This document shows positions 1 to 64,000 of a stretch of DNA of 64,000 nucleotides, in pieces. Each line of letters opens with the position of its first letter. Position 1 is the first letter of the stretch. The translations under genes were made by a program, and so were the position numbers. This DNA comes from a virus, in IMG/VR virus record IMGVR_UViG_3300021168_000016, positions 61,422 through 125,421 of that record. One strand, given 5' to 3'. The notes beneath the pieces are model-generated. The model worked only from the letters and a program-made list of their open reading frames with translations. It had not been told where the DNA came from and did no database searches.

Positions 1-1686
1 GCCGAAGCTCACGCGATTTATTAATCAGCGACATAGAGTAGACAAACGTGACAGTTGTCTACTCTTTGATGTTGATATAAATCAATCAGATAGGAGATGT
101 TATGCGTCAGATTGGATCTGATCTTCGTGAAGTATATGGTTCGCACTATCGTCCCGAGCTAGTTGGTCAGCTTGGATCGGTTGTTAATGTTCAAACCCTT
201 AGGGTAGCAATGGGTCTACCGGCAGGCAAACTGCCAGTCGGCGCTGTTGATGCTCAGCTGATAGGTGATACCTATGTGGGTATTTCCAGCAGAGCAGTCG
301 CGGAATTGATGGCACCTAACTCACACAGGCCACATAGAATGTTTGCCCGTTGTAATCACTGTGGCCGTTGGATACCTGTCGGACGCTTTGGACAGCATCT
401 CGGCTTATACCGAATTGGTGGAAGAACTGCTGATGGCAAGCCACGATATGGCAAGCCATGTAAGGAGCGTGTATCATGACATCAGGACGCAGATTTTTCT
501 GGTCACCTAAAACCTCAATAGAACACATCAAACAGACAATAGGTGGCTCCACAATCAGCCATGAAGAGATGGAAAAGCTGAAGCAAGAACAGAAGACTGA
601 CATCGAGAAAGGAGCGGCTGAGGCTAGCCGCCAGCATCTCCGACTAATCGGGCTATTCCAGGAGATTGGAATGCATCCGACAGGTATTCACATCGGCATT
701 GAAAAAGGAGGAACACTCCTTTCGGATGATGGAGAGGAGCTTTGGAATGGAGCTATCTCCGCAGAATCATTCGAAGATACCATGATTGACTATCTCGAAT
801 CCATGCCTGAATCAATAGATCAGACCATCGAGTATGTCAGGCAGAAGTTGCAAGAGAAAAGAGACAAGGTAGCAGGTTGGAACAAGAAGGCACGCGCCGC
901 TGTTGATACAGCAACTTGTCCTGATTGCGGACACAAACTGCATACAGGAGTCTCTTGTCTGGAATCTGATTGCTGTGGGTGCGGAGAGTGATATCAACTC
1001 CGCTTTCACTCCTGTTTGTATGTCTAGTTGCTTCAACGATCCGAGCATTCTGTGAGGGTGCTGTGAAAGGAGTATACAAGCTCGTGCTATTGTTGGTATT
1101 TGTGAAATGTTTGATTATGTTAGCGGCACTAACGTCTGGGCAGTAGAAGTGAGGTCTGGCCATGCATGTTACACAAAGCGTTGACCGTGCTCCAATCACC
1201 AACATCACAATCAATTGCGATTGTGATGATTTACGTATGGAGACATTTTCTCTCTACGTGGAGATGTTGAATATATATGATGTTTGCGCCGCTGCTATTC
1301 CTGAATGGAGAAGGAGTCAACGCAGACATCAAAATCCAAATCCTAACTGGAAGAACTAAAACATCTGCGACATAGATCAGCCAGTCTGATATAGGCTGGC
1401 TGATGTTTGTTTCATGTGTTAAATCCAATAGAGGAGTTGTAAATGACAACGACAGAACAACCTGACCAAAAATTCAGCTCAGCCGATGAAATAGCAAAGA
1501 CGCTATTACAGAAGCATCCCAACTGGAACGCCAGCCAAAATGAACTAAAGAACACAATCCTGGCAAGTCCGAAAGACTCCGGCACCGACGAAGCTCCAGT
1601 CTATGACGTCCAAAAGACGATGAAGAACATGGAGAAAATGAGCGAGCGCTGGGAGAAAGCTGCTTAATACTGTTGTCGATCGATGA

Positions 1687-1722
1687 CAAAAGGCTGATGC
1701 AGAATATAGCATCAGCCTTTTG
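1687..1722. terminator. Hairpin/intrinsic terminator
   Basis: CAAAAGGCTGATGC / GCATCAGCCTTTTG 14-bp perfect inverted repeat with 8-nt loop, after ORF 1443-1667. Confidence 0.7.
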
Positions 1723-3349
1723 ATGTGGATCGTCAATCAAGGGAGACTACAAAATGCTTGGAGATTTGACTAGGCTGACAGATACACAACTGCTTGAATT
1801 CTTCATGTTGATCTTAAGCAAACCAGACAAAGAAATCTCACCATTCGATCACAGTGAAATGACTCAAATCAATGATGAATTCCTTAGACGGGGATTTGTT
1901 AGGGAAGCATACGCTGATTTACTGGCCAGTAAGGAGAAATAAGATGGACGAATGGTATTGCATGAATTGTGGGAAGCAACTAGTAAAAGTAAAGCTGGAT
2001 GAAGGTGATTTTCCTTGCTGCCTGGATTGTGCAATTAAGTATACAATTCATGGGACGGGAGTAGGCGATTCACTGTTCGTCGTAGGGGCTGACTCCCTTA
2101 AGATTACATTCTAAGGTTGCCCTATAGAAGCAGTGATAACCCCAGCCATTCGTAGCGATCTTGGTCGCAACCTAGATAAGAAAGGAGGATAGCCAATGCG
2201 GGAAAAGATGGTCATAGAAATTACTCCTGATCGCATAGAAAAGATGAAAAAGGTAGCAGTAGCCGTAGTCGAACTTATAGGTGCAAGCGACCTCACAGTG
2301 ATAGAAAAGTATCTCTGTCTTAAGTATCTGTCTGAGACGTTCACTGACACATATAAGATAGAGGCTGAAGTCTTTGAAGTCTCTACTGCAACTGATAGCA
2401 AAACTGCGAATTGAGGGACAAATGAAAAAAGAAGACGAACAGTTGAATAAACTTCAAGCAGCGGGAAATGATGTCGTCTCCCTCCTTAATGAAAGGGGAT
2501 TAACCCCAATTGAAATGCTGCTAGTCATCACAGCGCTCTACACCTCCATGGCACAGGCTCTTGGAGTAGTAGATCCCGTTGGAATGCTAGCTTCAAAGAT
2601 GAAAGACAACAAAGGTAGGAATTAAGGACGAATGCAGTGATCCTGCAGACCTGATGGCCATGACGATGGCCATCTTGAAGTAAATAGTTAAAACGGCTTA
2701 GTTAAAACTAAGGGAAGGAACATATGCCACGCAAACGACGAGTAATCGTCACAATGAAACCCGACAGCATGTACTATGCTGTCTCAATCGAAGTAGAGGG
2801 AAAGTCGAAAGGGAGTTGGGAAGCAGTTAGGCCGGCAAAGTTGATCCACAAAAGGAGAATCGAGGCGAACCGATTAGGGTATATGATTGCAAGTATGCTA
2901 GTCTTGTCCGCCAAGGAGAAGTGAAGCTGTTATATTAAGAGCTCATTGGTATCTTACTGTATTGAAAGACAAGATTTGGGGTTGACAAGCAAATGAAAGG
3001 ATCTCAGAATGGAACTCTACAGATGCCTCGACTGTGATTTCGTTGGTAATCTTGAGAAAGGAGGATGCTCCAAATGCTGTAGTCAGGCGACAATTTCTGA
3101 GGAAATTGTCAGGATTCACGATATAGAGTATGAAGTAATCAACACAGAAAGAGAAAGAGAAGAGGAATGTGCCTCTGTTCTAGTTGCAACTCCGCTCCCT
3201 GTAGCTGTAAGAAAGAAGAGTCAGTTAACTCTTCTTTTGATCATGATTTCCTCCGCTACCAGAACAAAATTCTCTTCAATGTCATCCAAAGGGGTAAAAT
3301 CCAGGTAGAGAGTAGCCCCAAACCAAACCCTTCTAAGTAGATACTGAAC

Positions 3350-3384
3350 TCAGCCGTCATGTTTCAAGTAATTATGACGGCTGA
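3350..3384. terminator. Hairpin/intrinsic terminator
   Basis: TCAGCCGTCAT / ATGACGGCTGA inverted repeat followed by TTTG, intergenic. Confidence 0.6.
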
Positions 3385-4615
3385 TTTGTGTATCTAAGGG
3401 AGAAGAAATGAATAACGATAGAGTCGTTCATGCGTTTCAGATGGTTATGTCAGTCCCTTTAGCACCTGATGATAAAGAAGAATACTTGCAGATGAAGCAC
3501 ACGGTACTCAATTGTCTTGCGATAATCGCAGAAGCAGGAAAGTTAGAAGTGGAGCTCAATCAAGCACTTGAAAACATAACCGCAATAGTAAAGGGATCAG
3601 AATTCCGTAACTTTATAAATGAGTATCACAAAGCTGAGAAAGGAAAGAAGGACCATGCTAACTAGCCTATTGAAGGCAGATGAACATCAATACATGAAAG
3701 AAATGATTGAAGAAGCAGAATATCAAAACTTCTGCCGAGAGCATCCTCACCTAAAGAAATTCACAGAGACATTTCGACGGATGAAATATCTCAGCAGAAC
3801 ACAGATTAACCGAAAGGTCATATGCCCAATCTTGGGCCATGACATACAAAGATGTACATTCTTTGAGGAATCCAGAGGAGTAGAGGCTTTCTGGTGTAAC
3901 CGCTGTGACCATTCTGGTCATAACAGATTGTACTGAGGTATATACAGGTAAGCAGCTATGAAACACTATTATTGGATTCTGGATGAGAATGGAAATCCAC
4001 TAAAAGTAAACGATCCTCTTACCTGGGCCGCTTGGTATGAGACAGCGGAGCGGCATATCGGTAATGATTTCCTTCCTGGCGGCATTCAGATTTCAACTGT
4101 CTTTCTGGGACTGGACCATAGCTTTTCCTTCTTGGAAGAAAGTCCTCCGGTTCTATGGGAGACAATGATATTCGGAGGAGAAGAAGATGGCTACCAGGAA
4201 CGCTACTGTACCAAAGAGGAAGCACTTGAAGGGCACAAAATAGCAGTCATGTTAGCACAGATGAGCTTGTCCTCAAAGGAAGTAGGAGGTAGCAATGACA
4301 ACACGTGAGTTCCATTTTATGCTGATAGGATTCAACATCGCCATGTGGCTCTGCATAGCTATCTCTTGGGTAGCGAGGAGAAGATTGAATCACAGGAAAT
4401 GTGAGCATTGTAAGAGAAAGTTTTGGACGAGGGATTCAACCTGCAAGGATCATCCTAATCTGTTCTGTACCGATTATTGTGAAACAAGCTACGGGATAGA
4501 TTTCCTAATCTCTGAAGGCATTCCTCCAGAGGTAGCTATCAAGATAGTATGTGCTCAAGAATCAAAGTAGTATAACCCCCAACCTCCAACCAAATCTATA
4601 AAGAGGATATAGAAG

Positions 4616-6031
4616 ATGTCACAAGAGAGAGAATTATTGAACGAAGCCAGAGAACAAATTCAACGTCAACAAGAACAGCTGGAGGAACTGGCCAATCCTA
4701 GCGCTGTCAAACTGGGTACTGTGATGGCTGTCTATTCAGATTCCATCGTTGTTAGCTCGGGAGATGGTCTCTTCCAACTCATGAATCAACCGACAACTAA
4801 GCAATTCAAACCGGGAGATACCGTCTGCCTCCATCCAATGACCAGTAACCTGATAGGGAAGTCAGATTATGAAAGGTATGGGAAGACAGGAACAGTTCAG
4901 TCCATTGGGACTGACTTCATAGAAGTCATTATCGACGGTAGTTCAACCTTTGTCTCTCAGACCAGAGTGAAGGGACTGGAAACAGGTGATCGTGTACTTT
5001 GTGATGTCACCAACACTATCATCGTGAAGAAGCTCGAGAGTGAAGCTGAGAAGTACTTGTTCGCTGAACAAGTCAACCTCGACTGGAGTGAGATTGGTGG
5101 ATGTGATGAAGCAAAGAAAGAACTGAGAGGGACGATTGAGAAGCCAATGCAGCACAGCAAACTCTTTGCTGCTTTTAAGAAGAAGACACCAAAAGGCTTC
5201 TTACTTCACGGTCGTCCAGGCAATGGAAAGACTATGCTGGGAAAGGCAGTGGCAACAGCAATCGCTAAGGCTCAAGGGAAGCAAGCGGCACCTTCTGCTT
5301 TCTGCTATGTGAAGGGACCAGCAATATTAGACAAGTTCGTCGGTGAGACGGAAAAGATGATCCGAGCACTCTTTGAACAATGCCGGCAGCATAAGCAGAA
5401 ACATGGCTACCCTGCTGTCATGTTCGTCGATGAGGCTGATGCGATATTGGCTAATCGGACATCCAGTAAGCACATTGGACTTGGGATGACAGTTGTCCCC
5501 CAATTCCTATCAGAAATGGATGGACTTGTGGACAGTGCTGCCATTGTCATACTGGCTACAAACCGCCCAGATACATTGGATCCTGCCGTAATTCGTCCAG
5601 GGAGAGTAGATCACAAACTCTATATTGCTCCCCCATCCAAGGAGAATGCTACCGACCATATCGCTATCCATATGCGAGAGATTCCAACCAGTGAGGATGA
5701 TTTAGCTAGTCGGGTAACAGAAGAATTGTATACCGAAAGCTATCCTCTCTACAGGATGGTCGCTCATGGGCAGTGGGTCTTCTTTGGATTAAAAGACTTA
5801 ATCTCAGGAGCCATGCTAGCTTCCATCGTTGAACAAGCAACGTCCAATGCCATCGATAGGAACATAGAATCAAAGAGTTCTAAAATCAATGGCGTTAACT
5901 TCTGCGATTTCCAATCTGCCTTAAAGTCGATGCAGAAATCACAGTATGGTCTCAACCATGAACTGGAAGTTCAGGAGTTCGCGGAAGCTCGCGGCTTCAA
6001 ACCATCCACAATCCAGTGGGTAGGAGTCTAA
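4616..6031 (+). CDS. arc: ARC/Mpa-like proteasome-associated AAA ATPase
   Basis: N-terminal coiled coil, two OB-like interdomains, Walker A GRPGNGKT, KGPAILDKFVGETE pore loop, Walker B FVDE, ATNRPDTLDPAVIRPGR arginine-finger region, ISGAMLASIVEQA (Mpa has SGAMIQNVVDRA). Confidence 0.85.
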   Translation: MSQERELLNEAREQIQRQQEQLEELANPSAVKLGTVMAVYSDSIVVSSGDGLFQLMNQPTTKQFKPGDTVCLHPMTSNLIGKSDYERYGKTGTVQSIGTDFIEVIIDGSSTFVSQTRVKGLETGDRVLCDVTNTIIVKKLESEAEKYLFAEQVNLDWSEIGGCDEAKKELRGTIEKPMQHSKLFAAFKKKTPKGFLLHGRPGNGKTMLGKAVATAIAKAQGKQAAPSAFCYVKGPAILDKFVGETEKMIRALFEQCRQHKQKHGYPAVMFVDEADAILANRTSSKHIGLGMTVVPQFLSEMDGLVDSAAIVILATNRPDTLDPAVIRPGRVDHKLYIAPPSKENATDHIAIHMREIPTSEDDLASRVTEELYTESYPLYRMVAHGQWVFFGLKDLISGAMLASIVEQATSNAIDRNIESKSSKINGVNFCDFQSALKSMQKSQYGLNHELEVQEFAEARGFKPSTIQWVGV

Positions 6032-6032
6032 G

Positions 6033-6233
6033 ATGCAGATACAAAGGCAGCGACAGAAGGAAGGAACTGAGAACAGGAACAAGCAGATCCCATCGGGAGT
6101 TCCTGTCATTGACAACTCCGATCTCCTGGATAAGCTTCAGGAAGCGGGCAAGGAGGATGAAGGAACAGACTTTGACTCCATGGATGATGGTTCGCCATTG
6201 GATGATGGAGAAGGAGGCTGCACATGCTGGTAA
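6033..6233 (+). CDS. Small acidic disordered Pup/UBact-like peptide ending CTCW
   Basis: Starts 1 nt after the ATPase stop; VPVIDNSDLLDKL helix resembles the Pup/UBact DDLLDEI-type segment; C-terminal CxC. Confidence 0.5.
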   Translation: MQIQRQRQKEGTENRNKQIPSGVPVIDNSDLLDKLQEAGKEDEGTDFDSMDDGSPLDDGEGGCTCW

Positions 6234-6439
6234 AGAAACAGAAGAAAGAAGAAGTTAAGGAAAGCATCCATGACCAAAAGATTCCTCAAGCAGTGCCAGT
6301 CGTAGATTCCTCAGAACTGGTGAAGAAACTACAATTGGCTGAGGAAAAGAAGAAACGGGAAGAATCCCAAATCGAGAAATTGGAAAGAGAAGTAAGGCAA
6401 TTAATGAGGGAAGCAGAAAGGAAATGCGGATGCTTCTAA
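6224..6439 (+). CDS. Paralogous Pup/UBact-like peptide ending CGCF
   Basis: IPQAVPVVDSSELVKKLQ aligns with IPSGVPVIDNSDLLDKLQ of the preceding ORF; C-terminal CxC plus aromatic residue. Confidence 0.5.
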   Translation: MLVKKQKKEEVKESIHDQKIPQAVPVVDSSELVKKLQLAEEKKKREESQIEKLEREVRQLMREAERKCGCF

Positions 6440-6557
6440 TAAACTACTGGAAGACAACATATTGGAAGCATGTTTTGTTAGCAAAACCGATAATATGGGG
6501 AGTCGACTCCAACTTCAATCCGCCAAAGAAGTACATTAGAGTATTGGGGATTGCCAT

Positions 6558-6884
6558 ATGCTGGTAGAATGGTTAGAGATAGGATACCTCTCGCTAGGCA
6601 CATCAACCATCACCCTAACAATAACCCGAGCAAAGGTATCTAAGCCCCTGCGGGCTTGGATATCTTCTCATAGTAGTTACCTAGGCGAAATGATTAACTG
6701 CCCGTACTGCACCAGTCATTGGGTAGCATTTCTGCTATGTGGAATCTATCATCCACGACCCTTCCCACTGAACTGGTTAACTGACTGGTTTGTCAGTTCG
6801 ATGGCAGTCGTTGCGATTTCCTCAGTTCTAAGTCGGTTCGTGTTTTCAGCTATAACCAAAATCTATCCGCCAAAAGAGGATTAG
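6558..6884 (+). CDS. DUF1360-like membrane protein
   Basis: Hydrophobic helices with GEMINCPYCTSHW motif, typical of the L..CP.C.S.W family signature. Confidence 0.6.
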   Translation: MLVEWLEIGYLSLGTSTITLTITRAKVSKPLRAWISSHSSYLGEMINCPYCTSHWVAFLLCGIYHPRPFPLNWLTDWFVSSMAVVAISSVLSRFVFSAITKIYPPKED

Positions 6885-8032
6885 CATGCAGATAAAACAG
6901 ACTGTAAAAAGAGCTGAAGAGTCGATAGAGAGATTCAGGCAAAGAGTAGGCGGAGATATCTACTTATTCCTTTGTAGTATGATCCTATTACTCAACGGCC
7001 TGATCCTGGCTGCCGCAGGGATCTACATGATCTTTACGCGAGACTGGAAACACGGATTTGCTGTACTCCTAGTAGGAGCTGGTGCTACTATTCTCGCTCG
7101 TGTTTTCTTCTTGCTATCTCACTGGTTCAAGAGGCTAATAGACAGATTGTTTGAGAAACTTTGGGGAAAGTAGATGACAAAAGCAGAGATTAAGCAATGG
7201 TGTACCGATAACCTCTTTGGGCAGCGAAAGATATATGGAGTTGAGATACCGCTGACTCGAGCACAAAGAGCTATACTCCAGCTGGCCGTAGCTGTCATCC
7301 TTAAATGGGAGGCGAGAGATGAAGCAACAAAGGAAGTATCCAGCAAAGTTACTCCGTCGGCTAAGAAGAGAGTTGATCTTTTGGCAGACAGAGTACCTTC
7401 TGCTGGTAAAGAAGAATTACCCAATTTCGTACAGGGACCAGATATTCAAGACAAGTCTTCGCGCTAAGCAAGTCCTCAAGAATTAGGGGGTAAGGTGGAA
7501 AACAATGACAGCTTTCAAAAGCCGCCAATCAAGCCACCAACTAAGCCGCCATTCGTCGGGGATACCAATTATGTAAGATTGGATAACCGAACAAAAGTCA
7601 GCCTGATGGCAGCTATCATGTTTGCACTCGACGGCTCGATCACAGAAGATCAAGCAGTAGAATATGCAATCTCGTTGGACAATAAGGTGGCAGAGAGACT
7701 TCGACAAATTAAACACGAAAGAAGGATGAAAGGATTTCAATAAAGCACCATACTGGTTGCTGCGGTTACTTTCTACTATTTGCCTGTAGAGATAATCCGG
7801 AGAACACTCCGCAACTAATCAACCAACGGCAACTAGGAGAAGGTAATGAGAAAGGAATACGTTGGTAAGGTCAAAGAGTACAGTACAGATTCAAGGCGGA
7901 ATCCATACACGGTAATACTTGTGGAGATGCCTTCACATCTAGACTATAGGATCTTTGTTCCTGGACAGGAGTTTCTGTTCGGTGACAAGATAAGAGTAAT
8001 CCTTGAACAAACCCAAAAAGAAAAGAAAGGAA

Positions 8033-9562
8033 ATGAGCCTGATGGCAACAAAGGATGAAATTCGAGCAGAAATATTGGATCTTCTCGAAGGTGGTGATAA
8101 AAAGAAGGTTCACATCGCAGAGGTAGTACGAACTGGAGAAAAGATCATCATTCCGAAAGGGATGAAAACCAAAACAGCCATTGAAACACTGCAGAAACAA
8201 ATGCAGTATGACAACGAAACAGTCAGGATGACTTTCGACTTCAACTACTTCTACTGGGATGGAGCTTATGCTCTATCACAGGCAATGGAAAAGAGGTATG
8301 GATTTGTCTTCGGAAAGACAGAAAAGACCTTCTTCGGAGATTTTCCGCCTCAACTCGTTGGCGTCGAAGTTGAACAAGGGAAGTCTATCCTTATTCCCTA
8401 TGGAAAGTTCACGGCTCCTTCAGTAGCGGATTCAGTCTTTGAAACTGGATTCCAGATAAAAGACGGAAGGATGAACTTTCAGTACAGTGTGACCTGCAAG
8501 CACATGTACGAAGAAGAAATGAAGAAGCTTCGAGATGAAGTAGAGAAGTATCTCGAAGAACATTCAATCTACAAAGGGAAAGCAATTTCAATTCGGTTCA
8601 AGAACGATAAGGGGGAGAATCTTATAGATCTCAAACAAGTCCCAACCCCAAAGTTCTTGGATCTTTCAAAGCTTGTCGAAGATGATCTGGTCTTCAGCAA
8701 GAAGGTCGGGGATGCAATCGACACGAACCTGTTCACAATCCTTGAGAAGCCTGAACTCGCAAGGAAGGCCGGTATCCCAATCAAGAGGGGTATCCTGCTT
8801 GCCGGTGATTATGGGACAGGAAAAACACTCACAGCTTATGTAGCCGCGCAGAAGGCTGTGAAGCACAGCTTCTTCACATATATCTACTGTGAACAACCTC
8901 AGGAATTCACGCAGATTATGCGATTCGCTGCCCAGTATGCTCCTGCCCTTGTCTTCTGTGAAGATGTCGAGAAGATCGCGGGACTTGACAAGGACAAAGG
9001 TGTTGATGAACTCGTCAACATCATTGATGGCGTGGAGACGAAGAATGTGGAGATTATCGTGGTCTTCACGACCAATGTCATCAAGAATGTGCATCCTTCT
9101 TTACTGCGTCCTGGTAGGATGGATGCAGTTATCCCAATCTATAAACCAGATGCAGAGGCTGTTCAGCGTCTCGTCTGGAACTATTGTGGTCAGTTCCTGG
9201 AGATGAACGCAGATCTTTCACAGGTCGGCGAATTGCTAAAGGACAACATTCCCTCTGTAATTCGAGAAGTCTGCGAAAGGTCAAAGCTTTCTGCTCTACG
9301 CTTTGTTAATAAAGGTGAAGAGTTGAAAACAATCCCGGTAGAAGCCTTAACCGAGGCTGCTACGACAATGACAATGCAGTTAGAGCTTCTGAGTAACCGC
9401 TCAGTAACTCCTCTAAAGCCTGAAGTACAGGCCCAAGCTGATATTGCTAAGGGTCTTCTTAGGATAGCGGAAGCAATTGCTCTTTCTGCAGGGAAGAGTT
9501 TACCCGAACCAACGCCTGTAAAGATCAACAAGGAAGTCGAAGAGGTCACAGCGGCGCGCTAG
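8033..9562 (+). CDS. AAA+ ATPase (classical clade, no protease domain)
   Basis: GILLAGDYGTGKT Walker A, FCEDVE Walker B, TTN...LLRPGRMD; start placed at ATG 8033 after AAGG RBS. Confidence 0.85.
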   Translation: MSLMATKDEIRAEILDLLEGGDKKKVHIAEVVRTGEKIIIPKGMKTKTAIETLQKQMQYDNETVRMTFDFNYFYWDGAYALSQAMEKRYGFVFGKTEKTFFGDFPPQLVGVEVEQGKSILIPYGKFTAPSVADSVFETGFQIKDGRMNFQYSVTCKHMYEEEMKKLRDEVEKYLEEHSIYKGKAISIRFKNDKGENLIDLKQVPTPKFLDLSKLVEDDLVFSKKVGDAIDTNLFTILEKPELARKAGIPIKRGILLAGDYGTGKTLTAYVAAQKAVKHSFFTYIYCEQPQEFTQIMRFAAQYAPALVFCEDVEKIAGLDKDKGVDELVNIIDGVETKNVEIIVVFTTNVIKNVHPSLLRPGRMDAVIPIYKPDAEAVQRLVWNYCGQFLEMNADLSQVGELLKDNIPSVIREVCERSKLSALRFVNKGEELKTIPVEALTEAATTMTMQLELLSNRSVTPLKPEVQAQADIAKGLLRIAEAIALSAGKSLPEPTPVKINKEVEEVTAAR

Positions 9563-9578
9563 AGCATTAGTCTCGCTC

Positions 9579-9608
9579 AAGAGCATATCAGGATATCGAT
9601 ATGCTCTT
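9579..9608. terminator. Hairpin after ATPase
   Basis: AAGAGCATATC / GATATGCTCTT inverted repeat. Confidence 0.55.
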
Positions 9609-9963
9609 TATGAGGGACTATCTATGCAAGGACCAGGAAAGTATGATGCAGAGTGCAAAGCGGTTGTCAACCAGACAGAGGCAGATGGAGCTATCTTGAT
9701 TATCTTTGGTGGTAAGCGAGGTTCGGGAATGGCAACGATAGCTAACGCTGAAGCCCTCACTAGTATACCGGGAGTACTTCGATACGTTGCAGATATGATA
9801 GAAAAGGATATGATAGAAATGGGAGGAAAAGCATGAAAAAGAAGTGTTGGTGCTGTAAAACTCCTAAAGCGATTCATTTCTACTCAAAGGCAGAATGGAC
9901 AAAGAACATTCCAATGTGTACCTCATGCAGAAGTAAAGAAAACAAAGGAAGGCCTAAACGAAG

Positions 9964-10395
9964 ATGAGAGAACTTCGACTGATCATTTGTGGAGACAGGT
10001 TCTGGCAGAATAGAGATATTATCTATTTCACAATGAGAACTCTCAAGGATAATCTCGGAAACTACACAGTTATTGAAGGAGAGGCTCCTGGAGCTGATTC
10101 AATGGCTAGGGCGGTAGCCAAGATAAACCTTAATCTTCCTTACGCTCCTTATCCAGCTAAATGGGAGACTTACGGAAAGGCTGCTAGCCCTATGAGGAAC
10201 ACACAGATGAGAATCGATGGGAGAGCTGATGCTGTAGTTGCCTTCCATTACGATCTAAAGCGCAGTAGAGGCACTAAGAACATGGTAGAACAGGCGATGA
10301 GAGCAGGACTGCCTGTATGGATAGTAAGTGAAGGTCCTGCCAAGCTAGCTGAATTCATCATACGGCTAAAGGAAATCCAAAGGGAGGAAGAATGA
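9964..10395 (+). CDS. SLOG/YspA-like (DUF2493) nucleotide-binding protein
   Basis: LIICGDRFW, VIEGEAPGADSMA, YGKAASPMRNTQM, SRGTKNMV motifs. Confidence 0.8.
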   Translation: MRELRLIICGDRFWQNRDIIYFTMRTLKDNLGNYTVIEGEAPGADSMARAVAKINLNLPYAPYPAKWETYGKAASPMRNTQMRIDGRADAVVAFHYDLKRSRGTKNMVEQAMRAGLPVWIVSEGPAKLAEFIIRLKEIQREEE

Positions 10396-13300
10396 ACTAC
10401 TATTCACTCGACGAAATCCACCACATCTTTGTCGAAGTTGTTGATGGGCGCGGCCGGCATGGAGATTTCCTTAAGAAATATGCGGCGGCATTTCTTCAAG
10501 CAGATGACGAGAATGCTTTACTACTAAAGGTCTCGGCACTCATGCTGATCAAAAAGTACCATCTTGACGCTTATCTTGACAACTACCAGCCTGAAAAGCT
10601 TGGTGAAGATGCATGGATACGACAGAAAGCAGCAAAAGAAGACGGCGCTATTGTCTCGGCTGGTCATATGACAAAAGAGGAGAAGAAAAATGGCTAAGAA
10701 GGGGTATATGATTCCGCAGCAAAGTGAAGAGCATGTCTATCTCGATATCTATGACGCCTGGAATAACCAAAGCGAAGGTAGTGATATTGTTAAAGTTGAA
10801 GTCAGTGAACTCTTAGCGATTGAAATCGTCCACGAGTGGACCTGTCCGGGATGTGAACAGGTAACTACTGGTCTGCGCGAGGAAGATAAAATCTTCTGCA
10901 TATATTGTTCTACATGGCAGGAAAATAGAGGATCACACGCCTGGAGTGACCTTGAAGCAGTTACTACTCGATTAATCGAGCTAGCCATCCAAAAGCTCAC
11001 GGATGAGGGGAAGGATAAAGAAGAGATCAACAAGATCTTCAAGCACTTCGTTGCCGTATCAAACGAAATGGAGAAAGAGAAAGAAGATGCCGTCTAACCT
11101 CGCAACCCTCATTAAGATAGCAAAACTGTACATCGCAATTCCTTCAAAAGTAGTGAAGGAGCACCTTGGTCCCAAGAAGTACCATGAACTGATGGAATGT
11201 TACACGCAAGTAAGCCATCTGATTGAGCACCAAGGAGAACTCTTTAAGAAAGAGAAATCTAATGTCAGAAAGTCTCATGAAAGTAGTTGAGTGCAGATTT
11301 TGTGAAAGAAGATTCCATAGCTACAACCACGATAGATTCACATGCGAGCAATGTTCAATTCTCTACCAAGCTGTAGCGAGCACTGATCCTAGGGTACTTA
11401 GAAATATAATCAAGGAGGTTTTCAAGATAAATGTCACCTCAGACAGAGAAGTGTGATTTCTGCTATTCTGATCAACCAATCAAAGCCTATACGCATCCTG
11501 AGATAACTTTACCTCCTCCAATTGGGATATTATTCCTCGCGGGAGAATGGTCTGCTTGTAAAGAGTGCGCTGATTTGCATGAAGCAGGTAAGCTTGAGGA
11601 ACTGATAGAGAGGGTAATGGCATCTCCTTCTGTAGCCAATCGTAACATAGACAGAGATCGAGCACGTCGGGATCTTAGATACATGTATCCACAAATCTCA
11701 CGAGAAGGAAGGTCAATATTAAACTAATGATAACACTAAGCGAAAAGTGGCAGGATCGTCTAGCTTCCCAACCAGAAACAGGGATGGGCTACCAAATCTG
11801 TTCAATCAAATTAACAGATGGACGTGAATTAAATGATGTAACAGTCCTATCTGGCCAGGCTGTTGTATCCGATGAGATTTCTTCAGAGGAACAAATCGAG
11901 AGTATAGAGGTAACAAGATTAAGGAGATGATATGAAAGTTAGACTTCCTGGAGTCCCAATTGATGTTGAAGTAGTCAGTGAACAGAAGTGCTTAGAAGCA
12001 GACGTAATTCGAGCAGCACTTCCCAAAGCTATATACGATAAAAGTGTCGCAGCAGGTGACGAATATGTTCCCGGTACTAAAGGGGGATTCTTCTGCATAG
12101 TCTGCGGATGTGAAGTCGTATTAGCTCCTTCTGGTCAGCGGATTGAGGCCCAAGGGGGCGGATACACTTGCATGAATTGCGTTCTAAAAGCAGCGAAAGA
12201 AGAGGATCACAACTAAATGCTTTTCAAGATCAAACATCCGTGCGAACTTTGCCCTTTTAGAAAAGATGTAAGACCTTTTCTAAGAAGAGCTCAATCGATT
12301 GCAGAACAGATGGAAGATGATCACTTTTGGTTCGCTTGCCACGAAACTACTGGGGTGAAAAGCGGCAGACGTGTTCGCCCCGCGAAGCAATCACACTGTG
12401 CTGGATTGATGGGTGTCCTTTGGAAAATGAAGCGACCTAATATCGCGATGCGGCTCGCACTAATGTATAAAATGATCACAGTCAAGCAATTAAATTCTAT
12501 CCAGAATGTATTTAACTCGTTGAACGAATTCAAGAACCACCATGATGAGGAGGTGTAGTATGTCAGTAGGGAGCATCGGAATGCGAGTATATCTTCCACC
12601 GGTTGACGGTGAAAGAGTAAAAACACTCGTCGGAGAATTAGTGAAAGTTCAACCAAAGCCCGAAATAGTCGGCAGATATGGGACAATCACAGATTACGAA
12701 GTAATAGACTTCATCGGTAGGCCAATCCACATTCCAGTTATCACACTGGATGATGGGAAAATAGTCAGAGGTTATGAATGCTGGTGGACTGAATCGAATG
12801 GAGATGACCCGTGCCATCAAAGGAAGAGCTAAGTGATGACTCAATCGGAGAGATCTGGGAATGGGTCGGAGTTGCTACTAGGAAATCAACTCCACAACCT
12901 AAACCTGACGTAATCCTACCTTATGGTACTCTGGTTGAAAATACCAGAGCTACAATTATAGGAATAGGTACCAGCTTAAAGTGGGTAGCTATTCTTCCCA
13001 ACGGAGATCTAGTTATCGGGCCTGGAATGATTACACACACAGCGAACGAAGAGAATTATCAACTAGGGATTGAAGCCAAAGAATTTAGGAATGATATGAT
13101 CTTCCTGAAGAAAGCTATGGTACATGGGACAATCAACCTCAAGAACATTCCGAAACTGAAGTAAGGAGGAAAAGTATGGAATGGAAGAACAGTGAAAACC
13201 TACTCACAGAAGTAATAGGTGAAATCGGCCAAGCTGACGGTGGGATGTTTACGCCGCCTGGAAAGATTTGCGTCCATGAAAAGAAACTCTTTGTCTTAGA

Positions 13301-15024
13301 AGATGCTTTTCTGAGAAAGATGTTTGCACTAACAACATTTTATGCCCGGGAAGCAGGACAACTCAAGGTTAAGCTGCAGTATGAGCCTGACAACAAGGAA
13401 TTGCAAATCGAGTTTCAGAAGATGGATTCGAAAGAAGATCTTCTTCGTGAAATGCTCTGGTACTGCATCCGTACCAAATACGATCTTTGGCGGTACCCTT
13501 CTCTTGGCATCCGGGAGGGCTGGAACATCATTGAAGACTGCCATGAAGACGGTGATGCTCCTGAATTCCTTCGGAAGCTACTTGGGAGCTAACCATGGCG
13601 AAACTTCAATCCAGTTGGAGTAGAGGGATAGACCTTGAAGGCTTGAATGAGACCGACAAGAAGCGAATTAAACAAGTCGGCCTCAATCAGTGGATGGATG
13701 AACTGTCTGCTAAGAATGAAAAGTCAGTAACCGAGAAGAAGTCAAAGGAGGTGATGCCAAGTGCCCCAATGGGAGCCATTAAGGAACAATCTGCTGTAAC
13801 GGGGGTGCACCGAGCCGAAACGAGTGCTGATCCAATCCTCGAGTTAGCTATATCAAAACTCAATAAAACACAGAAGCAAGTAGTTGCTTTCATAAAGGTT
13901 TCTAAGGAAAACGGTGGTGTTGTTACCTTTGAGCAATCTGCCAAAATTAACCCAAAGTACCCCGCGGATCCGGTATATTATGCTAGGAAGGCCGGTTGGG
14001 CAGTGGAAACAGACCGAAAAGCAAAAGTCTTCAGGGTAGGTGCATATGTTCCTAAGACATCCTGATGGGGACGTAATCCTCAAAATGAGCCCGGACGATT
14101 ATGATACTGTCCTTATGGCTCTTGGCTACTTCACAGGTGGGATGTCGAAACACAACCCTCAAGGTATGAATGATATGCTTAAGCTGATAAACAGGCTTAA
14201 TGACGGAAACCCGCAGTACACACCATATGAAACGAAGTAAGGAGTTCTCTTTAAATCAAGGGAGGACAATGAGTGGTATCATGGGGAGGGCACGAACACC
14301 ATGAGAGGATTTAACAATGCCGGTACAGGAGGATACCCTCAAAATGAGATTGGTTCGGTTATCAATCTGTCCATGCGGTTTCTCAACTTTAGACGATTCG
14401 ATTCTTGTAGGACAGACGTATGTCGTCTACCCAGGTACCATCAAAATGGGATTTAGCTACTTCTGTGGCGGCTGTAAAAGAACACTCACAAATATCGTTG
14501 CTATCAAGGCAGATCAGATTATAGAGACTGATCTAAAACCTGAATACTTACCTCTAAGATTATTCGATACGGAGTAACTATGAGCAGAGAGAAACATGAC
14601 GATAATTGCCGTGGCTGTATGCCGGCAGTCCTTGATCCAAAAACAGGAAAAGTACTTCCTGACACTCACTGGATTATGAAAGCTATCTACTCTGTCTGGA
14701 ACCAAACGACATTGGAAGAAAGAGAAGCATTCCATCATGTCACAATCGATAACTCTCGTGATCCCAAAGAGATGGAGCTGTTCACAACGTTAGGAACAAA
14801 GTTCCAAGAGGCTATGATATTTGCGGAGGAGCAGAATGAATGCGGATACAGCAGCAGTAATACTTAAACTAACGAAAATGCTTACTCCTGAGGAGTATGT
14901 ATTCTTCCTAAACACTTCAAACCCATACATCGGTGGCCGTGAACCACAGGAGTTACTTGACAGCGACCCTGAACGAGTACTCTCACTAGCACAAACATTT
15001 AAGCATCCTGCTGATGTATTTTAG
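10392..15024 (+). other. Second run of short hypothetical ORFs, many with CxxC pairs
   Basis: About 15 abutting + strand ORFs with RBS; 12217-12558 has a PCELCPFRKD...FACH...HCAG Cys/His motif. Confidence 0.65.
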
Positions 15025-15030
15025 GAAACA

Positions 15031-16635
15031 TTGATCTTGTCATTCCAAGGCGTCCGTTTTGTCGCACGCGAGACGTCTTCGAATGACATAGAAATGGTAA
15101 AGAAGGCAGGATTCCACTGGGACGGTAGTATTCGCGCTTACTGGACATCAATTGCATATCTTGCTGCTTCCTTCAAGCAGTATGCAGATGCTAGTGCACA
15201 GGTAAGGATTGGATATGACGATTCGCAGATTGCTCTTTCGCACGCTCTCGGTTCTACTCTACGTATTCCTGTTCCTGATGGTTTATGTTACCTTCCTTTC
15301 CAGACCGTAGCAGCAGAGTATGCAATCCAGCGCAAAGATACACTGATAGCTGACCCTCCAGGTGCAGGGAAGAGCATTGAAGCTATTAGTATCATTAACT
15401 TCTTACCTGAAATCAAAAAGATCTTAATCATCTGTCCGGCATCATTAAGAATTAACTGGTCAAGAGAATTAATGCGGTGGCTAACAAAGGAGTTAACTGG
15501 AGGGTTTGCTCTAGGAGGGCAGTTCCCAGACACTAACATCATTATCACGAATTACGAACAGGTCAAAGCGTTTAGAAAGAGAATTGACAAGGAGAAATGG
15601 GATCTTGTCATCTTTGATGAGAGTCATATGTGTAAGAACCCAAAATCGCAACGAACGAGGGCTAGTCTTGGCTGGGTAAGTGAAACTGGTAAGACACACA
15701 TTCCTCCCATTGATGCAGGTATGAGATTGTTCTTAACGGGTACTCCAATCCTTAACCGCCCTGTTGAATTATGGCCTATGCTAAGGATCGCAGATCCTGA
15801 TGGATTAGGAGCCAATCAACTCCAGTTCGAAAAGCATTACTGTGCTGCGTGGGATGCCCCTTGGGGGTATGACGCAACTGGAGTTTCAAAGAGACACTTA
15901 GAAGACTTACAGAAACGTCTACGAAGTAAATTGATGATCCGCAGATCAAAAGAATTGATCCTTCCTCAGTTACCTCCAAAGAGACGCCAAATCATTACAC
16001 TACCGGCAGAAGCTGCTAGGCAGGCTATTCAAGCGGAACTTGATTACTACGAAAGAAATCAGACGGTCGTTGAAGAGGCTACAAAGAATGCGGCAGCAGA
16101 GATTGATTACCAGCAGGCAGCAGATCAACTAACAGAAGGTAAGGCCGCTCAGCTCTGGGAAATGAGTCGTTTACGTCACGCTACGGGACAAGCGAAGATC
16201 CCTTACATCATTGAATACCTTGAACAAGCATTAGCAGAAAGAGAGAAAGTAGTAGTCTTTGCACATCACAGAGATATAATTGACGCAATCGTAAAGCATT
16301 TCAAGAAGAAAGCAGTGTCTCATCACGGTGGGATGACAAATGATGAGAAGCAGAAAAGTATTGACAGGTTTCAAGGGGATAAGTCGGTCAACATATTTGT
16401 AGGTTCAATCACAATGGCAGTTGGATATACGTTGACAGCCGCTAGTCTAGTGGTAATAGCTGAACTTGACTGGCGAAGTTCTGTCGTTCTTCAGGCAGAA
16501 GATAGGTTACATCGAATTGGACAAATGAATCCTGTCCAAGTTTCTCATCTCATTTTCGACAACAGTTTGGATTCAAGAATAGTGTTTCGTGTAATTGAGA
16601 AGGAAGAAATAGCAGAAAAAGCATTAGGGAGTTGA
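15031..16635 (+). CDS. SNF2-family (SMARCAL1/HARP-like) helicase
   Basis: ADPPGAGKS motif I, DESH motif II, LTGTPILNRPVELW motif III, QAEDRLHRIGQ motif VI. Confidence 0.9.
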   Translation: MILSFQGVRFVARETSSNDIEMVKKAGFHWDGSIRAYWTSIAYLAASFKQYADASAQVRIGYDDSQIALSHALGSTLRIPVPDGLCYLPFQTVAAEYAIQRKDTLIADPPGAGKSIEAISIINFLPEIKKILIICPASLRINWSRELMRWLTKELTGGFALGGQFPDTNIIITNYEQVKAFRKRIDKEKWDLVIFDESHMCKNPKSQRTRASLGWVSETGKTHIPPIDAGMRLFLTGTPILNRPVELWPMLRIADPDGLGANQLQFEKHYCAAWDAPWGYDATGVSKRHLEDLQKRLRSKLMIRRSKELILPQLPPKRRQIITLPAEAARQAIQAELDYYERNQTVVEEATKNAAAEIDYQQAADQLTEGKAAQLWEMSRLRHATGQAKIPYIIEYLEQALAEREKVVVFAHHRDIIDAIVKHFKKKAVSHHGGMTNDEKQKSIDRFQGDKSVNIFVGSITMAVGYTLTAASLVVIAELDWRSSVVLQAEDRLHRIGQMNPVQVSHLIFDNSLDSRIVFRVIEKEEIAEKALGS

Positions 16636-17185
16636 AAGGAGGAAAGAAATGTCAATCATGCTAGAGCAAGGTAAGAGTCTTGGATTATGGAGCTTTGCAC
16701 TTCCAAAAGGTTGGAAGTATGATGAAACCCATATCGGAGGAGACTACCTAAGCCACCTTGGATATGATGAGTTTAATGGGGAGAAGGTCATTAAACTAAC
16801 CTATCGATTCAGATATTACAACGTTGTTGACACAAATGATCCGTACAAGGATGATGATATCAAGAACTGGTTTAGCGTAATCCTTGACCTTGAAAAGGTA
16901 ACAGAAGCCTATGCCATTGCATCAACTCGTGAAATGATGCAGGAAATGGCATCAGCAGCAGGAACTAAACTCCATGAATTCCTTGTCGGAAATGATTTTA
17001 AAGCGTTCTCTGAGAGAGTTCAGGACGCGCCTTTTGCTTACTCAAGGATGGCTACTAAAGAAGAAATGGAGGACTTAAGAAGAGAACACATTGCCGAACA
17101 AGTAAAGAAGGCAGGTTAACCAAAACAAACAGAAGGTAACCGGAGATTCTCAAATAGAGATTCTCTACATAGGAGAAACACAAAA

Positions 17186-17755
17186 ATGAGAGGAGAAACA
17201 AATGAACGACAATCCGGAGAAGAACGAGAGTACGAAGGAAGAGAGTACGAAGGCCACGTCACGTTCGCGAGTGGTTACGTTACGCGGTACCTCGAAGATT
17301 ATGCCCACGGAATTAACGTCGCTTCGAGCGACTTTGCCGACAGGGTGGTCTCACTTATTCGTACCGCGCAGGGCAGGGAAGTACGTGGGGCTGATAATCA
17401 TGTGTCCCCATTGCGACGCAACGGCACCGAAAACAATCAAGCCGTGGAACCGCTGGAGGTACATGGCCTGCCACATAGCGAAACACAAGTAAGAAAGCCT
17501 CGCCGAGTTGATCTTCCTGTCAGATGTAAAATCTGTAACAGGTTATTTCCCACTCGAAGTAAATTCATGTCACACAAACTCAGGAAGCATAGTCCTGGAA
17601 AGACAGGAGCAGAAGTCCACAGAAAGAATGTAAGTAAGGGAGCTGTCGGTTACTGGTCACAATTTACTCCTGAACAACGAAGTGCGGAGATGAGAAGGAG
17701 GCAAGATGTATCAAGGAAGAAAAAGCTTGAAGAAGTAAGAAGAAAGGCAGCATAA
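17186..17755 (+). CDS. C2H2 zinc-finger protein
   Basis: CKICNRLFPTRSKFMSHKLRKH motif; AGGAG RBS. Confidence 0.6.
   Translation: MRGETNERQSGEEREYEGREYEGHVTFASGYVTRYLEDYAHGINVASSDFADRVVSLIRTAQGREVRGADNHVSPLRRNGTENNQAVEPLEVHGLPHSETQVRKPRRVDLPVRCKICNRLFPTRSKFMSHKLRKHSPGKTGAEVHRKNVSKGAVGYWSQFTPEQRSAEMRRRQDVSRKKKLEEVRRKAA
17202..17492 (+). CDS. Overprinted ORF with C2H2-like zinc finger (different frame)
   Basis: Own GAGGAG RBS; CPHC...MACHIAKH motif at the C-terminus. Confidence 0.45.
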   Translation: MNDNPEKNESTKEESTKATSRSRVVTLRGTSKIMPTELTSLRATLPTGWSHLFVPRRAGKYVGLIIMCPHCDATAPKTIKPWNRWRYMACHIAKHK

Positions 17756-18094
17756 AAACTTCCTTCAGGAGCAGGCTTCGCAGAGCCTGCTAAGTGGGAG
17801 GTTTTTCTATGAATGAAAATGATTATTCTTTTGTGACAGTGAAGAGTATGGAAAAAGCAGTAAACCAGCTAGGTTCTGAAGAAATGGCTGCTCATCCTGA
17901 GATGCATGAATTAGTCAGTAAGATTACAGAAGCTATGAAGGCTTCCGATCTTGTCGCTTACTTTCTAAAACAGCTGATTAGAAATGCAGGTAAACAGGGC
18001 GAACTTACTAAGAATGTATTGACCGCGGCGATAGCTTTTACATCTGGTGTTAATGTTGGGATTAACATAACACTCAATGAAGAAAAGGAGAGGT

Positions 18095-19168
18095 ATGATG
18101 GCAAATCGTGAATCCATAAAGTTTGTATCTGCGGCTTTGGATGAGGACGGCAATGGAAATATTGTTCTGAGAGGAGTAATTGAACCTGCTTCACTCTATT
18201 TGTTAAAAGTAGGGGCTTATCAGCGGGAGATACTCCCAATCACAAAGATTAAAGATCTCGAAGAGGTCTTTAGTACAGGTGGACGGATTCCTGATATCGA
18301 TTTAGGTATGCGTGGAGGCAACTTCCTTGAGAAAGAAAGTGCATTCTTTCTACAGGACGACACATATATTATCGATGGCCTCCAGCGAGTTACAGCAGCA
18401 AAGAAAACAATAGAATCAGGAAAGGTTCCACGGTTGGGTGGCATTGTCCATTTCAACACCACAGAAGAATGGGAAAGAAATCGGTTCAGAATCCTCAATA
18501 CAATGAACACGAAGCTGTCACCAAATGTGCTGCTTCGTAACATGCAGACAGAATACAATGCAATAGAATTACTCTACACAATATCAAAGGATAAAAGCTT
18601 CGTACTTGGAGGGAAGGTTTGCTGGCAGCAGCGAATGAAGAGAGACGAATTAATCACAGCCTTAACAATGCTGAGAGTGGCGGGCATCATCCATGCAATT
18701 TATGGGCCGTCAAGAGGGGGAAACTTTAAGATAGCTGCGGCTCAGCTTGAGAAGATCTATAACAAGATAGGAAGGAACAACCTCCGTGAGAATATCAAAA
18801 CATTCTGGAGTATGATGGATCAAAGCTTTAAGTTGAGTTTTGTCACATATAAGGAGAGGCAAACCTTCCTAAAGTCTGCGTTTATACTAACGCTGGCTGG
18901 TGTAATCGGTGATCACGCTAACTACTGGAAAGACGCAAAGCTGTTCATCTCGAAAGAACAGATTCGACAGATTGCTCAGTTCCCAATCAACGATCCGCAG
19001 ATTGTCTCCTTAGCCAGTTATTCCATAGGGGGATCATCGGGAGATCTTCTATACCAGATTTTACTCAAGCATCTGAACAAAGGAAAGACAAAAAACCGAT
19101 TGATTTCTCACAGAAAGTCGCTTAGGCAGAGCAAGAAAGAACAAACACAGGAATTATCAGAGGAATAG
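18095..19168 (+). CDS. ParB/DGQHR-superfamily protein
   Basis: YQRE...IIDGLQRVTAA...F.ILNT motifs. Confidence 0.6.
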   Translation: MMANRESIKFVSAALDEDGNGNIVLRGVIEPASLYLLKVGAYQREILPITKIKDLEEVFSTGGRIPDIDLGMRGGNFLEKESAFFLQDDTYIIDGLQRVTAAKKTIESGKVPRLGGIVHFNTTEEWERNRFRILNTMNTKLSPNVLLRNMQTEYNAIELLYTISKDKSFVLGGKVCWQQRMKRDELITALTMLRVAGIIHAIYGPSRGGNFKIAAAQLEKIYNKIGRNNLRENIKTFWSMMDQSFKLSFVTYKERQTFLKSAFILTLAGVIGDHANYWKDAKLFISKEQIRQIAQFPINDPQIVSLASYSIGGSSGDLLYQILLKHLNKGKTKNRLISHRKSLRQSKKEQTQELSEE

Positions 19169-19772
19169 ACAAAACATGACAATGAAAAAGAAGATACCTG
19201 CCCCTCTCTCAATCGAACAACTCAAAGCTAAAGTAAAGGAAATACCGGCTGTGATTCCTAAGCACGCAACGATGCCGAGTACATCTAGTCGTGTAAACAG
19301 TAAAGATATAGCAACAGGGAAAGCAAAGTTCAGTCACACTGATATCTCAGCAATTGGCTACTCTGAAGAAGTTGTCGGAGTAGATACGGATGGAAAGGAA
19401 CATAAGTTTGGTGGTGGCGTATGGATCAATCTCAACTGGTCAGTACCTGGATTTGGTTTCGGTGAGATAGAATTAAGAAAGACACCGGGAGGCAAGATCC
19501 AAATCCAAACAGAAAGACTGGGCAAGGAATTTGCCAAAGCAATGTTCTGTGATCTAATAGACAGAGCAGAGGAAAAAGAATGATTAACATGAAGGACTAC
19601 TTCAACTTCGGTAGTAAAGTCAAGGCACACGGGAAGGAATGGTACAAAATCCTTCCCGTAGGAATCGACTGCTACCTTGCCATCTCAGCAGATGCTGAGG
19701 ATTACCCTGCAGAGATCTTTCTGATTAAACCTGACAAAAACTACCCTGCACCGAAATAGAAAGGAAGATATC

Positions 19773-20294
19773 GTGCATCGTGTCAAGGACAGTAGTAATG
19801 TTTACGGCCTGGATTGGAAAGATAACAATCTCGACGTAACCTATAAACTCAACAAGAATTCAGACATGCCGGGAGAGACGTATCGTTATTTTGGGGTTCC
19901 TGAAGGAATATTTATTCTTTGCTTAGCCGCAAGATCTAAAGGGGAATACTTAAACACATGGGTAAAACAGGTGGGGTATAGATACGAGAAACTACCACAG
20001 GCCCATGCTATAGCGAAAGAAGTCGAAAAGGAAGAAAGTGCGGAAGTCGACGAGGTCATTAAGTATTTAGAAGAGAAAGGACTAGTCAGAACAGAACTAG
20101 ACGACAATATGGTTAGACGTGTCGTTGTAACAGGAGATATTGCTCATGAAATCATTAACTCTTTTGTCTCACTGCCTGAAAGAATGAAGAAAAGTAAGAA
20201 TGCTCTGCGGAGAATCGTTGAAGGTATACTCAGACAGAATCTTGATCCAATACCGAAAGCACTAGCAGAATATATTCGGGAGAGGAAGAAATGA
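19773..20294 (+). CDS. KTSC-domain protein
   Basis: SSNV.G..W....L.V.Y....YRYFGVP......L.A.SKGEYLN..VK..Y.YEK. Confidence 0.75.
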   Translation: MHRVKDSSNVYGLDWKDNNLDVTYKLNKNSDMPGETYRYFGVPEGIFILCLAARSKGEYLNTWVKQVGYRYEKLPQAHAIAKEVEKEESAEVDEVIKYLEEKGLVRTELDDNMVRRVVVTGDIAHEIINSFVSLPERMKKSKNALRRIVEGILRQNLDPIPKALAEYIRERKK

Positions 20295-20986
20295 GATGGT
20301 TCGGAGAAAACTGGGGTGCTCCTATCTGTAAGACGACTAAGCACGCGCCAACTCCTGAAGGTTTACCCTGTGCTCATAACTGTCAACACAGCATCAGAGA
20401 GGGAGATATTGGAGTGCTTATCCCTTATACAGGTCCTCCTTTAGTACATGGGCAATACATAATGGCAGCTGGAATACCGCACATTGGCTACCACCTCGTC
20501 TGTTTCTTTGATGAAATCGGTATACGAGGGAAAACACATGACTGAACACATAGAAAAGATATACGCTCCTTGGACAGAAAGTGAAGTTCACGCTCTGAAT
20601 AAGTACCAGGTTTCTGGGCTTATGCATCCATTCACATGCGGTGAAGAACACGGGAGAGAATCTGTTCTAGAAGCTACAGTAGATGGATGGGTATGTCCAG
20701 TGCCCCTTTGCTATTACACCCAAGATTGGTGCTACAGCTGGATGATAAATATTGGAAAGGAAGAGGTATGACGGAAGTACATCTTGATGCAATAATGCCA
20801 AAGGAGCATGTACAGGAATTTCTGCAATTAATGCGTACATTTGATCTGACACATCCTGACTGTCATTTTGAGGTAACAACGAATGATACTAATATGACAG
20901 CTGAGGAAGCAAGAGCAATCCTAGAAAAGATTCAACCGCCATTCTCAAGTTTGAAGGAATATAAGGGAGGGAATTCATAATTTTAG

Positions 20987-21001
20987 AGTAGCGGTATATA
21001 T
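20987..21001 (+). promoter_or_regulatory. Phage-conserved promoter motif AGTAGCGGTATATA
   Basis: Identical 14-mer also at 35581 and 40083, each just upstream of an operon. Confidence 0.65.
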
Positions 21002-21008
21002 AAAATAT

Positions 21009-21479
21009 ATGGTCTACTTCATTCAAAGTGCCTGCCCAAAAGGGCTTATCAAGATAGGTAATTCGGATAAACCCTTAACCAGGTTGAAAGAACTTCAAAC
21101 AGCTAATGGTTACAAACTGACATTCCTGAAGATTATTCAGGGAGGTTATCAGGAAGAATTAATCACAAAGAAGAGATTCAGGCAGTTCCGTGTTTTGGAG
21201 GGCGGAACCGAGTGGTTTAAACCAGAAAAGGAACTACTCGATTACATCAAATCACTGGTATTAGAACAGGCATTTGAAATGCCTACTACTTACCAAGAAA
21301 TACCTGGAAAGTATGATCCGAGTATTATATCACAAACAGCACTACTTTCTTTGTCTAGTCGAAGACAACTTTCAAAGAGGACTGAGATAAGCAATGAACA
21401 ACTTCTTTCAACGGTGAAGAAGCAAGAATTACCTTCACGAATTGATTTTTCGTTACAAATCAAACTAAGGAGAATATGA
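21009..21479 (+). CDS. GIY-YIG nuclease (T5orf172/MUG113 type)
   Basis: VYFIQ...LIKIG.S..P..RLKELQTAN...EWFKP motifs. Confidence 0.85.
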   Translation: MVYFIQSACPKGLIKIGNSDKPLTRLKELQTANGYKLTFLKIIQGGYQEELITKKRFRQFRVLEGGTEWFKPEKELLDYIKSLVLEQAFEMPTTYQEIPGKYDPSIISQTALLSLSSRRQLSKRTEISNEQLLSTVKKQELPSRIDFSLQIKLRRI

Positions 21480-21480
21480 T

Positions 21481-22134
21481 ATGAGTACAGCAGAAGTAAT
21501 TCAGTTTGAGGAATCTGAATCTCAAGAGATTTCTCTTACAAAGATGTATGAAATCGCAGTAGAATCACTAAGTCCCGTCGGATTCGGACGATACTATGAA
21601 CGAGAATATCCGGCAACACCTGTGGAACAAAACAATAAAGAGACGTATGAAGAACGGACTTGGATGAAACGCCTCTGGATAAACGAAGACGGTAAAGTCT
21701 TCATTCCTGGAGTATCATTCAAAGGGGCGTATGTAAACGCTGCGGGACAGAATATGCTCCCTGATAGAGTTCCAAATACTGGGAATAAAGGGACTTACAC
21801 GAAACACTTCGCTGCTGGTTTCCATGTTATCAACAATGTTGTTACTGAATATACTGAAGCAGATGTTGTCAGGAATAAATGGGGAAAGTGGTTACATGTT
21901 CCCGCAAATGCACAACGAGGAGGGAAGACAAGGGTTATGCGCTGCTTCCCAACAATCCCAAAGTGGGCCGGCAAACTACAGGTAATCACCCATGATCCTT
22001 GTTTGACTAAAGATATCCTAAAGCGTTTCGGAGATGCAGCAGGGTTAGTAATTGGCGTCGGTTCTCTTCGTGTCCAAAACAACGGAATGTGGGGGCAATT
22101 CCGAGTAGTTTCTGTAGAAGAAAAAGCTTTTTAA
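21481..22134 (+). CDS. Stand-alone RAMP/Cas7-like RNA-binding protein (candidate guide-RNA effector)
   Basis: ESLSP, VFIPGVSFKGAYVNAA (RAMP IPGxSxKG) and C-terminal glycine loop IGVGSLRVQNNGMWGQFRV; no other cas genes nearby. Confidence 0.7.
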   Translation: MSTAEVIQFEESESQEISLTKMYEIAVESLSPVGFGRYYEREYPATPVEQNNKETYEERTWMKRLWINEDGKVFIPGVSFKGAYVNAAGQNMLPDRVPNTGNKGTYTKHFAAGFHVINNVVTEYTEADVVRNKWGKWLHVPANAQRGGKTRVMRCFPTIPKWAGKLQVITHDPCLTKDILKRFGDAAGLVIGVGSLRVQNNGMWGQFRVVSVEEKAF

Positions 22135-22440
22135 GATTCGATGCGATGCAATACGCTGAAATATGATAGGATTTGATGGAATATAATCTAATCGGATTAG
22201 ATTTGATAAGATACGAAGTATTTTTATACTGGAATTATGATAGGATCAGATCAAATCTGATGGAATCAAATCGGATAAAATAAGATCGAATGTGATCTGA
22301 GAGAATGAGATTTAATTTGATAAGATATGAAGTATTTTTATACTGGAATTATCATGCGATGAGATAAGATGTAATATAATCTGATACCATCAGCCAAGAT
22401 CTGTTTTGATGGGACCGGATGCGATATGATACGAGATTTT
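22135..22440 (+). ncRNA. Pentamer-coded guide array (RAT-NN), 3 units
   Basis: Strict 5-nt phase, mostly GAT/AAT + variable NN (16, 18 and 16 pentamers); units separated by repeated GATAAGATAYGAAGTATTTTTATACTGGAATTAT (22205-22238, 22319-22352) containing an AGTAT-TTTT-ATACT hairpin. Confidence 0.75.
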
Positions 22441-22459
22441 TCACTTTCGGAGAATCTCT

Positions 22460-23164
22460 GTGCTACAAGACTCCCTCGACAAAATAATCGGAACATACTT
22501 TGCAGGAATTACTCGATCAAGTTTTACTTACAAAGACAGAGTCTACCCACCACAAAATCTTTTAGTAAGTCATTTGTTGTTTAGAGGATACACTTGTCCT
22601 GAAAATTGTGGAGGGTGTTGTCCGCGATTTTCTCTGGATTACCTGACCTCAGAGTACTGTCCGATGCCACAAGTCAAACTCAGGGAAGTTGACTTTAATG
22701 GGAGTAAGATTCCCATTATATCCGATATGCAACTTGATCATCAGGACCACCATTGCAAAAATCTGACTAAATCAAACGGCAGATGCGGAATTCACGGAAA
22801 CCAACCATTTTCATGTGATTTTGAATTATGTCGATTTCTAACCTTCAATGACAGAAATGTATTAACTTCCAAATTATTCGGTAGAGGCTGGGCTTTTCTT
22901 CGAACCGATAACGAAAGAGGAGCTCTTTGTGAGATGCTTCCAGTCACTAAAGAAACGATTGACGAAGTCATAAGGAAGCTGATCCGATTAAAGCAGTGGG
23001 CAGAGTATTTCGGCGTCGATCATTGCTTAGACGCTATAATCCAATGGGCAAGATCAGGATCAGGAATGGATCTTCTTATCCCGAAACACAAAAAGGTGGG
23101 ACTAAATATAAAAAGCATTTCCGGCCCGCAAGAAGAAGACCCGTTAATTCAAATAGAGTTATGA
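22460..23164 (+). CDS. YkgJ-like CxxxCxxCC Zn/Fe-cluster protein
   Basis: CPENCGGCC...HHCKNL...GRCGIHGNQPFSC. Confidence 0.6.
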   Translation: MLQDSLDKIIGTYFAGITRSSFTYKDRVYPPQNLLVSHLLFRGYTCPENCGGCCPRFSLDYLTSEYCPMPQVKLREVDFNGSKIPIISDMQLDHQDHHCKNLTKSNGRCGIHGNQPFSCDFELCRFLTFNDRNVLTSKLFGRGWAFLRTDNERGALCEMLPVTKETIDEVIRKLIRLKQWAEYFGVDHCLDAIIQWARSGSGMDLLIPKHKKVGLNIKSISGPQEEDPLIQIEL

Positions 23165-23613
23165 AAAAACTACCTATTAGAAACAGAAAACTCCCTAAGA
23201 AGGGGCTGCTTCGCAAGAAAAAGGAATTCTGTAAAACAAGCCACCCATTGTGGAATGTTTACTCTAGTATGGACACTAGGTGTAATAAGGATAATAGTTC
23301 CGACTACCGCCACTATGGCGGACGAGGAATTAAAATGTGTGAAAGATGGTCGTCTTCACTTAAAAATGATAAAGGCTTCTGGAATTTTATAGAAGATATG
23401 GGTCCAAGACCTGAAGGTCGTACACCTTCAGGAAAACGGCCTGCTTTCACACTAGAACGTAGAGATAATAATCTAGGTTACAGCAAAAAAAACTGCTACT
23501 GGGCACCTTGGAAGGAACAAGCCAATAATAGACGAAAACCTAAAAGCATCGCTCAACTGGCTAGAGCCAAAGCGTTTACTAATGTTATGAGATTAGGATT
23601 CTACGGTAGTTAA
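23161..23613 (+). CDS. HNH-type homing endonuclease-like protein
   Basis: YRHYGGRGIKMCERW...F..DMGPRP...TLERRDNNLGYSKKNCYWA..KEQANNR. Confidence 0.75.
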   Translation: MKKLPIRNRKLPKKGLLRKKKEFCKTSHPLWNVYSSMDTRCNKDNSSDYRHYGGRGIKMCERWSSSLKNDKGFWNFIEDMGPRPEGRTPSGKRPAFTLERRDNNLGYSKKNCYWAPWKEQANNRRKPKSIAQLARAKAFTNVMRLGFYGS

Positions 23614-23764
23614 AGAAGGTAGGCTTGAACATAAAGAGTATCGGACTCGTAGAAGAAGAACCTCTCATCCAAATTACACATTAGTAATCATGAATTTCGG
23701 ATTTTTCATCTGATGATGAAGCACGAATCGTGATGTTTACAAATAACAGAAAAGGAGAAGAAAA

Positions 23765-24046
23765 ATGCCGGAAGATAGAATGAAAGTTATTGCAGCTAAA
23801 CTGCTCAACCTATTCGGTGCTAGAGGCCAGCACTGGATAAGAGGTGAAGAAAGCAACGGTAATGGCGACTACTGCCTGATAGGTGGTATGAAAGAGTTAA
23901 ACCTTACTCATGAAATGAAAACGTTACAAAGAGCTGTACGTGAAAAGACAAAGCATACTTCCATCGCAGCATTTAACGACCAGCACTACTGGCCTACCAT
24001 CAAAGACTTTCTCTGCAGTTACATCCGTCCGAAAGTAAAGAAATAA
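23765..24046 (+). CDS. Hypothetical protein (W..G...YCLIG...FND family; related to 38464-38811)
   Basis: Shared C-[LA]-[IL]-G and ND motifs. Confidence 0.5.
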   Translation: MPEDRMKVIAAKLLNLFGARGQHWIRGEESNGNGDYCLIGGMKELNLTHEMKTLQRAVREKTKHTSIAAFNDQHYWPTIKDFLCSYIRPKVKK

Positions 24047-24058
24047 AAGGAGGCTGTC

Positions 24059-24475
24059 ATGCCACTAAATGTACCACTTCTACGCGAAATTCAGAAGCAG
24101 ATACTGGAGAAGCCCAACACTTTCTTCATGAGAAATTGGATAAGAAGAAAAAAGTTTGAGGGTTCTACCTACATTAATGATGAAGGACTCAGTACTAGAT
24201 ACGCTGAGTGTGGAACTGTTGGCTGTATAGCTGGGACCGCCTGCCTGATAATGGAGCGTGAAGGGAAACTTTCCGAACTTAACGGCGCAGATGACATCAA
24301 AAGCGGGGCAATTGACCTACTCGGCCTTAAGGACGTAGGAAATTCACTCTTCTACGTGGATAACTGGGACTGTGAAATTCGTAAGGAGTACAGAGAAGCA
24401 CCAACAGCTAAGTGTCGGGCTGTTGCGGCGTGTAAACAGATCGATCTGTACATCGAACAACACAAAGGAGAATAG
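24059..24475 (+). CDS. Tandem paralogue 1 (MPLNVxLLR...CGTxxCIAG family)
   Basis: Aligns by eye with the three following ORFs. Confidence 0.75.
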   Translation: MPLNVPLLREIQKQILEKPNTFFMRNWIRRKKFEGSTYINDEGLSTRYAECGTVGCIAGTACLIMEREGKLSELNGADDIKSGAIDLLGLKDVGNSLFYVDNWDCEIRKEYREAPTAKCRAVAACKQIDLYIEQHKGE

Positions 24476-24477
24476 CT

Positions 24478-24924
24478 ATGCCAAAGTTAAACGTACCTCT
24501 ACTGAGAGAAATACAGAAGCAGATCCTCAGGGAACCAAATGGCTTCTTCATGAGATCTTGGATACGCAGAAGAAGTCATGATAATGAAGAATTCTTTTCT
24601 GGCGATATTGTAGCAGGAGGATCAGATCTACAAAGATTTCCTGAGTGTGGTACAGCTGCATGTATTGGAGGCTGGGCAGTATTACTTTCCGGAGGCACAT
24701 ATAACGAGAACGTAGAACCTATAGCCAAATCCCTTCTAGGCCTTTCTAGTACTTGGCTCTTCCAAGTTTCGACTTGGGATAGAGATCTCCAAGGAAAGTA
24801 TTGGTCTGAGCCATCAGTCGAGTGTCGTGCAGCTATCGCTGCTGAACAAATCGAACGTGTCATTCAACGCTACGGAGAAAAGGAGAGTGAAAGTGAAAAA
24901 GTCACTAAATGTGAAGCTACTTAG
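24478..24924 (+). CDS. Tandem paralogue 2
   Basis: LNVPLLREIQKQIL..P..FFM..W...CGTAACIGGWA. Confidence 0.75.
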   Translation: MPKLNVPLLREIQKQILREPNGFFMRSWIRRRSHDNEEFFSGDIVAGGSDLQRFPECGTAACIGGWAVLLSGGTYNENVEPIAKSLLGLSSTWLFQVSTWDRDLQGKYWSEPSVECRAAIAAEQIERVIQRYGEKESESEKVTKCEAT

Positions 24925-25309
24925 AAAGGTGCAGAAGCATATCATGAAGGAGCCTAAGCGTCTCCTCATGGGAGAGTGGCTAGTCACCAAATCTAAGAAA
25001 GTTCCCCAGTTTGAGAACGATGCAGGCGAATGGGAACATTTTCCGAAGTGTAATACAGCTGCCTGTATAGCCGGATGGGCAGTTATGTTACATGATAAAC
25101 ATCCTCCACGAGGAAAATCAATTGAGACTAGAGCTACCAAGATATTGGGTGGTAGCTCTATGGACAGCTTGTTTTATACCTCTCTGTGGAAGCTAGAGCA
25201 CGAGTTCAACACAGCAGAAACTCCTCGTCAACGAGCTAAGATAGCCGTTAAAGAGATCGATCACTTCATCAAAGAACATGAGAAGAAAAAAAGGAGTTTA
25301 GGTAAGTAG
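24893..25309 (+). CDS. Tandem paralogue 3
   Basis: LNVKLLRKVQKHIM..P...M..W...CNTAACIAGWA; GTG start after AAGGAG. Confidence 0.7.
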   Translation: MKKSLNVKLLRKVQKHIMKEPKRLLMGEWLVTKSKKVPQFENDAGEWEHFPKCNTAACIAGWAVMLHDKHPPRGKSIETRATKILGGSSMDSLFYTSLWKLEHEFNTAETPRQRAKIAVKEIDHFIKEHEKKKRSLGK

Positions 25310-25344
25310 CTTTGGAAGTTAAATAAGGATGAAAGGAAAATCAA

Positions 25345-25800
25345 ATGCCGCTAAATGTTAAACTGCTTAGAAAGATACAGAAACGTATCCTAACCCAACC
25401 ACAGGCATTCTTTATGCACGACTGGATACGTAGAAAAGAGTATTCCTCCAACAATACATTCCAGAATCCAGACACAGGTAAAGTGACAGAATTTACCACC
25501 TGTGGTACTGCTGGCTGTATAGCAGGATGGGCTATCCTGTTAACAGAGAAGAAAGGAGATGCGAAACTCATCTGGTCTAGCCAAATCCAGGAGAAGGCCA
25601 CAGAGATACTTGGCCTAAGCCCCGGTGAGGACCTCATATTTGGTTCACCAAACTGGGGGACAGAACTTAGCGATGCTTACGAAAATGCTAAGTCTGATCT
25701 TTGTCGTGCTGCTGTAGCGGTGAAAGCAATAGACAACCTGATTGAGCGGCACAAGGCAAAGAAACCTAAGGCTGTATTAAGCTCCTTTGAGAGCTTCTAA
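25345..25800 (+). CDS. Tandem paralogue 4
   Basis: MPLNVKLLRKIQKRIL..P..FFM..W...CGTAGCIAGWA. Confidence 0.75.
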   Translation: MPLNVKLLRKIQKRILTQPQAFFMHDWIRRKEYSSNNTFQNPDTGKVTEFTTCGTAGCIAGWAILLTEKKGDAKLIWSSQIQEKATEILGLSPGEDLIFGSPNWGTELSDAYENAKSDLCRAAVAVKAIDNLIERHKAKKPKAVLSSFESF

Positions 25801-25807
25801 TCAGCAG

Positions 25808-25848
25808 CAAAGGCTCTTGGATTAGGAAATGTTATCCAAGAGCCTTTG
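25808..25848. terminator. Bidirectional terminator between convergent genes
   Basis: 15-bp perfect inverted repeat CAAAGGCTCTTGGAT / ATCCAAGAGCCTTTG. Confidence 0.8.
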
Positions 25849-25867
25849 GGGTTTGGGCTGGGACAGA

Positions 25868-26542
25868 TTACAGGGCTGCTTCGGTAACAGTGAATCCAAC
25901 TGCACTGTTATCTGCAACGATGTCAACTGGAGCTGAGGTAGCAGTGATAGTTCCCGTAGCCAATGTGTCAGAGAACCCAACAGTTACTCCCGTAGCATCA
26001 ACCACAGGCTTAACCACGGATCCTAAGAACACGAGTCCGGTCGTATCAGCTGCGCGGGGAGGAGTAGCGGTGGGATCGCCGGGATCAGCTGCTACGGTTA
26101 AGGTAGCCGGTGCAGAACTAGTCGCGACCACTACCGTGCCGGTAGGAAGGGGTACGGAACCGCCTGCTGCATTGACGGGAGTAAGGGTGAAAAGAACACC
26201 CTTACCGTCGTCTAGAATTTGTAGGTCAACTGTCGCCTTAGCCTTTGCCATTAGTTTCTCCTTTGATAGAACGGTTTCAGTTACAGTAAATCCAACCGGA
26301 ATTTGAGAGGGCTCCAAATAGCTAAGGATGGTATCAACCTTAGTACTCATTGCCGATTGTACTACAATCACTTCTTTAATCAAGTTTAGAAGTTGTATAT
26401 GAGCAGCTTCAGTCTTACCGACAGTAGAGGCAATCAAATCTACTGTGAATTCAATCTCGTCTATATCCTGTTGCAGCCTATTCAACTCATTAAGAATGCT
26501 ACAGGTGTCTCTTCCTACCCAACCTCTGTTATCATCAAGCAT
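25868..26542 (-). CDS. Thr/Val/Ala-rich beta-sandwich protein with N-terminal coiled coil; internal second start at 26251
   Basis: VGFTVTE occurs twice; strong internal RBS AAAGGAG before MAKAKAT. Confidence 0.6.
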   Translation of the reverse strand: MLDDNRGWVGRDTCSILNELNRLQQDIDEIEFTVDLIASTVGKTEAAHIQLLNLIKEVIVVQSAMSTKVDTILSYLEPSQIPVGFTVTETVLSKEKLMAKAKATVDLQILDDGKGVLFTLTPVNAAGGSVPLPTGTVVVATSSAPATLTVAADPGDPTATPPRAADTTGLVFLGSVVKPVVDATGVTVGFSDTLATGTITATSAPVDIVADNSAVGFTVTEAAL

Positions 26543-26580
26543 AGGATTTTCTTGAAACTAACTATAGACTTTTAAGACTA

Positions 26581-26609
26581 ATAGTAGGACACTTTCACAA
26601 TAAAGTCAA
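26581..26609 (-). promoter_or_regulatory. Sigma70-type promoter
   Basis: On - strand TTGACT-17 nt-TACTAT, upstream of the gene starting at 26542. Confidence 0.6.
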
Positions 26610-26618
26610 GAGGTATTT

Positions 26619-27176
26619 ATGGCCGGTGACAACAAATACTGGAGAGGATTCGCTCGGTTAATCCTTTGGCCTGTAACTATCGTCGACAACGGAACAGAGC
26701 GAACATGCCATTGGTTTCAGAGGATGACAGGCTTAACTAATTACTGGCTACTAGGGAAGGAATCAATTGGCGTCTCATTCACCGTACTGGCTGAGTTCAT
26801 GGCACATGCAGCTGGATTGAAAGGATATGCTTGGTTCACATCCCATCTGATTCCGGGAGGTTGGCCATGGAAGATTGTTGCTGGGGCTGTCATAGTGAAC
26901 TATCTAGTTGATGGGGCATTCTACTGGAAAGTAAAAGAGCAGAGAGCATTTATACGGCTCTCACATGGGTTAGCTAACCCTAACAAGATGAATTTGATTA
27001 GAGTCTACCGCCTACTTCTGCTTGCTACCTGCTGGATTGACATGTATTTACTCGCACTAATGATCTATTTCTTTCTGGATTCCTGTGATCCTTTACCTCC
27101 ATGTAAAGGGAAGGTTAGAGAGTGGTGGGAGAATAGGAACAAGAAGTTAATCCCTGTTGAGGTGATAGAACAATGA
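26619..27176 (+). CDS. Membrane protein, hypothetical
   Basis: Several hydrophobic segments; GAGG RBS. Confidence 0.55.
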   Translation: MAGDNKYWRGFARLILWPVTIVDNGTERTCHWFQRMTGLTNYWLLGKESIGVSFTVLAEFMAHAAGLKGYAWFTSHLIPGGWPWKIVAGAVIVNYLVDGAFYWKVKEQRAFIRLSHGLANPNKMNLIRVYRLLLLATCWIDMYLLALMIYFFLDSCDPLPPCKGKVREWWENRNKKLIPVEVIEQ

Positions 27177-27898
27177 AAGAAAGATATGATTTCTCCGAAG
27201 GAACACAAGGGAAGTATGCTCAGGCGAAGGAATGGATAGTACTGCTTAATGCCTGGAGAGCAGCAGCTGCTCTATTGATGCAACACATCCGTACCTGTGC
27301 TATCTGCCATGCAGCAGAAGCAAATGGAGGAGTATCGTACTGTGAGATGAATGATAGGATGTGGGAAGAGATGATGTCGTATGAATACAAGGTGAAGGCT
27401 GTACTACCTGAGATGCGTGATGCTGGTGTAGATGTAGATAGTGTTATAAAGGATTTTAAGTAGATAACTAAATGATATATACAGTACTCATCCTCCCTAC
27501 TACTATGTGTTCTGTATAGTAGATCTCTATTTATAACGTATACATACAAGCATCAAGCAATAGAGAAAACAGTATCAGAAAGCAATAGTATATACATCCG
27601 TAGTAGGATGTTAAAGCATAGCCGGTAAACCACTTATACACCAGTTGATTTGTAGTAGTAGGATCCAACCAAGGACGTCGAGTTTCATATGCCTCGTATG
27701 CGATATGCGAATGTGCGCTGTGCATTAAACGACATATGGTGGAATCAAGTATCCACTCCGTTCCGATGGGAAAAACCTCTTTCGAGGACAACCAGCTTTC
27801 ATGGCTTACATGTGCCCTACACACGCGACTATTACAGCACTCAATAACAGCAGCCCGTTGTTTGTTGCCGGAGGTTACACGTTGCTGCGAAGTTCCTC

Positions 27899-28261
27899 TC
27901 ATACAACTCTGGCTAAACTCAACTTAAATTCTCTATCAATTTCTTCGATTTCGTGCTTAGTAGTAGCACTTCTTTTAATCATTCTTTCATGCAATCTTTG
28001 CTGTCGTCTTACCCACTTCTGTTTCCTCTTGGAAACATCCTTAACAGGCTTAAGCTTTTCCTGCTTAGGTTCACTCGCTATGTTAACCTGATAGGCTTCG
28101 TAATGGAAGCCTTCATAGGAACTGAGTCTGCGTTCCTTAGTAAGCAGAGGCTTTATGCCTTGTTCAGTCAAGCAGGAAGGACACTCGTTAGCGAACCCCG
28201 GCTTGCCAGGAAGCAGTTCAAATTCTTCTGAGCAGTGTCTACAAGTTAAGATTCTGTTCAT
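27899..28261 (-). CDS. Zinc-ribbon hypothetical protein
   Basis: CRHC...KPGFANECPSC followed by a basic helix. Confidence 0.5.
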   Translation of the reverse strand: MNRILTCRHCSEEFELLPGKPGFANECPSCLTEQGIKPLLTKERRLSSYEGFHYEAYQVNIASEPKQEKLKPVKDVSKRKQKWVRRQQRLHERMIKRSATTKHEIEEIDREFKLSLARVV

Positions 28262-28322
28262 ATAGCTATTCTGTTTGTCTTGAATTAGGTCTTGACAGGA
28301 AAGACTTTCTCTCGACAGTGAT

Positions 28323-28366
28323 GTTATATAATATTTGCTTGACTTTTGTCAAGCATTATTTATAAT
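28323..28366. promoter_or_regulatory. Overlapping divergent sigma70 promoters with a palindrome
   Basis: + strand TTGACT(28339)-16-TATAAT(28361); - strand TTGACA-18-TATAAC; the -35 boxes form the palindrome TGCTTGAC-TTTT-GTCAAGCA (28336-28355). Confidence 0.6.
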
Positions 28367-28517
28367 GAATGCTCCAACCTTCAGACCTTTTCTCGACAAA
28401 AAGCTCGAAGAAATCAACGCCGACGAGCCATCGTCGGCTTTGGTTTGTATTGACCTTTTATACCGGCCTATTAATCAACTGATAGGTGTAGTAAAATCCA
28501 ACGAAGGAGTTAACAAA

Positions 28518-28805
28518 ATGTCACCGTTTGCACAAAACTCCATGCTGTCACAACAACAACAACAGGGACAACAATCTCAGACCAGCGAGTATAAGCCGAA
28601 ACTGGTTTATGCTACTCGTCAGAACCATCATGAGGATCCCGTGGAGCTGGCATTTGCAGTCACCGATCCAGCGACCGGATCTGAAAAGATAATCACCGTT
28701 AACAACATCGACAGCCTCACCCTCTTTGAGTCTACCCAAGAGGGACAGCAATGGGTGCAGCAGGTGAAACAGCAGAGCCAACGCAACATTCGTCGCGTGG
28801 CCTAA
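28518..28805 (+). CDS. Gln-rich small protein
   Basis: GAAGGAG RBS; poly-Q N-terminus; flanked by its own promoter and terminator. Confidence 0.6.
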   Translation: MSPFAQNSMLSQQQQQGQQSQTSEYKPKLVYATRQNHHEDPVELAFAVTDPATGSEKIITVNNIDSLTLFESTQEGQQWVQQVKQQSQRNIRRVA

Positions 28806-28864
28806 CCTCGCTCTTGTCTACCGCTTAACCTTTAACTAGCCTACCTTTAAACATAGTCGTGATG

Positions 28865-28895
28865 GGGCGAGGACGCGATTCCTCGCCCTTTCTTT
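28865..28895 (+). terminator. Rho-independent terminator
   Basis: GGGCGAGGA / TCCTCGCCC stem followed by TTTCTTT. Confidence 0.75.
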
Positions 28896-29141
28896 ATAGG
28901 GAAGGTAGTATGACCCCACACAAACAGATTACAAAGAAAGTCAGTGCTAACTGCTTGAAAGGGAAGCACAGCATCTGCTACACAGATAGTTGCCAATGCA
29001 GATGCCCCACCCATCTTGGACATACCAGTGAGAACCGACGACCTAGCTATAAGCTATCACAGAATTCTAAAGTAGAAAGGAGTCAATCATGAGGAATCAT
29101 TTAACTATGATTCAAATCTGTTCGAGAAAAGAAGGGGTAGT

Positions 29142-29801
29142 ATGCAACCAAGTCTCAAAACCTCCCTAGTATTGCTATGTCTTCTGCTGGTTACATTCCC
29201 AGCATTAGCACAGCAGAAGATAACAGGTGCTCATGTCACTGCAGCTTATGCGAATGGCAAAGCAACCTTCACAGTTTACAATGATTCTGATCGAGAGATA
29301 AAGGTGTGGCAGATCAGAACCGTCGCCAAGTATCCAAATGGACATGAACAGATCGGAGGTAAAGGAGAAATCAATTCTTTGCCTGCGGGAAAGTCTGTCG
29401 TGTTCGAAGATGCTAACGATTATGGACCTGCGGTTTCAGTCACGGCTGAAGTCACCCTAGTTGTCTACGGTGACAACAGTGCTGAGGCAACCGACGAAAT
29501 CGCTCTTGCTAGAATAATTGCAGAGCGAAAGAGTCGTGCTTACACGACTGCTCTTTTGTCCTCAACCCTTAGGACAGCAGCCATGGACGAACAGCCGACT
29601 GCACGGCTGAGAAGTGATCTGCAGTCGCTCATGTCATCTCCTGATAAGAGGATAAATAAAGCCTTGATATCAGGGGCCATCGACGATATTAAAAATATCG
29701 CTGATGATGGTCATGAGCGGGAAGCGATACAACAGAGAGCTACCTTCTTTCAACGGATGTCTAAAGCCAATGACACCGGTGAGATTAGGAGGCTCCAATG
29801 A
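29142..29801 (+). CDS. Secreted protein
   Basis: Sec signal peptide ending PALA-QQ. Confidence 0.65.
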   Translation: MQPSLKTSLVLLCLLLVTFPALAQQKITGAHVTAAYANGKATFTVYNDSDREIKVWQIRTVAKYPNGHEQIGGKGEINSLPAGKSVVFEDANDYGPAVSVTAEVTLVVYGDNSAEATDEIALARIIAERKSRAYTTALLSSTLRTAAMDEQPTARLRSDLQSLMSSPDKRINKALISGAIDDIKNIADDGHEREAIQQRATFFQRMSKANDTGEIRRLQ

Positions 29802-30868
29802 AAATCCTATTTGCTGTATTGGTTCTAAGTTGCTGCCTGCATGCTCAGGACCCTAACTGTAGCTATGGGACAATGACCCCGACCGGAGTGGCTGCTGGTT
29901 GCCAAGCTGGTCCGGGTCAAACTCCTCCCTTCCAACCTGGTACAGTAGTTCCCAATCCAACTACTTACTCGTTCAACGATCAATGTTGGGACGATTCGTC
30001 CGGCATTTCCAAGTTGTACGGGAGCATGGGCTCATCCGTTACGGGACAGGGCCAATGCCTGAGTCTAGGATACCATCCTGGAATTACCTGGCAGCTGTGT
30101 TTCCCGCAGAGTGCTCCCGTGGAGATAGATGCTTTTACCTCCGGTGGATATAACCAGTTTTACAATTACGCCTACGATTACTATTTTGTAGTAAGCGGCG
30201 GGGGTATAGCTGGAGGACCAATAAAAGGGTCATGTCAACCGACGGGAACTGGGAAGTTTGATCTGAAGCAATGTCACGCCAAAGCCTGCCTCTTCTGCGG
30301 TAATGGGGGAGGCAGTCCAATCATCCTGGACGTAACGGGAGAAGGGTTCCATCTAACGTCAGAAGAAAATGGAGTTAAATTCGATATTCTGGCTGATGGA
30401 AATCCTGTCCAAACGTCCTGGACTGATCCACATTACCACACAAGCCTCCTGGTACATGACGTTCCCACGAACGGCAGACTCACTGGGAAGAACTTGTTTG
30501 GGAACCATACTTACAATGGCTGCAGAAATGGTTACTGTGCTTTAGCCGAGTTTGCTCGCGTAGACTTGACTAAGACTAGTACCATTGACAGCAGCAACGC
30601 AGCCTTTGCTAAGTTGAAACTGTGGGATGATGTCAATCATGATGGTATTGCTCAACCTAACGAGTTGAGTAGTTTGTCATCGAAAGGAGTGACTTCGTTG
30701 AGTGTGGTTGGCACGTCGAATTCTTACACCGACGTCTACGGTAATTCCTTCAGGTATAAGGGGAAGGTAAATCCGTTGGGCCAACCATCAACAGATCACG
30801 TCGATCGAACTAGCTATGACGTGTTCTTTGTATTCCAAGAACCACCTCAACCAGAATGTGTTTACTAA
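29798..30868 (+). CDS. Secreted Cys-rich protein with SPIILD...GVKFDI...DG...W Ca-binding-like domain
   Basis: Signal peptide; C-terminal GSPIILDVTGEGFHLT...LWDDVNHDGIAQPNEL...YDVFF module seen in bacterial secreted proteins. Confidence 0.6.
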   Translation: MKILFAVLVLSCCLHAQDPNCSYGTMTPTGVAAGCQAGPGQTPPFQPGTVVPNPTTYSFNDQCWDDSSGISKLYGSMGSSVTGQGQCLSLGYHPGITWQLCFPQSAPVEIDAFTSGGYNQFYNYAYDYYFVVSGGGIAGGPIKGSCQPTGTGKFDLKQCHAKACLFCGNGGGSPIILDVTGEGFHLTSEENGVKFDILADGNPVQTSWTDPHYHTSLLVHDVPTNGRLTGKNLFGNHTYNGCRNGYCALAEFARVDLTKTSTIDSSNAAFAKLKLWDDVNHDGIAQPNELSSLSSKGVTSLSVVGTSNSYTDVYGNSFRYKGKVNPLGQPSTDHVDRTSYDVFFVFQEPPQPECVY

Positions 30869-30982
30869 TGACAAGAAGTTAGACAACAATCAGCTGGTAC
30901 CCATTTAGATATCTAGCAGCCCTCACTGGTTATGTGGGGGCTGTCTTTACTGGTATATTACTCTAAAAAGGAGAAAATAACA

Positions 30983-31240
30983 ATGGCAACAGCAGTTGAA
31001 GTACCAAAAGCAAAGAACACCATTCACACTCTTAACGAGTCAGGCGATACTCGCTTGATGTGGTCCGTTGACAACCCAGACGAAACAGCAGCCGCTAAGC
31101 TCATGTTTCAATCACTGAAGGCAAAGCATTTCATTGCCTATAAGGCGGAGGGGAAGGAAGGAAAGAAGGGAGAGATCATTCACGAGTTCGATCCTACCGC
31201 AGAACGAATCATCATGGTGCCACGACAGGTAGGAGGGTAA
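30983..31240 (+). CDS. Hypothetical phage protein
   Basis: AAGGAG RBS; GDTRLMW...FDPTAERIIMVPRQVGG, ending in GG. Confidence 0.6.
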   Translation: MATAVEVPKAKNTIHTLNESGDTRLMWSVDNPDETAAAKLMFQSLKAKHFIAYKAEGKEGKKGEIIHEFDPTAERIIMVPRQVGG

Positions 31241-31241
31241 C

Positions 31242-31850
31242 ATGCCCTATGCCTATACCAGCTCTAGCCAAAATATAGCTGTCTCTACCGGTGTTGCCTG
31301 TACAGGAGGGAACATGTACGGTAGCTGGCCATTTGATACAGGCACAGGAACAAATGTCACTACAGTCGCCCAGTTGGGTAACTGGCCCTTCATCTACATA
31401 CAGGAAGGACAACTAACCCAGCAAGGTATGACCCAAATAGCTATGCAGTATACTTACAACGATAGTCAACCGACACAAAAGGAGATTGCCCTTCGGATTG
31501 CCCAGCAAGAAGAAGAAAATGAGAGGTACAAGAAAGCACTTGAGCAGAAGCTAAAAGCTGAAGCTCGGGCTGATGAATTGCTTCTCTTGTTCTTGAATGA
31601 AGAACAGAAGAAGCAGTACAAAGAACTAGGCTACTTCGAAACTGAAGTGAACGATACCAGGTATCGTCTCCATAGAGGGAGAGCTGGGAACGTTTACAAG
31701 ATCGATTCAAAGGGGAAGCCTGTAGAACAGCTGTGCATCCATCCCAAAGAGTGGCTTCCTGACAGTGACAACGTGCTCGCTCAATTCCTGGCTCTAACAA
31801 CAGATCCAGTAGAGTTTGAGCGGACCGCCAACCATACGAGGTTAAGCTAA
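31242..31850 (+). CDS. Hypothetical phage protein
   Basis: Coupled to the previous ORF; coiled coil then LCIHP....P..D..LAQ.L.L..D...F...AN. Confidence 0.6.
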   Translation: MPYAYTSSSQNIAVSTGVACTGGNMYGSWPFDTGTGTNVTTVAQLGNWPFIYIQEGQLTQQGMTQIAMQYTYNDSQPTQKEIALRIAQQEEENERYKKALEQKLKAEARADELLLLFLNEEQKKQYKELGYFETEVNDTRYRLHRGRAGNVYKIDSKGKPVEQLCIHPKEWLPDSDNVLAQFLALTTDPVEFERTANHTRLS

Positions 31851-31901
31851 ATCCACGCTAAACCAACAGGGCGGGAGCATAAGCTCTCGCCCGGAGGATC
31901 T

Positions 31902-32408
31902 ATGAAAACAGCGATTGCAGTCCTGTCGTTAGCAGGTGCAGCGTTTGGGAATTCAATCAACATCAACGGAGTTGGAAGTGCAGTATCACTGAATAAGACG
32001 CCTTATGGATTAGATGTAGAGTTCTCATCGAGCAATCGAGGGAACCCACATTTCTATCTGGCGCTGTCGAGTGTGAATGAATCCTCTTTCACTGGAGGAT
32101 TCTCAGTAGCAATAGGAGACACAGAATATCGGATGGCATTGCCAGTGGCCGACTTGAAAGACAACATTCTGAGTGGGAACTTCACGGGATTCGAGTATCA
32201 AAGATTAGGTCCACGGGATTGGGTTTACTACGCGATTGCAGGGACATTCACAGAGGGAGTTAACTTCACAATACCCAATCAGCAAGCAACAGTCGATATC
32301 ACACAGTCTACATTCCTGGGACCAATCGTTATAGCGCCGGAGCCTTCGGCGCTGATGCTGATGGTCACTGGGATATTGGGAATGTTTGGGATAAGGAAGC
32401 GCCGTTAA
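31902..32408 (+). CDS. PEP-CTERM sorting-domain protein
   Basis: Signal peptide; C-terminal APEPSALMLMVTGILGMFGIRKRR. Confidence 0.85.
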   Translation: MKTAIAVLSLAGAAFGNSININGVGSAVSLNKTPYGLDVEFSSSNRGNPHFYLALSSVNESSFTGGFSVAIGDTEYRMALPVADLKDNILSGNFTGFEYQRLGPRDWVYYAIAGTFTEGVNFTIPNQQATVDITQSTFLGPIVIAPEPSALMLMVTGILGMFGIRKRR

Positions 32409-32420
32409 GTTACTTTAAAC

Positions 32421-32627
32421 GACGTCAGGTTGGCGGTGTTGACCTTGAATCGCCCATCGTGGTTGGGTGGTGGGTAGTTAACAGCACGGTAACGGTTCAG
32501 AAAACCGCCATTTAAGTTTGGGAAGTGTGGTGTAAGTAGGTCAGTAAACAGCATATAGCTGCTGGAGGGGTTCTGCAGGACGATTCCAGCACTGATTCGA
32601 ACACCTGACGTGTAAGCGTGCTTCCCA
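32421..32627 (+). ncRNA. Putative structured non-coding RNA(s)
   Basis: ORF-free; stems TGGCGGT/ACCGCCA (32431/32510), TGGGAAG/CTTCCCA (32519/32627), GCTGGA/TCCAGC, TCAGT/ACTGA, long-range ACGTCAGGT/ACCTGACGT. Confidence 0.5.
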
Positions 32628-33180
32628 ATTCATTAGGAGATCTGTTATGCATCCAGACAGTTTCGAATTCGGCTGTGCCATTTTCATAGTTTGTTTGGCG
32701 GGATTTATATACTTAACGTATCAGCAGGCAAGCCTTATGCGGTGGGGTATAGTAAATGTAATTACGATAATAATTTGGGTAGGCATGTGTGGGCTGATGC
32801 TATCTAGCCTGGGCTGGATCATCTGGCACCTAAACGATTACTACCCGCTAGCTAAGACAGTTCATCCACCCGATCATTGGTTCATGATTAGCCGACATTA
32901 GGAGATAATATATGGAGATGAGTAAACTGCTTCTTCTCCCACCGGACTTCTTTCCCATTGAAATAGAAGCATTTAGAGAGGATACAAAAGAAGTTGTCTG
33001 GACTACATTAGTAGAACGCCCGAAAGAAGATGAAGCTAGTCAGATACATGTTCCTCCTTTGAAGAAGATCCATGGAGTTCCTATAGGGATACGCATAAGT
33101 TATGCAAACGGTATCAAACACGAAGTCACTAGTGAAGAGAATGACAGTGAAGAACAGATTCGAGATTAAGGAGGATCAGA

Positions 33181-33429
33181 ATGCAACCTAAAGTTGACAG
33201 AAGGAAATTCCTCTCTATGTTCGCAGCAGGATCGGTTGGCATGTCTGTTGTAGATAAGGTCGATCTCTTAGCTGATATGTCGAAATGGGTATTGTCTCCC
33301 AGCAAGACGATATTCATTCCTCCACCTCTGTCTGAAATCCGATTCGACTACTTTGAAACTCCTGTGTATGGCAAATGGGAAGCCTGGCAACAGATACAGT
33401 GTGTCAGCATGATGTTCTACGCCAAATAA
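33181..33429 (+). CDS. Small protein with Tat-like leader
   Basis: DRRKFLSMFAAG. Confidence 0.5.
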   Translation: MQPKVDRRKFLSMFAAGSVGMSVVDKVDLLADMSKWVLSPSKTIFIPPPLSEIRFDYFETPVYGKWEAWQQIQCVSMMFYAK

Positions 33430-33432
33430 CCC

Positions 33433-33461
33433 TTGACATTGCGATTCGATTTCTGTAGAAT
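33433..33461 (+). promoter_or_regulatory. Sigma70 promoter
   Basis: TTGACA-17-TAGAAT upstream of AGGAG RBS and ATG 33484. Confidence 0.65.
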
Positions 33462-33902
33462 CGCTCTGTCAGGAGAGATATTCATGTCATACAGTAACGT
33501 TACTGTTAATCTTATTGGTGGCGCGAATGTCAGTTCAATTCTAACAACTTCTGACCTATCTAGTGCACAGACTTACATCCAAATGGTGGCGAAGAATGCA
33601 GGGATCTGGTTGCCTCTTGTGAACGCTACAAGCAGCTATCAAGTCTTTTATCCTACGTCCAGCATTCTGTCGATCACAGTAGGTTAGGAGAATTAAATTG
33701 GAAATCTATTGGTCACTCCTTATCTGTCTCCTCGGATTAGTTATTTACTTCATTACAGCTAACCCAGCCCCTCCTCCATCGACCCTGAATATGAAGTTTA
33801 ACGTAGTCGGTCTGCATATGTTCTGGGTAGGTCTATTTGTATTCTTGATGCAAGTTGGACCGACGATGACTGGCTTCGCTACTCATCGATAAGGGAGACA
33901 GA

Positions 33903-34055
33903 ATGTATCTGATTCTAATAGTTGTACTGATCTTGGTGCTCATTGGAGCTGTTCCTTCATGGCCACATAGTGCGGGATGGGGATATGGTCCTTCAGGAAT
34001 CGTAGGTCTTATCCTGATAATTGTTATCGTACTATTTCTAGTGGGCAGATTGTAA
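33903..34055 (+). CDS. DUF3309-family small membrane protein
   Basis: Translated by hand: MYLILIVVLILVLIGAVPSWPHSAGWGYGPSGIVGLILIIVIVLFLVGRL. Confidence 0.8.
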   Translation: MYLILIVVLILVLIGAVPSWPHSAGWGYGPSGIVGLILIIVIVLFLVGRL

Positions 34056-34201
34056 CATGGAGAAAGAAAAGAAATCTTATCCTGAACATAAGAATGCAGG
34101 GGATTTGGTTAATCCCAATGCTCCTGTCGACGGGAAAGATCAAGCAGCTGGTAAGAAGCAATACCCAGAAAAAGATGACGGTATAAAGAAACCAGTATGA
34201 A

Positions 34202-34450
34202 ATGGGAGTACTTAGAGATCAACTAACCGCTAGGCGCCAGCTTCGCGAGCAGCAGGTAATTGAATTACTACTACAAGGCTGCGAAGACTCAGAAATAGCC
34301 AGTCAACTACACGTAGCAAAAAGAACAATCAAGATGAACATGAATGTGTTGTTCCGCCGATTCAAAATCTCCGGCGGAATCAAGCGTGTGAAACTTGCAG
34401 TTATCCTGTATCGAATACAGGTAAGGCAGAACGCTACTCCGCCAGTTTAA
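34202..34450 (+). CDS. LuxR-type HTH regulator
   Basis: REQQVIELLLQG...EIASQLHVAKRTIK.....LFRR. Confidence 0.8.
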   Translation: MGVLRDQLTARRQLREQQVIELLLQGCEDSEIASQLHVAKRTIKMNMNVLFRRFKISGGIKRVKLAVILYRIQVRQNATPPV

Positions 34451-35567
34451 ATCTTACTGGGATCCGGTTCACGCCCATCATGGTATCGAGTATCATATAC
34501 CTTCCCAGTAGATTGTGGTTTAGGCGGAGTGTTAGGAGTAACGTCCTGCTGTGCATCCGCAGGATTCTTATGCGATGATGGATTCGGTCTGCCATCATTT
34601 CCCTGCTGTGTAGGATGTACCTGCTTGTCTTGCTTAGCCTGATCTGGATGCGGGATAACAGGTGCTGCGTTCGTATTAGATGTGATATCTACTTTCCTAG
34701 TTCCTGCCATTGTAGTAACCTCCAAGGATATTTTAATGAGACTGGCAGAAAAGTCAATAGGAGAATGTATGAAAATCAGAGTGGTAATGATGATGGTCTG
34801 TGCTGGAGCAGATAGGCCCACCGGTCATAAGTGTTCTATCTGCGAATGTGATCTGGCTGTTTCACCTGCCGGACTGGAGAAGATGGAACAAAGTAAAGTT
34901 CATCTCTTCTGTAATCCATGCGGACTTGAATGCTCAAAAGCTCTTGAAGAAGCAGGAGTCCTCCAAGGAGTAGGGTTGAATCCGAGAGCACTTGAGAAGC
35001 TAAAGAATGGGGAGAAGGGTCCTGTAGCAGATTGGGTACGAAAACATTACAAGGAGGAGAACTGATGAAATCAAAGATGGATATTTCTACATTCCCAAAG
35101 AATGATCTAGTCGAACACGGACTAGAATGGCGTGGGATCGACACACCTTGTACTAAGTGTGGAGGTACGGGATACGTTGTCTACGGGTCAACAGCCACCT
35201 TTTGGGGTGGGATAGGCGGTCAAGCTATGACTAAAGATGTTTGTAATAAGTGCTGGGGAAGTGGAGATATGCACCGCCCTTGGCCTTCACACAAAGAATT
35301 TAGTATACTTAAACAACAGGAGAAAAAGAAGACATAACATGTCCTACGATAAGGATGAAATCAAAAGGCTAGTAGTCCAAACAATAATGCGGCTTGAAAC
35401 CTCGGGCCTAACCTATGAGGAAGGAATAATTGTACTGAAAACTGCATTGGAGGTACTGGATAAGATAGGAACTCAATTCAACGATGTTGAGGCAGCTAAC
35501 AACTTCCTTGATTTCTACATCGATACGCTAATAAAGGAGGTAGCATGAGCATGAAAGAAAATTATCC

Positions 35568-35596
35568 TTGACCTTTATTAAGTAGCGGTATATAAT
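35568..35596 (+). promoter_or_regulatory. Sigma70 promoter containing the conserved AGTAGCGGTATATA motif
   Basis: TTGACC-17-TATAAT. Confidence 0.75.
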
Positions 35597-35599
35597 AAT

Positions 35600-35914
35600 G
35601 TGATGCTTATAACAGAAAAGCAGCTTTCCCACCGCCTGGAAATTACACTTCCTTCCCTTAATAGGTGGAGGAAGGCAGGCAACCTGCCGTTCCACACAAT
35701 TAAACTTCCTGAACATAAGCTAAAGAATTCAATCCTTTATGACGTCGAGGAGGTAAGGCAGTGGCTCCTTGCCTCCAGACCGTTGTTAGTAAAGAAACTA
35801 ATGGAGAATGTCTGTGGCTGCAAACACTGTCAAGAAGGAAGAATTGACATCCTCCCAGAGGATTTTCATCGCCGCGTTGAGGCAGATACTACCAACCCTC
35901 CGCCAACAGCCTGA
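35600..35914 (+). CDS. MerR/excisionase-like HTH protein
   Basis: LITEKQLSHRLEITLPSLNRWRKAGNLPF...ILYDVEEVRQWL. Confidence 0.7.
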   Translation: MMLITEKQLSHRLEITLPSLNRWRKAGNLPFHTIKLPEHKLKNSILYDVEEVRQWLLASRPLLVKKLMENVCGCKHCQEGRIDILPEDFHRRVEADTTNPPPTA

Positions 35915-36385
35915 CAATAGGATAGCTGAAAGAATAGGATATCAGAAACTCCAAGATGTTTGTGATGATCTATTTGGATTTATTGATTCATCCGTTGAAG
36001 GTACTCTTACTCAAAATGAGTATTTCGCTTTAGCCTGTCAAGTTCTAAAGTGTCTTTCTAATTACTTAACGACTGTCATGCAAATCCCAAGCACTATAAA
36101 TACGATTCCGGCTCAAATGGGTCTATTGGAATGGGCTGTGGATCAGGCATACCCAGGATATGCATCTGCTAGGATGCTCAAATGGACAATCAAACCGAGG
36201 TGATATATGTTTGCTCTTCGCGAAAGAGAGGAACAGGTGTGGTATGTTCAAGCACAGATTCAAGCACATCCTCAATACATACCGCTATTCAGCACTCAAC
36301 AGGATGCTGAGGATTTTCGTAGAAATTATATCGTAGAGTATTTACGATATGAAATAGTTGAAGTTGGTTATCTGAAGGAAGTCTA

Positions 36386-37249
36386 ATGGATCTTAGACGC
36401 CTATTCGATCGGCACCAGATTCCTTGGAAAGACACGGGTCCCAACACCCACAGAGGCAACGTGAATATTCGTTGTCCTTGGTGTCCGGATGATCCATCAT
36501 TCCATCTGGCTGTATCAGATCACTCGAACGAATTCTATTGCTTTAGGAATCCAAAACATGCTGGGAACAACCTTGGTAGGATCTTCTACGCTCTTAAGAT
36601 ACCGTCATCTGAGTGGCGGGATTACAAGTTTACGACCGTTGAGAGAGTATACATTGCTGACGGCAGAGATTACAGTGCATTCCGATACTTTCTTCCGGCA
36701 TCCGAATCCCCTGAAGCCATTGATTACCTCTACGCAAGATTATTTGAACGCCCGTTGGAGATATGCCAGCAATTCAACCTTAAAGTCGCGAAAGAAGGGG
36801 AATGGGCGGGCAGGTTAATCGTTCCTTTAACCATAGGATGGCTGGGCAGATCTATGAGATCTCACCTGCTTTTAAGGTACAAGGCCCATACTAGTGCCGA
36901 TGGTTTCTTTAAGTATTCTCACGGTGGTACGTCTGTGCTTGTGCTTGAAGGCAGTATCGACTGTATGCGATGTGCTTCTGTTTCATCACAGTACGATGTC
37001 GTGGGCAAGTGTGGCAACAGGCTATCAGCTGCCCTACTTGATTACTTGAAGTCAAAAGATTACGTCACAATCTATAACAGTCCGGATTCAACTGTACCAT
37101 TCCTGCAGTATTTCGAGGAGACGAAGATCCTTCGAAGCTACTGTACTAAATCACGTGTAGTAAGAACTTCTATGCCGGAAGGCGAAGGAAAAGACTATGG
37201 CGCAACAACTGAGTCAGCTACAAGGAGACTCCTTTCGAGTCTTGCTTAA
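36386..37249 (+). CDS. DNA primase (zinc finger + TOPRIM)
   Basis: CPWC.DD...H...FYCFR zinc domain; RLIVP; VLVLEGSIDCM TOPRIM motif. Confidence 0.8.
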   Translation: MDLRRLFDRHQIPWKDTGPNTHRGNVNIRCPWCPDDPSFHLAVSDHSNEFYCFRNPKHAGNNLGRIFYALKIPSSEWRDYKFTTVERVYIADGRDYSAFRYFLPASESPEAIDYLYARLFERPLEICQQFNLKVAKEGEWAGRLIVPLTIGWLGRSMRSHLLLRYKAHTSADGFFKYSHGGTSVLVLEGSIDCMRCASVSSQYDVVGKCGNRLSAALLDYLKSKDYVTIYNSPDSTVPFLQYFEETKILRSYCTKSRVVRTSMPEGEGKDYGATTESATRRLLSSLA

Positions 37250-37782
37250 GAAGATAGTAGATAAGTATGTTGACGAATATGGCTTTATGGCTGTCAACGC
37301 AGTATTCAAACATGGACAGCTATTTCTTAAAGTACAGGACATGGAAAGCTGTGAGGAATGCCGCCTTGTCCATAACGAACTCGTCAAGCAGGGATACAAA
37401 GAGATTAAGAATCAGGAGCAGTATGATGAAGCTGTAAAGAAGCATGGGATCCCAAAAGCATTTACTTCAAAGCCAGAGGAGAAATTCGATGCCTAAAGCC
37501 TCCGGAATTGTACCAGTTGATAACTGGAAAGAGGTAGTAAACACCTACCTGAAAATAGATGGATATGTAATCCATGGGACTACCGAAAAGTTTGAAATCG
37601 GTGTGATACTATGTGATCGCATGACCGATGTACCATGGAAGATTATCGGTGAGGCTACCTATGAAGATGCAGTACGTCAGTTTAAAATCTTAGCTTCAAT
37701 GGCTAGAATGGATGAAGACGTAGTTCTACCTCCACCAAATTACTTATACTACAAAACAGTACCGGCTGACTGAAAGGACCTT

Positions 37783-38319
37783 ATGCCTGAATTCTCTGTA
37801 CTATTGTCTGAGTGGGACAAACCGGGTAACCCTTTCAAAGGATTTGCTGCGGCTTACGTTCGAAAGCATCAATGGCGTGTACTCTACTTGCTGGGTGGCG
37901 ACATAGAAGACGCAATGGCTGAATGTGAATTGTTCTGGGTACAAGTTTGTAAGTTCTATCCTGCTATTACTGAGCCTGCATCGATGATGCACATGTACAA
38001 ATTGTGGATTTCAGGACAGTTCAACGATTACTCAACGAAGGATACGCGAAGTCGTAACACAATGGAAGTCCTCTCTCGTGGAGATCTATCTATAAACTCA
38101 GAAGGAGATCTTGCTGTTAAGTTAGACGAAGCCAGTTCTGACTTAAAGCAAGTGCTGAACATCTTTATGAATGCTCCTCAGGAGATTATAGATGTGATAA
38201 AGCAGGATACCAAAGGGTGGACGACAAAGCTGTTTATAAAAAAAATCCTCATGCACCTCAATCTGAACCCAAAGAAAACGGATTCAATAATTAACGAACT
38301 GAAGGAGATCTTGTCATGA
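37783..38319 (+). CDS. Possible phage sigma-factor-like protein
   Basis: DIEDAMAECELFW resembles sigma region 2; weak. Confidence 0.35.
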   Translation: MPEFSVLLSEWDKPGNPFKGFAAAYVRKHQWRVLYLLGGDIEDAMAECELFWVQVCKFYPAITEPASMMHMYKLWISGQFNDYSTKDTRSRNTMEVLSRGDLSINSEGDLAVKLDEASSDLKQVLNIFMNAPQEIIDVIKQDTKGWTTKLFIKKILMHLNLNPKKTDSIINELKEILS

Positions 38320-38801
38320 CAATAGACCAGGTTTGGTCTGCAATCAGGAGAGTTGCTGAAAGTGAAGACGATAGAGATAGCTGCAAACTCTCTAAAACAG
38401 CATGTAAACTTCTTCTAGAAGAACGTAACGTTATAAGGCAGCTGCTACAACAGGGGGTGTACAGTGAAACTAAGTGAAGCAATTCGGTTGGGAAGTATGA
38501 TCAAACCTCAAGCCTTTGGATCCTTCTTTACTGCTTCTGGAAGCTGTGCTTTAGGAGCAGCAATGGATGCTACTAATATGACTAGCGACGCCTTCATTGG
38601 GCCTACATGGCCTTGGCTACAACAACAGGACCGTCAATGCCCGGTATGTTCGTGCGTACGGATGGTCTGCAGAACTGACGCTATGATAGTCCATCTAAAT
38701 GATGAACATGAATGGACACGGGAAGCAATTGCTGACTGGGTAGAGACAATTGAGCCAGCGGAAGTCGTGAAAGAAGAGAAGAAAGAAGTATTAGAGGAGA
38801 T

Positions 38802-39503
38802 ATGTGTGTGAAGCCTGAGAAGCCTCTCGGTAGAAAGAACTACGGCAGTATAGGACATCTTCCTAATAGCAGGATCGGTCCGGGAGATCATCACGTCCAC
38901 GCAGGACAAGCTGTGATCTGCTGCAGTAAGGCTCGTGATAAGCATGACAGAATCATTGTCACAGAGAAACTCGATGGGTCTAACTGCGGAGTTGCTCTAA
39001 TCAATAACGAGATTGTCGCTCTAGGTAGAGCAGGTTACCTTGCGTCCACATCTAAGTATGAGCAGCATCAACTCTTTGCTCATTGGGTGAGAGAGAATGA
39101 GCCTAGATTTAAACTTCTTCTTCATGAAGGAGAAAGGGTTGTGGGAGAGTGGCTTGCGCAGGCACATGGAACTCGATACAATTTAATCCATGAGCCGTTT
39201 GTGATCTTTGATATAATGACTGAAAGTGATCGTACTCCTTGGGATACTGTTGTAGCAAGATGCAAAAACTTTGAATTTACAACGCCTCATGTACTGAGTG
39301 ATGGACCTCCCTTTCCTATATCCCAGTTAGAATCTCAACAGTCCTATCATGGAGCAATCGATACAGTTGAAGGAGCCGTCTGGCGCGTAGAAAGACAAGG
39401 TGAATTTGACTTCATGGCAAAGTGGGTTCGTCCTGATAAGGAAGATGGTAAATATCTTTCTGAAATAAGCTTACAGGAAGACGTCTGGAACTGGAGGCCG
39501 TAG
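38802..39503 (+). CDS. RNA ligase (nucleotidyltransferase superfamily)
   Basis: TEKLDGSN motif I, GEW, FVIFDI, EGAVWR, MAKWVR. Confidence 0.85.
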   Translation: MCVKPEKPLGRKNYGSIGHLPNSRIGPGDHHVHAGQAVICCSKARDKHDRIIVTEKLDGSNCGVALINNEIVALGRAGYLASTSKYEQHQLFAHWVRENEPRFKLLLHEGERVVGEWLAQAHGTRYNLIHEPFVIFDIMTESDRTPWDTVVARCKNFEFTTPHVLSDGPPFPISQLESQQSYHGAIDTVEGAVWRVERQGEFDFMAKWVRPDKEDGKYLSEISLQEDVWNWRP

Positions 39504-40082
39504 TGAACAAACAAGAATACGAAGCTAAGTTTCACGCCAATGAAAAGATAACTGGATATGGTAGTGAAGTCACTATGCATATGCCATGTCCATTCTGCGC
39601 AGAGCCTGACTTCATTACTCACAGAGTTATTGATAGTGAAGAAGCCTATGAGAAAGGTGCTGTCTGTAAGTATTGTAAACGAGGCGCGAAAGCTATCTTC
39701 AAACATACTGCGGGTGGAGTTGAATTTGAATTTGTGCAGACAGTCGGTGATCCTATCCCTGATTACCTACCACCTATGAGGAGAGTAGAATGAAAAGATT
39801 CTTTGCTAAGGATCACGAAGGAAGAAAGATATATATGGCAGAGACAGATAAAGTCTCTCAGAACAGAGAGGCTATGGATCAATTACTGCTACTGATTGGA
39901 GACTACATGGAATGGAACGGAGATATCTCACATGTATTTGTTTCCAATGAGAGCCAGCTTAGCGACTTTGGTTTAGATGACGCTGAGGTTAAGCAGCTAT
40001 CAGACAGACTGGAGTTCACAGTTACGCAGCAAGACTACCTAGTAGATATTGCCATTCGAATGAAGCCGTATTAGGGTTTAGC

Positions 40083-40097
40083 AGTAGCGGTATATAT
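40083..40097 (+). promoter_or_regulatory. Conserved promoter motif AGTAGCGGTATATAT
   Basis: Third copy, upstream of the queC RBS. Confidence 0.65.
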
Positions 40098-40112
40098 TAC
40101 TAAGGAGGGAAT

Positions 40113-40823
40113 ATGAAAAAGGCTTTAGTGGTATTATCCGGTGGGCAAGATTCAACGACCTGCCTTTACTGGGCAAAGAAAGAATTTGAAGAAGTTGCTG
40201 CTATAACATTTAACTATGGGCAGAAGCATATTGCAGAAATCGACGCTGCTTTGAAGATAGCCAACCTAGCTCAAGTAGACCTCGAAATAATTGACGTTCC
40301 TGATATCCTAAAGAGTAGCTCTCCTCTTACGGATCCTACAGTAGAACTTGAGACCTATAGTAACTACAATGAGATGGAAAAGATTATTGGAGACCGAGTT
40401 GAATTAACTTTCGTCCCCATGCGAAATGCTTTCTTCCTAACAGTAGCGGCCAACCGAGCAGTCTATGCTGACTGTCTTAATCTCGTGACTGGCGTCTGTA
40501 GTATGGACGGCACGAACTACCCGGATTGCCGTCCCGGTTTCATCAACAAGCAAGAAGAGACCATCAACCTCGCTCTCGGATATGAAAATAAGATTGTCTT
40601 TAGAATTCATACGCCGTTGATTGACTCAACTAAAGCAGAGACTGTTAAGTTGTCTAAATCACTTCCGGGTTGCTGGCAAGCCCTTGCTTATAGTCACACA
40701 TGCTATGCTGGTAAAGTGCCTCCATGCGGCACCTGTCACGCATGTACATTGAGGGCTGAAGGATTTAAACAAGCCGGATTAAAAGATCCACTGATTGAAA
40801 GGTTTGAGAAGGTTAGTCAATGA
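40113..40823 (+). CDS. queC: 7-cyano-7-deazaguanine synthase
   Basis: SGGQDSTTC, YGQKH, TFVPMRN, YPDCRP, CYAG..PPCGTCHAC..R. Confidence 0.95.
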   Translation: MKKALVVLSGGQDSTTCLYWAKKEFEEVAAITFNYGQKHIAEIDAALKIANLAQVDLEIIDVPDILKSSSPLTDPTVELETYSNYNEMEKIIGDRVELTFVPMRNAFFLTVAANRAVYADCLNLVTGVCSMDGTNYPDCRPGFINKQEETINLALGYENKIVFRIHTPLIDSTKAETVKLSKSLPGCWQALAYSHTCYAGKVPPCGTCHACTLRAEGFKQAGLKDPLIERFEKVSQ

Positions 40824-41306
40824 AAACGATCTTTCAAAGCTTCTTTGAATGTGTTAGACTACAGGGATTCAAAGTACAGGATCAGTCACAGACTGATGAG
40901 GAGTATATACGGGCATTCTGCTGGGCTATAGCAAAAATCCCAGCTGATATGTACAATTTACTTCCATCGGCTGCGCATACTTGGTATAGTAATACAGCCC
41001 GCTATATTAACAACAAGCGGGAATATGAAACCTGGCCAAAGTGTGAGGGGTTCGTAAGCATACATCCAGCACCGCCCCCGCCACGTCTGTTTCCGCCGCC
41101 TCAGAAGAAGAAACGAGTTGGCCCTAAGTACAGCAAGTTTAAAGGAGTAATACAGGAGATTCAGAAGATGGTTATGTTACATCCTGACTGGCCAGCGAGG
41201 ACTATCCACAAATACCTCGATGCAGCAGGCTTTTCTGGTCTAAGCTTTGATGTAGTATCTGTTACATGTTCTGAAGTACGTGCTATGATGTACCTAGCAC
41301 AAGAAC

Positions 41307-42029
41307 TTGGCTTCTGGCGACCGGTATCTATATATGAGAAAGAGATCCCACTTGATCCGACCGAAGTCCCTAAAGAAAAGCAGCAGATTTGAAGTTAATC
41401 TTTTAGAGGAGCAACTTCGAGAGGTTCTGTACTTTAGCGAAAAGCCATCACGTGAGATGGCTTTAGCGGCGGTGAGTATTCTTCTTGGCTATATTGGAGA
41501 AGATCCAAACAGAGAGGGTTTGTTAAAGACACCTGAACGGGTGGTGAGGGCCCTTGAGTCAGAATGGTGTATTGGGTACAACAGAAAGTATATTCAACAG
41601 CAGACATTATCTATCCTTGGAGCACAGTTTGCAGATGGTGCAGAGAATTATGATACGATGATTGTCGTAAAGGATATTTCCTTCCATTCGATGTGCGAAC
41701 ATCACATGGCTTTGTTTAGCGGCATTGTAAGCATTGGCTATATCCCATCGCAAGGAGGACGTATACTAGGGTTGTCTAAGCTAGCTAGGATAGTCAATAT
41801 GTTCTCCCGGCGCTTGCAGGTGCAGGAGAGGCTAACCACACAGATTGCAGACTTCATTAACATTCACTGTAAGCCACTCGGCGTAGGCGTCATTGTACGA
41901 GCTAAGCACTCATGTATGGGTTCACGTGGTGTCCACCAGCCTAACTCAGAGGCTGTTACATCAGCACTACGCGGACAGATGTTAGATCAACAGGACGTCC
42001 GCCAAGAATTCCTTTCCCTTGTGAGGTAA
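41307..42029 (+). CDS. folE: GTP cyclohydrolase I (true start probably downstream)
   Basis: REGLLKTPERV, SMCEHH, GLSKLAR, RRLQVQERLT, HSCMGSRGV. Confidence 0.95.
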   Translation: MASGDRYLYMRKRSHLIRPKSLKKSSRFEVNLLEEQLREVLYFSEKPSREMALAAVSILLGYIGEDPNREGLLKTPERVVRALESEWCIGYNRKYIQQQTLSILGAQFADGAENYDTMIVVKDISFHSMCEHHMALFSGIVSIGYIPSQGGRILGLSKLARIVNMFSRRLQVQERLTTQIADFINIHCKPLGVGVIVRAKHSCMGSRGVHQPNSEAVTSALRGQMLDQQDVRQEFLSLVR

Positions 42030-42305
42030 AATCATGAAAAAGAGATACATCGAAGAACAGTGGAACGAGTTCCGTAGGAGCGTTCTATCGAAAGACGCTC
42101 CTCAGATTCAAATAGATGAGATGCGGAAAGCCTTCTTCGCTGGAGTAGTAGCATTATTCGGCCATGTGCTGGGTAACCTTTCTGAAGGCAATGATGTTAA
42201 AGAGCAGGATCTACAAATGATGGCTAGCATCCATGAGGAGCTCGAGGAATTCAGAGATGAAATAGCTGTAATCATTGCATCTCAATCCAGGAAAGTAGGA
42301 AAGAC

Positions 42306-43364
42306 TTGAAGCCGAAGATCAGATTGATGGTAGATTCAGGCGCGTATAGCTCCTGGACGCAAAATAAGCCGATCTCCCTTCCTGAATACACAGAGTTCGT
42401 TCTAAAGAATCAAGAGGTAATAGATTCTGTAGTTAACCTTGATGTAATACAACCCGGCTCGCCTGAGACTGCGGCTGCGGCAGGAAGAGAAAACTTCTTA
42501 AAGATGAGGGAGGCTGGTGTCATTAGCCTCCCTGTCTTCCACGCTCGTGAGAGTCTAAAGTGGTTCGATCTTATGCTGGAGGAATGTCCTTACATTGGGA
42601 TATCAGCCACTAGTCTGGTTAGTCCTAGAGAGCAGCAATCATTCCTTGATCTAGCATTCCATTATGGAACAGATAGTAAAGGCTATCCAATTGCTAAGTA
42701 TCATGCATTCGGAGATACAGCTCCAAAGTCCCTGTTGTCATATCCATGGTTTAGTTGTGATAGCGCCACCTGGATGATATCAGGATGCAGAGCAGGCTCT
42801 GTCAAGCTGAAAGGGAAGACATATAGACTACGTTCTAAAGTAGTCTCTGATACTAATTACATTTCAGATCACGATGCTCTTCCTCAGAAAGAGGCTTGGC
42901 AAAACGAATTCAGAATGCTGGGATTAGATCCTGATGCTGTGATGTCTGTTAAGACTACACCTTCCCAACTGGCTATGATTAGATCCTATCTTGTAGCTAG
43001 TGACATCTTGAAGCTCCAAGAACAGACAAGAGGAGTAACACGCTTTAAGAAGCCAGGAGCACTCATCATCAATAAGAAGCAGGAGGCTGGTGGAATAGAA
43101 AGAGAAGGTCCTATCCGTGTCATATTTGTGATTAGTCCATCGGCAGCGTTTATGAACTTCCCAGTTATATGTGCTCTTGGGATCAAGGATATCTTGGCGT
43201 CTTACTTTTATATTGCGAAGGAAAAACCTAGATTTTGGCACGAACGATTAGTCCCCTTTCTACACGACCCAATGGCTTTCATTAAAAGTGATATGAAAAT
43301 GTCTGCTTTCTATTCTAAACTTCAGGAGGTGTTACTAAAAAAGGAATCGACGATTTTAGTATAA
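42306..43364 (+). CDS. DpdA/TGT-like 7-deazaguanine DNA transglycosylase
   Basis: VDSGAYS, NLDVI, PVFH, YHAFG, YPWFSCDSATW motifs; lies within the que cluster. Confidence 0.75.
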   Translation: MKPKIRLMVDSGAYSSWTQNKPISLPEYTEFVLKNQEVIDSVVNLDVIQPGSPETAAAAGRENFLKMREAGVISLPVFHARESLKWFDLMLEECPYIGISATSLVSPREQQSFLDLAFHYGTDSKGYPIAKYHAFGDTAPKSLLSYPWFSCDSATWMISGCRAGSVKLKGKTYRLRSKVVSDTNYISDHDALPQKEAWQNEFRMLGLDPDAVMSVKTTPSQLAMIRSYLVASDILKLQEQTRGVTRFKKPGALIINKKQEAGGIEREGPIRVIFVISPSAAFMNFPVICALGIKDILASYFYIAKEKPRFWHERLVPFLHDPMAFIKSDMKMSAFYSKLQEVLLKKESTILV

Positions 43365-43650
43365 GATTTGACATGGCCTGACCCGGTTAGGTAGGGTAAG
43401 GTTAGCTCCGGTGACACCAGGTTAGGTGCGGCTGGCAAGGATTAAGATTTGACACGGTGAGGTGTGGTCGCGTATGGCGGGGTAAGGTTTATCTTGGCGA
43501 GGTAAGGTTAGGCTGGCTAGGTGAGGTTCGTTGCGGTACGGTTAGCCACACTTTGGCTAGGTAGGGTAGGACGCGGTTAGGCTGACGTGGTGGAGCAGGG
43601 CACGGCTTGAAATGGCTCGGTGTGGTAGGGTTGGGCGTGGACCGGCAAGG
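43362..43650 (+). ncRNA. Pentamer-coded guide array (GGY-NN), 4 units
   Basis: 5-nt phase, mostly GGT/GGC + NN, 12-13 pentamers per unit; leader TAAGATTTGACA (43362, 43443), junction GGCT, terminal GGCAAGG (43434, 43644). Confidence 0.75.
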
Positions 43651-43696
43651 CCGTTCTATTTTTGGTGTCAACTCGAGGACGAAGAGGAAAAAGAAT

Positions 43697-44089
43697 ATGC
43701 CTACACAAGAACAATTAGCGATGGATGAAGCTATAAAGGTAGCTGCTATGTATCTACTTTACGACAAAGAGAACGAAACATCTTTGAGGGTAGCATTCGC
43801 TGCTCTTGCACAGGAAAGACATAATCATTTTCATACTAAAAGGGAGAAGAATGAAGACTGTGAAGTAGACTTCCCTGAGTGTAAGAATGATATCTGTCAG
43901 GCTGCTTTCAAAATACTTCAGGAGGCAAGAGAACCTGCTGTTGAATTCACACCTCTCAGTCTAGAACTAATAGATAACTACACGATGAAGGTAGAAAAGA
44001 CACAGAATATCTGTCGTGTAGAACTTGTAAAAAAGAGTAGTGTTGCACCTGCAACACTGAAGGAAGGCTCCGTTAAACTAACGGTATAA
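43697..44089 (+). CDS. Hypothetical protein
   Basis: ATG after GAGG; the track ORF from 43607 runs through the array and its extension is spurious. Confidence 0.6.
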   Translation: MPTQEQLAMDEAIKVAAMYLLYDKENETSLRVAFAALAQERHNHFHTKREKNEDCEVDFPECKNDICQAAFKILQEAREPAVEFTPLSLELIDNYTMKVEKTQNICRVELVKKSSVAPATLKEGSVKLTV

Positions 44090-44107
44090 CAATATGGAAG
44101 GGAAGCT

Positions 44108-45205
44108 ATGCTCGTTAAGAATCTAACAGCCATCTGTAAACTGGCAGGTAGGATATCAAATCCTTCTTCGCTAACAAATCTGTATCGAAGCATCCAACTC
44201 GACAATACTACAGCACGTGTGAATTCTGAGTTCGGGAATATGGAGATCAAAATGGAGGAGGAGACTGGACTGTCAAAACCTCGACTCCTTCAGTTGAAAG
44301 ATCTCAGTGCTGTGAAAGAATTACCGCAGAACTCAGAGATTATCTTCACTGAGAAAGAGAACCACTTAGCGTGGAAGTGTGGATCTGCATCAGGTAAGTG
44401 GAACTTTGTCTTTGCTGACTATTCTATCCCGCAGATAGACCATAAAGATTTCCCTTGGACTCCGCCTGATAATTTAGCTACAGCATTACGCTTAGCTAGT
44501 GCAGCTTGTCAATCAGCTAGCCTCTCTGTTGGCTTATATGGACTCTCTATTGAAGTCGTTGGAGAAGAACTCTACCTAATGAGCTGTAATTCAGTCAGTC
44601 TTGCTGCTACAAGGATTGCGAAGGGATCATTCCCAATAGATAAGATTGTATTACGTCCTCCAGTCCCTGAGATCATTGCTGCACTTGTAGGTGAATGTCC
44701 AGGATGTAAACTTGATATCACAGATGAGGGTATATTCATTGATGGTGGCTGGTTGAAAGCACAATTACCATTTGGGCAGAAGCTAGATCAGGATCTTAAG
44801 AAGATCTATGATAAGTGGACTACTTCAGCACAGCATACAGCGAAGATTGATTCAGGTGTAATCAAGAAGTTTATCGCAAGGGCACGTATTCTGAGTGATA
44901 AGCATACTTCTTTCACCATATCGATGAAAATCGTTGATGGTAAATTGTTGCTGTCACACTCAGGTATATCCTCTAGTTCAGAAGAGTTCTTTATCTGTGA
45001 AGGATTAGATCCATCTATCAGCTTTACTTCTTCCCAAGAAGTAGAAGAGGGAGAAGAGAATCGGGGTATAGCTCTCGAAGCTGTATTAATACTTGTAGCA
45101 CTCTCATTTGTTGATGAAGCTATCTTTGATTACCTTCCTCAGAACACTCTAGTTCTGAGAGGGAATGATCCAAATTACTGTTACGTTCTTGGCGGCGGGC
45201 AGTAA
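44108..45205 (+). CDS. Sliding-clamp (DnaN-like) protein
   Basis: 365 aa three-domain alpha/beta pattern, located just before PolA and the clamp loader. Confidence 0.55.
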   Translation: MLVKNLTAICKLAGRISNPSSLTNLYRSIQLDNTTARVNSEFGNMEIKMEEETGLSKPRLLQLKDLSAVKELPQNSEIIFTEKENHLAWKCGSASGKWNFVFADYSIPQIDHKDFPWTPPDNLATALRLASAACQSASLSVGLYGLSIEVVGEELYLMSCNSVSLAATRIAKGSFPIDKIVLRPPVPEIIAALVGECPGCKLDITDEGIFIDGGWLKAQLPFGQKLDQDLKKIYDKWTTSAQHTAKIDSGVIKKFIARARILSDKHTSFTISMKIVDGKLLLSHSGISSSSEEFFICEGLDPSISFTSSQEVEEGEENRGIALEAVLILVALSFVDEAIFDYLPQNTLVLRGNDPNYCYVLGGGQ

Positions 45206-47706
45206 TGGGCTTAATTTCTTACGATGGCTGTGACAATTGTCCCATTCGAAAGACTTGGCCACTGCTTCATTCTCCGAAGATGGCATTCACAGAACCTACT
45301 GTTCCTGTAGATATTAATCTACTGTGTTTAGGGGAAGCGCCTGGACAAGAAGAAGATGCTGTGGGTGAGCAGTTCGTCGGTAAAACCGGAAAATATCTTA
45401 GAGAACGTATCCCTCGAGAGTGGAGAGATAAACTATACTTTCAGAATGCAGTTCGCTGTCGTCCTACCGATACACAGGAGAAGAATAGAAATCCTTCTAT
45501 TACAGAGATCAGTTGCTGCAGTACATATCTCAAGGAGGATCTTCTTACTATTAGACCAAACGCTATCTTGGGAGTAGGTAGTATACCTCTTTCTAACTTC
45601 TGGCCTGATCTAATCATCTCAAAGATCAGGGGTATTCCTTTCCCAATTCAGTTCACAGACAAAACATCATGTTGGTACTACCCGACGTTCCACCCTTCAT
45701 ATGTTTCTAGGCTAGAGAGGAGAGATGAAGATGGCAGCTACACGAATTATGCTGAACCAGTCTTTAGAAACGATCTTAGGATCTTCTTTGAGCAGGTTAG
45801 AACGAAGTTCGCTACTCGTCCTAGGATTTATTCTCCTCCTAAACAGATTGATTATCCTAAGAGTGCAGAAGAGGCTTGGAAGCTATTCCAGCAGTTAGAA
45901 GAACCTTATGCAATCGACTTTGAAACATTTAAGCTCCGTCCATACATGCGTGATGCGTTACTCCTTACCTGTGGATGTTCAGATGGCAAAACGACATTTG
46001 CTTTCCCTGTGATGTGGCCGGGAGACATGAATCCTTGGGGTAAATCTTTTTTGGCCAAAATGGCGAGGACGAAGAAGAAATGGATTGCTCAGTCCTCGTC
46101 CATGGAATTAACCTGGATGCGGTATATAACTCAGGAGCATGATCACATATTTGAAGATACAGAGATACTGGCTAGGTTAAATCACAATAGGAAAGGTCTA
46201 GGATCGCTTGACATACTCTCTAAAGTCTATTTAGGATTTGATATCAAGGCATTGAACCCTAACATGGATAAGAATAGGATGAGGGAATATCCTTTACCTA
46301 AAGTCCTGAAGTATAATGCTCTAGATGCTTGGGCTACCGTTGAAATCTTTCATCTACTTGGAGCTGAATTAGCTCAGAAGCCTAATCAGTTAGAGAACTA
46401 TTATCGTTCTATCGATACAGTTTCCAGTTGTACAGATATGGAATTGAAAGGATTGGATGTAGATATCAGTGTGGCTGAGGAGATGCAGAAAGTGCTCTAC
46501 AAGCAGTCAGTTGAGCAAGGTAGGCAGGCTAAAGCCATCCCTGAAGTAAGGGCATTTGAGAAGAAGGAAAGTAGGATATTTAGTCTTACAGCACCGGATG
46601 ATGTAGCAGCTGTCTTAGTTAGATACTGTGGAGTAGATTTAGAACAAGATCATGAGACTAAGCATTACTCAACGAAAGAAGAAGTACTCACACCCTTATT
46701 AGGGTTACATCCTTTAGTCGATCTGACACTAGAGTCGCGTGGTACAGAGAAGCTTCTCTCTACATACATACTTCCTATCCTATCAGGTGAAATCATAGCT
46801 GTAGATGGTAAGATTCATTCCCAGTATCGAGTTGTACATGTTTCAACTTTCCGATTATCGTCAGAAGCGCCAAACATGCAGAACTGGCCTACCCGGAGAA
46901 ATCATGAGATCAGACGAATGATTAAAGCGCCTCCTGGGTATGTAATAGTCAAGTTTGACTACGCAGGACTGGAAGTACGAGTCTTGTGTATGGCAAGCAG
47001 GGATCAAAATCTGATGAACGATATCCTAGACGCACCAAAGAATCTAGGACAGAAAGATATCCATTGGTACTGGCTTAAGAGGATTTTACAACTCTATCCA
47101 AAGTATATGGATCGACTGGCTGATAAGACAGGCGAGAAAGAAGAACAAGCAATACTTGATGGCGGTAGAACTATCATCAAAACAGACTTTGTCTTTTCTA
47201 GCTTCTACGGATCTAAAGCAGGAGCTATCGCCAACAAGACGCTTATTCCTGTCGATGTACTTAAGGAACTCCACCTAGAATTCTGGAATCGTTACGCTGC
47301 TACTAGGAAATGGATTGATGGACAAACTAGATTCTATCAGCAGCATGGCTACGTACAATCACTTACAGGCAGGATGAGGAATGAAGTATTGCCCGGACAA
47401 GAAATTGTGAACTCACCGATTCAGGGTACAGGAGCTGAAATCGTATTGGAAGCACAGAACGCTCTCCATAATAGAGCCATGCAGGAAGATATTAACTTTC
47501 TCCCTCGAATGAACGTGCATGACGACATAACATTTTTCCTACCAGACACCAGTGACCTTGAACGGTATATACAAGTGATAGGAGCAGACATGACAATGGC
47601 TAGATTCCCATTCGTTACGGTACCACTGGCTGTAGAATGTTCATTGGGATACAATTGGGCTGATACCGAAAAGGTTAGCGTTATAACAGGAGCAGCATAT
47701 GCCTGA
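45205..47706 (+). CDS. polA: Family A DNA polymerase with N-terminal family-4 UDG-like domain
   Basis: GEAPGQEED..G..FVG, NAVRCRP, FHPSY (UDG); IDFET and YNALD (exonuclease); RLSSEAPNMQN, DYAGLEVR, NSPIQGTGA, VHDD. Confidence 0.92.
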   Translation: MGLISYDGCDNCPIRKTWPLLHSPKMAFTEPTVPVDINLLCLGEAPGQEEDAVGEQFVGKTGKYLRERIPREWRDKLYFQNAVRCRPTDTQEKNRNPSITEISCCSTYLKEDLLTIRPNAILGVGSIPLSNFWPDLIISKIRGIPFPIQFTDKTSCWYYPTFHPSYVSRLERRDEDGSYTNYAEPVFRNDLRIFFEQVRTKFATRPRIYSPPKQIDYPKSAEEAWKLFQQLEEPYAIDFETFKLRPYMRDALLLTCGCSDGKTTFAFPVMWPGDMNPWGKSFLAKMARTKKKWIAQSSSMELTWMRYITQEHDHIFEDTEILARLNHNRKGLGSLDILSKVYLGFDIKALNPNMDKNRMREYPLPKVLKYNALDAWATVEIFHLLGAELAQKPNQLENYYRSIDTVSSCTDMELKGLDVDISVAEEMQKVLYKQSVEQGRQAKAIPEVRAFEKKESRIFSLTAPDDVAAVLVRYCGVDLEQDHETKHYSTKEEVLTPLLGLHPLVDLTLESRGTEKLLSTYILPILSGEIIAVDGKIHSQYRVVHVSTFRLSSEAPNMQNWPTRRNHEIRRMIKAPPGYVIVKFDYAGLEVRVLCMASRDQNLMNDILDAPKNLGQKDIHWYWLKRILQLYPKYMDRLADKTGEKEEQAILDGGRTIIKTDFVFSSFYGSKAGAIANKTLIPVDVLKELHLEFWNRYAATRKWIDGQTRFYQQHGYVQSLTGRMRNEVLPGQEIVNSPIQGTGAEIVLEAQNALHNRAMQEDINFLPRMNVHDDITFFLPDTSDLERYIQVIGADMTMARFPFVTVPLAVECSLGYNWADTEKVSVITGAAYA

Positions 47707-48634
47707 ATCTACACCTCTTATTACAAAGTATCGACCGATTGCCTTCTCTGAAGTTATCGGTAATACTGAGATTATTAAAGGATTAACGGATGCTGTAAGA
47801 GGACCAAATTGTCCTCACGGATTCTTATTCACAGGATCAGCTGGGATTGGCAAGACAACTTTAGCTAGAATTATTGCTAAAGAAATCAATGCCTCTATCA
47901 TAGAAATCGATGCTGCCTCCAACTCCGGAGTCGATGATATGCGTCTGGTAGTTGAAGCTTCAGGATTTAGTTCTATCACACTTCAGCCAAACAGATTGTA
48001 TATCATCGATGAAGCTCACAATCTCAGCTCTAAGGCTTGGCAACCTTTACTTGCTCTTATCGAAAATGCTCCTAAGTCAGTCTTTGTAGCTTTATGTACA
48101 ACTGATCCAAAAAACATCCCTACTACAATCATATCACGTTGCCATCCTGTTCCATTACGTCCTCTGAAATCTCGAGAGATAGAAGATTTAGTTGTCGTTG
48201 TAGCTGAACTTGAAGGATGGCCTCTACATGGAGATATTATCATGCCTTTAGTTATGTCTGCTGAAGGCAGTGCAAGGAGAGCTTTATCTAATCTACAAGC
48301 ATGCCACCTAGCACAATCAAGAGAAGAACTTTCTAAACTGCTACTAAAAGTTGAGTCAGAAGATGATCCGGCCATTAAGCTATGCAAGTATCTGATGACA
48401 GGAAAGCGTGAATGGAGACAGATCCAATCTTATCTAATTGAAGTTGATGATCATGATAGAGCATTACAGGACATGACTCGATACCTAGTTGGGGCAATGG
48501 GGCGCAGCGAAGAAAGCCAAGCACACGAACTCTGGCTACTCGTGCAAAAGTTTACAGCTCCTTCGATGTGGGATAGAAAGGTGCAACTTTATGCTGCTGT
48601 CGGGAATTCTCTTTGGGGGCAAATCCCCTTTTAA
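47699..48634 (+). CDS. Clamp loader, DnaX/RFC-like AAA+ ATPase
   Basis: KYRP..F.EVIG, GSAGIGKTT, EIDAASNSGVDD, IIDEAH, SRC. Confidence 0.9.
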   Translation: MPESTPLITKYRPIAFSEVIGNTEIIKGLTDAVRGPNCPHGFLFTGSAGIGKTTLARIIAKEINASIIEIDAASNSGVDDMRLVVEASGFSSITLQPNRLYIIDEAHNLSSKAWQPLLALIENAPKSVFVALCTTDPKNIPTTIISRCHPVPLRPLKSREIEDLVVVVAELEGWPLHGDIIMPLVMSAEGSARRALSNLQACHLAQSREELSKLLLKVESEDDPAIKLCKYLMTGKREWRQIQSYLIEVDDHDRALQDMTRYLVGAMGRSEESQAHELWLLVQKFTAPSMWDRKVQLYAAVGNSLWGQIPF

Positions 48635-48639
48635 GTTTA

Positions 48640-48648
48640 CGGTATAAT
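48640..48648 (+). promoter_or_regulatory. CGGTATAAT -10 element upstream of the single guide
   Basis: Matches the CGGTATA core of the conserved promoter motif. Confidence 0.5.
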
Positions 48649-48660
48649 ACTTATGTAAGC

Positions 48661-48747
48661 GGAAATGACGCGGCTAGGTTGGGCGCTGCGTGGACTGGTA
48701 TGGTAAGGTCCGGCGCGGTTGGGTATGGTAAGGTTAGGCAGGCAAGG
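48661..48747 (+). ncRNA. Single GGY-NN guide unit
   Basis: GAC-start, 14 pentamers, GGCAGGCAAGG end, as in the 43.4-kb array. Confidence 0.75.
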
Positions 48748-48759
48748 AAAGGTAAATCA

Positions 48760-49227
48760 ATGGGGGAAGATCGAGAACCAACTTTCAAGGCTGAAAAGTA
48801 CCGCTGGTTGAAGCAGAGAGTTCGACTTGATCTTCTCTACATTGACGAAGATATTCAGGAACTACCTATTCTTCTTCAGGAAGCAGGAGAAAACACAGCA
48901 GTAGCACTAGAGCGAAGAGAATCAACGAAGGCAGATCTTGAGACACAGGAAGCAGTAACAGCAAATAGGCTTAGGCGGGATGAGTACAATGGAAAGAAGT
49001 CAGAGGCTGCTATCGCAAGCATGATACCGCTTGATGAAGACTACCAAAGGATCCAAAAAGATCTAAGCGAAGCTAGACTAGATGCTTCACTCTGGATGAA
49101 TTTGATGGATACGTTACGCTCTAAATCGTCTCTAGTCAGAGCTTCAGCAGATCTAGTACAAGCAGGGTTTATTTCTACCGTTCACTACACCGAAAAGAGA
49201 AAACGAGACTTGAGAACGCCGTCATGA
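48760..49227 (+). CDS. UvsY-like recombination mediator
   Basis: Helical protein with SEAAIASMI..DEDY; located between clamp loader and SSB. Confidence 0.55.
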   Translation: MGEDREPTFKAEKYRWLKQRVRLDLLYIDEDIQELPILLQEAGENTAVALERRESTKADLETQEAVTANRLRRDEYNGKKSEAAIASMIPLDEDYQRIQKDLSEARLDASLWMNLMDTLRSKSSLVRASADLVQAGFISTVHYTEKRKRDLRTPS

Positions 49228-49354
49228 ACTTTTGGATTTATATCTTGTCTGTACCTTTGATCCTAGTATTCTTGTACCTCGTAACAAGGATGGTAACGTC
49301 TGCGTATTTCAAATCTAAGAGTGAATATCTCAAAAAGAAGTGGGAGGAAATGAA

Positions 49355-50401
49355 ATGAGTAGCTTCAAATATGCGCCTCGCAGCAACGAGGCATGGGCAA
49401 AGCGTGAGAAGGGAAGCACCTTCGAGGGCTTTATCAAAGATCAGTACATGGGTTTCTCACCTAAGAAGGATAACTGGATTCGCTTCCTTCCTCCGACATG
49501 GGATAATCCATCTCACTATGGTATCGATATTTGGGTTCATTATTCTGTTGGACCTGAGAACGCAAACGTACTCTGTCTCTATAAGATGACAGGGAAGCCA
49601 TGTCCTGTCTGCGAAGCACATGCAGTCGCTGAAGCTGCGGGACGTGAAGATGCAAACAATCTAAAGGCAACTCGTCGAGTGCTTGTCTGGGTTGTCAATA
49701 GGAAAGAAGAGAAGGATAGGAAGCCGCAATATTGGGCACAACCCCAAACCGTAGATAAAGAGGTCACTAAGATCTGTCGTGATAGGGTTACAGGACAGCT
49801 TTACTACATCGACCATCCGGATCAAGGATATGATGTAACCTTTGATAAAGATGGTGAAGGGATGACCACTAAGTACAACGGCTTCCAAATCGCTAGGCAG
49901 GCATCATCTGTTGAAGATGTCTATCTAGACTATGCCTTGGCCAATCCACTGCCTGAAATCTTGCAGTGGCGATCGTATGATGAAGTTAAAGACTTGTTTG
50001 AAGGCACAGCCGGACCCACTACTCAGCTTCATCCGGGACAGGCATCACATCCTATAGCTGAGGTGCCGAAACCAATTGCTACAGGGCCGGTGGTTGTACC
50101 AACTCCTTTGCCCCAACCGCCACCGCCCCAAGTCAACACAGTTGTATTACCTCCACCTGCTGCTCAGTTCTGCGCCTTAGAAGTTGAGTACCAAGGTAAC
50201 ATGTTCGGATGTAATTACGCACCCGGACATTCAGGAGATCATCACTATCAACGGTACCTGCGTCAGGCACAGCCACAAGCGCCTGTTGTTCCACCCCATG
50301 TAGCTTCTCCGGGTAATTCAGGAGTAGTACCCCAAACAACACAATCAGCAGCTGATCGTGCTGCTGGATTGAGAGATCGGTTTAAGACCGGACCGAGGTA
50401 A
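49355..50401 (+). CDS. ssDNA-binding protein (T4 gp32-like)
   Basis: NWIRFLPP, VHY, CPVCE, DPDQGYD-like segment; Pro-rich tail. Confidence 0.8.
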   Translation: MSSFKYAPRSNEAWAKREKGSTFEGFIKDQYMGFSPKKDNWIRFLPPTWDNPSHYGIDIWVHYSVGPENANVLCLYKMTGKPCPVCEAHAVAEAAGREDANNLKATRRVLVWVVNRKEEKDRKPQYWAQPQTVDKEVTKICRDRVTGQLYYIDHPDQGYDVTFDKDGEGMTTKYNGFQIARQASSVEDVYLDYALANPLPEILQWRSYDEVKDLFEGTAGPTTQLHPGQASHPIAEVPKPIATGPVVVPTPLPQPPPPQVNTVVLPPPAAQFCALEVEYQGNMFGCNYAPGHSGDHHYQRYLRQAQPQAPVVPPHVASPGNSGVVPQTTQSAADRAAGLRDRFKTGPR

Positions 50402-50403
50402 AT

Positions 50404-51954
50404 ATGTTAGCAGTTAATGAGATCTACGGACCAGTAGCACAGGGAGAAGGGGCATCCTCTGGGATGCCCTGTATCTTCCTTCGGCTATCCGGATGTAACC
50501 TAGCCTGTATTTGGTGTTTCATAGGCTATACAAAGATTGCTACGCCTAAAGGATCAAGGAACATCAAGGACATTCGCGTTGGAGACTTAGTACTAAGCTC
50601 TGACGGAAGAATCATAGTCCCAAAGAAAGTAACGAAAATCTTTAAAAGAGAAACTTCTAAAGATGAAATCGTTAGAGTTTTAGTTGAGGGCGATCCGGGT
50701 GTGGTAAATAATAGAGTCTACTGTACTAAGAATCATGAATTCTCAACAAATAGAGGTTGGGTTTCTGCGCAAGATTTAAAGCCCGGTGATGAAATTGAAT
50801 TTGTAGATAACATCAACTGGCATATGAAAAATGATAACCCCTCCTGTAGACCTGAAGCTAAGCAACGATTATCGGAAATGGGTAAACGAATACATACCGG
50901 TAGAAGGGCATCTACAGAGACACGACTACGGTTAAGAGCATCTAAGTTGGGACCCAAGAATCCGCGGTATACCGGAACCTGTAATGATCCGGGATATTTA
51001 ACTCTTTGGTATAGAACAAGGAGGGATGTTCTAAAGAGGGATGGGTACAAATGTCAGAACTGCGGATCGACAGAAAACCTAGAAGTTCATCATAGTATTC
51101 CCTTCAAGATTTCTAAAAGTCATGATCCAGGTATTCTAATTACCCTCTGTAGATCATGTCATCGACAAGCCGAAAGACAGTTTCTTCACAACGGTAAGAA
51201 AGTTGTATCAGTAACACCTGTCAGCGTGAAGCAAGCAGCAAGATTCAATGGCAATAGTAAGGTAATTGAGGTCTACAATCTAGAAGTAGAGGATAACCAT
51301 ACCTACTTCGCCAATAGTTTTCTTGTGCATAATTGCGATACCCCTTACACATGGAATTGGGGAGGGACTAAGTTCGAGCATCCTGACAAGTATGATCCTA
51401 AACTTGAAATGCACACGATGTCTGTACAAGAGGTTAGTGATGAGATTTACGAGAAATCAGAAGGAATTAGGCTTCTAGTTATTTCAGGAGGCGAGCCGAT
51501 GCTACAGCAGTCAGCATTGATACACTTTCTGAGGAAGCTAAAAGATGAGAATCCCAACTGGTGGGTAGAAGTTGAGACTAATGGGACAGTTGAACCTCAT
51601 GATGAATTCATTACGTTGATAAATCAGTTCAACTGCTCTCCAAAGCTATCTAACGCAGGAAAGGATAACCCTCGTAGCAAGAGATTAAAGTTTCATGTAC
51701 TAAAGAAGATTAAGAATTCAGGTAAAGGTACATTCAAGTTTGTGATCCAATCAGAAATTGATCTAGAGGAGATGAGAGAGATTCTCCATATGGCTGAAAT
51801 ACCGCCAAGTAGTGTTTGGCTCATGCCGGAAGGACGTACTCGTGAGGAGCAGTTAGCTAGACAAGAGCAGGTTGAGCGGATGACTAAGGAACATGGCTAC
51901 AACTTTAGTCCCAGACTACACATCCTTGAACATGATAATAAGCGAGCTGTGTGA
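50404..51954 (+). CDS. queE: 7-carboxy-7-deazaguanine synthase with intein
   Basis: QGEG..SG.P..F.RLSGCNLACIW|intein|CDTPY, ISGGEPMLQ, ETNGT, CSPKL, PRLH. Confidence 0.93.
   Translation: MLAVNEIYGPVAQGEGASSGMPCIFLRLSGCNLACIWCFIGYTKIATPKGSRNIKDIRVGDLVLSSDGRIIVPKKVTKIFKRETSKDEIVRVLVEGDPGVVNNRVYCTKNHEFSTNRGWVSAQDLKPGDEIEFVDNINWHMKNDNPSCRPEAKQRLSEMGKRIHTGRRASTETRLRLRASKLGPKNPRYTGTCNDPGYLTLWYRTRRDVLKRDGYKCQNCGSTENLEVHHSIPFKISKSHDPGILITLCRSCHRQAERQFLHNGKKVVSVTPVSVKQAARFNGNSKVIEVYNLEVEDNHTYFANSFLVHNCDTPYTWNWGGTKFEHPDKYDPKLEMHTMSVQEVSDEIYEKSEGIRLLVISGGEPMLQQSALIHFLRKLKDENPNWWVEVETNGTVEPHDEFITLINQFNCSPKLSNAGKDNPRSKRLKFHVLKKIKNSGKGTFKFVIQSEIDLEEMREILHMAEIPPSSVWLMPEGRTREEQLARQEQVERMTKEHGYNFSPRLHILEHDNKRAV
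50515..51333 (+). mobile_element. Intein with HNH endonuclease in QueE
   Basis: Starts CFIGYTKI; CTKNHEF block B; RDGYKCQNCG...LEVHH...LCRSCH; ends VYNLEVEDNHTYFANSFLVHN/C. Confidence 0.92.
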
Positions 51955-52220
51955 GAAATTGGTCTAACAATCGATTTGTAACTAGATGTAAGCATGCAGC
52001 GCATGCTCGGAAGAACTGGGAAAAGACTAAAGATAACTTACATCCTGACTGCGGTAAGTTCAATAAGAACAAAAAGAGGTGTAAACGTGGACATCTTTTC
52101 ACACAAAAGAATACTCTCATTAACGCCGATGGAGCCCGGGTATGCAGAGAGTGCAGACGATACAACGAAAAGGCAAGGTATGATGCTAACGCAGCTAGGC
52201 CAAAAAGTAGAAACAGCTGA
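51951..52220 (+). CDS. HNH-associated CKRGH zinc-domain fragment
   Basis: [14 protein letters not shown]......RVCRECRR. Confidence 0.5.
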
Positions 52221-53637
52221 ATCGCCTGAGAAGTCTACTATAGAATGTGTCCCTGTTGAGATGGCAGAACTCAGGAATGCCGTAGCGAGATATTCTTGTC
52301 CTGAGTTCACTAGCCTTTGTCTGGCTGGTGATACACTAGTCGATGTATGTTGTAATGAAACAGAGTACCCAAAAGGTATTCCCATACAGCAGCTTGTAGG
52401 CACTGAAGGTTATGTATTCTCTTTTGATCCTTCAATGCGTCAACCGGTTGTCAAGAAATATTTCGATGTAAGAAAAACACAGGAAAATGTCCCTGTAGTT
52501 AAAGTTGAAATGCTGGCACTTCGAGGGACAAATACAATGGGAAGGAAATCAGAAACTGTAACAATACGTCTGACACCTGATCATTTAGTTCTTGTCATTA
52601 GGGGGTGGAATGGATACGAATGGGTTCCCGCAGGGAAACTAAAAATAGGAGACAGGATTTTCTCAGACCAACGTGGCAGAGGAGATACAATTAGATGTCA
52701 TTCAAGACATTCTCTAATTGCCCAATGCTTAATAGGAAGGAAACTTCGATCTGATGAAGATGCACATCACATCAATACTAATCATTTTGACAATACACCG
52801 ATAAATATAGAGGTACTAGCAGATGGAGAGCACTCTCGATTACATAGAAGTATGCAATATGGTTACGACGATATTATCGATGTGAATAAACTTGTTAAAC
52901 TTTATGAATCAAACCCAGAAATTTCTATCATTGATATTGCACAGGAATACAGATGCGATCCTTCAACAATTGAATCGAGACTTAAAGGAAGGACAAGAAT
53001 TAAATCGCAAGCTGAAATACTCCTAGCAAGGCGTTCTCGGGAACTTGAAAACGCTATGGAAGAATGTTCTGATTTGTATCAGGAGGGCTATACGACCAGA
53101 GAAATTAGTATGTACTTTGAAGTACATGATACAACTATATTGCAGTGGCTTAGAAAAAAAGGAATACAACTACGTGAATCAAATAGGAGTAGGGCATTAA
53201 GAAAGTCACTCGACTTACCGTCGTTAAATCATAAAGTTATTAGCGTTACTAGTGACGGTACTTCAGATGTTTACAATATGGAAGTTGAAGACACTGAATG
53301 TTTCTTCGCTAATGAAATCGTAGTTCACAATTGTCCTGTTACTGGACAGCCTGACTATGCAAAGCTATATATTGATGTAATTCCCAACATGTGGCTACCT
53401 GAATCAAAGAGCTTAAAGTTATTCCTAGGTGCCTTCAGACAGCACGGCGGCTTTCATGAAGAAACCACTGTCTATATTGGGACAAGGCTGCATGATGCTT
53501 GCCATCCCACATGGATCAGGATTGCAGGACTATGGTTTCCTCGCGGCGGCATCGGGATTGATTGTTTCTGGGAAAAAGGCCACAAAGGAACTACCTACGT
53601 ACCTACATTAAGGCAGAGAAATTATGAGGGAAGATAA
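52180..53637 (+). CDS. queF: PreQ0 reductase (type I) with intein
   Basis: PEFTSL|intein|[28 protein letters not shown]. Confidence 0.9.
52318..53331 (+). mobile_element. Intein with HNH endonuclease in QueF
   Basis: Starts CLAGDTLV; LTPDH; [21 protein letters not shown]; HTH repeats; ends [22 protein letters not shown]. Confidence 0.92.
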
Positions 53638-53823
53638 CATGTCAATGTGTCCCCATTGCAACTATCCATTAATACCTAGACCCCAATCGCAATCAGGTAT
53701 TCCCGGTACAGTGGCTTATATGGTATCATGCACTCACTGTGAAGCTATCCTGCGGGTTGAAATAACCACTTTGAAAGAACCTGATCAAGAGAGGATTCAA
53801 CGAGGAAGGAAAGAGAAGATAGC

Positions 53824-54837
53824 ATGAGTGAAATACTTACGGATGCTGATGTACGATTCATTAATAGTGGCTCAACTCTTTTAGATCTCGCTTTAGGTGG
53901 AGGATGGGCTATTCCTCGTATCTTTAATCTCGTAGGAGATAAGTCGTCTGGGAAGACCCTCCTTGCGATAGAAAGCTTTGCCAACTTCTCTAGAGCATTC
54001 CCTGATGGACGTATGCGCTATGCAGAAGCTGAGAGCGCCTTCGATGAAGTCTATGCTTCTATCCTTGGCTTCCCAAAGAACGTAACTAAACCTGCTGATG
54101 GTATGTTAACTACTGTCCAGGAGTTCCAAGAGGATCTAAAGAAGTTTGTAGCAGAAGGAATCGAATCAAAGACGCCCGGACTATACATCCTAGACTCACT
54201 GGATGCACTCAGCGATGATGCTGAAGTTAAGGAGTTCTTTAGGGAAAAGAAACCGGATGAGGATCCAAAGGGATCCTATGGAATGAGTAAGCCGAAAGAG
54301 ATGTCAAAGCTATTCCGCGTGCTTACACAGGAGATTGAAAAGAGTAACACTAGCCTTGGGATCATCAGCCAGATAAGAGATAACATCAGTACCTTCCCAA
54401 TGAGAGGAGAGTCAAAGACTCGGTCTGGTGGCCACGCATTAGACTTCTACTCAAGTCAAATCGTCTGGCTTAGGGAGATAGATAAACTTAAAAGAGTATA
54501 CCTCGGTGAAGAACGCACTATCGGGATTGAGGTAGAAGCAGTCGTTAAGAAAAATAAGGTTGGCTTCCCTTTCCGTACAGCTAAATTTCCAATAATCTTC
54601 GCCTATGGAGTAGACGACGAACAAAGCATCCTGGATTGGTTGAAGCTACGAGGTCAGATCACAGGTGAATCTAGTTTAATCTTTAAGAAGAGGTTACACG
54701 CTGCTAGAGAGAAGAAGGACTATGTAGATCTCAAAGCAATCAAATCAGAGTTAGTACTGGATGCCTGTAGGGTCTGGGCAAAGATCCAAGATGAAATGGC
54801 GCCTCCAGTTAGGAAGTACGCAGAGGAATTACGATGA
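53824..54837 (+). CDS. recA: RecA/UvsX recombinase
   Basis: SGSTLLDLALGGG, GDKSSGKT, ILDSLDAL, SQIRD, SGGHALDFYSS, KKNKVGFPFR. Confidence 0.92.
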   Translation: MSEILTDADVRFINSGSTLLDLALGGGWAIPRIFNLVGDKSSGKTLLAIESFANFSRAFPDGRMRYAEAESAFDEVYASILGFPKNVTKPADGMLTTVQEFQEDLKKFVAEGIESKTPGLYILDSLDALSDDAEVKEFFREKKPDEDPKGSYGMSKPKEMSKLFRVLTQEIEKSNTSLGIISQIRDNISTFPMRGESKTRSGGHALDFYSSQIVWLREIDKLKRVYLGEERTIGIEVEAVVKKNKVGFPFRTAKFPIIFAYGVDDEQSILDWLKLRGQITGESSLIFKKRLHAAREKKDYVDLKAIKSELVLDACRVWAKIQDEMAPPVRKYAEELR

Positions 54838-55027
54838 AGGCAATTAGAGTAATCATTGGGCTTATAGGAGTATTCATTAGAATACCGATTTGGTATTTCC
54901 TATTGTATACGCTGCTCAAAGCAGTCCTTGTTGACAGGCTTGTATGGTTTCTATTCTGGATATACGTTCCTCTGGGAATCTTCCTTGAACTGGTAGAGTT
55001 AACTGTAAAGAATCTTACGGAGGAGAA

Positions 55028-55519
55028 GTGAAGCCGGGTGCCGGCAAAGGGAAAGGCAGCAATTACGAAAGAGAAGTAGGAGCGAAACTGAGCTTATGGA
55101 TCAGTAAAGGAGAACGAAAGGATCTAATCTGTCGTACTGTTCTATCTGGCGGACAGTTCACGATGGCATCTATAGGGAATGCAGGTGATCTAATGGCCCA
55201 GCATCCTTTAGCATTTCCTTTCTTTGCTCGAGTAGTTGTTGAATGTAAGTGCTGGAGAGATCTACAACTTATTAGATTCCTATACAAAGATGGGGATCTG
55301 TATAAGGCTCTTCTGAAAGTACAGATGGAAGCAGGGAAGGTAGGAAAGACATGGTGGCTAGTCTGTAAACAAAATCATGGACCTACTCTACTTTTTACAT
55401 CAGAAAAGCATCCACTCGAATCGTGTCACATACTATTCAATGGTTCGGTATACATGTTTAAGCTAGATGAATTCTTAAGAGCAATATCTCACGATAGATA
55501 TATAGGAGATAAAGGATGA
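55028..55519 (+). CDS. Holliday junction resolvase (PD-(D/E)xK)
   Basis: GKGKGSNYEREV...R...SGG...GDL...VVECK. Confidence 0.8.
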   Translation: MKPGAGKGKGSNYEREVGAKLSLWISKGERKDLICRTVLSGGQFTMASIGNAGDLMAQHPLAFPFFARVVVECKCWRDLQLIRFLYKDGDLYKALLKVQMEAGKVGKTWWLVCKQNHGPTLLFTSEKHPLESCHILFNGSVYMFKLDEFLRAISHDRYIGDKG

Positions 55520-56382
55520 TAAACCTTAAACAGTCTATACAAGCAGCAGTTCCTAACTGGAAGGGTGATCTGCTTGTACACGTAATGGGATGGTTCGGTG
55601 ATGGTAAAGTTCATCGTGTGAACCGTTACACTTCTAACAATCCCGGTGTCATTGCTAAGCAGTTAAACGCAATGGAGGCAATTGGAATCGATGGAATAGT
55701 ACTGACTTGGCAAGGTCCTACTGTTAACCCTTTCCTGCACAACACAGCTATCAAACTGTGGGAAGGCTGTATGGAAAGACAGATGCTATTTGCATTGCTG
55801 CTTGATCCATGGATCGCTAAGAACCAACCGAATCCTACCCAAGCAGTTATCACTGCGTTGCAGTCTGCAGATTGTCAAATGATACTTGCGTCTCCCGCTT
55901 ATCTACTTGAAGACTATATCCTTGAGTTTGATTTAGCCAATTCAGCCGGAGTAAATATACAGACAGTTCAAGCAGCTATTCCTGATATACCTCTCCTGTC
56001 TTGGCATACAGGATTCTCCTGGCCTAATATCGGAGCTAATCCTTCTAATCCTACAGATTCTTTGGCGACACTGAAGGCAGATAACGCTAAGCCTACAATG
56101 AAGGTTGCAGGTGTAAACATAGGATTTAATGATGCGGGATCACCTTTGCCTGTAGGAGCTACACCATCTAATTTCCTTGGTGTTAGGAATTACGGTACAT
56201 CTGTCTGGGGTGGTCCACCTAGGGTTATTGATCATCAGGCAGGCAATTGGTTCTACGATCAGCTAGCTGTAATCCCTTCCTCAGTCCCTTATATCTCATT
56301 AGTCACATGGAATGATCATGATGAAGGCACAGGGATTGAACAAGTTATTGCTGCGTTAACAGGCGTTAGGATTGGAATATGA
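55516..56382 (+). CDS. Glycoside hydrolase-like protein (GH99/GH71-like)
   Basis: HVMGWF, QLNAMEAIGIDGIVLTWQG, LVTWNDHDEGTGIE. Confidence 0.6.
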   Translation: MINLKQSIQAAVPNWKGDLLVHVMGWFGDGKVHRVNRYTSNNPGVIAKQLNAMEAIGIDGIVLTWQGPTVNPFLHNTAIKLWEGCMERQMLFALLLDPWIAKNQPNPTQAVITALQSADCQMILASPAYLLEDYILEFDLANSAGVNIQTVQAAIPDIPLLSWHTGFSWPNIGANPSNPTDSLATLKADNAKPTMKVAGVNIGFNDAGSPLPVGATPSNFLGVRNYGTSVWGGPPRVIDHQAGNWFYDQLAVIPSSVPYISLVTWNDHDEGTGIEQVIAALTGVRIGI

Positions 56383-57068
56383 ATTATATTTTATACCTGA
56401 TAACTAATCTTATAACTGGGAAGGTCTATGTTGGACAGACTATCCAATCAATTTCTATAAGATGGGTTGAACATTGTTGTACAAGAGATAAAGATTGTTT
56501 CTACCTACAAAATGCCATAAAGAAATATGGAAAGAAAAACTTTAAGATAGAAGAATTATGTAGAGTATCTACACAAGAGGAATTAGATTTTGTAGAAATA
56601 CTATTTATACAAGCACTTCATGCAACTGACCTCAACTTTGGTTACAATCTACGTGATGGAGGTAGTCGAGGAGCACACTCAGCACGTAGTAGGCAGTTAA
56701 TGTCAATCGTAGCTATAGGTAGACCGAAGTCAGAAGAACATAGAAAACATGTCGGGGATGCAAGAAGGAGGAAATGTATAGAAGATCCAGCATTTAGAAA
56801 GAAACTTAGTGATATAGGAAAGGCCAGAACAGCAAAATTTACCCTTGAAGAACGTCGTAAACAAACAGATTACATGCGTACCTTCATAAAGCCGCTATCA
56901 AAAGAGGTGCGTAAAAGGATAGGAGAAATAAACAGTACTAAGAAAAGAACAGAAGCGGAGAAAGCTCATCTCAGAGAGTGTACAATTCGTCAATTTGCGA
57001 AGAAAAGAATGGGTAAATTTCATTATATTCAAATTCAAAGAACGATTTCTATGGGTCTCTGTATATGA
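56379..57068 (+). CDS. Free-standing GIY-YIG homing endonuclease (NUMOD3 repeats)
   Basis: LYLITNLITGKVYVGQT...RW..H...NAIKKYG...GYNLRDGG; KSEEHRKH. Confidence 0.88.
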   Translation: MNYILYLITNLITGKVYVGQTIQSISIRWVEHCCTRDKDCFYLQNAIKKYGKKNFKIEELCRVSTQEELDFVEILFIQALHATDLNFGYNLRDGGSRGAHSARSRQLMSIVAIGRPKSEEHRKHVGDARRRKCIEDPAFRKKLSDIGKARTAKFTLEERRKQTDYMRTFIKPLSKEVRKRIGEINSTKKRTEAEKAHLRECTIRQFAKKRMGKFHYIQIQRTISMGLCI

Positions 57069-58054
57069 ATTATCTTCTTACCGGTGATCTTCACTTAACT
57101 GATCATCCTATGGATGAGTATAGATGGGCTATCTTTGATGTATTGAAAGAGTTTTCTATAAAGCACAAAATCAACCAAGTATTTTTCTTAGGTGATATTT
57201 GGGATAGACGTGACAGGCACTCTTCACTTCTTGTCAATAGATCAGTAGCAAGTATAATCGATTTACAGGCTATCGGCCATACGGAAGTAATTATAACAGC
57301 AGGCAATCATGATAAACCAGTTAACGGCCCTTACTTCTGGGAGTTTCTAAATGAAGCAAACCTTAGATATATCACGAAACCTTTATTACTTAGTGATATA
57401 TGGCTACTACCATTTTCTTCTGATCCCGTATCTGAATGGAAGGATTTAGATTTCAAGTCCGCTAAAGCAATTTTCATGCATCAAACTGGACAAGGAGTAA
57501 CGATACAAGATCACGAACTTACCTCTAATAATCTTCCTACTTTCCCAGAAGGAGTTCCTGTATTTTCAGGTGATGTTCATACACCGCAGGAAGCTAATGG
57601 GATCGTCTACGTTGGGACGCCATACCCGATAAAGTTTAGCGAATCATGGGGTAATCGTATCATCCTCGTTAAGGATGATAATTTCAGAGATTACCAGTCA
57701 GTTCCAGTAGATATCATGCAGCGAGCAATTCTCGATATCAGTTCATCTGATGAGATGGGAACCTTTAAATTAAATCCCGGGAGTCAAGTTCGGATACGGT
57801 ATAGATTAACAGGCGCCAATTTGGCCAATTGGCCAGTAGAAGAGCACCTTGTTCGCGGCTGGTGTGAAACAATGAAGATAAATCCTGTAAGTATAGAAGC
57901 AGTCCTTGAAGGGGGTGGGTTAACGCCTGAAGTAAAAAGTAATCAGATCGAACTTTTATCTCCTGAGGAAATTATAAAGATGTTCTGTAAAGAAGAGAAG
58001 CTCAGTGAAGATATCCTAACTTGTGGCCTACAACTTGTACAGGAGAGTAAGTAG
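57065..58054 (+). CDS. SbcD/Mre11-like nuclease
   Basis: GDLH, LGDIWD, GNHD, FMHQ, SGDVH, YVGTP. Confidence 0.9.
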   Translation: MNYLLTGDLHLTDHPMDEYRWAIFDVLKEFSIKHKINQVFFLGDIWDRRDRHSSLLVNRSVASIIDLQAIGHTEVIITAGNHDKPVNGPYFWEFLNEANLRYITKPLLLSDIWLLPFSSDPVSEWKDLDFKSAKAIFMHQTGQGVTIQDHELTSNNLPTFPEGVPVFSGDVHTPQEANGIVYVGTPYPIKFSESWGNRIILVKDDNFRDYQSVPVDIMQRAILDISSSDEMGTFKLNPGSQVRIRYRLTGANLANWPVEEHLVRGWCETMKINPVSIEAVLEGGGLTPEVKSNQIELLSPEEIIKMFCKEEKLSEDILTCGLQLVQESK

Positions 58055-58055
58055 T

Positions 58056-58358
58056 ATGAAAAAACAACTTGCTGTAGTTCTTATGCTGATTACATTCTCT
58101 GCGTGTGCTGATGTCAATACGAGAGATATACCTAGCCCCTATAAAGATAAGATAGCTGGCTACAAAGCTGATGTTGTATCCTTACAGCATAAATGTGCTG
58201 ATCTACAGAAACAAATGGCTGAGCTACAAGCGCAGGTTGGGTGGGATACCCAACAACTTGATATCACAACCAATGAAGCTCTAAGTTCTCTTGGTTATTC
58301 AAACAAACAGTGGACCGTAAATATTGATAAGATGAAGATCGAACCTAAACAGAAATGA
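58056..58358 (+). CDS. Small secreted/lipoprotein with coiled coil
   Basis: MKKQLAVVLMLITFSAC leader. Confidence 0.5.
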   Translation: MKKQLAVVLMLITFSACADVNTRDIPSPYKDKIAGYKADVVSLQHKCADLQKQMAELQAQVGWDTQQLDITTNEALSSLGYSNKQWTVNIDKMKIEPKQK

Positions 58359-60253
58359 AAACTATAACTCTAAATAGTCTAGTTCTTAAGAACTTCCGTT
58401 CGTATCAGGATGAGACTGTTTATTTTTCTCACACAATAGGACTAAAACTACTGGGCGGAGATAATCATATAGAAACTCGACTAGGAAGCAATGGGAGTGG
58501 GAAAAGCTCTTGTTGGAGTGGAGTTTGTTGGGTAGCTTATGGAACAGGAATTCGTGGAGAGAAGATATCATCTTTGCTTTCATGGGGTGAAGATAAAGCA
58601 GAAGGAATACTTAATCTAACTATTGACGGGATTGCGAATGTAATCCAACGTACAGGTCCACCAAATAAAGTTACTATCAATGGGGAAGCCGCAACACAGG
58701 AGCAAGTCGATAACCTCATTGGGTTACCCAAACATCGATTTCTAAATAGTGTTATCTTTGGACAAGGAATCCCGTTATTCCCTGATCTTACAACTCCTGA
58801 ACGGGGCCAGCTACTCGATGAGGTGTTGAATCTCGATCTTTGGAACAAGTGTTCAGAGACTGCCACTAAGAAATACACTAGCCTAGAGAAATCTAAGTAC
58901 GATGTACTACTCCAACTCTCATCTATTGAAGGGAAGATATCTGGACTAGAGACAGAGCAAGAGATCAACTATAAGCTAGCCATTTGGAACGAATCTAGGA
59001 CTAACGCGATCGGTGATCTTAAACAGAAGCGAAGCGATTGGAAAGAGAATATCATCCGATCTGCTGAAGATAAAGAAAGAGAACTCACCCAACTCGAAAC
59101 TGAAATCAATGAGACAGTAGATATACTGTCCGATCAGACTACAGGAGATGAGGATCAGATAGAAGAAACAGAAAAGATACTTTCGGGCTACTACACAAGG
59201 TATAGTGAAATACAGGGAGAATATCATCACGCAAAAGTTACGATTGAGAACTTATCTACCGCAGAGGGATTCTGGATAAATGATAAGTGTCCTGCATGTA
59301 GTCAACCTATCACGAAAGAACAGAAAGAAACTTCTTTAGCAACTATCAACATTTCAAAGAAAGAAGCTATCCAAGAGAAGGATAGAACAGAAAAACTCAG
59401 TTTACTTATCGATGATCAGATCCAAGAATTGAAGAAGCTACTTGATAAATACAAGAGAGGTTCAATCGAGAAGCAAACAAAGCAGATAGCAGCAGAAAGA
59501 GAATACAATAAGCTTGGTGATAGAATTAAACAGTTAAAGAAAGAGGGAGAACGACTAGTCTCAGAGCTTGAGAAAGATTCAGATCCTTACTCTGCACAGA
59601 TAGTACAGCTGCAGCATCAAGAGAATCCTTACACGAAAGCATTGAATGAGAACAAGCTAAGGCGAAGGCAACTGACAGCAGACCTAACAAAGTATCAGGA
59701 AGAGCTTAAGAAGGCTGAGAGTTCGTTAGTTGCTGTTGAATTCTGGAAGACCGGCTTTAAACGTATTCGGTTATATTTCATTCAGCAAATTCTTACATCA
59801 CTAGAAATAGAAATCAAGTCAGCCATATCAGCTCTTGGGTTGGAGGGTTGGTCCATAAAGTTATCCACAGAACAGGAAACTAAAAGTGGGTCTGTGAGAT
59901 TGGGTATATCCTTACAGGTCACAAGCCCAACAGCTACCAGTAGCTGGGAAAGTTGGTCAGGCGGTGAAGCGCAAAGACTACGACTTGCAGTTGCTCTCGG
60001 CCTTGGTTCACTCATCCAACGAGCTAGCGGTACGAGCTTTTCATTTGAGATATTTGACGAACCAACTAATTTCCTCTCTACCGAAGGAATTGAAGACCTC
60101 CTTGAAGCACTTAATTACCGAGCCCAATCGCAGCGAAAACAAATATGGATTGTAGACCATCGCGCGCTAACCTACAGTGGCTTCAGCGAAATCTGGAGTG
60201 CAGTGAAAGGCATTAAAGGAACTAAAATTATTAAACTTAGCGAGGCGGCATGA
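58355..60253 (+). CDS. SbcC/Rad50-like ATPase
   Basis: NGSGKS, CPAC zinc hook, WSGGE, IFDEP. Confidence 0.92.
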   Translation: MKTITLNSLVLKNFRSYQDETVYFSHTIGLKLLGGDNHIETRLGSNGSGKSSCWSGVCWVAYGTGIRGEKISSLLSWGEDKAEGILNLTIDGIANVIQRTGPPNKVTINGEAATQEQVDNLIGLPKHRFLNSVIFGQGIPLFPDLTTPERGQLLDEVLNLDLWNKCSETATKKYTSLEKSKYDVLLQLSSIEGKISGLETEQEINYKLAIWNESRTNAIGDLKQKRSDWKENIIRSAEDKERELTQLETEINETVDILSDQTTGDEDQIEETEKILSGYYTRYSEIQGEYHHAKVTIENLSTAEGFWINDKCPACSQPITKEQKETSLATINISKKEAIQEKDRTEKLSLLIDDQIQELKKLLDKYKRGSIEKQTKQIAAEREYNKLGDRIKQLKKEGERLVSELEKDSDPYSAQIVQLQHQENPYTKALNENKLRRRQLTADLTKYQEELKKAESSLVAVEFWKTGFKRIRLYFIQQILTSLEIEIKSAISALGLEGWSIKLSTEQETKSGSVRLGISLQVTSPTATSSWESWSGGEAQRLRLAVALGLGSLIQRASGTSFSFEIFDEPTNFLSTEGIEDLLEALNYRAQSQRKQIWIVDHRALTYSGFSEIWSAVKGIKGTKIIKLSEAA

Positions 60254-60840
60254 TACTAAAGATAGATCACAGTATTCATGACATTAATCTAGAACCATTC
60301 CTTCAGTATGGTAGCCCTGATACTAAAGGATATCTTATCCTGGGCGCTGGAGTAGACCAATATAAATTACTGGCATGCCTTTCTAAGCAGCTACCACTAG
60401 GATCACGGGTTGGCGACCTTGGTACTTTCTACGGGAATTCAGCTATTGCATTAGCATCTAATCCAGGCATTAGTGTTCTAACTTGTGATACTACAGATCA
60501 TGTTCGGGGGGAATGTATTGGTTACAAGAATATGGGTAACATAGGTTATCAACGTTGTCCCGCAATTGAGCTGTTACCTCTTCTAATAAATGCCGCCTTA
60601 ATAGTTGTAGATATTGGATTACACACCGGGCCACTTGAACAGGAAGTTCTCGATTATCTTATCGCTCATCGCTACAAAGGGATCGCAGTATTCGATGATA
60701 TCCATTACAGTGAAGGAATGAAAGCATTCTGGAATAATATCAAGCTGAAGAAGTTTGATGTTACACCGGTAGGGCACTGGTCAGGATCAGGGATTGTAGT
60801 CTTTGATCCAAGTACGATTGATGTAGAGGTGAATCTATAA
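60250..60840 (+). CDS. Class I SAM methyltransferase-like protein
   Basis: DLGTFYGNSAIAL, VDIG.H, FDDIH, GHWSGSG. Confidence 0.65.
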   Translation: MILKIDHSIHDINLEPFLQYGSPDTKGYLILGAGVDQYKLLACLSKQLPLGSRVGDLGTFYGNSAIALASNPGISVLTCDTTDHVRGECIGYKNMGNIGYQRCPAIELLPLLINAALIVVDIGLHTGPLEQEVLDYLIAHRYKGIAVFDDIHYSEGMKAFWNNIKLKKFDVTPVGHWSGSGIVVFDPSTIDVEVNL

Positions 60841-61208
60841 TGTTTACGATTAGAAAGCAGTTCTCATTTGAAGCTGCCCATCACTTAGTTGGCCTACACA
60901 AAGATCATCCCTGCATGAGGCAACATGGCCACTCGTATCGTGTAGAAGTTACTCTTCAATCCGAGACTCTTAACGATGTTGGATTTATAGTTGACTATCG
61001 AGAACTCGATGAATTGAAGCAGTATATCGATCGTAAATTCGACCATAAAGATTTGAACGATGTTGTTGAAATAACAACAGCTGAAAGTCTCGCAAAGCAT
61101 TTCTTCTTTTTCTGTAGGTCTAGATGGCCGCTGGTTACTAAAGTGGGAGTTAGTGAGACACAGAAGACATGGGCTGAGTATTCTTCTCCAAGTTTTGAGA
61201 TCCTATGA
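60840..61208 (+). CDS. queD: 6-carboxytetrahydropterin synthase
   Basis: FEAAHHL, C.RQHGHSY, FDHKDLND, TTAESLA, VSET. Confidence 0.95.
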   Translation: MFTIRKQFSFEAAHHLVGLHKDHPCMRQHGHSYRVEVTLQSETLNDVGFIVDYRELDELKQYIDRKFDHKDLNDVVEITTAESLAKHFFFFCRSRWPLVTKVGVSETQKTWAEYSSPSFEIL

Positions 61209-62578
61209 TATCTCCAAGCAAAATCGAGCAGGCTGTCCTTAGCCTCCTGTGTTTCTCTACAGAACAGGCATCGCTGTTTGCATTAAAGGTTACAGACCAG
61301 AAGTTCTTTACCAATAGGACAAACAAAGCTATCGCCAAAACAGCCTTAGATTACATCTCTAAGTATAGTACTGCCCCACAGATGCAATTGGAAGCTTTAC
61401 TTGAAACAGAATTACGTAGAGGCGAAGAAGGAATTCTCTTACGGAAGACTATAGAAGAGTTGCAGATTCTACTCCCATCGCTTGATCCAAAATTCATCTA
61501 CGAGGAGCTCGATCAGTTCCTTGAAAGCCAGACATTAACGCTCCACTTAACCCAAGCCTTAGAATTGCTACAGGAAGGAGATCTTGCGAAGGCTAAAGAG
61601 ACAATGTATAAACAGTCTCTGCGGGTAGCAGAAGGCACACCAGGTATCTGGTTAACCGATCCCAGACAATCCTTAAAGTTTATGGATGCCGATGAAGAAG
61701 GTGATTTCTTCTCATCTGGGATCGATTATCTAGATACTAAAGGAATCAGGCCCGATAGGAAGACCTTCTTATTGATGATGGCAGCAGCTAAGAAAGGGAA
61801 GAGTTGGTTCCTAGTACAGTGTGGTAGATCAGGAATACAGTTTAGACATAAGGTACTGCATGTCACACTTGAACTTAGCGAAGATAAAACATCACGAAGA
61901 TATATTCAGTCTCTCTTTGGATTAACCTCTTCTGTAGCAATGGAGATTAAGACTACAATATTCCAATATGATCGGGCAACAGAATCAGTTCGATTTGACG
62001 TAGCTAATTTCCAACGTAATTCTGTCTATGCAGAGAAAAAGGATATTCAAGATAAGCTTTTATGGAGCAGAGGTGAGTTGCTGATTAAAGAATTCCCCAC
62101 GGGTACGCTGTCAACCGAACACCTACTCCTATATCTGGATACCCTAAAGCGTGAAAGGGGCTTTGTTCCCGACCTAATAATACTTGATTATGCAGACCTT
62201 ATGAAACTAGATGCAAGGGAACTACGCATTGACACAGGGCGGTTGTACAAAGAGCTGCGCGGTATCTCTGGGTTAGGCTATGCTTTGGTATCAGCCTCCC
62301 AAGGCAACAGAGATTCGGCAAATGCAAAGGTTGTGGACGTAACCAATGTTGCTGAAGACTGGTCTAAGATAGGAACAGTGGACGTAATACTTACGTATAA
62401 CCAAACTGCTGCAGAGAAACAGCTGGGACTTGCGAGGATATTCGTAGCAGGAGGAAGGGATGCTGAAGATAGATTTATGACATTGATCTCGCAGAGTTAC
62501 GATACGGGACAATTCGCTATTTCAAGTACGCCAATGAATCTAGAACTGGCTGACAAACTTGCCGCAATGACAAGTTAG
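61205..62578 (+). CDS. DnaB-like replicative helicase
   Basis: AAKKGKS Walker A, VTLELS, IKEFPTG, ILDYADLM, SASQGNR, AEDWSK. Confidence 0.85.
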   Translation: MISPSKIEQAVLSLLCFSTEQASLFALKVTDQKFFTNRTNKAIAKTALDYISKYSTAPQMQLEALLETELRRGEEGILLRKTIEELQILLPSLDPKFIYEELDQFLESQTLTLHLTQALELLQEGDLAKAKETMYKQSLRVAEGTPGIWLTDPRQSLKFMDADEEGDFFSSGIDYLDTKGIRPDRKTFLLMMAAAKKGKSWFLVQCGRSGIQFRHKVLHVTLELSEDKTSRRYIQSLFGLTSSVAMEIKTTIFQYDRATESVRFDVANFQRNSVYAEKKDIQDKLLWSRGELLIKEFPTGTLSTEHLLLYLDTLKRERGFVPDLIILDYADLMKLDARELRIDTGRLYKELRGISGLGYALVSASQGNRDSANAKVVDVTNVAEDWSKIGTVDVILTYNQTAAEKQLGLARIFVAGGRDAEDRFMTLISQSYDTGQFAISSTPMNLELADKLAAMTS

Positions 62579-63021
62579 TATACTTCAACAAAGACGTGCA
62601 GATCCCATACCTTAAGCAGTGGTTCAGGCACATAATACAACTTCATATTCTTCTGTACCCATACACGTAATTCAGAGCTTTCTCTTTGCTGGTCAAATGT
62701 TTCTAATTTAAGGAGCTCACACTTCTTGTCAAAAGCTGTTGGGTGGGGAAGGCCAATCGGTTCTGGAGGGCAATGCATACCCCAGTGTGATGTTTTACTA
62801 CTGGGACGGGGCATTTAAGCCTCAAATCCAAATTGTTTGATAGATGTAAAATGGATTCCGCTAGTAACGAATCCATTCTCATCGATTAGCAAGATATTAT
62901 CACCTAAAAGAATAGCGTCCTGATATGGAGTTATACATTGAGCTGACCAAATCGCTCCCATAAGTCCATCTGGTTCAACCATATTAGGATCAATAATATC
63001 AGAGCCCATTTAGATTTCCTC

Positions 63022-63555
63022 TCATAAACAGTTTGTCTGTGTCCAGTGATAGACACCTAGTCCATGCTTCGCTCCTAGTACTAATGGTGTTGTGTAAGGC
63101 GCAATCCGTATATTAATCTTACGGAGAAAGAGATCGAAGATCGTTACTCCTCCAAACGTTGCCCAATCTACAGTTCCCATACGACCAAATGATACGTGAT
63201 AGCCACCAGAATTGCCTTGTTCTAAGCAGCCGTGACTCTCTCCACGTAAGGTTACATATTCATCAGCAACTATTCCAAGAGCACCTATACCGTGCATAGT
63301 CCAGAATAGTTTGCCGTTGAATGTTTTCTTCCAGCTGAGTGGAGTTGCACTATAACCTGCTCTATACTTATGCTCCGGCCACTGTGGAATACCTTCGCAG
63401 AATACTTCTTTGTATGTTACATTACCTTGTTCATCAATTGAACTGCCTTGCTGACACATCGTACCCGAGAGCGAACTAGACGCACTCGGAGCATCAGGAA
63501 ATTCTTGTGCTATAGCTGTACCTGTTAAGACCAACAATAGTAAAACATACTTCAT
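63022..63555 (-). CDS. Secreted/membrane protein with PDAPS motif
   Basis: Signal peptide followed by QEFPDAPS. Confidence 0.55.
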   Translation of the reverse strand: MKYVLLLLVLTGTAIAQEFPDAPSASSSLSGTMCQQGSSIDEQGNVTYKEVFCEGIPQWPEHKYRAGYSATPLSWKKTFNGKLFWTMHGIGALGIVADEYVTLRGESHGCLEQGNSGGYHVSFGRMGTVDWATFGGVTIFDLFLRKINIRIAPYTTPLVLGAKHGLGVYHWTQTNCL

Positions 63556-63566
63556 TTTACCTCCGT

Positions 63567-64000
63567 CTACCAAGGATGGCCACTATGTACGATCTTGAGA
63601 TCTGTATCTGGCGAGTCAAGAACAGTTAAAGCCATCCAAAAGAATCCTTTAAGTCCCCACGAAGCTCCCCAGCTGTTCTGGATTAACGCAGAAGGAGGAC
63701 TGTCCTTAGGACGTAAAGTAGGATTAATACCATTATCATATCCTACCATCAGTACTTCATGTCCGCCAAGATCTTGCTCTCCAGGTTGTGGGTTGTACAC
63801 ACCAGTCTTTGATGTCTGGTTAGATTCAAAAGACTGATATACAGTAAAGCCAATTTCTACAGGCCAAGGAGTAGGATCAGCGAGCACACTCATTGCTACC
63901 TGTGCACTAACTAATCCATGATATGCCCCTAAAGCAAACAACCGAGCATCAGCATCTTGTTCGGATGTAGGAACTGTAATTGTTCCGGGAATATACGGGA
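63567..64000 (-). CDS. Papain-like C1A cysteine protease (5' end outside window)
   Basis: GGHEVLMVGYD and IQNSWGASWGLKGFFW; frame stays open to the window edge. Confidence 0.85.
   Translation of the reverse strand, partial: PYIPGTITVPTSEQDADARLFALGAYHGLVSAQVAMSVLADPTPWPVEIGFTVYQSFESNQTSKTGVYNPQPGEQDLGGHEVLMVGYDNGINPTLRPKDSPPSALIQNSWGASWGLKGFFWMALTVLDSPDTDLKIVHSGHPW

Follow-up and report, generated by a model that had tools for sequence, protein, structure and literature searches.

Phages and CPR-type bacteria share a conserved three-gene cassette that places an ARC/Mpa-type ATPase gene beside genes for Cys-pair-tailed microproteins and a DUF1360 membrane protein

In the present analysis, we describe a conserved three-gene cassette in which the gene for an ARC/Mpa-type AAA+ ATPase is followed by one or two genes for disordered microproteins of ca. 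65 aa ending in a pair of cysteines and then by a gene for a small CxxC membrane protein of the DUF1360 family. The cassette is found in many phages and CPR-type (ultra-small) bacteria, and its recurrence is not a matter of chance. The example analyzed here comes from a soil phage and lies in a 64,000-nt window that covers half of a phage record of 125 kb in IMG/VR (IMGVR_UViG_3300021168_000016). Our preferred reading, to which we would give something short of an even chance, is that the microprotein is a ligase-free adaptor, with its helix seated on the ATPase and its Cys pair joined through zinc or a disulfide to the CxxC of the DUF1360 protein, so that the unfoldase would be held at the membrane.

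All of the open reading frames that a first-pass annotation had assigned to this locus (the ATPase, both peptides, and the CxxC membrane protein) are present at the coordinates it gave, on the plus strand. The ATPase gene (4616..6031; 471 aa) ends with a TAA stop codon at 6031, and a 1-nt spacer separates it from the start of the first microprotein gene at 6033 (6033..6233; 66 aa, ending in CTCW). The second microprotein gene (6224..6439; 71 aa, ending in CGCF) begins with an ATG at 6224 that overlaps the 3′ end of the first by 10 nt. Shine-Dalgarno-like sequences, read by eye, precede each ATG by 6 nt (AGGAG for peptide 1 and AGGAGG for peptide 2). The DUF1360 gene follows (6558..6884; 108 aa, with the motif CPYC). 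Beyond it, the next ORF (6886-7173) matches a holin family weakly (PF07332, at an E value of 1.9e-4, which misses the cut-off), and the cassette is surrounded in the phage by early and replication-type genes. Profiles for PafA/Dop (PF03136), the proteasome (PF00227), and Pup (PF05639) had no match anywhere in the 125-kb record, which is 87% complete by CheckV estimate; the reported absence of PafA/Dop is upheld to that extent.

The ATPase had been described as a full ARC/Mpa-type unfoldase that lacks the proteasome-docking motif, and our results bear this out. Its best-scoring family is NCBIfam TIGR03689 (pup_AAA), which aligns end to end (residues 6-467 of 471 to profile positions 22-506 of 512) with a score of 274.9 bits, less than the curated equivalog cut-off of 504.75. 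In the AF2 model (pLDDT 85), an N-terminal helix (residues 3-26) is followed by two beta-barrel (OB-like) domains (32-83 and 88-140), an AAA module starting at about residue 150, and strands at 377-391. The predicted architecture is that of ARC and Mpa, with a coiled-coil helix, two OB domains, and one AAA module plus a C-terminal helical/beta-hairpin region, and in a Foldseek search with this model ranks 1 to 30 were all Mpa or ARC chains (470-487 aligned columns; E values down to 4e-33). The enzyme looks active, since a Walker A motif (GRPGNGKT, at 199), a pore loop (KFVG, at 240), and a Walker B motif (VMFVDEAD, at 268) are all present. Two positions of the N-terminal helix, A11 and Q18, lie seven residues apart and are each at least 90% conserved among 34 homologues; the helix is acidic, with 7 Glu and 3 Arg in residues 3-26.

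Where the cassette ATPases part company with ARC is in their C termini and their ancestry. The phage protein ends in QWVGV, with no GQYL/HbYX docking tail; a penultimate Tyr or Phe was found in none of the 32 cassette ATPases, whereas the actinobacterial ARCs used as controls ended in GQYL in 5 of 5 cases. Neither in the 125-kb record nor as conserved neighbors of the cassette loci did we find Pup, PafA/Dop, or 20S subunits. We picture the protein as a hexameric ARC/Mpa-type unfoldase that would be unable to dock on a 20S proteasome. In a FastTree phylogeny (107 rows, midpoint rooted; 28 of 135 ATPase rows were longer than 700 aa and were left out), 31 of the 32 tail-cassette ATPases fell not among the ARCs but within a separate clade of 84 rows (support, 97), while the five ARCs were joined (support, 96) by Nitrospira/Nitrospina and by a small number of archaeal rows. 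The last grouping also sets the cassette apart from UBact, found alongside Mpa homologues in Nitrospirota/Nitrospinota and further Gram-negative phyla. UBact resembles the cassette in that a small Pup-like gene adjoins an Mpa-type ATPase gene outside the Actinobacteria. However, UBact systems still have their proteasome genes and enzymes of the PafA/Dop type, their tags end in Gln or Glu, and the Nitrospira/Nitrospina ATPases cluster with actinobacterial ARC rather than with the cassette clade.

The two microproteins proved to be genuine paralogues (31% identical across 55 residues by BLASTP; E, 1e-9 in a single comparison), and they are, as had been claimed, Pup-like in size, predicted disorder, and possession of a central acidic helix. 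In peptide 1 a basic N terminus leads into the helix motif VPVIDNSDLLDKLQ, after which come an acidic linker and the CTCW end; peptide 2 has a Lys/Glu-rich helical linker before its CGCF end. A chance origin of the paired Cys tails is excluded, because a C-x-C-aromatic ending is shared by just 2 of the 1,108 six-frame ORFs of at least 30 aa in the 125-kb record, namely the two adjacent peptide ORFs. Pfam, PHROGs, and NCBIfam gave no match for either peptide, and there is no Pfam model for the family. A family alignment and public protein sets provide further support for peptide 1; among 1.84 billion proteins the family has some 98 cluster representatives, of which peptide 2 is itself one. Ninety of 100 family profile matches end in a Cys pair, the commonest being CGC (53 of 98 representatives). 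The second Cys is the final residue in 28 of the 98 tails and is directly followed by an aromatic residue in 31; the C-x-C-aromatic ending singled out in the first-pass annotation thus holds for both phage peptides but not as a family rule, being one form among several of the Cys-pair tail. A profile search across all protein lengths for fused long forms of the peptide returned only two long matches (406 and 721 aa), both of which look unrelated.

According to PMC8755798, residues 21-51 of Pup form a helix that binds the Mpa coiled coil in antiparallel orientation, and its disordered N terminus acts as a threader. The Gly-rich flexible N terminus of the cassette peptide may be likened to this threader. 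When 24 peptides were aligned by hhalign with 19 actinobacterial Pups, the central acidic helix was matched to the Mpa-binding helix with a probability of 39% and a score of 22.4, a value reached by none of 200 column shuffles each way (maxima, 13.4 and 12.5); the 98-member profile gave a probability of 82%, an E value of 1.1e-5, and a score of 29.5 (maximum of 100 shuffles, 14.4). These alignments are local, covering 19-20 columns. Moreover, reversed Pup scored nearly as high (17.8 versus 22.4 for the 24 peptides and 24.9 versus 29.5 for the 98-member profile), so that homology is unproven and the likeness may reflect only an acidic amphipathic helix. None of the 24 peptides matched the Pfam Pup family (PF05639) even at an E value of ≤10, and where Pup carries the GGQ/GGE end for isopeptide conjugation by PafA after the action of Dop, the phage peptides have their Cys-pair tails. 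A complex prediction with two copies of ATPase residues 1-150 and peptide 1, both with alignments, scored 0.23 against a mark of 0.32, and we count it neither for nor against a contact.

The third product scores 33.2 bits against PF07098 (cut-off, 21) and belongs to DUF1360, as do 7 of 8 partners from other loci by the same cut-off; its look-alikes in the Atlas are DUF1360 clusters, many of them viral. It is modeled (AF2; pLDDT 96) as three long hydrophobic helices, and a Foldseek search of the PDB with this model gave no match at an E value of ≤0.001. Across 35 DUF1360 partners R32, C48, and C51 are invariant, the two cysteines forming a CxxC that opens the second hydrophobic helix, just after a Lys/Arg-rich loop. 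Lys plus Arg averages 4.0 in that loop, compared with 0.2 in the N terminus and 0.9 in loop 2, and on the positive-inside rule the CxxC is therefore predicted to lie at the cytoplasmic face of the membrane. This would put it on the same side as the peptide, which has no signal sequence. A possible covariation between the peptide tail (CC versus CxC) and the DUF1360 motif (CPWC versus CPYC), judged by eye, fitted one pair of loci (L003/L004) but not others (L066/L068 and L021) and was dropped.

Evidence that these genes belong together comes from a neighborhood survey of 130 loci that have an ATPase ORF and at least 1,300 nt of downstream sequence. A failure of the peptides to co-occur with arc homologues had been named in advance as a result that would count against the idea; instead, co-occurrence was systematic. 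A Cys-pair-tailed small ORF lay ≤650 nt downstream of the ATPase in 32 of the 130 loci, and all 32 also had a DUF1360 gene, 30 by the CxxC motif and 2 (L017 and L037) by a looser motif together with BLAST clustering, which lends weight to the earlier suggestion that the neighboring CxxC membrane protein is a partner. The order ATPase-peptide-DUF1360 was kept in 30 of 30 scored loci. As background, Cys-pair tails occurred in 44 of 6,618 other ORFs of 40-110 aa and the DUF1360 motif in 0 of 2,771 other ORFs. When neighbors were clustered over 38 cassette loci, recurrence was confined to the ATPase and DUF1360 (38 of 38 each); two further clusters of 26 loci each are, by their coordinates, overlapping ORFs that lie within the ATPase gene, all others span at most 4 loci, and no ligase, protease, or E1 recurs beside the cassette. 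A ThiF (E1-like) gene that precedes the cassette at one Saccharibacteria MAG locus (L100) does not recur elsewhere and is not part of the system. The ATPase gene lies directly upstream, its stop codon often overlapping or nearly abutting the next start. These counts are not of independent events, as the loci are mutually related and some are identical (L009/L024 and L035/L036) or nearly so (L082/L083 and L088/L092).

A natural variant helps to apportion the two halves of the peptide. At seven loci the peptide ends in a "knuckle" (C-x-C-G-x2-3-C-x-[IY]-G), and DUF1360 is missing from six of these. Seven of 19 knuckle-type or other Cys-rich-ended peptides nonetheless match the family profile over its N-terminal stretch and helix (E, ≤0.004 with Z = 1,000). 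The peptide is thus modular in its architecture, the helix going with the ATPase and the Cys pair, when bare, with the CxxC protein.

The cassette occurs in MAGs labeled as Saccharibacteria, other CPR phyla, and Gammaproteobacteria, and in cellular-looking CPR contigs. With the single ATPase as query, we found no related locus in viral contigs and one distant locus in metagenome contigs, and blastn of the phage against GenBank phages gave no match. Two records covered at least 80% of the query in tblastn, both from Brevundimonas phages; one of them, Polewnik, was read as a possible carrier, but its ATPase is of a different subfamily and has no Cys-tail peptide or DUF1360 gene downstream. Within this scope (GenBank phages and one of the two Brevundimonas phages), no cultured phage with the cassette was found. 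Literature searches on DUF1360, phage proteasome-associated ATPases, and Pup-like, Mpa, and UBact systems gave no account of it. Among sequencing runs, none of RNA was listed for the phage; the one listed run is of soil-metagenome DNA and may be its source.

How might the three products act together? In the adaptor reading, the microprotein would be a ligase-free bridge between the ATPase and the DUF1360 protein of the inner membrane. Its central acidic amphipathic helix would dock on the N-terminal helix, or coiled coil, of the ATPase, as the helix of Pup does on Mpa, and its Lys/Gly-rich N terminus may thread into the pore. At the other end, the C-terminal Cys pair would join the CxxC at the cytoplasmic face by way of a shared metal (a zinc "clasp") or a mixed disulfide. 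In this way the unfoldase would be held at a membrane protein, on which it might also pull. Each of these contacts, the metal or disulfide chemistry, and whatever purpose they serve for the phage are things that we infer.

Some considerations tell against the adaptor as drawn. In the phage, the ATPase N-terminal helix and the peptide helix are both acidic, so that charge complementarity is lacking; the peptide helix could instead pair with the basic cytoplasmic loop of DUF1360. The reducing cytoplasm, in turn, argues against a stable disulfide. As for a shared metal, intermolecular zinc sites made from two Cys pairs are familiar from the CD4/CD8-Lck zinc clasp and the Rad50 zinc hook, and a CxC on a flexible tail together with the CxxC of a partner would likewise supply four thiolates. 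We offer this as an analogy only. CGC and CPYC are also both redox-active arrangements. A ring unfoldase held at the membrane and acting on membrane proteins would recall FtsH, Msp1/ATAD1, and Cdc48 with its membrane adaptors, membrane-anchored AAA+ machines from which the cassette ATPase differs in having neither a transmembrane segment nor a protease domain; the proposed anchor would be a separate three-helix protein bridged by a microprotein. A more general version, which we consider doubtful, is that Pup-like microproteins latch reversibly onto CxxC membrane proteins by a C-terminal Cys pair in place of an isopeptide bond, through shared zinc or a mixed disulfide, and hand them to a proteasome-free ARC-type ATPase in a system widespread in phages and CPR bacteria; proteins would thereby be coupled to an unfoldase by a new route that needs no enzyme.

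The same linkage of ATPase, peptide, and DUF1360 would also suit a peptide that is a pseudo-substrate or regulator. Such a peptide would engage the ATPase with its helix, seated on the coiled coil, and with its N terminus, inserted in the pore (the pore loop is intact), and would act as an inhibitor, activator, or timer, with DUF1360 as a substrate to be extracted or remodeled, for example, to alter how permeable the membrane is late in infection. We think this unlikely. The holin-family match in the next ORF, which would favor it, is weak and the holin-like neighbor is not conserved at other cassette loci; the cassette sits among early and replication-type genes; and it is also carried by cellular-looking CPR contigs, where the timing of lysis would make no sense.

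The first-pass annotation had spoken of a thiol- or metal-based tag or adaptor, and it is the second half of that phrase that fares better. A bridging adaptor fits the gene pattern better than a covalent, ligase-independent tag, whose Cys-pair tail would bond to targets (by a disulfide, thioester, or similar) and mark them for the ATPase as Pup does for Mpa. Such a tag is conceivable: the peptides have the size, disorder, and helix of Pup, ligase genes are neither in the phage record nor conserved beside the cassette, a reactive C-terminal group stands where Pup has its conjugation site, and the CGC motif is redox active and acts as a mimic of protein disulfide isomerase. Nothing points to conjugation, however, and we rate the tag as distinctly improbable. 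The sole invariant partner is one small CxxC membrane protein, which suggests a dedicated partner rather than many targets; thiol conjugates would be unstable in the reducing cytoplasm; and there is no protease for delivery, the docking tail being absent from all 32 cassette ATPases and the proteasome from the record. Less probable still is a metal or redox chaperone pair, in which the peptide and DUF1360 would handle metal or thiol equivalents at the membrane and the ATPase would be only loosely linked, e.g., for quality control. Cys pairs are indeed present on both proteins, and at one locus from a Saccharibacteria MAG (L089) the cassette is flanked by genes for a heavy-metal P-type ATPase and a DsbD_2 protein, but such flanks were seen at that locus only, the ATPase gene is present, directly upstream, in 38 of 38 cassette loci, and the knuckle-type peptides keep the ATPase and lose DUF1360.

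We give very little credence to the remaining readings, either decoys that hijack host pupylation, an earlier suggestion for which we found no support (for all the local helix likeness to Pup, the peptides have no GGQ/GGE end or Pup family match, the ATPases fall in a clade separate from that of actinobacterial ARC, and the cassette resides in Saccharibacteria, other CPR, and Gammaproteobacteria MAGs, two of which [G002 and G003] gave no Pup match, and which belong to groups not known for pupylation), or a RiPP-like or lipidated peptide matured by DUF1360 (a Cys-rich C terminus is reminiscent of modified peptides, but no maturation enzyme is conserved nearby and DUF1360, with three helices in ca. 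100 aa, would make a small enzyme).

Among systems in which a disordered tag brings substrates to a bacterial unfoldase of the ARC type, Pup-Mpa is, to our knowledge, the only one that is well understood, and it needs a ligase and ends at the proteasome. The cassette resembles it in pairing an ATPase of N-terminal helix, double OB, and AAA module with a disordered partner of ca. 65 aa encoded alongside. It keeps the unfoldase and the Pup-like helix, has a Cys pair in place of the conjugation end, and adds an obligate, dedicated CxxC membrane protein, with neither ligase nor protease. Since its three proteins are small and readily expressed, the adaptor hypothesis can be tested directly. Were the proposed contacts real, they would show how metal or thiol chemistry can direct an unfoldase, offer a first functional handle on DUF1360, and tell us what role ARC-like ATPases play in phages and CPR bacteria.

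Four consecutive plus-strand genes make up the cassette in the window: an ARC/Mpa-type ATPase of 471 aa (4616-6031) ending in QWVGV, two small peptides of 66 aa (peptide 1, 6033-6233, ending in CTCW) and 71 aa (peptide 2, 6224-6439, ending in CGCF), and a DUF1360 membrane protein of 108 aa that contains CPYC (6558-6884). The ORF list agrees with the first-pass annotation on the ends of the ATPase and the peptides, and the two peptides are paralogues, as it had claimed (E value, 1e-9); a C-x-C-aromatic ending is found in 2 of the 1108 ORFs of the whole phage record, namely, these two. Their linkers differ, one being acidic and the other Lys/Glu helical, and other loci (L002-L004, L039, L044, and L055) likewise encode Cys peptides in tandem pairs. 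In the raw sequence, the ATPase and peptide 1 genes meet at TAA-g-ATG, the two peptide genes overlap by 10 nt, and AGGAG or AGGAGG lies 6 nt upstream of either peptide start. A simple consensus scan of positions 4300 to 8100 found no plus-strand promoter-like or terminator-like site, which is compatible with, but not proof of, a single transcript for the genes of this interval.

A word-indexed protein search returned 880 homologues of the ATPase at an E value of ≤1e-20, many of them full length and 37 to 49% identical, and an alignment of 34 homologues was used to collect 80 viral loci and 80 species-representative genome loci. ORF scripts revealed a recurrent order in these loci, in which the ATPase is followed by a small, charged ORF whose C terminus bears a Cys pair (the tail peptide) and then by a DUF1360-like membrane ORF. 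A tail peptide was present within 650 nt in 20 of the 41 usable loci among the closest viral set and 13 of 24 among the closest genome set, but in only 1 of 36 and 0 of 37 among the remaining viral and genome loci, respectively; the background among all other ORFs of 40 to 110 aa in the same loci was 44/6618. When association with DUF1360 was scored with a refined motif in the 130 loci having at least 1300 nt downstream, the motif was present in 30 tail-peptide loci and missing from 2, present in 1 locus with a knuckle peptide (C-x-C-G-x2-3-C-x-[IY]-G at the C terminus) and missing from 6, present in 4 loci with neither peptide type and missing from 87, and found in none of 2771 background ORFs. 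The peptide lay 5′ of DUF1360 in 30/30 loci. The two motif-negative tail loci (L017 and L037) nevertheless have a DUF1360 homologue, and those loci inspected that had DUF1360 but neither peptide type encode variant Cys peptides that narrowly miss the peptide definition (L021 has 7 residues after a CC pair; L053 has GGCWC and a lower charge); the peptide of L052 has a Cys-Glu-Cys type of end. The co-occurrence of tail peptides with arc homologues, put forward in the first-pass annotation as a check, is seen in 32 of the 130 ATPase loci. BLAST clustering of all ORFs of at least 70 aa from 38 cassette loci placed only the ATPase and DUF1360 in 38/38; two other clusters, of 26 loci each, are overlapping ORFs within the ATPase gene, judging by coordinates, and no further cluster reached more than 4 of the 38. 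These counts are of loci rather than of independent events, as L009/L024 and L035/L036 are identical and L082/L083 and L088/L092 nearly so. We consider it very probable that the three cassette genes form a functional unit.

Pfam recognized the AAA domain alone in the window ATPase. The best NCBIfam model was the ARC/Mpa equivalog TIGR03689, matched end to end at 275 bits, which is under the cutoff of 504.75 yet above PAN (181) and CDC48 (185). The AlphaFold2 model (34 homologues in the alignment; pLDDT, 85) has an N-terminal helix (residues 3 to 26) and two beta-barrel domains (32 to 83 and 88 to 140), followed by the AAA module, and in a Foldseek search of the PDB, ranks 1 to 30 were Mpa/ARC chains only (7pxc, 7px9, 5kwa, 5kzf, and 7ljf; 470 to 487 columns aligned), with eukaryotic Rpt subunits next. 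Walker A, an aromatic-hydrophobic-Gly pore loop, and Walker B are all present, their key residues being invariant among homologues. None of 32 cassette ATPases has the penultimate aromatic residue of the docking motif, while all five actinobacterial ARC controls end in GQYL; the claim of a full ARC-like ATPase lacking this motif therefore holds. A FastTree phylogeny built from 107 ATPases (midpoint rooted only, 28 rows of >700 aa having been left out) places the controls together with Nitrospira/Nitrospina and a small number of archaeal rows, and 31 of the 32 cassette ATPases in a distinct clade made up of 84 viral and MAG rows. The window ATPase is predicted to work in an ARC-like manner but lies outside the proteasomal ARC/Mpa equivalog.

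A profile of 24 aligned peptides, searched against 1.84 billion cluster representatives, gave 100 matches at an E value of ≤1e-3; 98 are of 54 to 97 aa and match end to end, and the other two are long and look unrelated. Two Cys residues 1 to 3 residues apart lie within 6 residues of the end in 90/100. Among the 98 representatives, the pair is CGC in 53, and the second Cys is the last residue in 28, is followed by Gly in 20, and is followed by an aromatic residue in 31 (the final residue in 13). The shared plan opens with a Lys-rich stretch, continues with a conserved Pro and several Gly in a row, then with a second conserved Pro and an acidic amphipathic [DE]-[VI]-D-D-[VI]-L-x-x-[IL]-D-x-A-L segment, and closes with a Lys/Arg/Glu-rich linker and the Cys pair. 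No relative found by word-indexed search carries a name or a Pfam domain, and 0/24 peptides match Pfam Pup at an E value of ≤10. Profile-profile comparison with 19 actinobacterial Pups from the searched genomes (loci of six unpublished genomes left out) aligned the peptide helix with the conserved Pup helix at a probability of 39% (score, 22.4, versus maxima of 13.4 and 12.5 from 200 column shuffles each way); with the 98-member profile, the probability was 82% (E value, 1.1e-5; score, 29.5; maximum of 100 shuffles, 14.4). The reversed Pup profile scored 17.8 and 24.9, respectively. The likeness is thus a genuine one of pattern, between acidic amphipathic helices that match in period, but falls short of establishing common descent.

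A second microprotein class lies directly 3′ of the ATPase in viral loci L023, L025, L035/L036, L045, L039, and L006; it has the N-terminal and helix plan of the tail peptides but ends in C-x-C-G-x2-3-C-x-I-G-P-F, and the DUF1360 gene is mostly missing. A further class, in L002-L004, has C-x2-G-C-x-C-x2-C-x4-C-x-G-H. The family N-terminal/helix part is retained in 7 of 19 peptides with a knuckle or other Cys-rich ending (E value, ≤0.004).

The window DUF1360 protein scores above the Pfam cutoff, as do 7 of the 8 partner proteins from other loci that were checked, and the Atlas clusters that resemble it are DUF1360 ones, several being wholly viral. Across 35 cassette partners, only R32, C48, and C51 are invariant, with T21, S53, H54, and W55 at least 90% conserved. 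The AlphaFold2 model, of very high confidence (pLDDT, 96), has helices at 2 to 24, 26 to 38, 40 to 47, 49 to 64, and 73 to 102, with CxxC at the start of the second long hydrophobic helix, and a search of the PDB gave no structural relative at an E value of ≤0.001. Because the loop preceding CxxC is rich in Lys and Arg (mean, 4.0, versus 0.2 at the N terminus and 0.9 in the next loop), the motif is predicted by the well-established positive-inside rule to lie at the cytoplasmic face of the membrane. Papers that mention DUF1360 assign it no function, and one of them lists it for a mycobacteriophage membrane protein.

The phage record spans 125,421 bases (87% complete by CheckV estimate), of which the window is bases 61422 to 125421. 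Nearly all window ORFs of at least 150 aa are on the plus strand, and the large ones encode phage replication and recombination functions (DNA polymerase, clamp loader, SSB, a UvsX-like recombinase, SbcCD, a DnaB-like helicase, and primase) and the 7-deazaguanine pathway. Within the latter, a QueE-like radical-SAM gene (50404-51954, +) and a GTP-cyclohydrolase-like gene (51994-53637, +) each contain an HNH endonuclease domain, which may represent inteins or fused homing endonucleases; positions 42306-43364 hold a queuine tRNA-ribosyltransferase-like gene. Upstream of the ATPase are small Cys-rich plus-strand ORFs (3009-3308, 3619-3936, and 4295-4570) with no family match, the last having a hydrophobic N terminus and CxxC pairs. 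A 95-aa hydrophobic ORF (6886-7173, +) abuts the DUF1360 stop and weakly matches the actinobacterial holin-X family PF07332 (E value, 1.9e-4, sub-cutoff); clustering of the 38 cassette loci showed no conservation of this ORF. A second AAA+ ATPase (519 aa; 8003-9562, +), 1.1 kb 3′ of the cassette, is a strong member of PHROG 10440 (E value, 1e-133), a group with no assigned function, and L032 and L042 seem to have a homologue near their own cassettes, judging from overlapping-ORF coordinates.

IMG/VR contigs that carry the cassette range from 13 kb to 608 kb. It is also present on MAG contigs with labels of Saccharibacteria and other CPR phyla, of Gammaproteobacteria, and, in one case, of Lysinibacter; that last contig is phage-like in look, having a T4 baseplate protein. 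A number of CPR contigs appear to be cellular, with flanking genes such as Mur ligase and Fpg; P-type metal ATPase, DsbD_2, and TrmB; or NUDIX and glycosyltransferase, and the cassette is therefore common to phages and very small bacteria. No cultured phage with the cassette was found; the "proteasome-associated" ATPase of a Brevundimonas phage differs at its N terminus and has no cassette. In three MAG loci (L082, L085, and L089), a short conserved plus-strand ORF, missing from the window, ends just 5′ of the ATPase start. A ThiF/E1-like gene in a Saccharibacteria MAG (L100:2176-3105, +), cooriented with the cassette ATPase and 1.4 kb 5′ of it, did not recur in the clustering of the 38 cassette loci. 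In another Saccharibacteria MAG (L089:7682-11181, −), the genes flanking the cassette include one for a heavy-metal P-type ATPase that carries an HMA domain and one for a DsbD_2 thiol-disulfide membrane protein, a single case that agrees with a metal/thiol theme.

Pup-Mpa is the closest known system. Both have this type of unfoldase and a tag-like helix; the cassette differs in lacking a conjugation end, ligase, protease, and docking motif and in having an added membrane partner. PafA/Dop, not seen in the first pass, likewise gave no match anywhere in the 125,421-base record (87% complete), nor did proteasome or Pup. Literature searches, with paper supplements outside their scope, returned no description of the cassette.

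The gene pattern is modular. Peptides with a bare Cys pair are always accompanied by the CxxC membrane protein, while those with fuller Cys clusters mostly are not (DUF1360 is missing in 6 of 7 knuckle loci and has its motif in 1), and the ATPase is the sole gene common to both kinds of locus. On the simplest reading, the N-terminal and helix module of the peptide would serve the ATPase and its Cys pair would serve DUF1360, and the peptide would then bridge both. The CxC of the peptide and the CxxC of DUF1360 would together supply four thiolates, possibly as a shared site, an arrangement known from intermolecular zinc sites. The first-pass annotation had suggested the membrane protein as a redox partner; a partnership at the gene level is borne out by its linkage to the tail peptides (30 of 32 by motif, the other two by homologue), and a redox role would be in keeping with CGC and CPYC, both of them classic redox-active motifs. 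According to PMC8755798, residues 21-51 of Pup make up a helix that binds the Mpa coiled coil in antiparallel orientation, and the disordered N terminus of Pup threads into the ATPase pore. The peptide N terminus may similarly feed the unfoldase. We therefore favor, tentatively and at somewhat less than even odds, a ligase-free adaptor that would station the unfoldase at the membrane, perhaps feeding it through the peptide N terminus.

What the first reader, a model, noticed from the sequence alone, without database searches (positions are those of the whole stretch)
20987..22440. Candidate RNA-guided system: GIY-YIG + lone RAMP/Cas7-like protein + pentamer-coded (RAT-NN) guide array
Seen: an operon of promoter motif, GIY-YIG nuclease and a 217-aa protein with RAMP signatures (IPGxSFKG, C-terminal G-loop). 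From its stop codon follow three units of 16, 18 and 16 pentamers in strict phase, mostly GAT/AAT plus a variable dinucleotide. The units are separated by a conserved hairpin linker, like a processing site. NN strings: U1 TC GC GC AC GA AT AG TT GG AT CT CG TA TT AA AC; U2 AG CA CA CT GG CA CG AA AA CG GT CT AG GA TT TT AA AT; U3 GC GA AA GT AT CT AC CA AA CT TT GG CG GC AT AC. This is not a CRISPR layout: the information is interleaved with the scaffold. Inference: RAMP subunits polymerise one per pentamer, bind the constant triplet and display NN for gapped target pairing. From memory (unverified), phage RAMP systems with GGY-NN RNAs (VIPR) have been reported recently; a RAT-NN code linked to a GIY-YIG would be a distinct variant.
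Basis: partly seen in the sequence, partly recalled or inferred. Interest (0 to 1): 0.95.

Follow-up and report, generated by a model that had tools for sequence, protein, structure and literature searches.

The report
Phage VIPR system with RAT-NN guides
A soil phage carries a VIPR system, a CRISPR-related RNA-guided DNA-silencing system first published in 2026, whose three guide RNAs use the fixed triplet (G/A)AT where the first-described systems use GGY.

Summary
At 22135-22432, three units of 16, 18 and 16 phased pentamers follow the stop codon of a 217-aa gene. 43 of 50 pentamers are RAT-NN, and nothing else in the window resembles this.

The 217-aa protein belongs to the Vipr family. A profile of its 56 homologues hits the solved SUSP1 Vipr protein at E=1e-10. 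Its model (pLDDT 92) matches Cas7/Csm3. 79 of 82 related loci carry 5-nt arrays beside the gene, with varied triplets such as GGC, GAC, GTC, GTT and CGC.

This is therefore a VIPR system, published in 2026 preprints that also report non-canonical triplets and solo guide RNAs. RAT itself is not named in the text I could read.

The GIY-YIG (T5orf172) link is unsupported. That gene occurs in none of 108 related loci and has no homologue in the protein database.

Unit 3 spells the conserved VILTQKLFGR motif of the neighbouring ykgJ-like gene as relatives carry it: 11/16 codons against 8/16 for the phage's own allele. No DNA-level target and no RNA data were found.

The genome also holds GGY-NN solo arrays but only one Vipr gene.

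This scan has found VIPR systems on other DNA before.

The parts
21009..21479 (+). T5orf172/MUG113 (GIY-YIG clan) gene of 156 aa. Its stop lies 1 base before the vipr start. Its membership of the system is unproven.
   Evidence: Pfam MUG113 E=1.4e-6 (29.2 bits, cut-off 22.3) and T5orf172 E=6.1e-5 (23.9 bits, cut-off 20). Atlas neighbours are viral T5orf172 clusters. It has no homologue other than itself in the protein search and is absent from the 108 related loci.
21481..22134 (+). vipr gene: 217-aa RAMP protein of the Vipr family.
   Evidence: 56 homologues. The family profile hits PDB 36pp_D 'SUSP1 Vipr protein' at E=1e-10. AF2 pLDDT 92.4. Foldseek top hits are type VII Cas7 and Csm3 at E about 3e-8. 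BFVD gives viral RAMP hits.
22135..22214 (+). vrRNA unit 1 repeat tract: 16 pentamers, 15 of them RAT-NN.
22215..22238 (+). Linker/tail 1, a 24-nt sequence identical to linker 2. It holds a 5-bp hairpin and the -10-like TATACT of a promoter-like site.
22239..22328 (+). vrRNA unit 2 repeat tract: 18 pentamers, 17 of them RAT-NN.
22329..22352 (+). Linker/tail 2, identical to linker 1.
22353..22432 (+). vrRNA unit 3 repeat tract: 16 pentamers, 11 of them RAT-NN. Its NN string, read as codon positions 1-2, spells D-x-V-I-L-T-Q-K-L-F-G-R.
22433..22459 (+). Predicted 10-bp hairpin closing the array, directly before the next gene.
22460..23164 (+). YkgJ-like cysteine-cluster gene. The site at 22847-22894 is the phage's own, diverged allele of the motif that unit 3 spells.
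   Evidence: Pfam CxxCxxCC 22.4 bits, just under the cut-off of 23. 420 homologues, some named YkgJ family by their sources. Site comparison.

Best explanation
This is a VIPR (Viral Interference Programmable Repeat) system of an uncultivated 125-kb soil phage.

Shown here:
- The 217-aa protein is a Vipr-family RAMP.
- Three tandem vrRNA genes follow it directly, each with 16-18 pentamers and a short conserved 3' segment.
- Relatives of the protein almost always have such arrays beside them.

Inferred from the published SUSP1 mechanism:
- One Vipr protomer binds each pentamer, flips out the constant triplet (here R-A-U instead of G-G-Y) and presents the NN dinucleotides.
- The filament pairs with double-stranded DNA, skipping every third target base.
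- It thereby silences genes of competing phages.

Inferred here for this locus:
- Positions that read G1 and G2 in SUSP1 Vipr (D177, W178, R138) are S195, L196 and F156. This fits a triplet with A in the middle.
- Unit 3 is aimed, in codon register, at the most conserved motif (VILTQKLFGR) of the ykgJ-like gene of related phages.
- The phage's own allele next to the array escapes through amino-acid changes and Leu/Arg codon-family swaps.
- The targets of units 1 and 2 are unknown.
- The T5orf172 gene is more likely a neighbouring or mobile gene than a conserved accessory.
For: Protein:
- The profile of 56 homologues hits 'SUSP1 Vipr protein' 36pp_D at E=1e-10 over the thumb, helix 2 and G-loop. 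The next hits have E of 0.1 or more.
- AF2 model pLDDT 92.4, pTM 0.84.
- 124 PDB chains at E<=1e-3, led by type VII Cas7 and Csm3.
- The window's protein keeps all 15 invariant family residues.

Array:
- 43/50 pentamers fit RAT, the NN columns are near maximal entropy, and the array is unique in the window.
- The RNA is not more structured than shuffles, z=-0.5, as expected for a protein-bound single strand.

Family:
- 79 of 82 loci have 5-nt arrays within 2.5 kb of the gene. 69 of 81 have one within 200 nt.
- The basal relatives of the window's protein (L005, L023, L009, L018) all have A in the middle of the triplet.

Context and targeting:
- It is a phage, with DNA polymerase, helicase and SbcC-like genes, and an IMG/VR virus record.
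- There is no self-target: the best own-genome NNx scores of 20/32, 22/36 and 22/32 equal the shuffle nulls.
- Unit 3 matches the closest ykgJ homologues in 11/16 codons, against 8/16 for the own allele. 150 shuffles reach at most 9.
- At DNA level the own allele scores 17/32, while 13 distant homologues score 15-23, mean 19.8. By my own reading of the eight codon rows that one search printed, four of them match all of the last 8 codons of the motif.
- Only the 1-nt-skip reading puts its best hits at that one site. Four of its five best hits in the 59 ykgJ loci lie about 380-445 nt into the gene, and the fifth (L257) is the same motif site.
Against: - There is no expression or binding evidence: no RNA run holds the locus.
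- The window's protein alone does not hit the SUSP1 Vipr chain; only the family profile does.
- The ~170-aa neighbour gene present in 87 of 108 related loci is absent from this genome, which is 87% complete. The system may therefore be incomplete.
- Unit 3 is the most degenerate unit, with 11/16 RAT pentamers.
- No DNA-level target was found. Four exact NNx core patterns gave 0 hits in the viral collection.
- The best full-length DNA score for unit 3 in 59 homologous loci, 23/32, only equals the shuffle maximum.
- The DNA of the closest relatives (P0002, P0003, P0058-P0064) could not be fetched.
Confidence: 0.88

Rival explanations
1. RNA-guided nuclease or homing cassette. The T5orf172/GIY-YIG protein would be the effector partner of this Vipr, in place of the usual accessory gene. 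Guide-bound filaments would recruit it to cut rival phages' alleles, and the cassette with its diverged neighbouring allele would then be copied in by repair.
For: - The gene's stop lies 1 base before the vipr start on the same strand.
- It passes the Pfam cut-offs for two GIY-YIG-clan families.
- The family's usual neighbour gene is missing here.
- Published VIPR types III-V carry nuclease or helicase accessory genes.
- Unit 3 spells the neighbouring gene as relatives carry it, not as this phage does.
Against: - The gene occurs in 0 of the 108 related loci and has no homologue other than itself in the word-based search of 5.8 billion proteins. No co-occurrence supports a partnership.
- T5orf172 genes are common free-standing phage genes.
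- Catalytic residues were judged only by eye.
- No cleavage evidence exists.
Confidence: 0.22
2. One protein, several dialects. This Vipr would tolerate purine-purine-pyrimidine triplets and load the RAT-NN units as well as the GGY/GRY-NN solo arrays elsewhere in the genome (43365-43658, 48667-48748 and one on the minus strand upstream of the window).
For: - Only one Vipr homologue is in the genome: E=2.7e-70, with the next hit above E=3.
- RAT and GGY are both subsets of RRY.
- The first solo unit itself mixes GAT, GAC, GGC and GGT repeats.
- 7 related loci have mixed GRC arrays and 3 have GKC arrays.
- The G-loop is nearly identical across relatives with different triplets.
- The residues that read the two G bases in SUSP1 are not conserved here.
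Against: - Arrays next to the gene are almost purely A at position 2 (47/50), while the distant arrays are mostly G. Two separate populations suggest two readers.
- The genome is 87% complete, so a second Vipr gene could lie in the missing part.
- Published solo vrRNAs work by using another element's Vipr.
Confidence: 0.35
3. The array would be a DNA-level element, such as iterons, phased protein-binding sites or a promoter cluster, and not a guide RNA gene.
For: - Each linker matches a sigma-70-type promoter at 10/12.
- No transcript evidence exists.
- A 5-bp period is half a helical turn.
Against: - 79 of 82 homologues of the adjacent RAMP gene carry equivalent arrays with hypervariable dinucleotides.
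- In SUSP1 such arrays are transcribed and co-purify with Vipr.
- The two variable columns are near maximal entropy, which is not expected for repeated binding sites.
Confidence: 0.03
4. A decaying remnant. The system would have lost its accessory gene and be drifting, so it would no longer function.
For: - The usual neighbour gene is absent.
- Unit 3 has 5 of 16 off-consensus triplets.
- The protein sits on a very long branch of 1.78.
Against: - The ORF is intact and keeps all 15 family-invariant residues.
- The model is confident, pLDDT 92.
- The two linkers are identical.
- Units 1 and 2 are 94% on consensus.
- Two closer homologues at 79% and 67% identity share the N-terminal extension, so the lineage persists.
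Confidence: 0.07

Closest known systems
VIPR systems (Vipr + vrRNA), reference type II of Escherichia phage SUSP1. Sources: bioRxiv 10.64898/2026.04.26.720920 (Results, Discussion and three Methods sections read) and 10.64898/2026.04.26.720927 (two Results sections read).
   Same: A lone ~20-kDa RAMP protein homologous to SUSP1 Vipr. It is phage-encoded, with no cas genes or CRISPR array. Several ~100-nt units of tandem pentamers follow the gene, each with 3 fixed and 2 hypervariable bases and a conserved 3' segment. There is no self-target under the 1-nt-skip rule.
   Different: The fixed triplet is R-A-T, not G-G-Y. There are 16-18 repeats against the published 9-16. The 3' segment is a 24-nt piece with a 5-bp hairpin, not a pseudoknot tail. 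SUSP1's G-reading residues D177, W178 and R138 align to S195, L196 and F156. There is no vap1-like or family-typical accessory gene. A T5orf172 gene lies upstream.
VIPR arrays with non-canonical repeat units. Source: bioRxiv 10.64898/2026.10.21.760802 (passages found by term search read; figure S10 not visible).
   Same: Five-base period, a fixed trinucleotide other than GGY, and a Vipr-like fold next to the array. That paper names GAC/NN, CAC/NN, WGT/NN and TGH/NN in 21 clusters.
   Different: RAT/NN is not among the motifs named in the passages I read, and I could not see the full list in the figure. That paper says its non-canonical motifs repeat 10 times; here they repeat 16-18 times.
Solo (orphan) vrRNAs and wobble-aligned targeting. 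Source: bioRxiv 10.64898/2026.10.15.759431 (abstract, one Results section and Discussion read).
   Same: Guides aligned to codon positions 1-2 of conserved residues. Self-match scores are lower than matches to rivals. Solo vrRNAs lie away from any vipr gene, also on VIPR-positive phages.
   Different: There, solo vrRNAs share the GGY repeat type of the Vipr they exploit. Here the Vipr-adjacent arrays use RAT and the solo arrays use GGY within one genome.
Class 1 CRISPR backbone subunits: Cas7 of type VII and Csm3 of type III.
   Same: Fold: an RRM core, a thumb hairpin and a glycine-rich loop between helix 2 and the last strand. There are weak Csm5 profile hits.
   Different: No CRISPR repeats or spacers, no other cas genes, one protomer per 5 nt rather than 6, and the guide information is interleaved with the scaffold.
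Free-standing GIY-YIG homing endonucleases of T-even phages (Seg proteins, marker exclusion). Recalled, not from a call.
   Same: A small phage GIY-YIG-clan gene sits next to a gene whose allele differs from that of relatives.
   Different: No evidence here that the T5orf172 protein cuts DNA or recognises a site. Any targeting would be supplied by RNA, which is not known for Seg enzymes.

Membership tests
VIPR system | Vipr protein: a single-RRM RAMP with a thumb and a glycine-rich loop. | tested here: met
   AF2 model pLDDT 92.4 with beta-alpha-beta-beta-alpha-beta order, hairpin 135-159 and G-loop 192-205 before the last strand. Foldseek matches Cas7/Csm3 at probability 1.0.
VIPR system | Sequence homology to an established Vipr protein. 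| tested here: met
   The family profile A1 hits PDB 36pp_D 'SUSP1 Vipr protein' at E=1e-10, 44.8 bits. The window's sequence alone gives no such hit.
VIPR system | Adjacent tandem pentanucleotide repeats with three conserved and two hypervariable positions. | tested here: met
   50 pentamers in three units. Column entropies are 1.08/0.38/0.38 against 1.93/1.95 bits. The array is unique in the window.
VIPR system | Repeat consensus GGY-NN (YNNGG), or the variants NNNGG, YNNNG and NNNNG listed in the discovery paper. | tested here: not met
   The consensus is RAT-NN with A at the second position in 47/50 pentamers. The listed variants all keep the second G. A later preprint accepts other triplets such as GAC as divergent VIPR.
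VIPR system | A conserved 3' tail after each repeat tract. | tested here: met
   An identical 24-nt segment follows units 1 and 2, with a predicted 5-bp hairpin. Unit 3 ends in a different 10-bp hairpin. No pseudoknot was sought.
VIPR system | Minimal locus on a virus, with no cas genes and no CRISPR array. | tested here: met
   The record is a virus record with phage replication genes. Neighbours are T5orf172 and YkgJ-like genes. PADLOC finds nothing but weak Csm5 hits on the Vipr itself.
VIPR system | An accessory vap gene. | tested here: inconclusive
   The ~170-aa neighbour found in 87 of 108 related loci is absent from this genome. The T5orf172 gene is a candidate replacement without any co-occurrence support.
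VIPR system | vrRNAs are transcribed and bound by Vipr. | not testable with these tools
   No RNA run holds the locus.
VIPR system | Targets are recognised with a 1-nt skip, aligned to codons, and there is no self-target. | tested here: inconclusive
   No self-target was found. Unit 3 matches relatives' ykgJ motif in codon register at protein level, 11/16 against a shuffle maximum of 9. No DNA match of 80% or more was found.
Class 1 CRISPR-Cas | A CRISPR array of direct repeats and spacers, plus further cas genes. | tested here: not met
   No such repeats were found by TRF or by reading 20700-22800. There are no Cas families on the neighbours.
GIY-YIG superfamily (T5orf172/MUG113) | The protein passes the curated family thresholds. 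| tested here: met
   MUG113 29.2 bits (cut-off 22.3) and T5orf172 23.9 bits (cut-off 20) over residues 2-80.
GIY-YIG superfamily (T5orf172/MUG113) | An intact catalytic Tyr/Arg/Glu set and nuclease activity. | not tested
   I saw a VYFI...IKIG...R...E pattern only by eye in the translation. No alignment to a solved nuclease was made.

The most novel reading that the evidence does not exclude
Repeat-dialect orthogonality in phage warfare. Under this reading the phage's own Vipr has shifted to reading R-A-U triplets, so rivals' GGY-type solo guides cannot hijack it. The phage's own GGY-NN solo arrays would hijack the GGY-reading Viprs of co-infecting rivals. The frequent triplet switches across the Vipr tree (33 changes among 81 proteins) would then be the trace of an arms race over the scaffold code itself. 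Guides such as unit 3 would be aimed at relatives' alleles of the adjacent gene, and the operonic T5orf172 nuclease might turn silencing into cutting.
Probability: 0.15. Interest if true: 0.8.

Novelty: new member of a known kind. Interest (0 to 1): 0.42.

Why it matters
VIPR was first described in 2026, and only GGY-type systems have been tested at the bench. A natural Vipr that pairs with R-A-U triplets lacks the residues that read the two G bases in SUSP1. It also shares a genome with GGY-type solo arrays. This makes it a ready test case for two questions. How is the scaffold triplet read? Can orthogonal Vipr/vrRNA pairs coexist, which would be useful for multiplexed programmable repression?

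The unit-3 result adds a further natural example of the published principle that guides aim at codon positions 1-2 of constrained residues while the carrier's own allele escapes.

As a kind of system, however, it is already described.

Tried and rejected
**Repeat and RNA-family searches.** Tandem Repeats Finder found no rows and Rfam found no family. The repeat is too degenerate for TRF and has no Rfam model.

**Structure.** A single-sequence AF2 model had pLDDT 33 and was unusable. It was replaced by the alignment-based model.

**GenBank phages.** blastn of 20000-24000 and tblastn of the Vipr protein gave no match.

**Other RAT-NN arrays.** All were simple microsatellites with at most 7 NN types. 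None of the 118 encodes a Vipr homologue. This is uninformative about how common RAT-NN arrays are.

**Targets at DNA level.**
- The full unit-1 NNx pattern with up to 3 mismatches gave 0 hits in the phage's own genome.
- Exact NNx cores of unit 3 (22 and 20 specified bases), unit 1 (NN 2-11) and unit 2 (NN 2-11) each gave 0 hits in the viral collection.
- No unit, RAT or GGY, matched the 108 Vipr loci above shuffles.
- Units 1 and 2 had no in-ORF protein-level match in the phage's own genome.
- A single-protein scan of the viral collection for close ykgJ relatives found none.

**Expression.** No RNA holder was listed. Two soil-metagenome DNA runs were listed. One probably is the source. The other holds only 151 bases inside the T5orf172 gene.

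**Considered and rejected.**
- Iterons or binding-site arrays, because the arrays co-occur with Vipr genes across 79 of 82 loci.
- A CRISPR mini-array, because there is no repeat-spacer structure.
- The G-loop as the sole determinant of the triplet. It is nearly identical across relatives with GGC, GAC, GTC, GTT and CGC.

**Supplements.** Supplementary files and figures of the three VIPR preprints could not be seen. They may list RAT/NN or place this Vipr clade in one of the seven types.
Full report
**1. Observation**

Directly after the stop codon of ORF 21481-22134 lie three tracts of pentamers in phase:
- U1, 22135-22214, 16 pentamers.
- U2, 22239-22328, 18 pentamers.
- U3, 22353-22432, 16 pentamers.

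An identical 24-nt linker separates them, at 22215-22238 and 22329-22352.

RAT fits 15/16, 17/18 and 11/16 pentamers. The three fixed columns carry 1.08, 0.38 and 0.38 bits of entropy, and the two variable ones 1.93 and 1.95. An in-phase count of RAT over 12 pentamers reaches 12 only here in the 64-kb window. All + strand counts of 7 or more fall at 22115-22378. The - strand reaches 7 only at 22238-22302, inside the array.

Tandem Repeats Finder and Rfam report nothing. The phase is strict inside units but not across the 24-nt linkers.

**2. The protein**

The 217-aa product has no Pfam family. It has 56 homologues in the large protein collection, all unnamed.

A profile of their alignment (A1) hits one solved structure, 36pp_D 'SUSP1 Vipr protein', at E=1e-10 over the thumb, the second helix and the glycine-rich loop. 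The next hits are noise at E of 0.1 or more. The window's sequence alone does not reach it.

With the alignment, AlphaFold2 gives pLDDT 92.4 and pTM 0.84. The single-sequence model was useless.

Structure and profile comparisons agree on a RAMP fold:
- Foldseek finds 124 PDB chains at E<=1e-3, led by type VII Cas7 and Csm3.
- In the viral structure library it finds 4 matches at E<=1e-3, one named a RAMP superfamily protein.
- Weak Csm5 profile hits agree.

The RAMP reading is therefore correct, and the protein is a member of the Vipr family.

**3. What is known**

VIPR systems were described in 2026. They comprise a phage-borne lone RAMP (Vipr), vrRNAs of 9-16 YNNGG repeats with a conserved 3' tail, recognition of double-stranded DNA with one skipped base per dinucleotide, and silencing of rival elements.

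The structure paper shows one protomer per repeat. G1 is read by H17 and D177. G2 is held by R138 and W178. Y3 sits in a pocket with R179.

In the alignment, SUSP1 D177, W178, R179 and R138 fall on S195, L196, R197 and F156 of the window's protein. The mapping of residue numbers is my own count on that alignment. The residues that read the two guanines are thus not kept, which fits a triplet with A in the middle.

A later preprint reports 21 clusters of VIPR-like arrays with other triplets: GAC, CAC, WGT and TGH. Another reports solo vrRNAs, wobble-aligned targeting of constrained codons, and lower self-match than rival-match.

RAT/NN is not named in any text I could read. The figures and supplements that list all motifs were not visible.

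**4. Relatives**

The A1 profile found 283 relatives in viral contigs, of which the best 80 were kept. It found 27 in species-representative genomes, mostly MAGs of many phyla. One was found in metagenome contigs.

A general detector of 5-nt periodicity found arrays within 2.5 kb of the gene in 79 of 82 loci, counting the window. L006, L057 and L063 had none, and L006 ends right after the gene. An array lay within 200 nt of the gene in 69 of 81 loci.

The dominant triplet per locus was as follows:

| Triplet | Loci |
|---|---|
| GGC | 40 |
| GRC | 7 |
| GAC | 6 |
| CGC | 5 |
| CTC (GAG on the other strand) | 4 |
| GTC | 3 |
| GKC | 3 |
| GTT | 2 |
| GTY | 2 |
| GAY, KAC, GGT, GGY, AGT, ACM, RAT | 1 each |

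On a quick maximum-likelihood tree of 81 proteins, the labels need 33 changes. The minimum is 16 and the shuffled mean is 40.7. The window's protein sits on a long branch (1.78), weakly next to L009 (GAY), near L018 (KAC) and L005/L023 (GAC).

These basal members share a G-loop of the form G-x-G-[S/A]-[L/F]-R-V, and all have A at the second position. The G-loop of the rest (GIGRFRPRNNG) is the same whatever the triplet. RAT is thus the far end of a spectrum, not an isolated code.

**5. Accessory genes**

In 87 of 108 related loci a ~170-aa gene lies beside vipr, usually downstream after one array. It has no Pfam family. It belongs to large viral clusters with a faint GntR-like resemblance, TM 0.44-0.45, which is a lead only.

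A profile of this gene finds nothing in the window's genome; the best E is 0.37. The genome is 87% complete.

The window's upstream gene passes the Pfam cut-offs for MUG113 and T5orf172, and its Atlas neighbours are viral T5orf172 clusters. It is, however, a singleton among the 108 loci, and the word-based search of 5.8 billion proteins found only the protein itself. Its tight spacing with vipr is the only argument for a partnership.

**6. Biogenesis**

The array RNA is no more stable than shuffles (z=-0.5). Both linkers fold into a 5-bp hairpin, and a 10-bp hairpin closes the array at 22433-22459.

Each linker, together with the last repeats before it, matches TTGATA-16 nt-TATACT at 10 of 12 positions, at 22203-22230 and 22317-22344. 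By my own estimate from the usual spacing after a -10 element, transcription would then start close to the first pentamer of the next unit. Separate promoters and hairpin processing both remain possible. The host's promoter type is unknown.

**7. Targets**

In the phage's own genome the best 1-nt-skip scores of the three units are 20/32, 22/36 and 22/32. These equal the shuffle nulls, so there is no self-target.

Following earlier notes of this scan, I tested unit 3 against the next gene, 22460-23164. This is a YkgJ-like cysteine-cluster protein with 420 homologues.
- Read as codon positions 1-2, unit 3 gives A-[DE]-[KN]-V-[IM]-L-T-[HQ]-[KN]-L-[FL]-G-R-A-[IM]-T.
- The closest homologues (P0059, P0060, P0061, P0063, and also P0114) carry x-D-R-V-I-L-T-Q-K-L-F-G-R and match 11 of 16 positions.
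- The phage's own protein (N-D-R-N-V-L-T-S-K-L-F-G-R) matches 8.
- 150 shuffles of the NN order reach at most 9, and do so three times.
- In the phage's own genome the 7-of-8 match LTSKLFGR is the only one of three such hits that lies in a long ORF (244 codons). Shuffles give 0.05-0.23 hits.

At DNA level:
- The own allele matches 17/32, with both Leu as TTA against CT in the guide and Arg as AGA against CG.
- Genome-wide, Leu is TTR in 33% and Arg is AGR in 51% of cases. The chance of this combination is about 0.056.
- Among 59 homologous loci from viral contigs, the motif was found in 13. Their site scores are 15-23 of 32, mean 19.8. By my own reading of the eight codon rows printed there, four (L249, L256, L252, L227) match all of the last 8 codons of the motif.
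- The best full-length score, 23/32, only equals the shuffle maximum.
- Of the four skip rules, only the 1-nt skip puts its best hits at one site. Four of its five best hits lie about 380-445 nt into the gene, and the fifth (L257) is the same motif site.
- Exact core patterns of units 1, 2 and 3 gave no hit in the viral collection.
- No unit matches the 108 Vipr loci.

I conclude that unit 3 is probably aimed at relatives' ykgJ alleles. This is inferred at protein level only, and the DNA of the closest relatives could not be fetched. The targets of units 1 and 2 are unknown.

**8. Other arrays in the genome**

The general detector also finds GGY/GRY-NN arrays at 43365-43658 and 48667-48748, and one on the minus strand 11.4 kb before the window. 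The A1 profile finds only one Vipr gene in the genome.

Two of these four solo units have their best own-genome 1-nt-skip match in the gene next to them:
- 21/30 at 49147-49190.
- 23/32 at about 11.2 kb before the window, a score that 1 of 100 shuffles reaches.

Two explanations are open. One is that this Vipr tolerates purine-purine-pyrimidine triplets and loads all the arrays. Mixed GRC and GKC arrays in relatives, and GAT/GAC repeats inside the first solo unit, point that way. The other is that the GGY arrays use rivals' Viprs, as published for solo vrRNAs. I cannot decide between them.

**9. Verdict**

That includes non-GGY triplets, solo guides and wobble-aligned targeting.

What is particular here:
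- The R-A-T triplet.
- The longer tracts.
- The missing family accessory gene.
- An unconserved T5orf172 neighbour.
- Two repeat types in one genome.

This scan has already met VIPR systems with GAY, GAC and GUU triplets, and guides aimed at the neighbouring gene of siblings, on other DNA. Those are unchecked notes, not independent evidence.

No expression data exist for this locus.

Noticed in passing
window 43365-43658: Solo GGY/GRY-NN pentamer arrays lie between two genes without Pfam families, far from the only vipr gene. There are at least two units starting GATTT-GAC, then frame-shifted further tracts ending in GGCAAGG. The first unit mixes GAT, GAC, GGC and GGT triplets.
   Followed up: partly
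window 48667-48748 and 49147-49191: A single GGY-NN unit lies before a 204-aa ORF. Its reverse-complement NN string matches that ORF's C-terminal ADLVQAGFISTVHYT in 10 of 15 codons (0 of 40 shuffles reach this) and 21/30 bases. This is the best own-genome hit and is only partial.
   Followed up: partly
genome 49926-50014 (11.4-11.5 kb before the window's start), minus strand: Another GGY-NN unit lies here. Its best own-genome 1-nt-skip match (23/32; 1 of 100 shuffles reaches it) lies within about 300 nt of it.
   Followed up: partly
window 22203-22230 and 22317-22344: Both array linkers, with the last repeats before them, match a sigma-70-type promoter (TTGATA, 16 nt, TATACT; 10/12). By my estimate a transcript would then begin close to the next unit.
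   Followed up: partly
window 50404-51954 and 51994-53637: A QueE-like radical-SAM gene and a QueF-like gene each carry an intein; the first also has an HNH domain. With the GTP-cyclohydrolase-like PHROG hit, this suggests a 7-deazaguanine DNA-modification pathway in this phage.
   Followed up: no
L001:5624-6148 and equivalents in 87 of 108 loci: A conserved ~170-aa gene without a Pfam family lies next to vipr in this Vipr clade, probably its accessory gene. It has a faint GntR-like structural resemblance and is absent from the window's genome.
   Followed up: partly
L001-L108: The fixed triplet of the arrays changes often among close Vipr relatives with identical G-loops (for example L037 and L048 with GGC against L080 with GAC). 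Some arrays mix two triplets (GRC in 7 loci, GKC in 3).
   Followed up: partly
L010, L034, L045, L055: In this clade the arrays downstream of vipr read CTC-NN on the gene's strand, that is GAG-NN on the opposite strand. L010 also has a GAG-NN array upstream on the gene's strand.
   Followed up: no
L225, minus strand from about 4202: An 11-unit GAT-NN run with 7 different NN dinucleotides lies in a viral contig. No Vipr homologue is in the fetched 5.4 kb.
   Followed up: no
window 21481-21552: The Vipr proteins of the window, P0002 and P0003 share an acidic N-terminal extension of about 24 residues that the other 53 aligned homologues mostly lack.
   Followed up: no

Follow-up and report, generated by a model that had tools for sequence, protein, structure and literature searches.

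The window analyzed here is the whole stretch of 64,000 nucleotides at positions 61,422 to 125,421 of IMG/VR virus record IMGVR_UViG_3300021168_000016. The locus of interest carries a GIY-YIG-type gene, a gene for a small Cas7-like RAMP (vipr), an intergenic array of pentamer repeats, a gene for a YkgJ-like cysteine-cluster protein, and an HNH endonuclease gene, all on the same strand (Table 1). The YkgJ-like gene has 420 homologues at an E value of ≤1e-3; one of its homologues (P0011) and a Vipr relative (P0123) appear to be encoded on the same contig of 7,121 bp. Positions 20000 to 24000 gave no blastn match to GenBank phages, Vipr gave no tblastn match to them, and searches of viral contigs with either Vipr or the YkgJ-like protein as the single query returned zero relatives. 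An Rfam scan of the whole window yielded zero families at the gathering score. The GIY-YIG gene is either an accessory to vipr or an unrelated free-standing endonuclease gene; among 80 other loci, one has such a gene close to Vipr, there on the opposite strand. A search of sequencing runs for the stretch listed no RNA run and two soil-metagenome DNA runs that hold it; one may be the run from which the stretch came, the other contains three short identical pieces of it, and neither is informative about expression or variants.

Table 1. Features of the vipr locus (coordinates in the window)
Feature	Coordinates	Strand	Evidence or details
GIY-YIG-type gene, T5orf172/MUG113 domains	21009..21479	+	Pfam PF13455, E 1.4e-6; PF10544, E 6e-5
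vipr, 217-aa Cas7-like RAMP	21481..22134	+	Fold and homology to phiSUSP1 Vipr
Putative three-unit vrRNA array, intergenic	22135-22458	+	Begins one base past the vipr end
vrRNA unit U1	22135..22236	+	16 RAT-NN pentamers (22135-22214) and 22-nt tail GAAGTATTTTTATACTGGAATT (22215-22236)
vrRNA unit U2	22237..22350	+	19 NN-RAT pentamers from 22237; last base runs into 22-nt tail (22329-22350)
vrRNA unit U3	22351..22458	+	17 pentamers (22351-22435); own tail hairpin at 22433-22458
YkgJ-like cysteine-cluster gene	22460..23164	+	PF03692, E 2e-4
U3-aligned stretch of the phage's own YkgJ-like gene, NDRNVLTSKLFGRG	22847..22888	+	Core LTSKLFGR at 22862-22885
HNH endonuclease gene	23161..23613	+	Overlaps YkgJ-like stop codon; phrog_3377, phrog_374, E about 1e-29

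The array consists of three units in which a near-constant triplet alternates with a diverse dinucleotide (NN); 14, 16, and 14 of the 16, 19, and 17 in-phase pentamers of U1, U2, and U3, respectively, are variable. Its period-5 score is among the four strongest places in the 125-kb record, Tandem Repeats Finder (TRF) called no tandem repeat in it, and CRISPR-type direct repeats are absent from positions 21900 to 22700. Each U3 pentamer is an NN followed by a GAT/AAT-like triplet, and the NN string reads AT GC GA AA GT AT CT AC CA AA CT TT GG CG GC AT AC; the 14 variable dinucleotides at 22356 to 22422, positions 2 to 15 of the 17, were used for matching. U3 is the most degenerate unit, with 5 of 17 triplets off consensus (CAT, CAT, GCC, GTT, and GAC, four of them inside the matching core), compared with a single such triplet among 16 in U1 and two among 19 in U2. 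The 22-nt tail is identical in U1 and U2 and forms a 5-bp hairpin that is not significant alone (-2.6 kcal/mol; z, -0.6). The different tail of U3 forms a 10-bp hairpin (-11.3 kcal/mol; z, -2.5), the most stable of the three. A TRAP-like triplet-repeat leader RNA with uninformative spacers was considered and ruled out because the dinucleotides carry information: they spell a motif of the neighboring gene's family far beyond chance, as described below.

Vipr was modeled with AlphaFold2 (pLDDT, 91; pTM, 0.83), and the predicted fold is Cas7/Csm3-like, with an RRM core, a G-loop reading GVGSLRVQNNGMWGQF, and a thumb. A Foldseek search of the model against the PDB ranked a type VII Cas7 chain first (8z4l_F; E, 1.3e-7), followed by Csm3 and Cmr chains, while the best NCBIfam model, Csm5, scored 15.5 bits, below its cutoff of 38.3. 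Homology places the protein with the recently described VIPR (Viral Interference Programmable Repeat) systems, in which Vipr filaments on pentamer-repeat vrRNAs are reported to silence rival phages (bioRxiv 10.64898/2026.04.26.720920, 10.64898/2026.04.26.720927, and 10.64898/2026.10.15.759431). The Vipr of phiSUSP1 scored 43.9 bits against a profile of the window's Vipr family, over the C-terminal half including the G-loop. Its locus, at 27.5 to 29.5 kb, comprises one vrRNA, vipr, vap, and three vrRNAs, which is the published layout. Among metagenomic relatives of the window's Vipr, a period-5 array directly follows the Vipr stop codon in 59 of 75 testable cases, and a SUSP1-vap-like gene follows the array in 36 of 65 related loci; no SUSP1-type vap homologue was found in the 125-kb record (best E, 0.14). 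A vrRNA is defined by 9 to 16 tandem pentamers, each combining a conserved trinucleotide with a hypervariable NN, and the array of the window falls under this definition.

The scaffold departs from the published form. Its triplet is R-A-T (GAT/AAT), the second G is not conserved, and relatives in the same Vipr subclade use GAC or GAT. The published scaffold is GGY (YNNGG), for which the Methods list the alternatives NNNGG, YNNNG, and NNNNG (bioRxiv 10.64898/2026.04.26.720920). R-A-T lies outside all of these, although RAY scaffolds may already be covered by figure S17 of that work ("a related consensus"). The residues of phiSUSP1 Vipr reported as reading G1 and G2 are D-W (bioRxiv 10.64898/2026.04.26.720927), and the window's Vipr has S-L at these G-loop positions. 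Among 58 distinct Vipr proteins having arrays, those with R in the G-loop are found with a scaffold middle base of G (33), T (4), or A (3), while 17 of the 18 that have S, F, or Y there are found with a middle A (Fisher's exact test, 1e-10, without phylogenetic correction). The window's combination of G-loop S and middle A is consistent with this covariation and bears out the preliminary description, which had seen in the array a different scaffold chemistry. A search for nine RAT-NN units listed at least 118 loci; among those listed, no RAT-NN run had more than five distinct dinucleotides and all were simple satellite repeats, so that no second RAT-type array is among them. Elsewhere, the record contains three orphan GGY-NN arrays without an adjacent vipr, and, judging from its G-loop, the only Vipr detectable in the record would not be expected to read their scaffold.

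The published pairing rule, established by experiment, matches each NN to the target and skips one nucleotide, aligned to the wobble position, and perturbation of the GGY motif abolished silencing (bioRxiv 10.64898/2026.04.26.720920). The same gapped code, with NN on codon positions 1 and 2 and the third base skipped, had been proposed for this array from the letters alone, and our tests fit it. Read as NNx codons, U3 gives A-[DE]-[KN]-V-[IM]-L-T-[HQ]-[KN]-L-[FL]-G-R-A, as the preliminary description had it. Also as described there, seven of eight consecutive residues (LTxKLFGR) of the phage's own YkgJ-like protein are compatible with U3, and the exact DNA match of the aligned stretch is weaker, at 5 of 14 dinucleotides. 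Over all 14 positions, 8 residues are compatible. The codons TTA, TCC, TTA, and AGA of the phage's own gene break four of the eight core dinucleotides, leaving 4/8 exact in the core. When the order of the dinucleotides was shuffled, 14 of 100,000 shuffles reached 7/8 against this gene (P, 1.4e-4), and the total of 8/17 had a P of 0.004. In six frames of the record, 7/8 is reached at only two places, one of them the core itself; by a log-odds segment score, the U3-YkgJ match ranks first on its strand genome-wide, with a P of 0.006 within ±1.5 kb (2,000 shuffles). These own-gene figures alone are only suggestive, because there are many units, orientations, and neighbors to choose from. The NN match of the own gene to U3 is 36%, and exact matches in the own record do not exceed 7/14; therefore, the phage's genome holds no target at the published criterion of an NN match of ≥80% (bioRxiv 10.64898/2026.04.26.720920). 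Phage codon usage alone would give the two TTR leucine codons and the AGR arginine codon with a probability of 0.055, which makes the codon argument for self-avoidance a weak one.

The family of the YkgJ-like gene in other phages provides the stronger evidence. U3 spells (D)x(V)(I)LTQKLFGR, which in related phages is the motif that this family conserves best, and the fit respects the reading frame, NN falling on codon positions 1 and 2. It had been predicted that homologues carrying LTQKLFGR, encoded with CTN and CGN codons, would be found and that the match would withstand permutation, and both expectations held. The eight-residue core is compatible at 8/8 in 32 of 120 homologous proteins, a level that 1 of 3,000 shuffled guides reached against the same 120. 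At the protein level, five of the 120 fit U3 at 11/14 (79%), and none of 3,000 shuffles reached 11 (maximum, 9). In DNA, the allele CTN-ACN-CAR-AAR-CTN-TTY-GGN-CGN is exact in 6 of the 29 homologous loci that an anchor motif found among 59 loci; these six (L120, L142, L143, L145, L147, and L149 of our collection) match all eight core dinucleotides. The other eight units of the record never exceed 6/8 in the 59 loci, none of which encodes a Vipr. Over the full guide, the best homologous DNA match is 9/14 (64%; L127, L130, L142, and L154), which shuffled guides equal somewhere in the same 5.8 Mb of loci, and an NN match of ≥80% was not found in the DNA compared (the 5.8 Mb of loci and the own record). 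A 10-dinucleotide pattern (VILTQKLFGR with CTN/CGN) had no exact occurrence in viral contigs or in genome contigs.

No target of U1 or U2 was found in the record or in the 5.8 Mb of loci, and one 8-dinucleotide segment of each, searched in viral contigs, gave 9 and 11 matches in unrelated open reading frames or noncoding frames. A guide lies beside a diverged copy of its target more often than chance would have it: this is the case for three of nine units in the record, and for two units besides U3 the best match in the whole genome is no more than 500 nt away. In other loci, 37 of 1,620 unit-by-configuration tests had a P of ≤0.01, against 16.2 expected. An earlier sense-only test (six units with a P of <0.01; 2.7 expected) is superseded by this four-configuration test. 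The pattern concerns 29 of 405 units, a minority, the excess is modest, and supplementary data of the preprints may already show guide-target adjacency. At the DNA level, 268 GGY units from other IMG/VR loci, compared with 1.8 Mb of the loci that carry them, gave no excess over shuffles (7/8, 96 observed versus 103 shuffled; 8/8, 2 versus 1).

Positions 22135 to 22458 probably form a vrRNA array with three units, part of a VIPR system, that serves the Vipr ending at 22134. U3 spells the family motif as related phages carry it and is therefore most likely aimed at the YkgJ-like gene of rivals. The array anatomy, the fold and homology of Vipr, the statistical match, the predicted allele, and the scaffold/G-loop covariation come from the present analysis, whereas filament assembly, 1-nt-skip pairing, and transcriptional silencing are taken from the preprints. 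Vipr protomers would polymerize on the transcript, one per pentamer, burying R-A-T and exposing the two variable bases. Each exposed dinucleotide would then pair with two bases of double-stranded DNA and every third target base would be skipped, which in coding DNA would be the wobble position. U3 would thereby silence the YkgJ-like gene of co-infecting or resident relatives, and the phage's own copy, 400 nt downstream, would escape because TTA, TTA, and AGA replace CTN, CTN, and CGN and serine replaces glutamine. The RAT array would be transcribed and loaded into Vipr, and we infer that U3 is still active and that rival YkgJ-like genes are its real target. The preliminary description had the guides defend the locus beside which they sit; under the present interpretation the guide would instead attack rival alleles, its own allele escaping at 5/14.

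The degeneracy of U3 could also mean that it is a decaying, nonfunctional vrRNA whose match records a past target, which we regard as unlikely. Such decay is suggested by its off-consensus triplets, by a tail that differs from that of U1 and U2, and by the lack of a ≥80% match in the DNA searched. However, the dinucleotide string keeps a contiguous 8/8 core and 11/14 overall, which counts against decay because drift would erode NN as fast as scaffold; of the three tail hairpins, that of U3 is the most stable, and called vrRNAs are often internally degenerate according to the Methods of the preprint (bioRxiv 10.64898/2026.04.26.720920). That the resemblance arose by chance, given free choice of units, orientations, neighbors, and segment sizes, is scarcely credible. 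Shuffled guides do equal the best full-length DNA match in the 5.8-Mb collection, and random 8-dinucleotide segments of U1 and U2 each have about ten unrelated IMG/VR matches. Chance would nonetheless have to account for an 11/14 fit to the family that no shuffle reached, for matches that share a single homologous position in the family of the adjacent gene (six loci at 8/8, with the eight control units at ≤6/8), and for the two further units matching best less than 500 nt away, all under an NN-skip rule that is experimentally established (bioRxiv 10.64898/2026.04.26.720920).

Two further explanations give weight to the position of the guide next to the gene. Under RNA-guided homing, Vipr-U3 would recruit the GIY-YIG or the HNH enzyme to cut rival YkgJ-like alleles, and repair templated by the genome bearing the cassette would copy the cassette together with the recoded allele. 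The guide does lie 400 nt from the target's homologue, between the two nuclease genes, guides adjoin partial matches beyond chance expectation, and VIPR types III to V have predicted nucleases. The nuclease-bearing types are host encoded, in defense islands, however, and those phage systems that were tested act by repressing transcription (bioRxiv 10.64898/2026.04.26.720920). Of 80 other loci, only one has a GIY-YIG gene near Vipr, and phages of this sort commonly have free-standing endonuclease genes, phiSUSP1 having two annotated away from its VIPR locus. We consider homing improbable. The homing-like logic of the preliminary description is supported only in part: guides sit beside diverged copies of their targets beyond chance, but the pattern is a minority one, the GIY-YIG gene is rarely a neighbor, and silencing of transcription is what the tested systems do. 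Very improbable, too, is cis autoregulation, in which U3 would tune the downstream YkgJ-like gene by weak partial binding. Guide and gene are adjacent on the same strand, with seven of eight residues compatible, but it is DNA that pairs, and there the agreement is only 5/14, with 4/8 in the core; foreign alleles fit U3 better than the phage's own. For the published systems, no self-hits of ≥80% are reported, and self-match scores are consistently lower (bioRxiv 10.64898/2026.04.26.720920 and 10.64898/2026.10.15.759431).

As a putative VIPR locus aimed at rivals, the window shares with phiSUSP1-type systems a small homologous RAMP that is phage borne with an array directly downstream, units of about 14 to 16 variable pentamers each followed by a 3' tail (the same in U1 and U2), and NN on codon positions 1 and 2 with the wobble base skipped and the own genome unmatched. 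Unlike those systems, it has an R-A-T rather than a GGY scaffold, S-L rather than D-W in the G-loop, a tail that is a 22-nt mini-hairpin without an evident pseudoknot, and an upstream GIY-YIG gene instead of a SUSP1-type vap. As with the solo, kin-targeting vrRNAs of the SUSP1 family, relatives' versions of the locus appear to be targeted and the self-match is lower, and orphan vrRNAs without an adjacent vipr occur, three GGY-NN arrays in this record (bioRxiv 10.64898/2026.10.15.759431). Unlike in that family, the orphan arrays use a scaffold that the record's own Vipr is not expected to read. The targets described for the SUSP1 family comprise vipr genes, other vrRNAs, and satellite genes, whereas here the target would be an ordinary conserved phage gene beside the guide.

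Class 1 CRISPR systems resemble the locus in the Cas7 fold (Csm3, Cmr4, and type VII), in having one protomer per fixed guide step, and in a periodic interruption of the duplex. The step is 5 nt in VIPR, where three bases of the guide are displaced and one base of the target is skipped, and 6 nt in CRISPR, with one base flipped per strand; the window has no CRISPR repeats, other cas genes, or adaptation genes. In the intronless homing of T-even-like phages, a free-standing homing endonuclease gene forms a selfish cassette beside a conserved gene, of which rivals carry a sensitive allele and the carrier a recoded, resistant one. The locus likewise has a cassette beside a conserved gene, flanked by GIY-YIG and HNH genes, but the target would be recognized through an RNA code and not by a protein, and the association of the nuclease genes with Vipr is not conserved.

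The two-in-three code was deduced in the preliminary description from raw letters alone, and the prediction drawn from it held. The code has been in print since April to June 2026, and therefore no new field is opened; new here are the R-A-T scaffold, the covariation of G-loop and middle base, and the modest excess of guides beside a diverged target. A natural R-A-T/C scaffold without the conserved second-position G, paired with an S-L G-loop Vipr, provides a lead for VIPR research, and the covariation of G-loop R with middle G and of S, F, or Y with middle A could guide the engineering of orthogonal Vipr-scaffold pairs. The occurrence of guides beside a diverged copy of the target bears on how self-targeting is avoided and how such systems spread. 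Tentatively, the guide may be tightly linked to a recoded, immune allele of its target in a minority of VIPR loci, the two forming a poison-antidote pair that could spread among kin phages without a nuclease, with the R-A-Y subclade, whose scaffold would be set by one G-loop residue, as one such lineage. If this doubtful but possible reading is true, relatives or recombinants without the recoded allele would be silenced.

The array downstream of the 217-aa ORF consists of three blocks of strict 5-nt periodicity (U1, U2, and U3), located between the stop codon of that ORF and the GTG start of the YkgJ-like ORF. The window covers the right-hand 64 kb of an IMG/VR virus record of 125,421 bp, and the same sequence is present in one soil-metagenome run. 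U1 and U2 share an identical 22-nt element at their 3' ends, GAAGTATTTTTATACTGGAATT (22215-22236 and 22329-22350), whereas U3 ends in a 10-bp hairpin unlike this element. U3 is also the most degenerate unit, with 5 of 17 scaffold triplets off consensus, four of them within the core that matches the YkgJ-like gene. A sliding period-5 score over the whole record identifies four places: the RAT array and three GGY-NN arrays.

Features of the array and its surroundings (window coordinates unless stated)
Feature	Position	Description
217-aa Vipr ORF	21481-22134	
U1	22135-22214	16 pentamers, GAT/AAT + NN
U2	from 22237	19 pentamers
U3	22351-22435	17 pentamers
YkgJ-like ORF	22460-23164	GTG start
HNH endonuclease gene	23161-23613	ATG overlaps TGA of YkgJ-like gene
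Four tandem paralogous small genes	24059-25800	138-160 aa; common motif MPLNVxLLRxIQKxIL...CGTxxCIAGW
363-aa protein gene	18077-19168	weak ParB-like match (phrog_1033, E 7e-4); a few genes upstream of VIPR cassette
GGY-NN array 1	43367-43659	
GGY-NN array 2	48664-48764	
GGY-NN array 3	genome 49920-50018	minus strand; 11.4 kb before window

VIPR (Viral Interference Programmable Repeat) systems are described in a preprint as an ~20-kDa RAMP protein, Vipr, with guide RNAs (vrRNAs) of 9 to 16 YNNGG repeats and a constant 3' tail, and seven types are distinguished (10.64898/2026.04.26.720920). [quoted passage not shown] Vipr structures show one protomer per repeat, with G1 read by H17 and D177, G2 read by R138 and W178, and Y3 held in a pocket that excludes purines (10.64898/2026.04.26.720927). 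Solo vrRNAs have also been described, as have guides against the VIPR loci of relatives, with self-matches scoring lower (10.64898/2026.10.15.759431).

The window encodes a VIPR, which has already been published; it is a variant within a known kind of system. No Pfam family matches the 217-aa protein, whose predicted fold is a Cas7-like RAMP (pLDDT 91) with type VII Cas7 and Csm3 chains as top Foldseek matches (E 1e-7 to 1e-5). Relatives are encoded in at least 526 metagenome stretches, and a period-5 array directly follows the stop codon in 59 of 75 related loci with enough downstream sequence. The published layout is present in the 27.5-29.5-kb region of phage phiSUSP1, whose Vipr matches the profile built from the family of the window's protein at 43.9 bits and whose accessory gene (vap) matches a 36-member family 3' of the array in related metagenome loci at 29.5 bits; no SUSP1-type vap was found in the record. 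The observation in the preliminary description is real, and its gapped two-in-three code is right, being the published 1-nt-skip rule.

The scaffold of the window array is R-A-T, unlike the published YNNGG. Across 64 related loci with Vipr-strand arrays, the dominant triplet is GGC (29), GAC (19), GTC (7), GGT (2), GTT (1), or GAT (1). In 58 distinct proteins (loci L299-L378, metagenome contigs), the middle base of the scaffold triplet covaries with the G-loop residue that follows G-x-G and corresponds to phiSUSP1 D177. Proteins with R there have a middle G (33), T (4), or A (3), and 17 of the 18 with S, F, or Y have a middle A (Fisher's test without correction for phylogeny, 1e-10). The Vipr of the window carries S-L there, and GAC/GAT scaffolds are found in its closest metagenome relatives; the RAT array therefore fits its neighboring protein. 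A profile search of the 125 kb found this one Vipr and no second, and by the covariation rule the three GGY-NN arrays are thus without a visible reader.

These arrays are orphans with no adjacent RAMP gene, the sole detectable Vipr having the G-loop type of A-centered scaffolds. They may act as solo vrRNAs with the Vipr of a different phage or may be served by an unrecognized RAMP. A scan for runs of eight GGY-NN units found them in at least 120 viral contigs (L179-L298, IMG/VR), from which 285 GGY units were parsed; their NN are richest in AA, GA, GC, AT, and GT, the order expected for codon positions 1 and 2 of the sense strand. One of these contigs (L181, minus strand, 2297-3641) has a Vipr gene flanked on either side by GGC-NN units; those downstream are spaced by an ~55-nt tail bearing a GC-rich hairpin.

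The 14 variable U3 dinucleotides, read as codon positions 1 and 2, decode as first described, and align with NDRNVLTSKLFGRG (22847-22888) in the YkgJ-like gene. Seven of eight residues of LTSKLFGR are compatible with U3, a score reached by 14 of 100,000 NN-order shuffles and, when all six frames of the complete record are read, at two places only. In a log-odds segment score the own-gene site is the top on its strand (P 0.006 within ±1.5 kb). Given the freedom of choice in the first reading, these chance figures alone are suggestive only. The own allele departs from U3 at 4 of 8 core dinucleotides (both Leu TTA, Arg AGA, and Ser for Gln), and its total match of 5/14 identical dinucleotides is well below the preprint's 80%. 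Codon choice is a weak argument for this self-avoidance: with this phage's codon usage, the combination of two TTR codons for Leu with one AGR codon for Arg has a probability of 0.055.

The gene family provides the stronger comparison: 420 database homologues were found at E≤1e-3, and the consensus of 27 aligned homologues is LTQKLFGRGWA, with L139, G141, R142, G143, and W144 invariant. U3 spells this consensus, including the Gln that is Ser in the phage's own protein. Among the 120 homologues listed, 32 fit the 8-residue core at 8/8 and five (P0003, P0004, P0005, P0007, and P0058, compared as proteins only) fit at 11/14; none of 3,000 NN-order shuffles reached 11 against the same proteins (maximum, 9), and the match to the family thus withstands permutation. 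At the DNA level, 59 IMG/VR loci that encode homologues were compared, and an anchor motif located the site in 29 of them. The allele predicted for cassette-less phages, CTN ACN CAR AAR CTN TTY GGN CGN, occurs exactly in six of these 29, compared with 4/8 in the window's own gene. No Vipr-family protein is encoded in any of the 59 loci, and they are cassette-less at the site. A motif-free scan of both strands of the 59 loci gave 27 positions with ≥6/8 for U3, the best 8 all at the same place in the YkgJ-like gene; none of the record's other eight units exceeded 6/8 in these loci. No match of ≥80% of NN to U3 occurs in the DNA compared, the best being 9/14, which shuffled guides also attain somewhere in 5.8 Mb, and a 10-dinucleotide U3 target has zero exact matches in viral_contigs and genome_contigs. 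No targets for U1 or U2 were found in the record, in the 5.8 Mb of loci compared, or, with one 8-dinucleotide window each, in viral contigs.

For three of the nine units in the record, the best match genome-wide lies no more than 500 nt away: U3 (P 0.006), the 48.7-kb unit (opposite strand, P 0.0065), and the 49.9-kb unit (P 0.0005), against about 0.13 expected at P<0.007 over 18 tests. A wider test covered 405 units taken from other loci (IMG/VR and metagenomes), each in four combinations of strand and orientation and over ±1.5 kb. P≤0.01 was obtained in 37 of 1,620 tests versus 16.2 expected (Poisson tail, 6.5e-6) and the minimum P in 21 versus 5.4 expected, with 29 distinct units represented. 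A guide beside a diverged copy of its own target is therefore a real but minority pattern. This adjacency, in excess over chance, partly supports the homing-like logic proposed earlier but does not demonstrate homing by cleavage. In five individual units of other phages (L183, 11564-11633; L261, 567-636 and 1242-1316; L251, 2371-2440; L276, minus strand, 1349-1408), NN fit part of the gene directly before or after, 100 to 450 nt away; the observed score was attained by 1 of 300 shuffles for L261 567-636 (P 0.007) and by 0 of 300 for the others.

The most likely action of U3, under the published rule, is silencing of YkgJ-like genes. In those YkgJ-like genes that encode (D)x(V)(I)LTQKLFGR with CTN and CGN codons, the NN of U3, once loaded by Vipr protomers, would pair with the template strand, and transcription of these genes would be blocked. 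The HNH overlap and an upstream GIY-YIG gene, found near Vipr in just 1 of 80 other loci, place the phage's own copy of the putative target gene between two endonuclease-type genes. The placement of guides beside diverged copies of their targets fits linkage of a guide with an immune allele.

What the first reader, a model, noticed from the sequence alone, without database searches (positions are those of the whole stretch)
22862..22885. Self-avoidance by six-fold-degenerate codon swaps at both decoded target sites
Seen: where guide and own gene encode the same residue but differ in DNA, the residue is Leu (TTA vs CTN twice here; CTA vs TTN at 49153), Arg (AGA vs CGN) or Ser (TCT vs AGN at 49174). 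Established: these are the only amino acids whose first two bases can change synonymously, so any synonymous mismatch must fall on them. The notable point is that all five such residues at the two sites use the non-matching codon family. Inference: the phage carries immunised alleles, giving PAM-independent self/non-self discrimination.
Basis: inference. Interest (0 to 1): 0.8.

Follow-up and report, generated by a model that had tools for sequence, protein, structure and literature searches.

The report
Phage VIPR guides spare own genes
A soil phage's RNA guides spell the versions of two neighbouring genes that related phages carry, and the phage's own copies mismatch them partly through silent leucine, arginine and serine codon switches that look like ordinary divergence rather than deliberate recoding.

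Summary
All five Leu/Arg/Ser codons that guide and own gene share use the other codon family.

The context is a VIPR system, an RNA-guided DNA silencer described in 2026 preprints. Its guides read two bases and skip one.

Guide unit 3 (22353-22437) spells the family consensus ...ILTQKLFGR of the adjacent YkgJ-like gene.
- A syntenic relative without the cassette (L043) matches 23 of 26 read bases.
- The own gene matches 15 of 26.
- 0 of 200 shuffled guides reach the L043 score.

The solo GGY unit at 48.7 kb spells LIQAGFIST, the consensus of homologues of the gene just downstream. The own copy matches 21 of 30.

So both guides aim at rivals' alleles of the neighbouring gene, and the own copies fall below the published 80% criterion.

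"Immunised alleles" is not shown.
- Silent swaps give only 6 of the 20 mismatched bases.
- Codon-family swaps are as common across the whole gene (12 of 28 versus L043).
- L043 shares one of the three "immune" codons.
- Chance estimates are 0.02-0.1.

This scan has noted the same pattern before in at least 7 other genomes (unchecked notes).

The parts
21009..21479 (+). GIY-YIG-type (T5orf172/MUG113) endonuclease-like gene, first gene of the cassette
   Evidence: Pfam PF13455 E 1.4e-6 and PF10544 E 6.1e-5. No homologue lies next to vipr in 80 other Vipr loci.
21481..22134 (+). vipr gene (217-aa RAMP/Cas7-like protein), the only one in the 125-kb record
   Evidence: AlphaFold model has pLDDT 85.8. 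Best Foldseek PDB hits are type VII Cas7 and Csm3 chains, E 9e-7. 56 homologues found. Single copy in G000.
22135..22219 (+). vrRNA unit 1: 17 pentamers of (G/A)AT + NN
   Evidence: No target found in the own genome or in the fetched loci.
22239..22333 (+). vrRNA unit 2: 19 pentamers
   Evidence: No target found.
22353..22437 (+). vrRNA unit 3, the guide that decodes to the YkgJ-like gene of relatives. Its scaffold is more degenerate than in units 1 and 2 (11 of 17 triplets are GAT/AAT).
22203..22230 (+). Promoter-like TTGATA-16-TATACT overlapping the last repeats of unit 1. A second copy lies at 22317-22344 before unit 3.
   Evidence: 10 of 12 consensus positions each. A consensus match only.
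22460..23164 (+). YkgJ-like CxxCxxCC cysteine-cluster gene, the phage's own copy of the gene that unit 3 is aimed at
   Evidence: Pfam PF03692 E 2e-4 (22.4 bits, just under the 23-bit cut-off) and phrog_16018 E 1.9e-36. 421 homologues.
22844..22894 (+). Own-gene footprint of unit 3 (17 codons, FNDRNVLTSKLFGRGWA). The finding's 22862-22885 is its core.
   Evidence: 18/34 read bases match (15/26 over steps 1-13). The skipped base is the wobble position.
22996..23613 (+). HNH endonuclease-like ORF just after the YkgJ-like gene (start uncertain; it overlaps the gene's end)
   Evidence: phrog_3377 and phrog_8790, E about 1e-28.
48669..48747 (+). Solo GGY-NN vrRNA unit (15 NN) between the clamp-loader gene and gene 48760..49227. 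No vipr gene is nearby.
   Evidence: A terminator-like hairpin of the upstream gene lies at 48615-48628.
48760..49227 (+). 155-aa gene of unknown function, the own copy of the solo unit's target
   Evidence: Start taken from homologues that begin MGED/MD. Only weak PHROG hits.
49147..49191 (+). Own-gene footprint of the solo unit, read as its reverse complement (ADLVQAGFISTVHYT)
   Evidence: 21/30 read bases; this is the best hit in the whole 125-kb genome. 10/15 residues are compatible, reached by 1 of 200 shuffles.
43362..43650 (+). Further orphan GGY-NN units (about four, partly staggered). No target found.
   Evidence: My parsing of units C and D is approximate.

Best explanation
The flagged site is the phage's own copy of a sequence that one of its VIPR guide RNAs recognises in related phages. 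The variable dinucleotides of unit 3, read two bases on and one off in codon register, spell the conserved motif (D/E)(K/N)V(I/M)LT(Q/H)(K/N)L(F/L)GR of the YkgJ-like family. The solo GGY unit at 48.7 kb likewise spells LIQAGFIST of the gene just downstream of it. Each guide sits within about 400-430 bases of the phage's own copy of its target. The vipr cassette (21009-22459) occupies the place where a syntenic relative has two small ORFs. The likely function is silencing of co-infecting relatives that lack the cassette. The own copies are spared because they are diverged orthologues. Amino-acid differences supply 14 of the 20 mismatched read bases, and Leu/Arg/Ser codon-family differences supply the other 6. 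Those family differences are the only silent differences a wobble-skipping code can see. Here they occur at the gene-wide rate. They are therefore most simply pre-existing divergence that surviving guides happen to exploit (selection on guides), not alleles recoded for immunity. What is shown: the decoding, the better match to relatives than to self, the synteny, and the ordinary swap rate. What is inferred: expression, Vipr loading, silencing, the 80% criterion as a functional threshold, and which Vipr uses the GGY unit.
For: The array and its RAMP neighbour are. The VIPR rule, with its 1-nt skip, skip at the wobble position, either strand and no PAM, comes from bioRxiv 10.64898/2026.04.26.720920 (Results and Discussion read). 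Of 120 listed homologues (421 found), the consensus at the site is [IV]LTQKLFGRGWA, and Gln137 agrees in 36 of the other 39 sequences of alignment A1. On 103 homologue loci (652 kb), unit 3's top hits all fall on the homologous codons: 25/34 and 23/26 in L043, reached by 0 of 200 shuffles. A 1-nt skip gives 13 sites at 19/26 or more; skips of 0, 2 or 3 give none. The own site scores 18/34 and 15/26. L043 has no array or vipr. Its first ORF matches own 20804-20977 at 47% identity, so the cassette replaces two small ORFs. For the solo unit, the best genome-wide hit is 49147-49190 at 21/30. It scores 10/15 at the amino-acid level, reached by 1 of 200 shuffles. Seven of 8 homologues have Ile where the own gene has Val. 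Ordinary rate of swaps: 12 of 28 gene-wide against L043, 10 of 25 against the homologue majority, and the footprint at about the 25th percentile of divergence. Published self-scans also found no self hit at 80% or more, and self-match was lower than non-self for vrRNA-targeting guides.
Against: No RNA or binding data exist for this phage. Unit 3's scaffold is degenerate (6 of 17 triplets are not GAT/AAT), so it may be decaying. Its last three dinucleotides match no homologue, since GRGW is invariant. L043 therefore reaches only 25/34 (74%) over all 17 steps, and 88% only if the outer steps are not read. No DNA of homologues of gene 48760..49227 could be fetched, so site 2 rests on protein consensus alone. 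At the nucleotide level its own-genome hit is reached by 20 of 300 shuffles. 5 of 5 swaps, plus 3 of 4 in the one further case found (L106), is more than the 40-45% per-codon expectation. Some selection for self-avoidance, on guide or gene, is therefore not excluded. Across 80 other Vipr loci, a guide resembling a gene within 5 kb was seen clearly only once, so the arrangement is not general at that range.
Confidence: 0.6

Rival explanations
1. One reading: after acquiring the guides, the phage's own alleles were selected to switch Leu, Arg and Ser codon families (and a few residues), so that the guides no longer bind them. These would be immunised alleles.
For: 5 of 5 shared six-fold residues are swapped: p 0.023 by genome usage and 0.052 within the gene (computed by hand). 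Ser137 replaces a Gln that 36 of 39 other sequences keep, and it is one of only 2 own-specific changes at 65 conserved columns. The one further case in another phage (L106) has 3 of 4 swapped. Reverting the swaps would lift site 2 to 24/30, which equals the 80% criterion.
Against: Swaps are just as frequent outside the footprint: 10 of 25 against L043. The array-less L043 shares TTA at Leu139. This gene uses AGR at 6 of 10 conserved Arg columns and TTA at 4 of 10 conserved Leu columns, so the product is about 0.1. Footprint divergence is ordinary. Site 1 stays at 69% even with the swaps reverted. Third positions agree at only 42% of identical residues, so synonymous sites are near saturation and direction cannot be read.
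Confidence: 0.15
2. No present function: the guides are relics. They may have been copied long ago from an ancestral or foreign version of the neighbouring gene, and unit 3 is decaying. The mismatches to self would then be plain drift with no self/non-self role.
For: Unit 3 has the most degenerate scaffold of the three. No natural site matching 80% or more over all 17 steps was found. The solo GGY unit has no cognate vipr nearby, and the genome has a single vipr beside (G/A)AT-type repeats.
Against: The guide keeps codon register and matches the majority codon family of 73 distinct homologue sites at all three six-fold positions: CT 27 vs TT 19, CT 38 vs TT 16, CG 50 vs AG 23. It matches a syntenic relative at 23/26. 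Solo vrRNAs are reported as functional elements that use another element's Vipr (abstract and section 8 of 10.64898/2026.10.15.759431).
Confidence: 0.15
3. Autoregulation: the partial matches let the guides weakly repress the phage's own neighbouring genes.
For: Guides sit directly upstream of the genes they resemble. The own match at site 2 is 70%.
Against: The guides match relatives better than self at exactly the residues where self differs. The own match at site 1 is at background level: 18/34, against a null maximum averaging 21.1 across the genome. The published criterion is 80% or more.
Confidence: 0.05

Closest known systems
VIPR systems (Vipr RAMP protein + vrRNA of pentamer repeats). 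Experimental exemplars are the type II systems of Escherichia phage SUSP1 and a Pseudomonas fulva prophage (bioRxiv 10.64898/2026.04.26.720920).
   Same: A small Cas7-like protein sits next to tandem 5-nt repeats with three fixed and two hypervariable bases. Targets are read with a 1-nt skip in codon register, on either strand. Targets are genes of competing phages. No self hit reaches 80%.
   Different: The fixed triplet is (G/A)AT, not GGY. The neighbouring gene is GIY-YIG-like, and no homologue of it was found beside vipr in 80 other Vipr loci. The guide lies next to the phage's own orthologue of its target. Nothing here is tested experimentally.
Solo/orphan vrRNAs and self-match avoidance (bioRxiv 10.64898/2026.10.15.759431; section 8 and passages read)
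   Same: A vrRNA without its own vipr nearby (the 48.7-kb GGY unit). The self-match score is lower than the match to rivals, which the authors interpret as avoiding autoimmunity.
   Different: There the self/non-self contrast was shown for guides that target other vrRNA loci. Here it concerns protein-coding orthologues. The paper states that escape requires changing amino-acid-determining positions. The terms six-fold, sixfold and leucine do not occur in its main text or in that of the first preprint. Supplementary tables were not visible to me.
Intronless homing / localized marker exclusion by free-standing phage endonucleases such as T4 SegF (recalled from memory, not checked in a call)
   Same: A mobile cassette with an endonuclease-like gene sits beside a conserved gene. 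The rival's allele of the flanking gene is the target, and the carrier's own allele is protected by sequence differences.
   Different: Recognition here would be by an RNA guide. Cleavage, conversion and spread are all untested.
CRISPR self/non-self discrimination (PAM, or repeat-handle pairing)
   Same: An RNA-guided RAMP effector has to spare the genome that encodes the guide.
   Different: No PAM is reported for VIPR. The array itself cannot match its guide because it stores the guide at 5-nt spacing and reads at 3-nt spacing. The only issue is an orthologue in the carrier's genome.

Membership tests
VIPR system | Small RAMP (Cas7-like) Vipr protein | tested here: met
   AlphaFold model of P0002 with a 17-sequence alignment: pLDDT 85.8, pTM 0.79. 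Foldseek PDB top hits are type VII Cas7 and Csm3 chains, E 9e-7 to 1e-4, TM 0.4-0.5. No Vipr structure is in that PDB copy, and the sequence search of the PDB found nothing.
VIPR system | vrRNA: tandem pentamers with a conserved triplet alternating with hypervariable NN, 9-16 units, beside vipr | tested here: met
   Three units of 17, 19 and 17 pentamers start at the base after the vipr stop. The triplet is (G/A)AT instead of GGY. Related Vipr loci carry GGC, GAC, GAG, GTT, CGC and GTC triplets.
VIPR system | Targets follow the 1-nt skip rule, with the skip at the codon wobble position | tested here: met
   Unit 3 on 652 kb of homologue loci: 13 sites at 19/26 or more with skip 1, and 0 with skip 0, 2 or 3. 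All top hits are in codon register at one homologous site. 0 of 200 shuffles reach the top score.
VIPR system | Conserved structured 3' tail after the repeats | tested here: inconclusive
   Units 1 and 2 are followed by the same 21-nt element with a short hairpin. Unit 3 is followed by a different hairpin. No folding or covariation test was run.
VIPR system | vrRNA is expressed, bound by Vipr, and represses its target | not testable with these tools
   Only DNA runs were found. There are no RNA data.
Mismatch-based self-avoidance of VIPR guides | The guide matches rivals' sites better than the carrier's own homologous site, and the own site is below 80% | tested here: met
   Unit 3: own site 18/34 (15/26), L043 25/34 (23/26). 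By my count's last column, 39 of 73 distinct homologue sites beat the own core score of 12/18. Solo unit: own site 21/30. Rivals could be compared only at the protein level.
   5 of 5 swapped. p is 0.023 by genome usage, about 0.06 by gene usage, and 0.052 within the gene. Against L043 the figures are 2 of 3 at the site and 12 of 28 gene-wide.
   The only close array-less relative with DNA (L043) shares TTA at Leu139 and differs at Leu135 and Arg142.
Intronless homing / marker exclusion | An endonuclease cleaves the rival allele near the cassette, and flanking markers are co-converted | not testable with these tools
   Only the parts are seen: GIY-YIG-like and HNH-like ORFs flank the module, and the cassette replaces two ORFs of L043.

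The most novel reading that the evidence does not exclude
Guide, endonuclease-like gene and a resistant allele of the target form one tightly linked selfish module. This would be an RNA-guided counterpart of intronless homing or marker exclusion. The guide marks the neighbouring gene of cassette-less relatives about 400 bases from the insertion point. The linked own allele is the antidote. Leu/Arg/Ser codon families would be the general silent loophole by which carriers, and eventually escaping rivals, evade VIPR's wobble-blind code. That would run contrary to the preprints' statement that escape needs amino-acid changes.
Probability: 0.2. Interest if true: 0.8.

Novelty: new variant of a known kind. 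Interest (0 to 1): 0.5.

Why it matters
The VIPR preprints argue that skipping the wobble base makes guides proof against silent escape. Leu, Arg and Ser can change their first two bases silently. Here such differences make up 6 of the 20 read-base mismatches that separate self from target. At site 2 they make the difference between 70% and the published 80% criterion. This gives a concrete assay: a reporter with the relative's site, the own site, and the own site with only the silent codons changed. The arrangement also matters. In this phage, both guides whose target could be identified lie beside the carrier's own orthologue of that target, and one sits at the edge of a cassette that a syntenic relative lacks. 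That suggests guide and resistant allele are inherited as a linked pair. It bears on how VIPR guides arise and spread, and on how any engineered VIPR tool might be evaded. The specific claim of adaptive recoding is not established here.

Tried and rejected
**Searches that found nothing**
- Tandem Repeats Finder missed the arrays; its only row was unrelated.
- Rfam gave no match.
- blastn of 21400-23700 against cultured phages gave no match.
- The single-protein scan of viral contigs with P0001 found no relative.
- An exact guide-derived pattern gave 0 hits in viral contigs.
- Alignment A3 (homologues of gene 48760..49227) found nothing in viral contigs or genome contigs. Site 2 therefore has no homologue DNA.
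- The earlier-findings look-up for relatives of this stretch returned nothing.
- The PDB sequence search with P0002 returned nothing.

**Guides without targets**
- The own-genome nucleotide scan did not single out site 1 (18/34, against a top hit of 22 and a null mean of 21.1). At full length, neither did the amino-acid scan (8/17). The link of unit 3 to the YkgJ-like gene rests on homologues, not on the own genome.
- Units 1 and 2 and the 43-kb GGY units gave no target above shuffles in the genome or in 103 loci.

**Sequencing runs**
- Laying contigs of runs X1 and X2 on 20900-23700 showed no variants. X1 may be the source sample. X2 holds three short identical pieces, including 22720-22991. 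This says nothing about polymorphism.

**Generality across other Vipr loci**
- In 80 other Vipr loci, 176 array calls were used and weak calls were dropped. Guides resembling a gene within 5 kb were above the shuffled null only for L106 (W12, threshold 9: 4 observed versus 0, 0, 0). At looser settings, observed counts equalled the null.
- GIY-YIG-like and YkgJ-like genes are not beside vipr in those 80 loci.

**Rejected readings**
- A protein-binding repeat RNA of the TRAP kind was my first guess, before reading the VIPR preprints.
- The idea that the guide was copied from the own gene is rejected, because it agrees with relatives where the own gene differs.

**Not seen**
- Supplementary files of the preprints could not be seen. 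The self-targeting scores (Supplementary Table 18 and Supplementary Fig. 3A of 10.64898/2026.10.15.759431) may bear on how general self-avoidance is.

Full report
**What is at the coordinates**

Positions 22862-22885 lie in frame in ORF 22460..23164 and read Leu-Thr-Ser-Lys-Leu-Phe-Gly-Arg. This gene follows an intergenic tract (22135-22437) made of three runs of 17, 19 and 17 pentamers. Each pentamer has a fixed (G/A)AT and two variable bases. The tract starts at the base after the stop of a 217-aa ORF (21481..22134).

I then read the preprints. In bioRxiv 10.64898/2026.04.26.720920 (Results, Discussion and passages):
- a small RAMP protein (Vipr) binds vrRNAs made of YNNGG repeats;
- the NN pairs recognise double-stranded DNA with one skipped base between pairs;
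- the skipped base usually falls on the codon wobble position;
- either strand can be targeted and no PAM is needed;
- natural targets are competing phages and satellites.

**Is this a VIPR system?**

- The 217-aa protein models confidently (pLDDT 85.8). Its best structural matches are Cas7/Csm3 chains (E 9e-7).
- It is the only such gene in the 125-kb record.
- 80 loci with distant homologues nearly all carry 5-nt-periodic arrays beside the gene, with various fixed triplets.
- The skip rule holds for this non-GGY scaffold (see the next section).

**Checking the decoding, site 1**

The own-genome match of unit 3 at 22844-22894 is only 18 of 34 read bases. That is no better than background: the top hit is 22 and the shuffled-guide maxima average 21.1.

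The link becomes clear with homologues. Among 120 listed relatives of the YkgJ-like protein (421 found), the consensus at this site is [IV]LTQKLFGRGWA. The guide's dinucleotides decode to exactly Ile/Met-Leu-Thr-Gln/His-Lys/Asn-Leu-Phe/Leu-Gly-Arg. That includes Ile and Gln, where the phage's own gene has Val and Ser.

On the DNA of 103 homologue loci (652 kb):
- The guide's best hits all fall on the homologous codons, in register.
- The best is L043, at 25/34 overall and 23/26 over steps 1-13. 0 of 200 shuffled guides reach either score.
- With a 1-nt skip, 13 sites reach 19/26. With skips of 0, 2 or 3, none do.

For the per-site table, 9 loci had no recognisable motif and 21 duplicate sites were dropped, leaving 73 distinct sites.

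**Site 2**

The solo GGY unit at 48669-47 (48669-48747), read as its reverse complement, has its best hit in the whole genome at 49147-49190, about 400 bases downstream. It matches 21/30 read bases, a score that 20 of 300 shuffles reach. It is compatible at 10/15 residues, which 1 of 200 shuffles reach.

The eight homologues of gene 48760..49227 read ADLIQAGFISTSYYT there. Seven of the eight have Ile where the own gene has Val, and the guide has the Ile dinucleotide. I could not fetch DNA for these homologues.

**The observation itself**

All five residues that guide and own gene share and that are six-fold degenerate use the other codon family:
- TTA, TTA and AGA against CT, CT and CG at site 1;
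- CTA and TCT against TT and AG at site 2.

**Is it adaptive recoding?**

Several tests say this is not shown.

- Genome-wide usage (TTR 0.315 of Leu, AGR 0.507 of Arg, TCN 0.656 of Ser) gives 0.050 for site 1, 0.45 for site 2 and 0.023 for all five. With the genes' own usage the product is about 0.06.
- Within the YkgJ-like gene, the own family differs from the homologue-majority family at 10 of 25 conserved Leu/Arg/Ser columns. That is 3 of 3 in the footprint and 7 of 22 outside, a hypergeometric p of 0.052 computed by hand.
- Against L043, 12 of 28 conserved six-fold codons differ in family gene-wide, against 2 of 3 at the site. L043 carries the same TTA at Leu139.
- The footprint is not unusually diverged. 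Own gene and L043 share 17/26 read bases there, the window mean is 19.7, and 38 of 150 windows are as low or lower.
- Silent swaps account for 6 of the 20 mismatched read bases at the two sites. Residue differences account for 14.
- With the swaps reverted (by hand), site 1 would still be 18/26. Site 2 would rise to 24/30, which equals the preprint's 80% criterion.
- Ser137 is one of only two own-specific changes at 65 well-conserved columns. That is suggestive but not significant.

**Context**

L043 is syntenic. Its first ORF matches own 20804-20977, and two small ORFs sit where this phage has the GIY-YIG-like gene, vipr and the arrays. The guide therefore targets the neighbouring gene as carried by a relative that lacks the cassette.

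An HNH-like ORF follows the YkgJ-like gene. This resembles intronless homing by free-standing phage endonucleases (recalled from memory, not checked). I keep an RNA-guided version of that as the boldest reading that the evidence does not exclude. No step of it is tested.

Promoter-like hexamers overlap the last repeats of units 1 and 2. That may explain why the final dinucleotides of those units are similar.

**Generality**

In 80 other Vipr loci, one further clear case appeared (L106). A GTT-type guide resembles the phage's own putative small-terminase gene at 20/30 read bases and 11/15 residues. Ser, Arg and one Leu are swapped and one Leu is not.

Counting that case, 8 of 9 shared six-fold residues are swapped. 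This hints at selection against self-matching. It cannot tell whether the gene or the fast-evolving guide was selected.

**Prior art**

- The first preprint reports no self hits at 80% or more.
- The second (10.64898/2026.10.15.759431; outline, sections 8, 17, 25, 26 and passages) reports lower self-match than non-self match for vrRNA-targeting guides. It states that escape requires changing amino-acid-determining positions.
- Neither main text contains the terms six-fold, sixfold or leucine.
- A library search for vrRNA with synonymous or self-targeting found only these two VIPR papers.
- Of the structural preprint (10.64898/2026.04.26.720927) I saw only the start of its abstract in the search listing and one passage.
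- Supplements were not visible to me.
- This scan's own notes record the same idea in at least 7 other genomes, with mixed verdicts. They are unchecked and are not used as evidence here.

**Verdict**

- Observation: confirmed.
- Decoding, and the reading that guides aim at rivals' alleles of the neighbouring gene: well supported for site 1, and supported at the protein level for site 2.
- Self-sparing by mismatch: supported against the published criterion.
- Adaptive synonymous immunisation: not demonstrated. The swaps are most simply ordinary divergence that the guides exploit.

Noticed in passing
L105-L184 (80 loci with Vipr homologues from viral contigs): The 5-nt-periodic arrays beside vipr use many different fixed triplets (GGC, GAC, GAG, GTT, CGC, GTC as called on the vipr strand). 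This is wider than the GGY consensus in the preprint's main text. Twelve of the 80 loci gave no call with my caller.
   Followed up: partly
L106:2859-2947 (guide) and L106:298-342 (own ORF 43..609, just before a large-terminase-like ORF): A GTT-type guide resembles the phage's own putative small-terminase gene (QSEEIRQLCLKNEKL). It matches 20/30 read bases and 11/15 residues. Ser, Arg and one Leu are in the other codon family and one Leu is in the same family.
   Followed up: partly
L136:2469-2526 (guide, reverse complement) and L136:2842-2871 (own vipr): A guide matches the conserved IQIPGKGK motif of the locus's own vipr gene at 17/20 read bases. This is either a vipr-targeting guide aimed at rivals or a near self-match.
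   Followed up: no
genome G000:C1:49917-50021, minus strand (outside the window): A further GGY-periodic array lies on the opposite strand, far from the vipr gene.
   Followed up: no
window 22203-22230 and 22317-22344: Sigma-70-like TTGATA-16-TATACT elements overlap the last repeats of units 1 and 2. Each vrRNA unit may therefore have its own promoter, and the last dinucleotides of units 1 and 2 may be constrained by it.
   Followed up: no
window 24066-25438: Four paralogous copies (61-100% identity over 87 nt, spaced about 420-446 nt) indicate a tandem family of about 140-160-aa genes just downstream of the module.
   Followed up: no
window 22460-23164; hits H1 and H2: In two cultured phages (Pseudanabaena phage Pan1 and Mycobacterium phage Knocker), the homologous YkgJ-family gene lies next to a queuine/queuosine tRNA-ribosyltransferase gene. 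This hints that the guide's target belongs to a 7-deazaguanine DNA-modification module.
   Followed up: no
window 20900-23700, run X2: A second soil metagenome from another study holds three short pieces identical to this phage, including 22720-22991 over the site. The same allele therefore occurs elsewhere at low depth.
   Followed up: yes
window 48615-48628: A terminator-like hairpin with a T run sits directly after the clamp-loader gene and before the solo GGY unit. This is consistent with the unit being a separate transcript.
   Followed up: no
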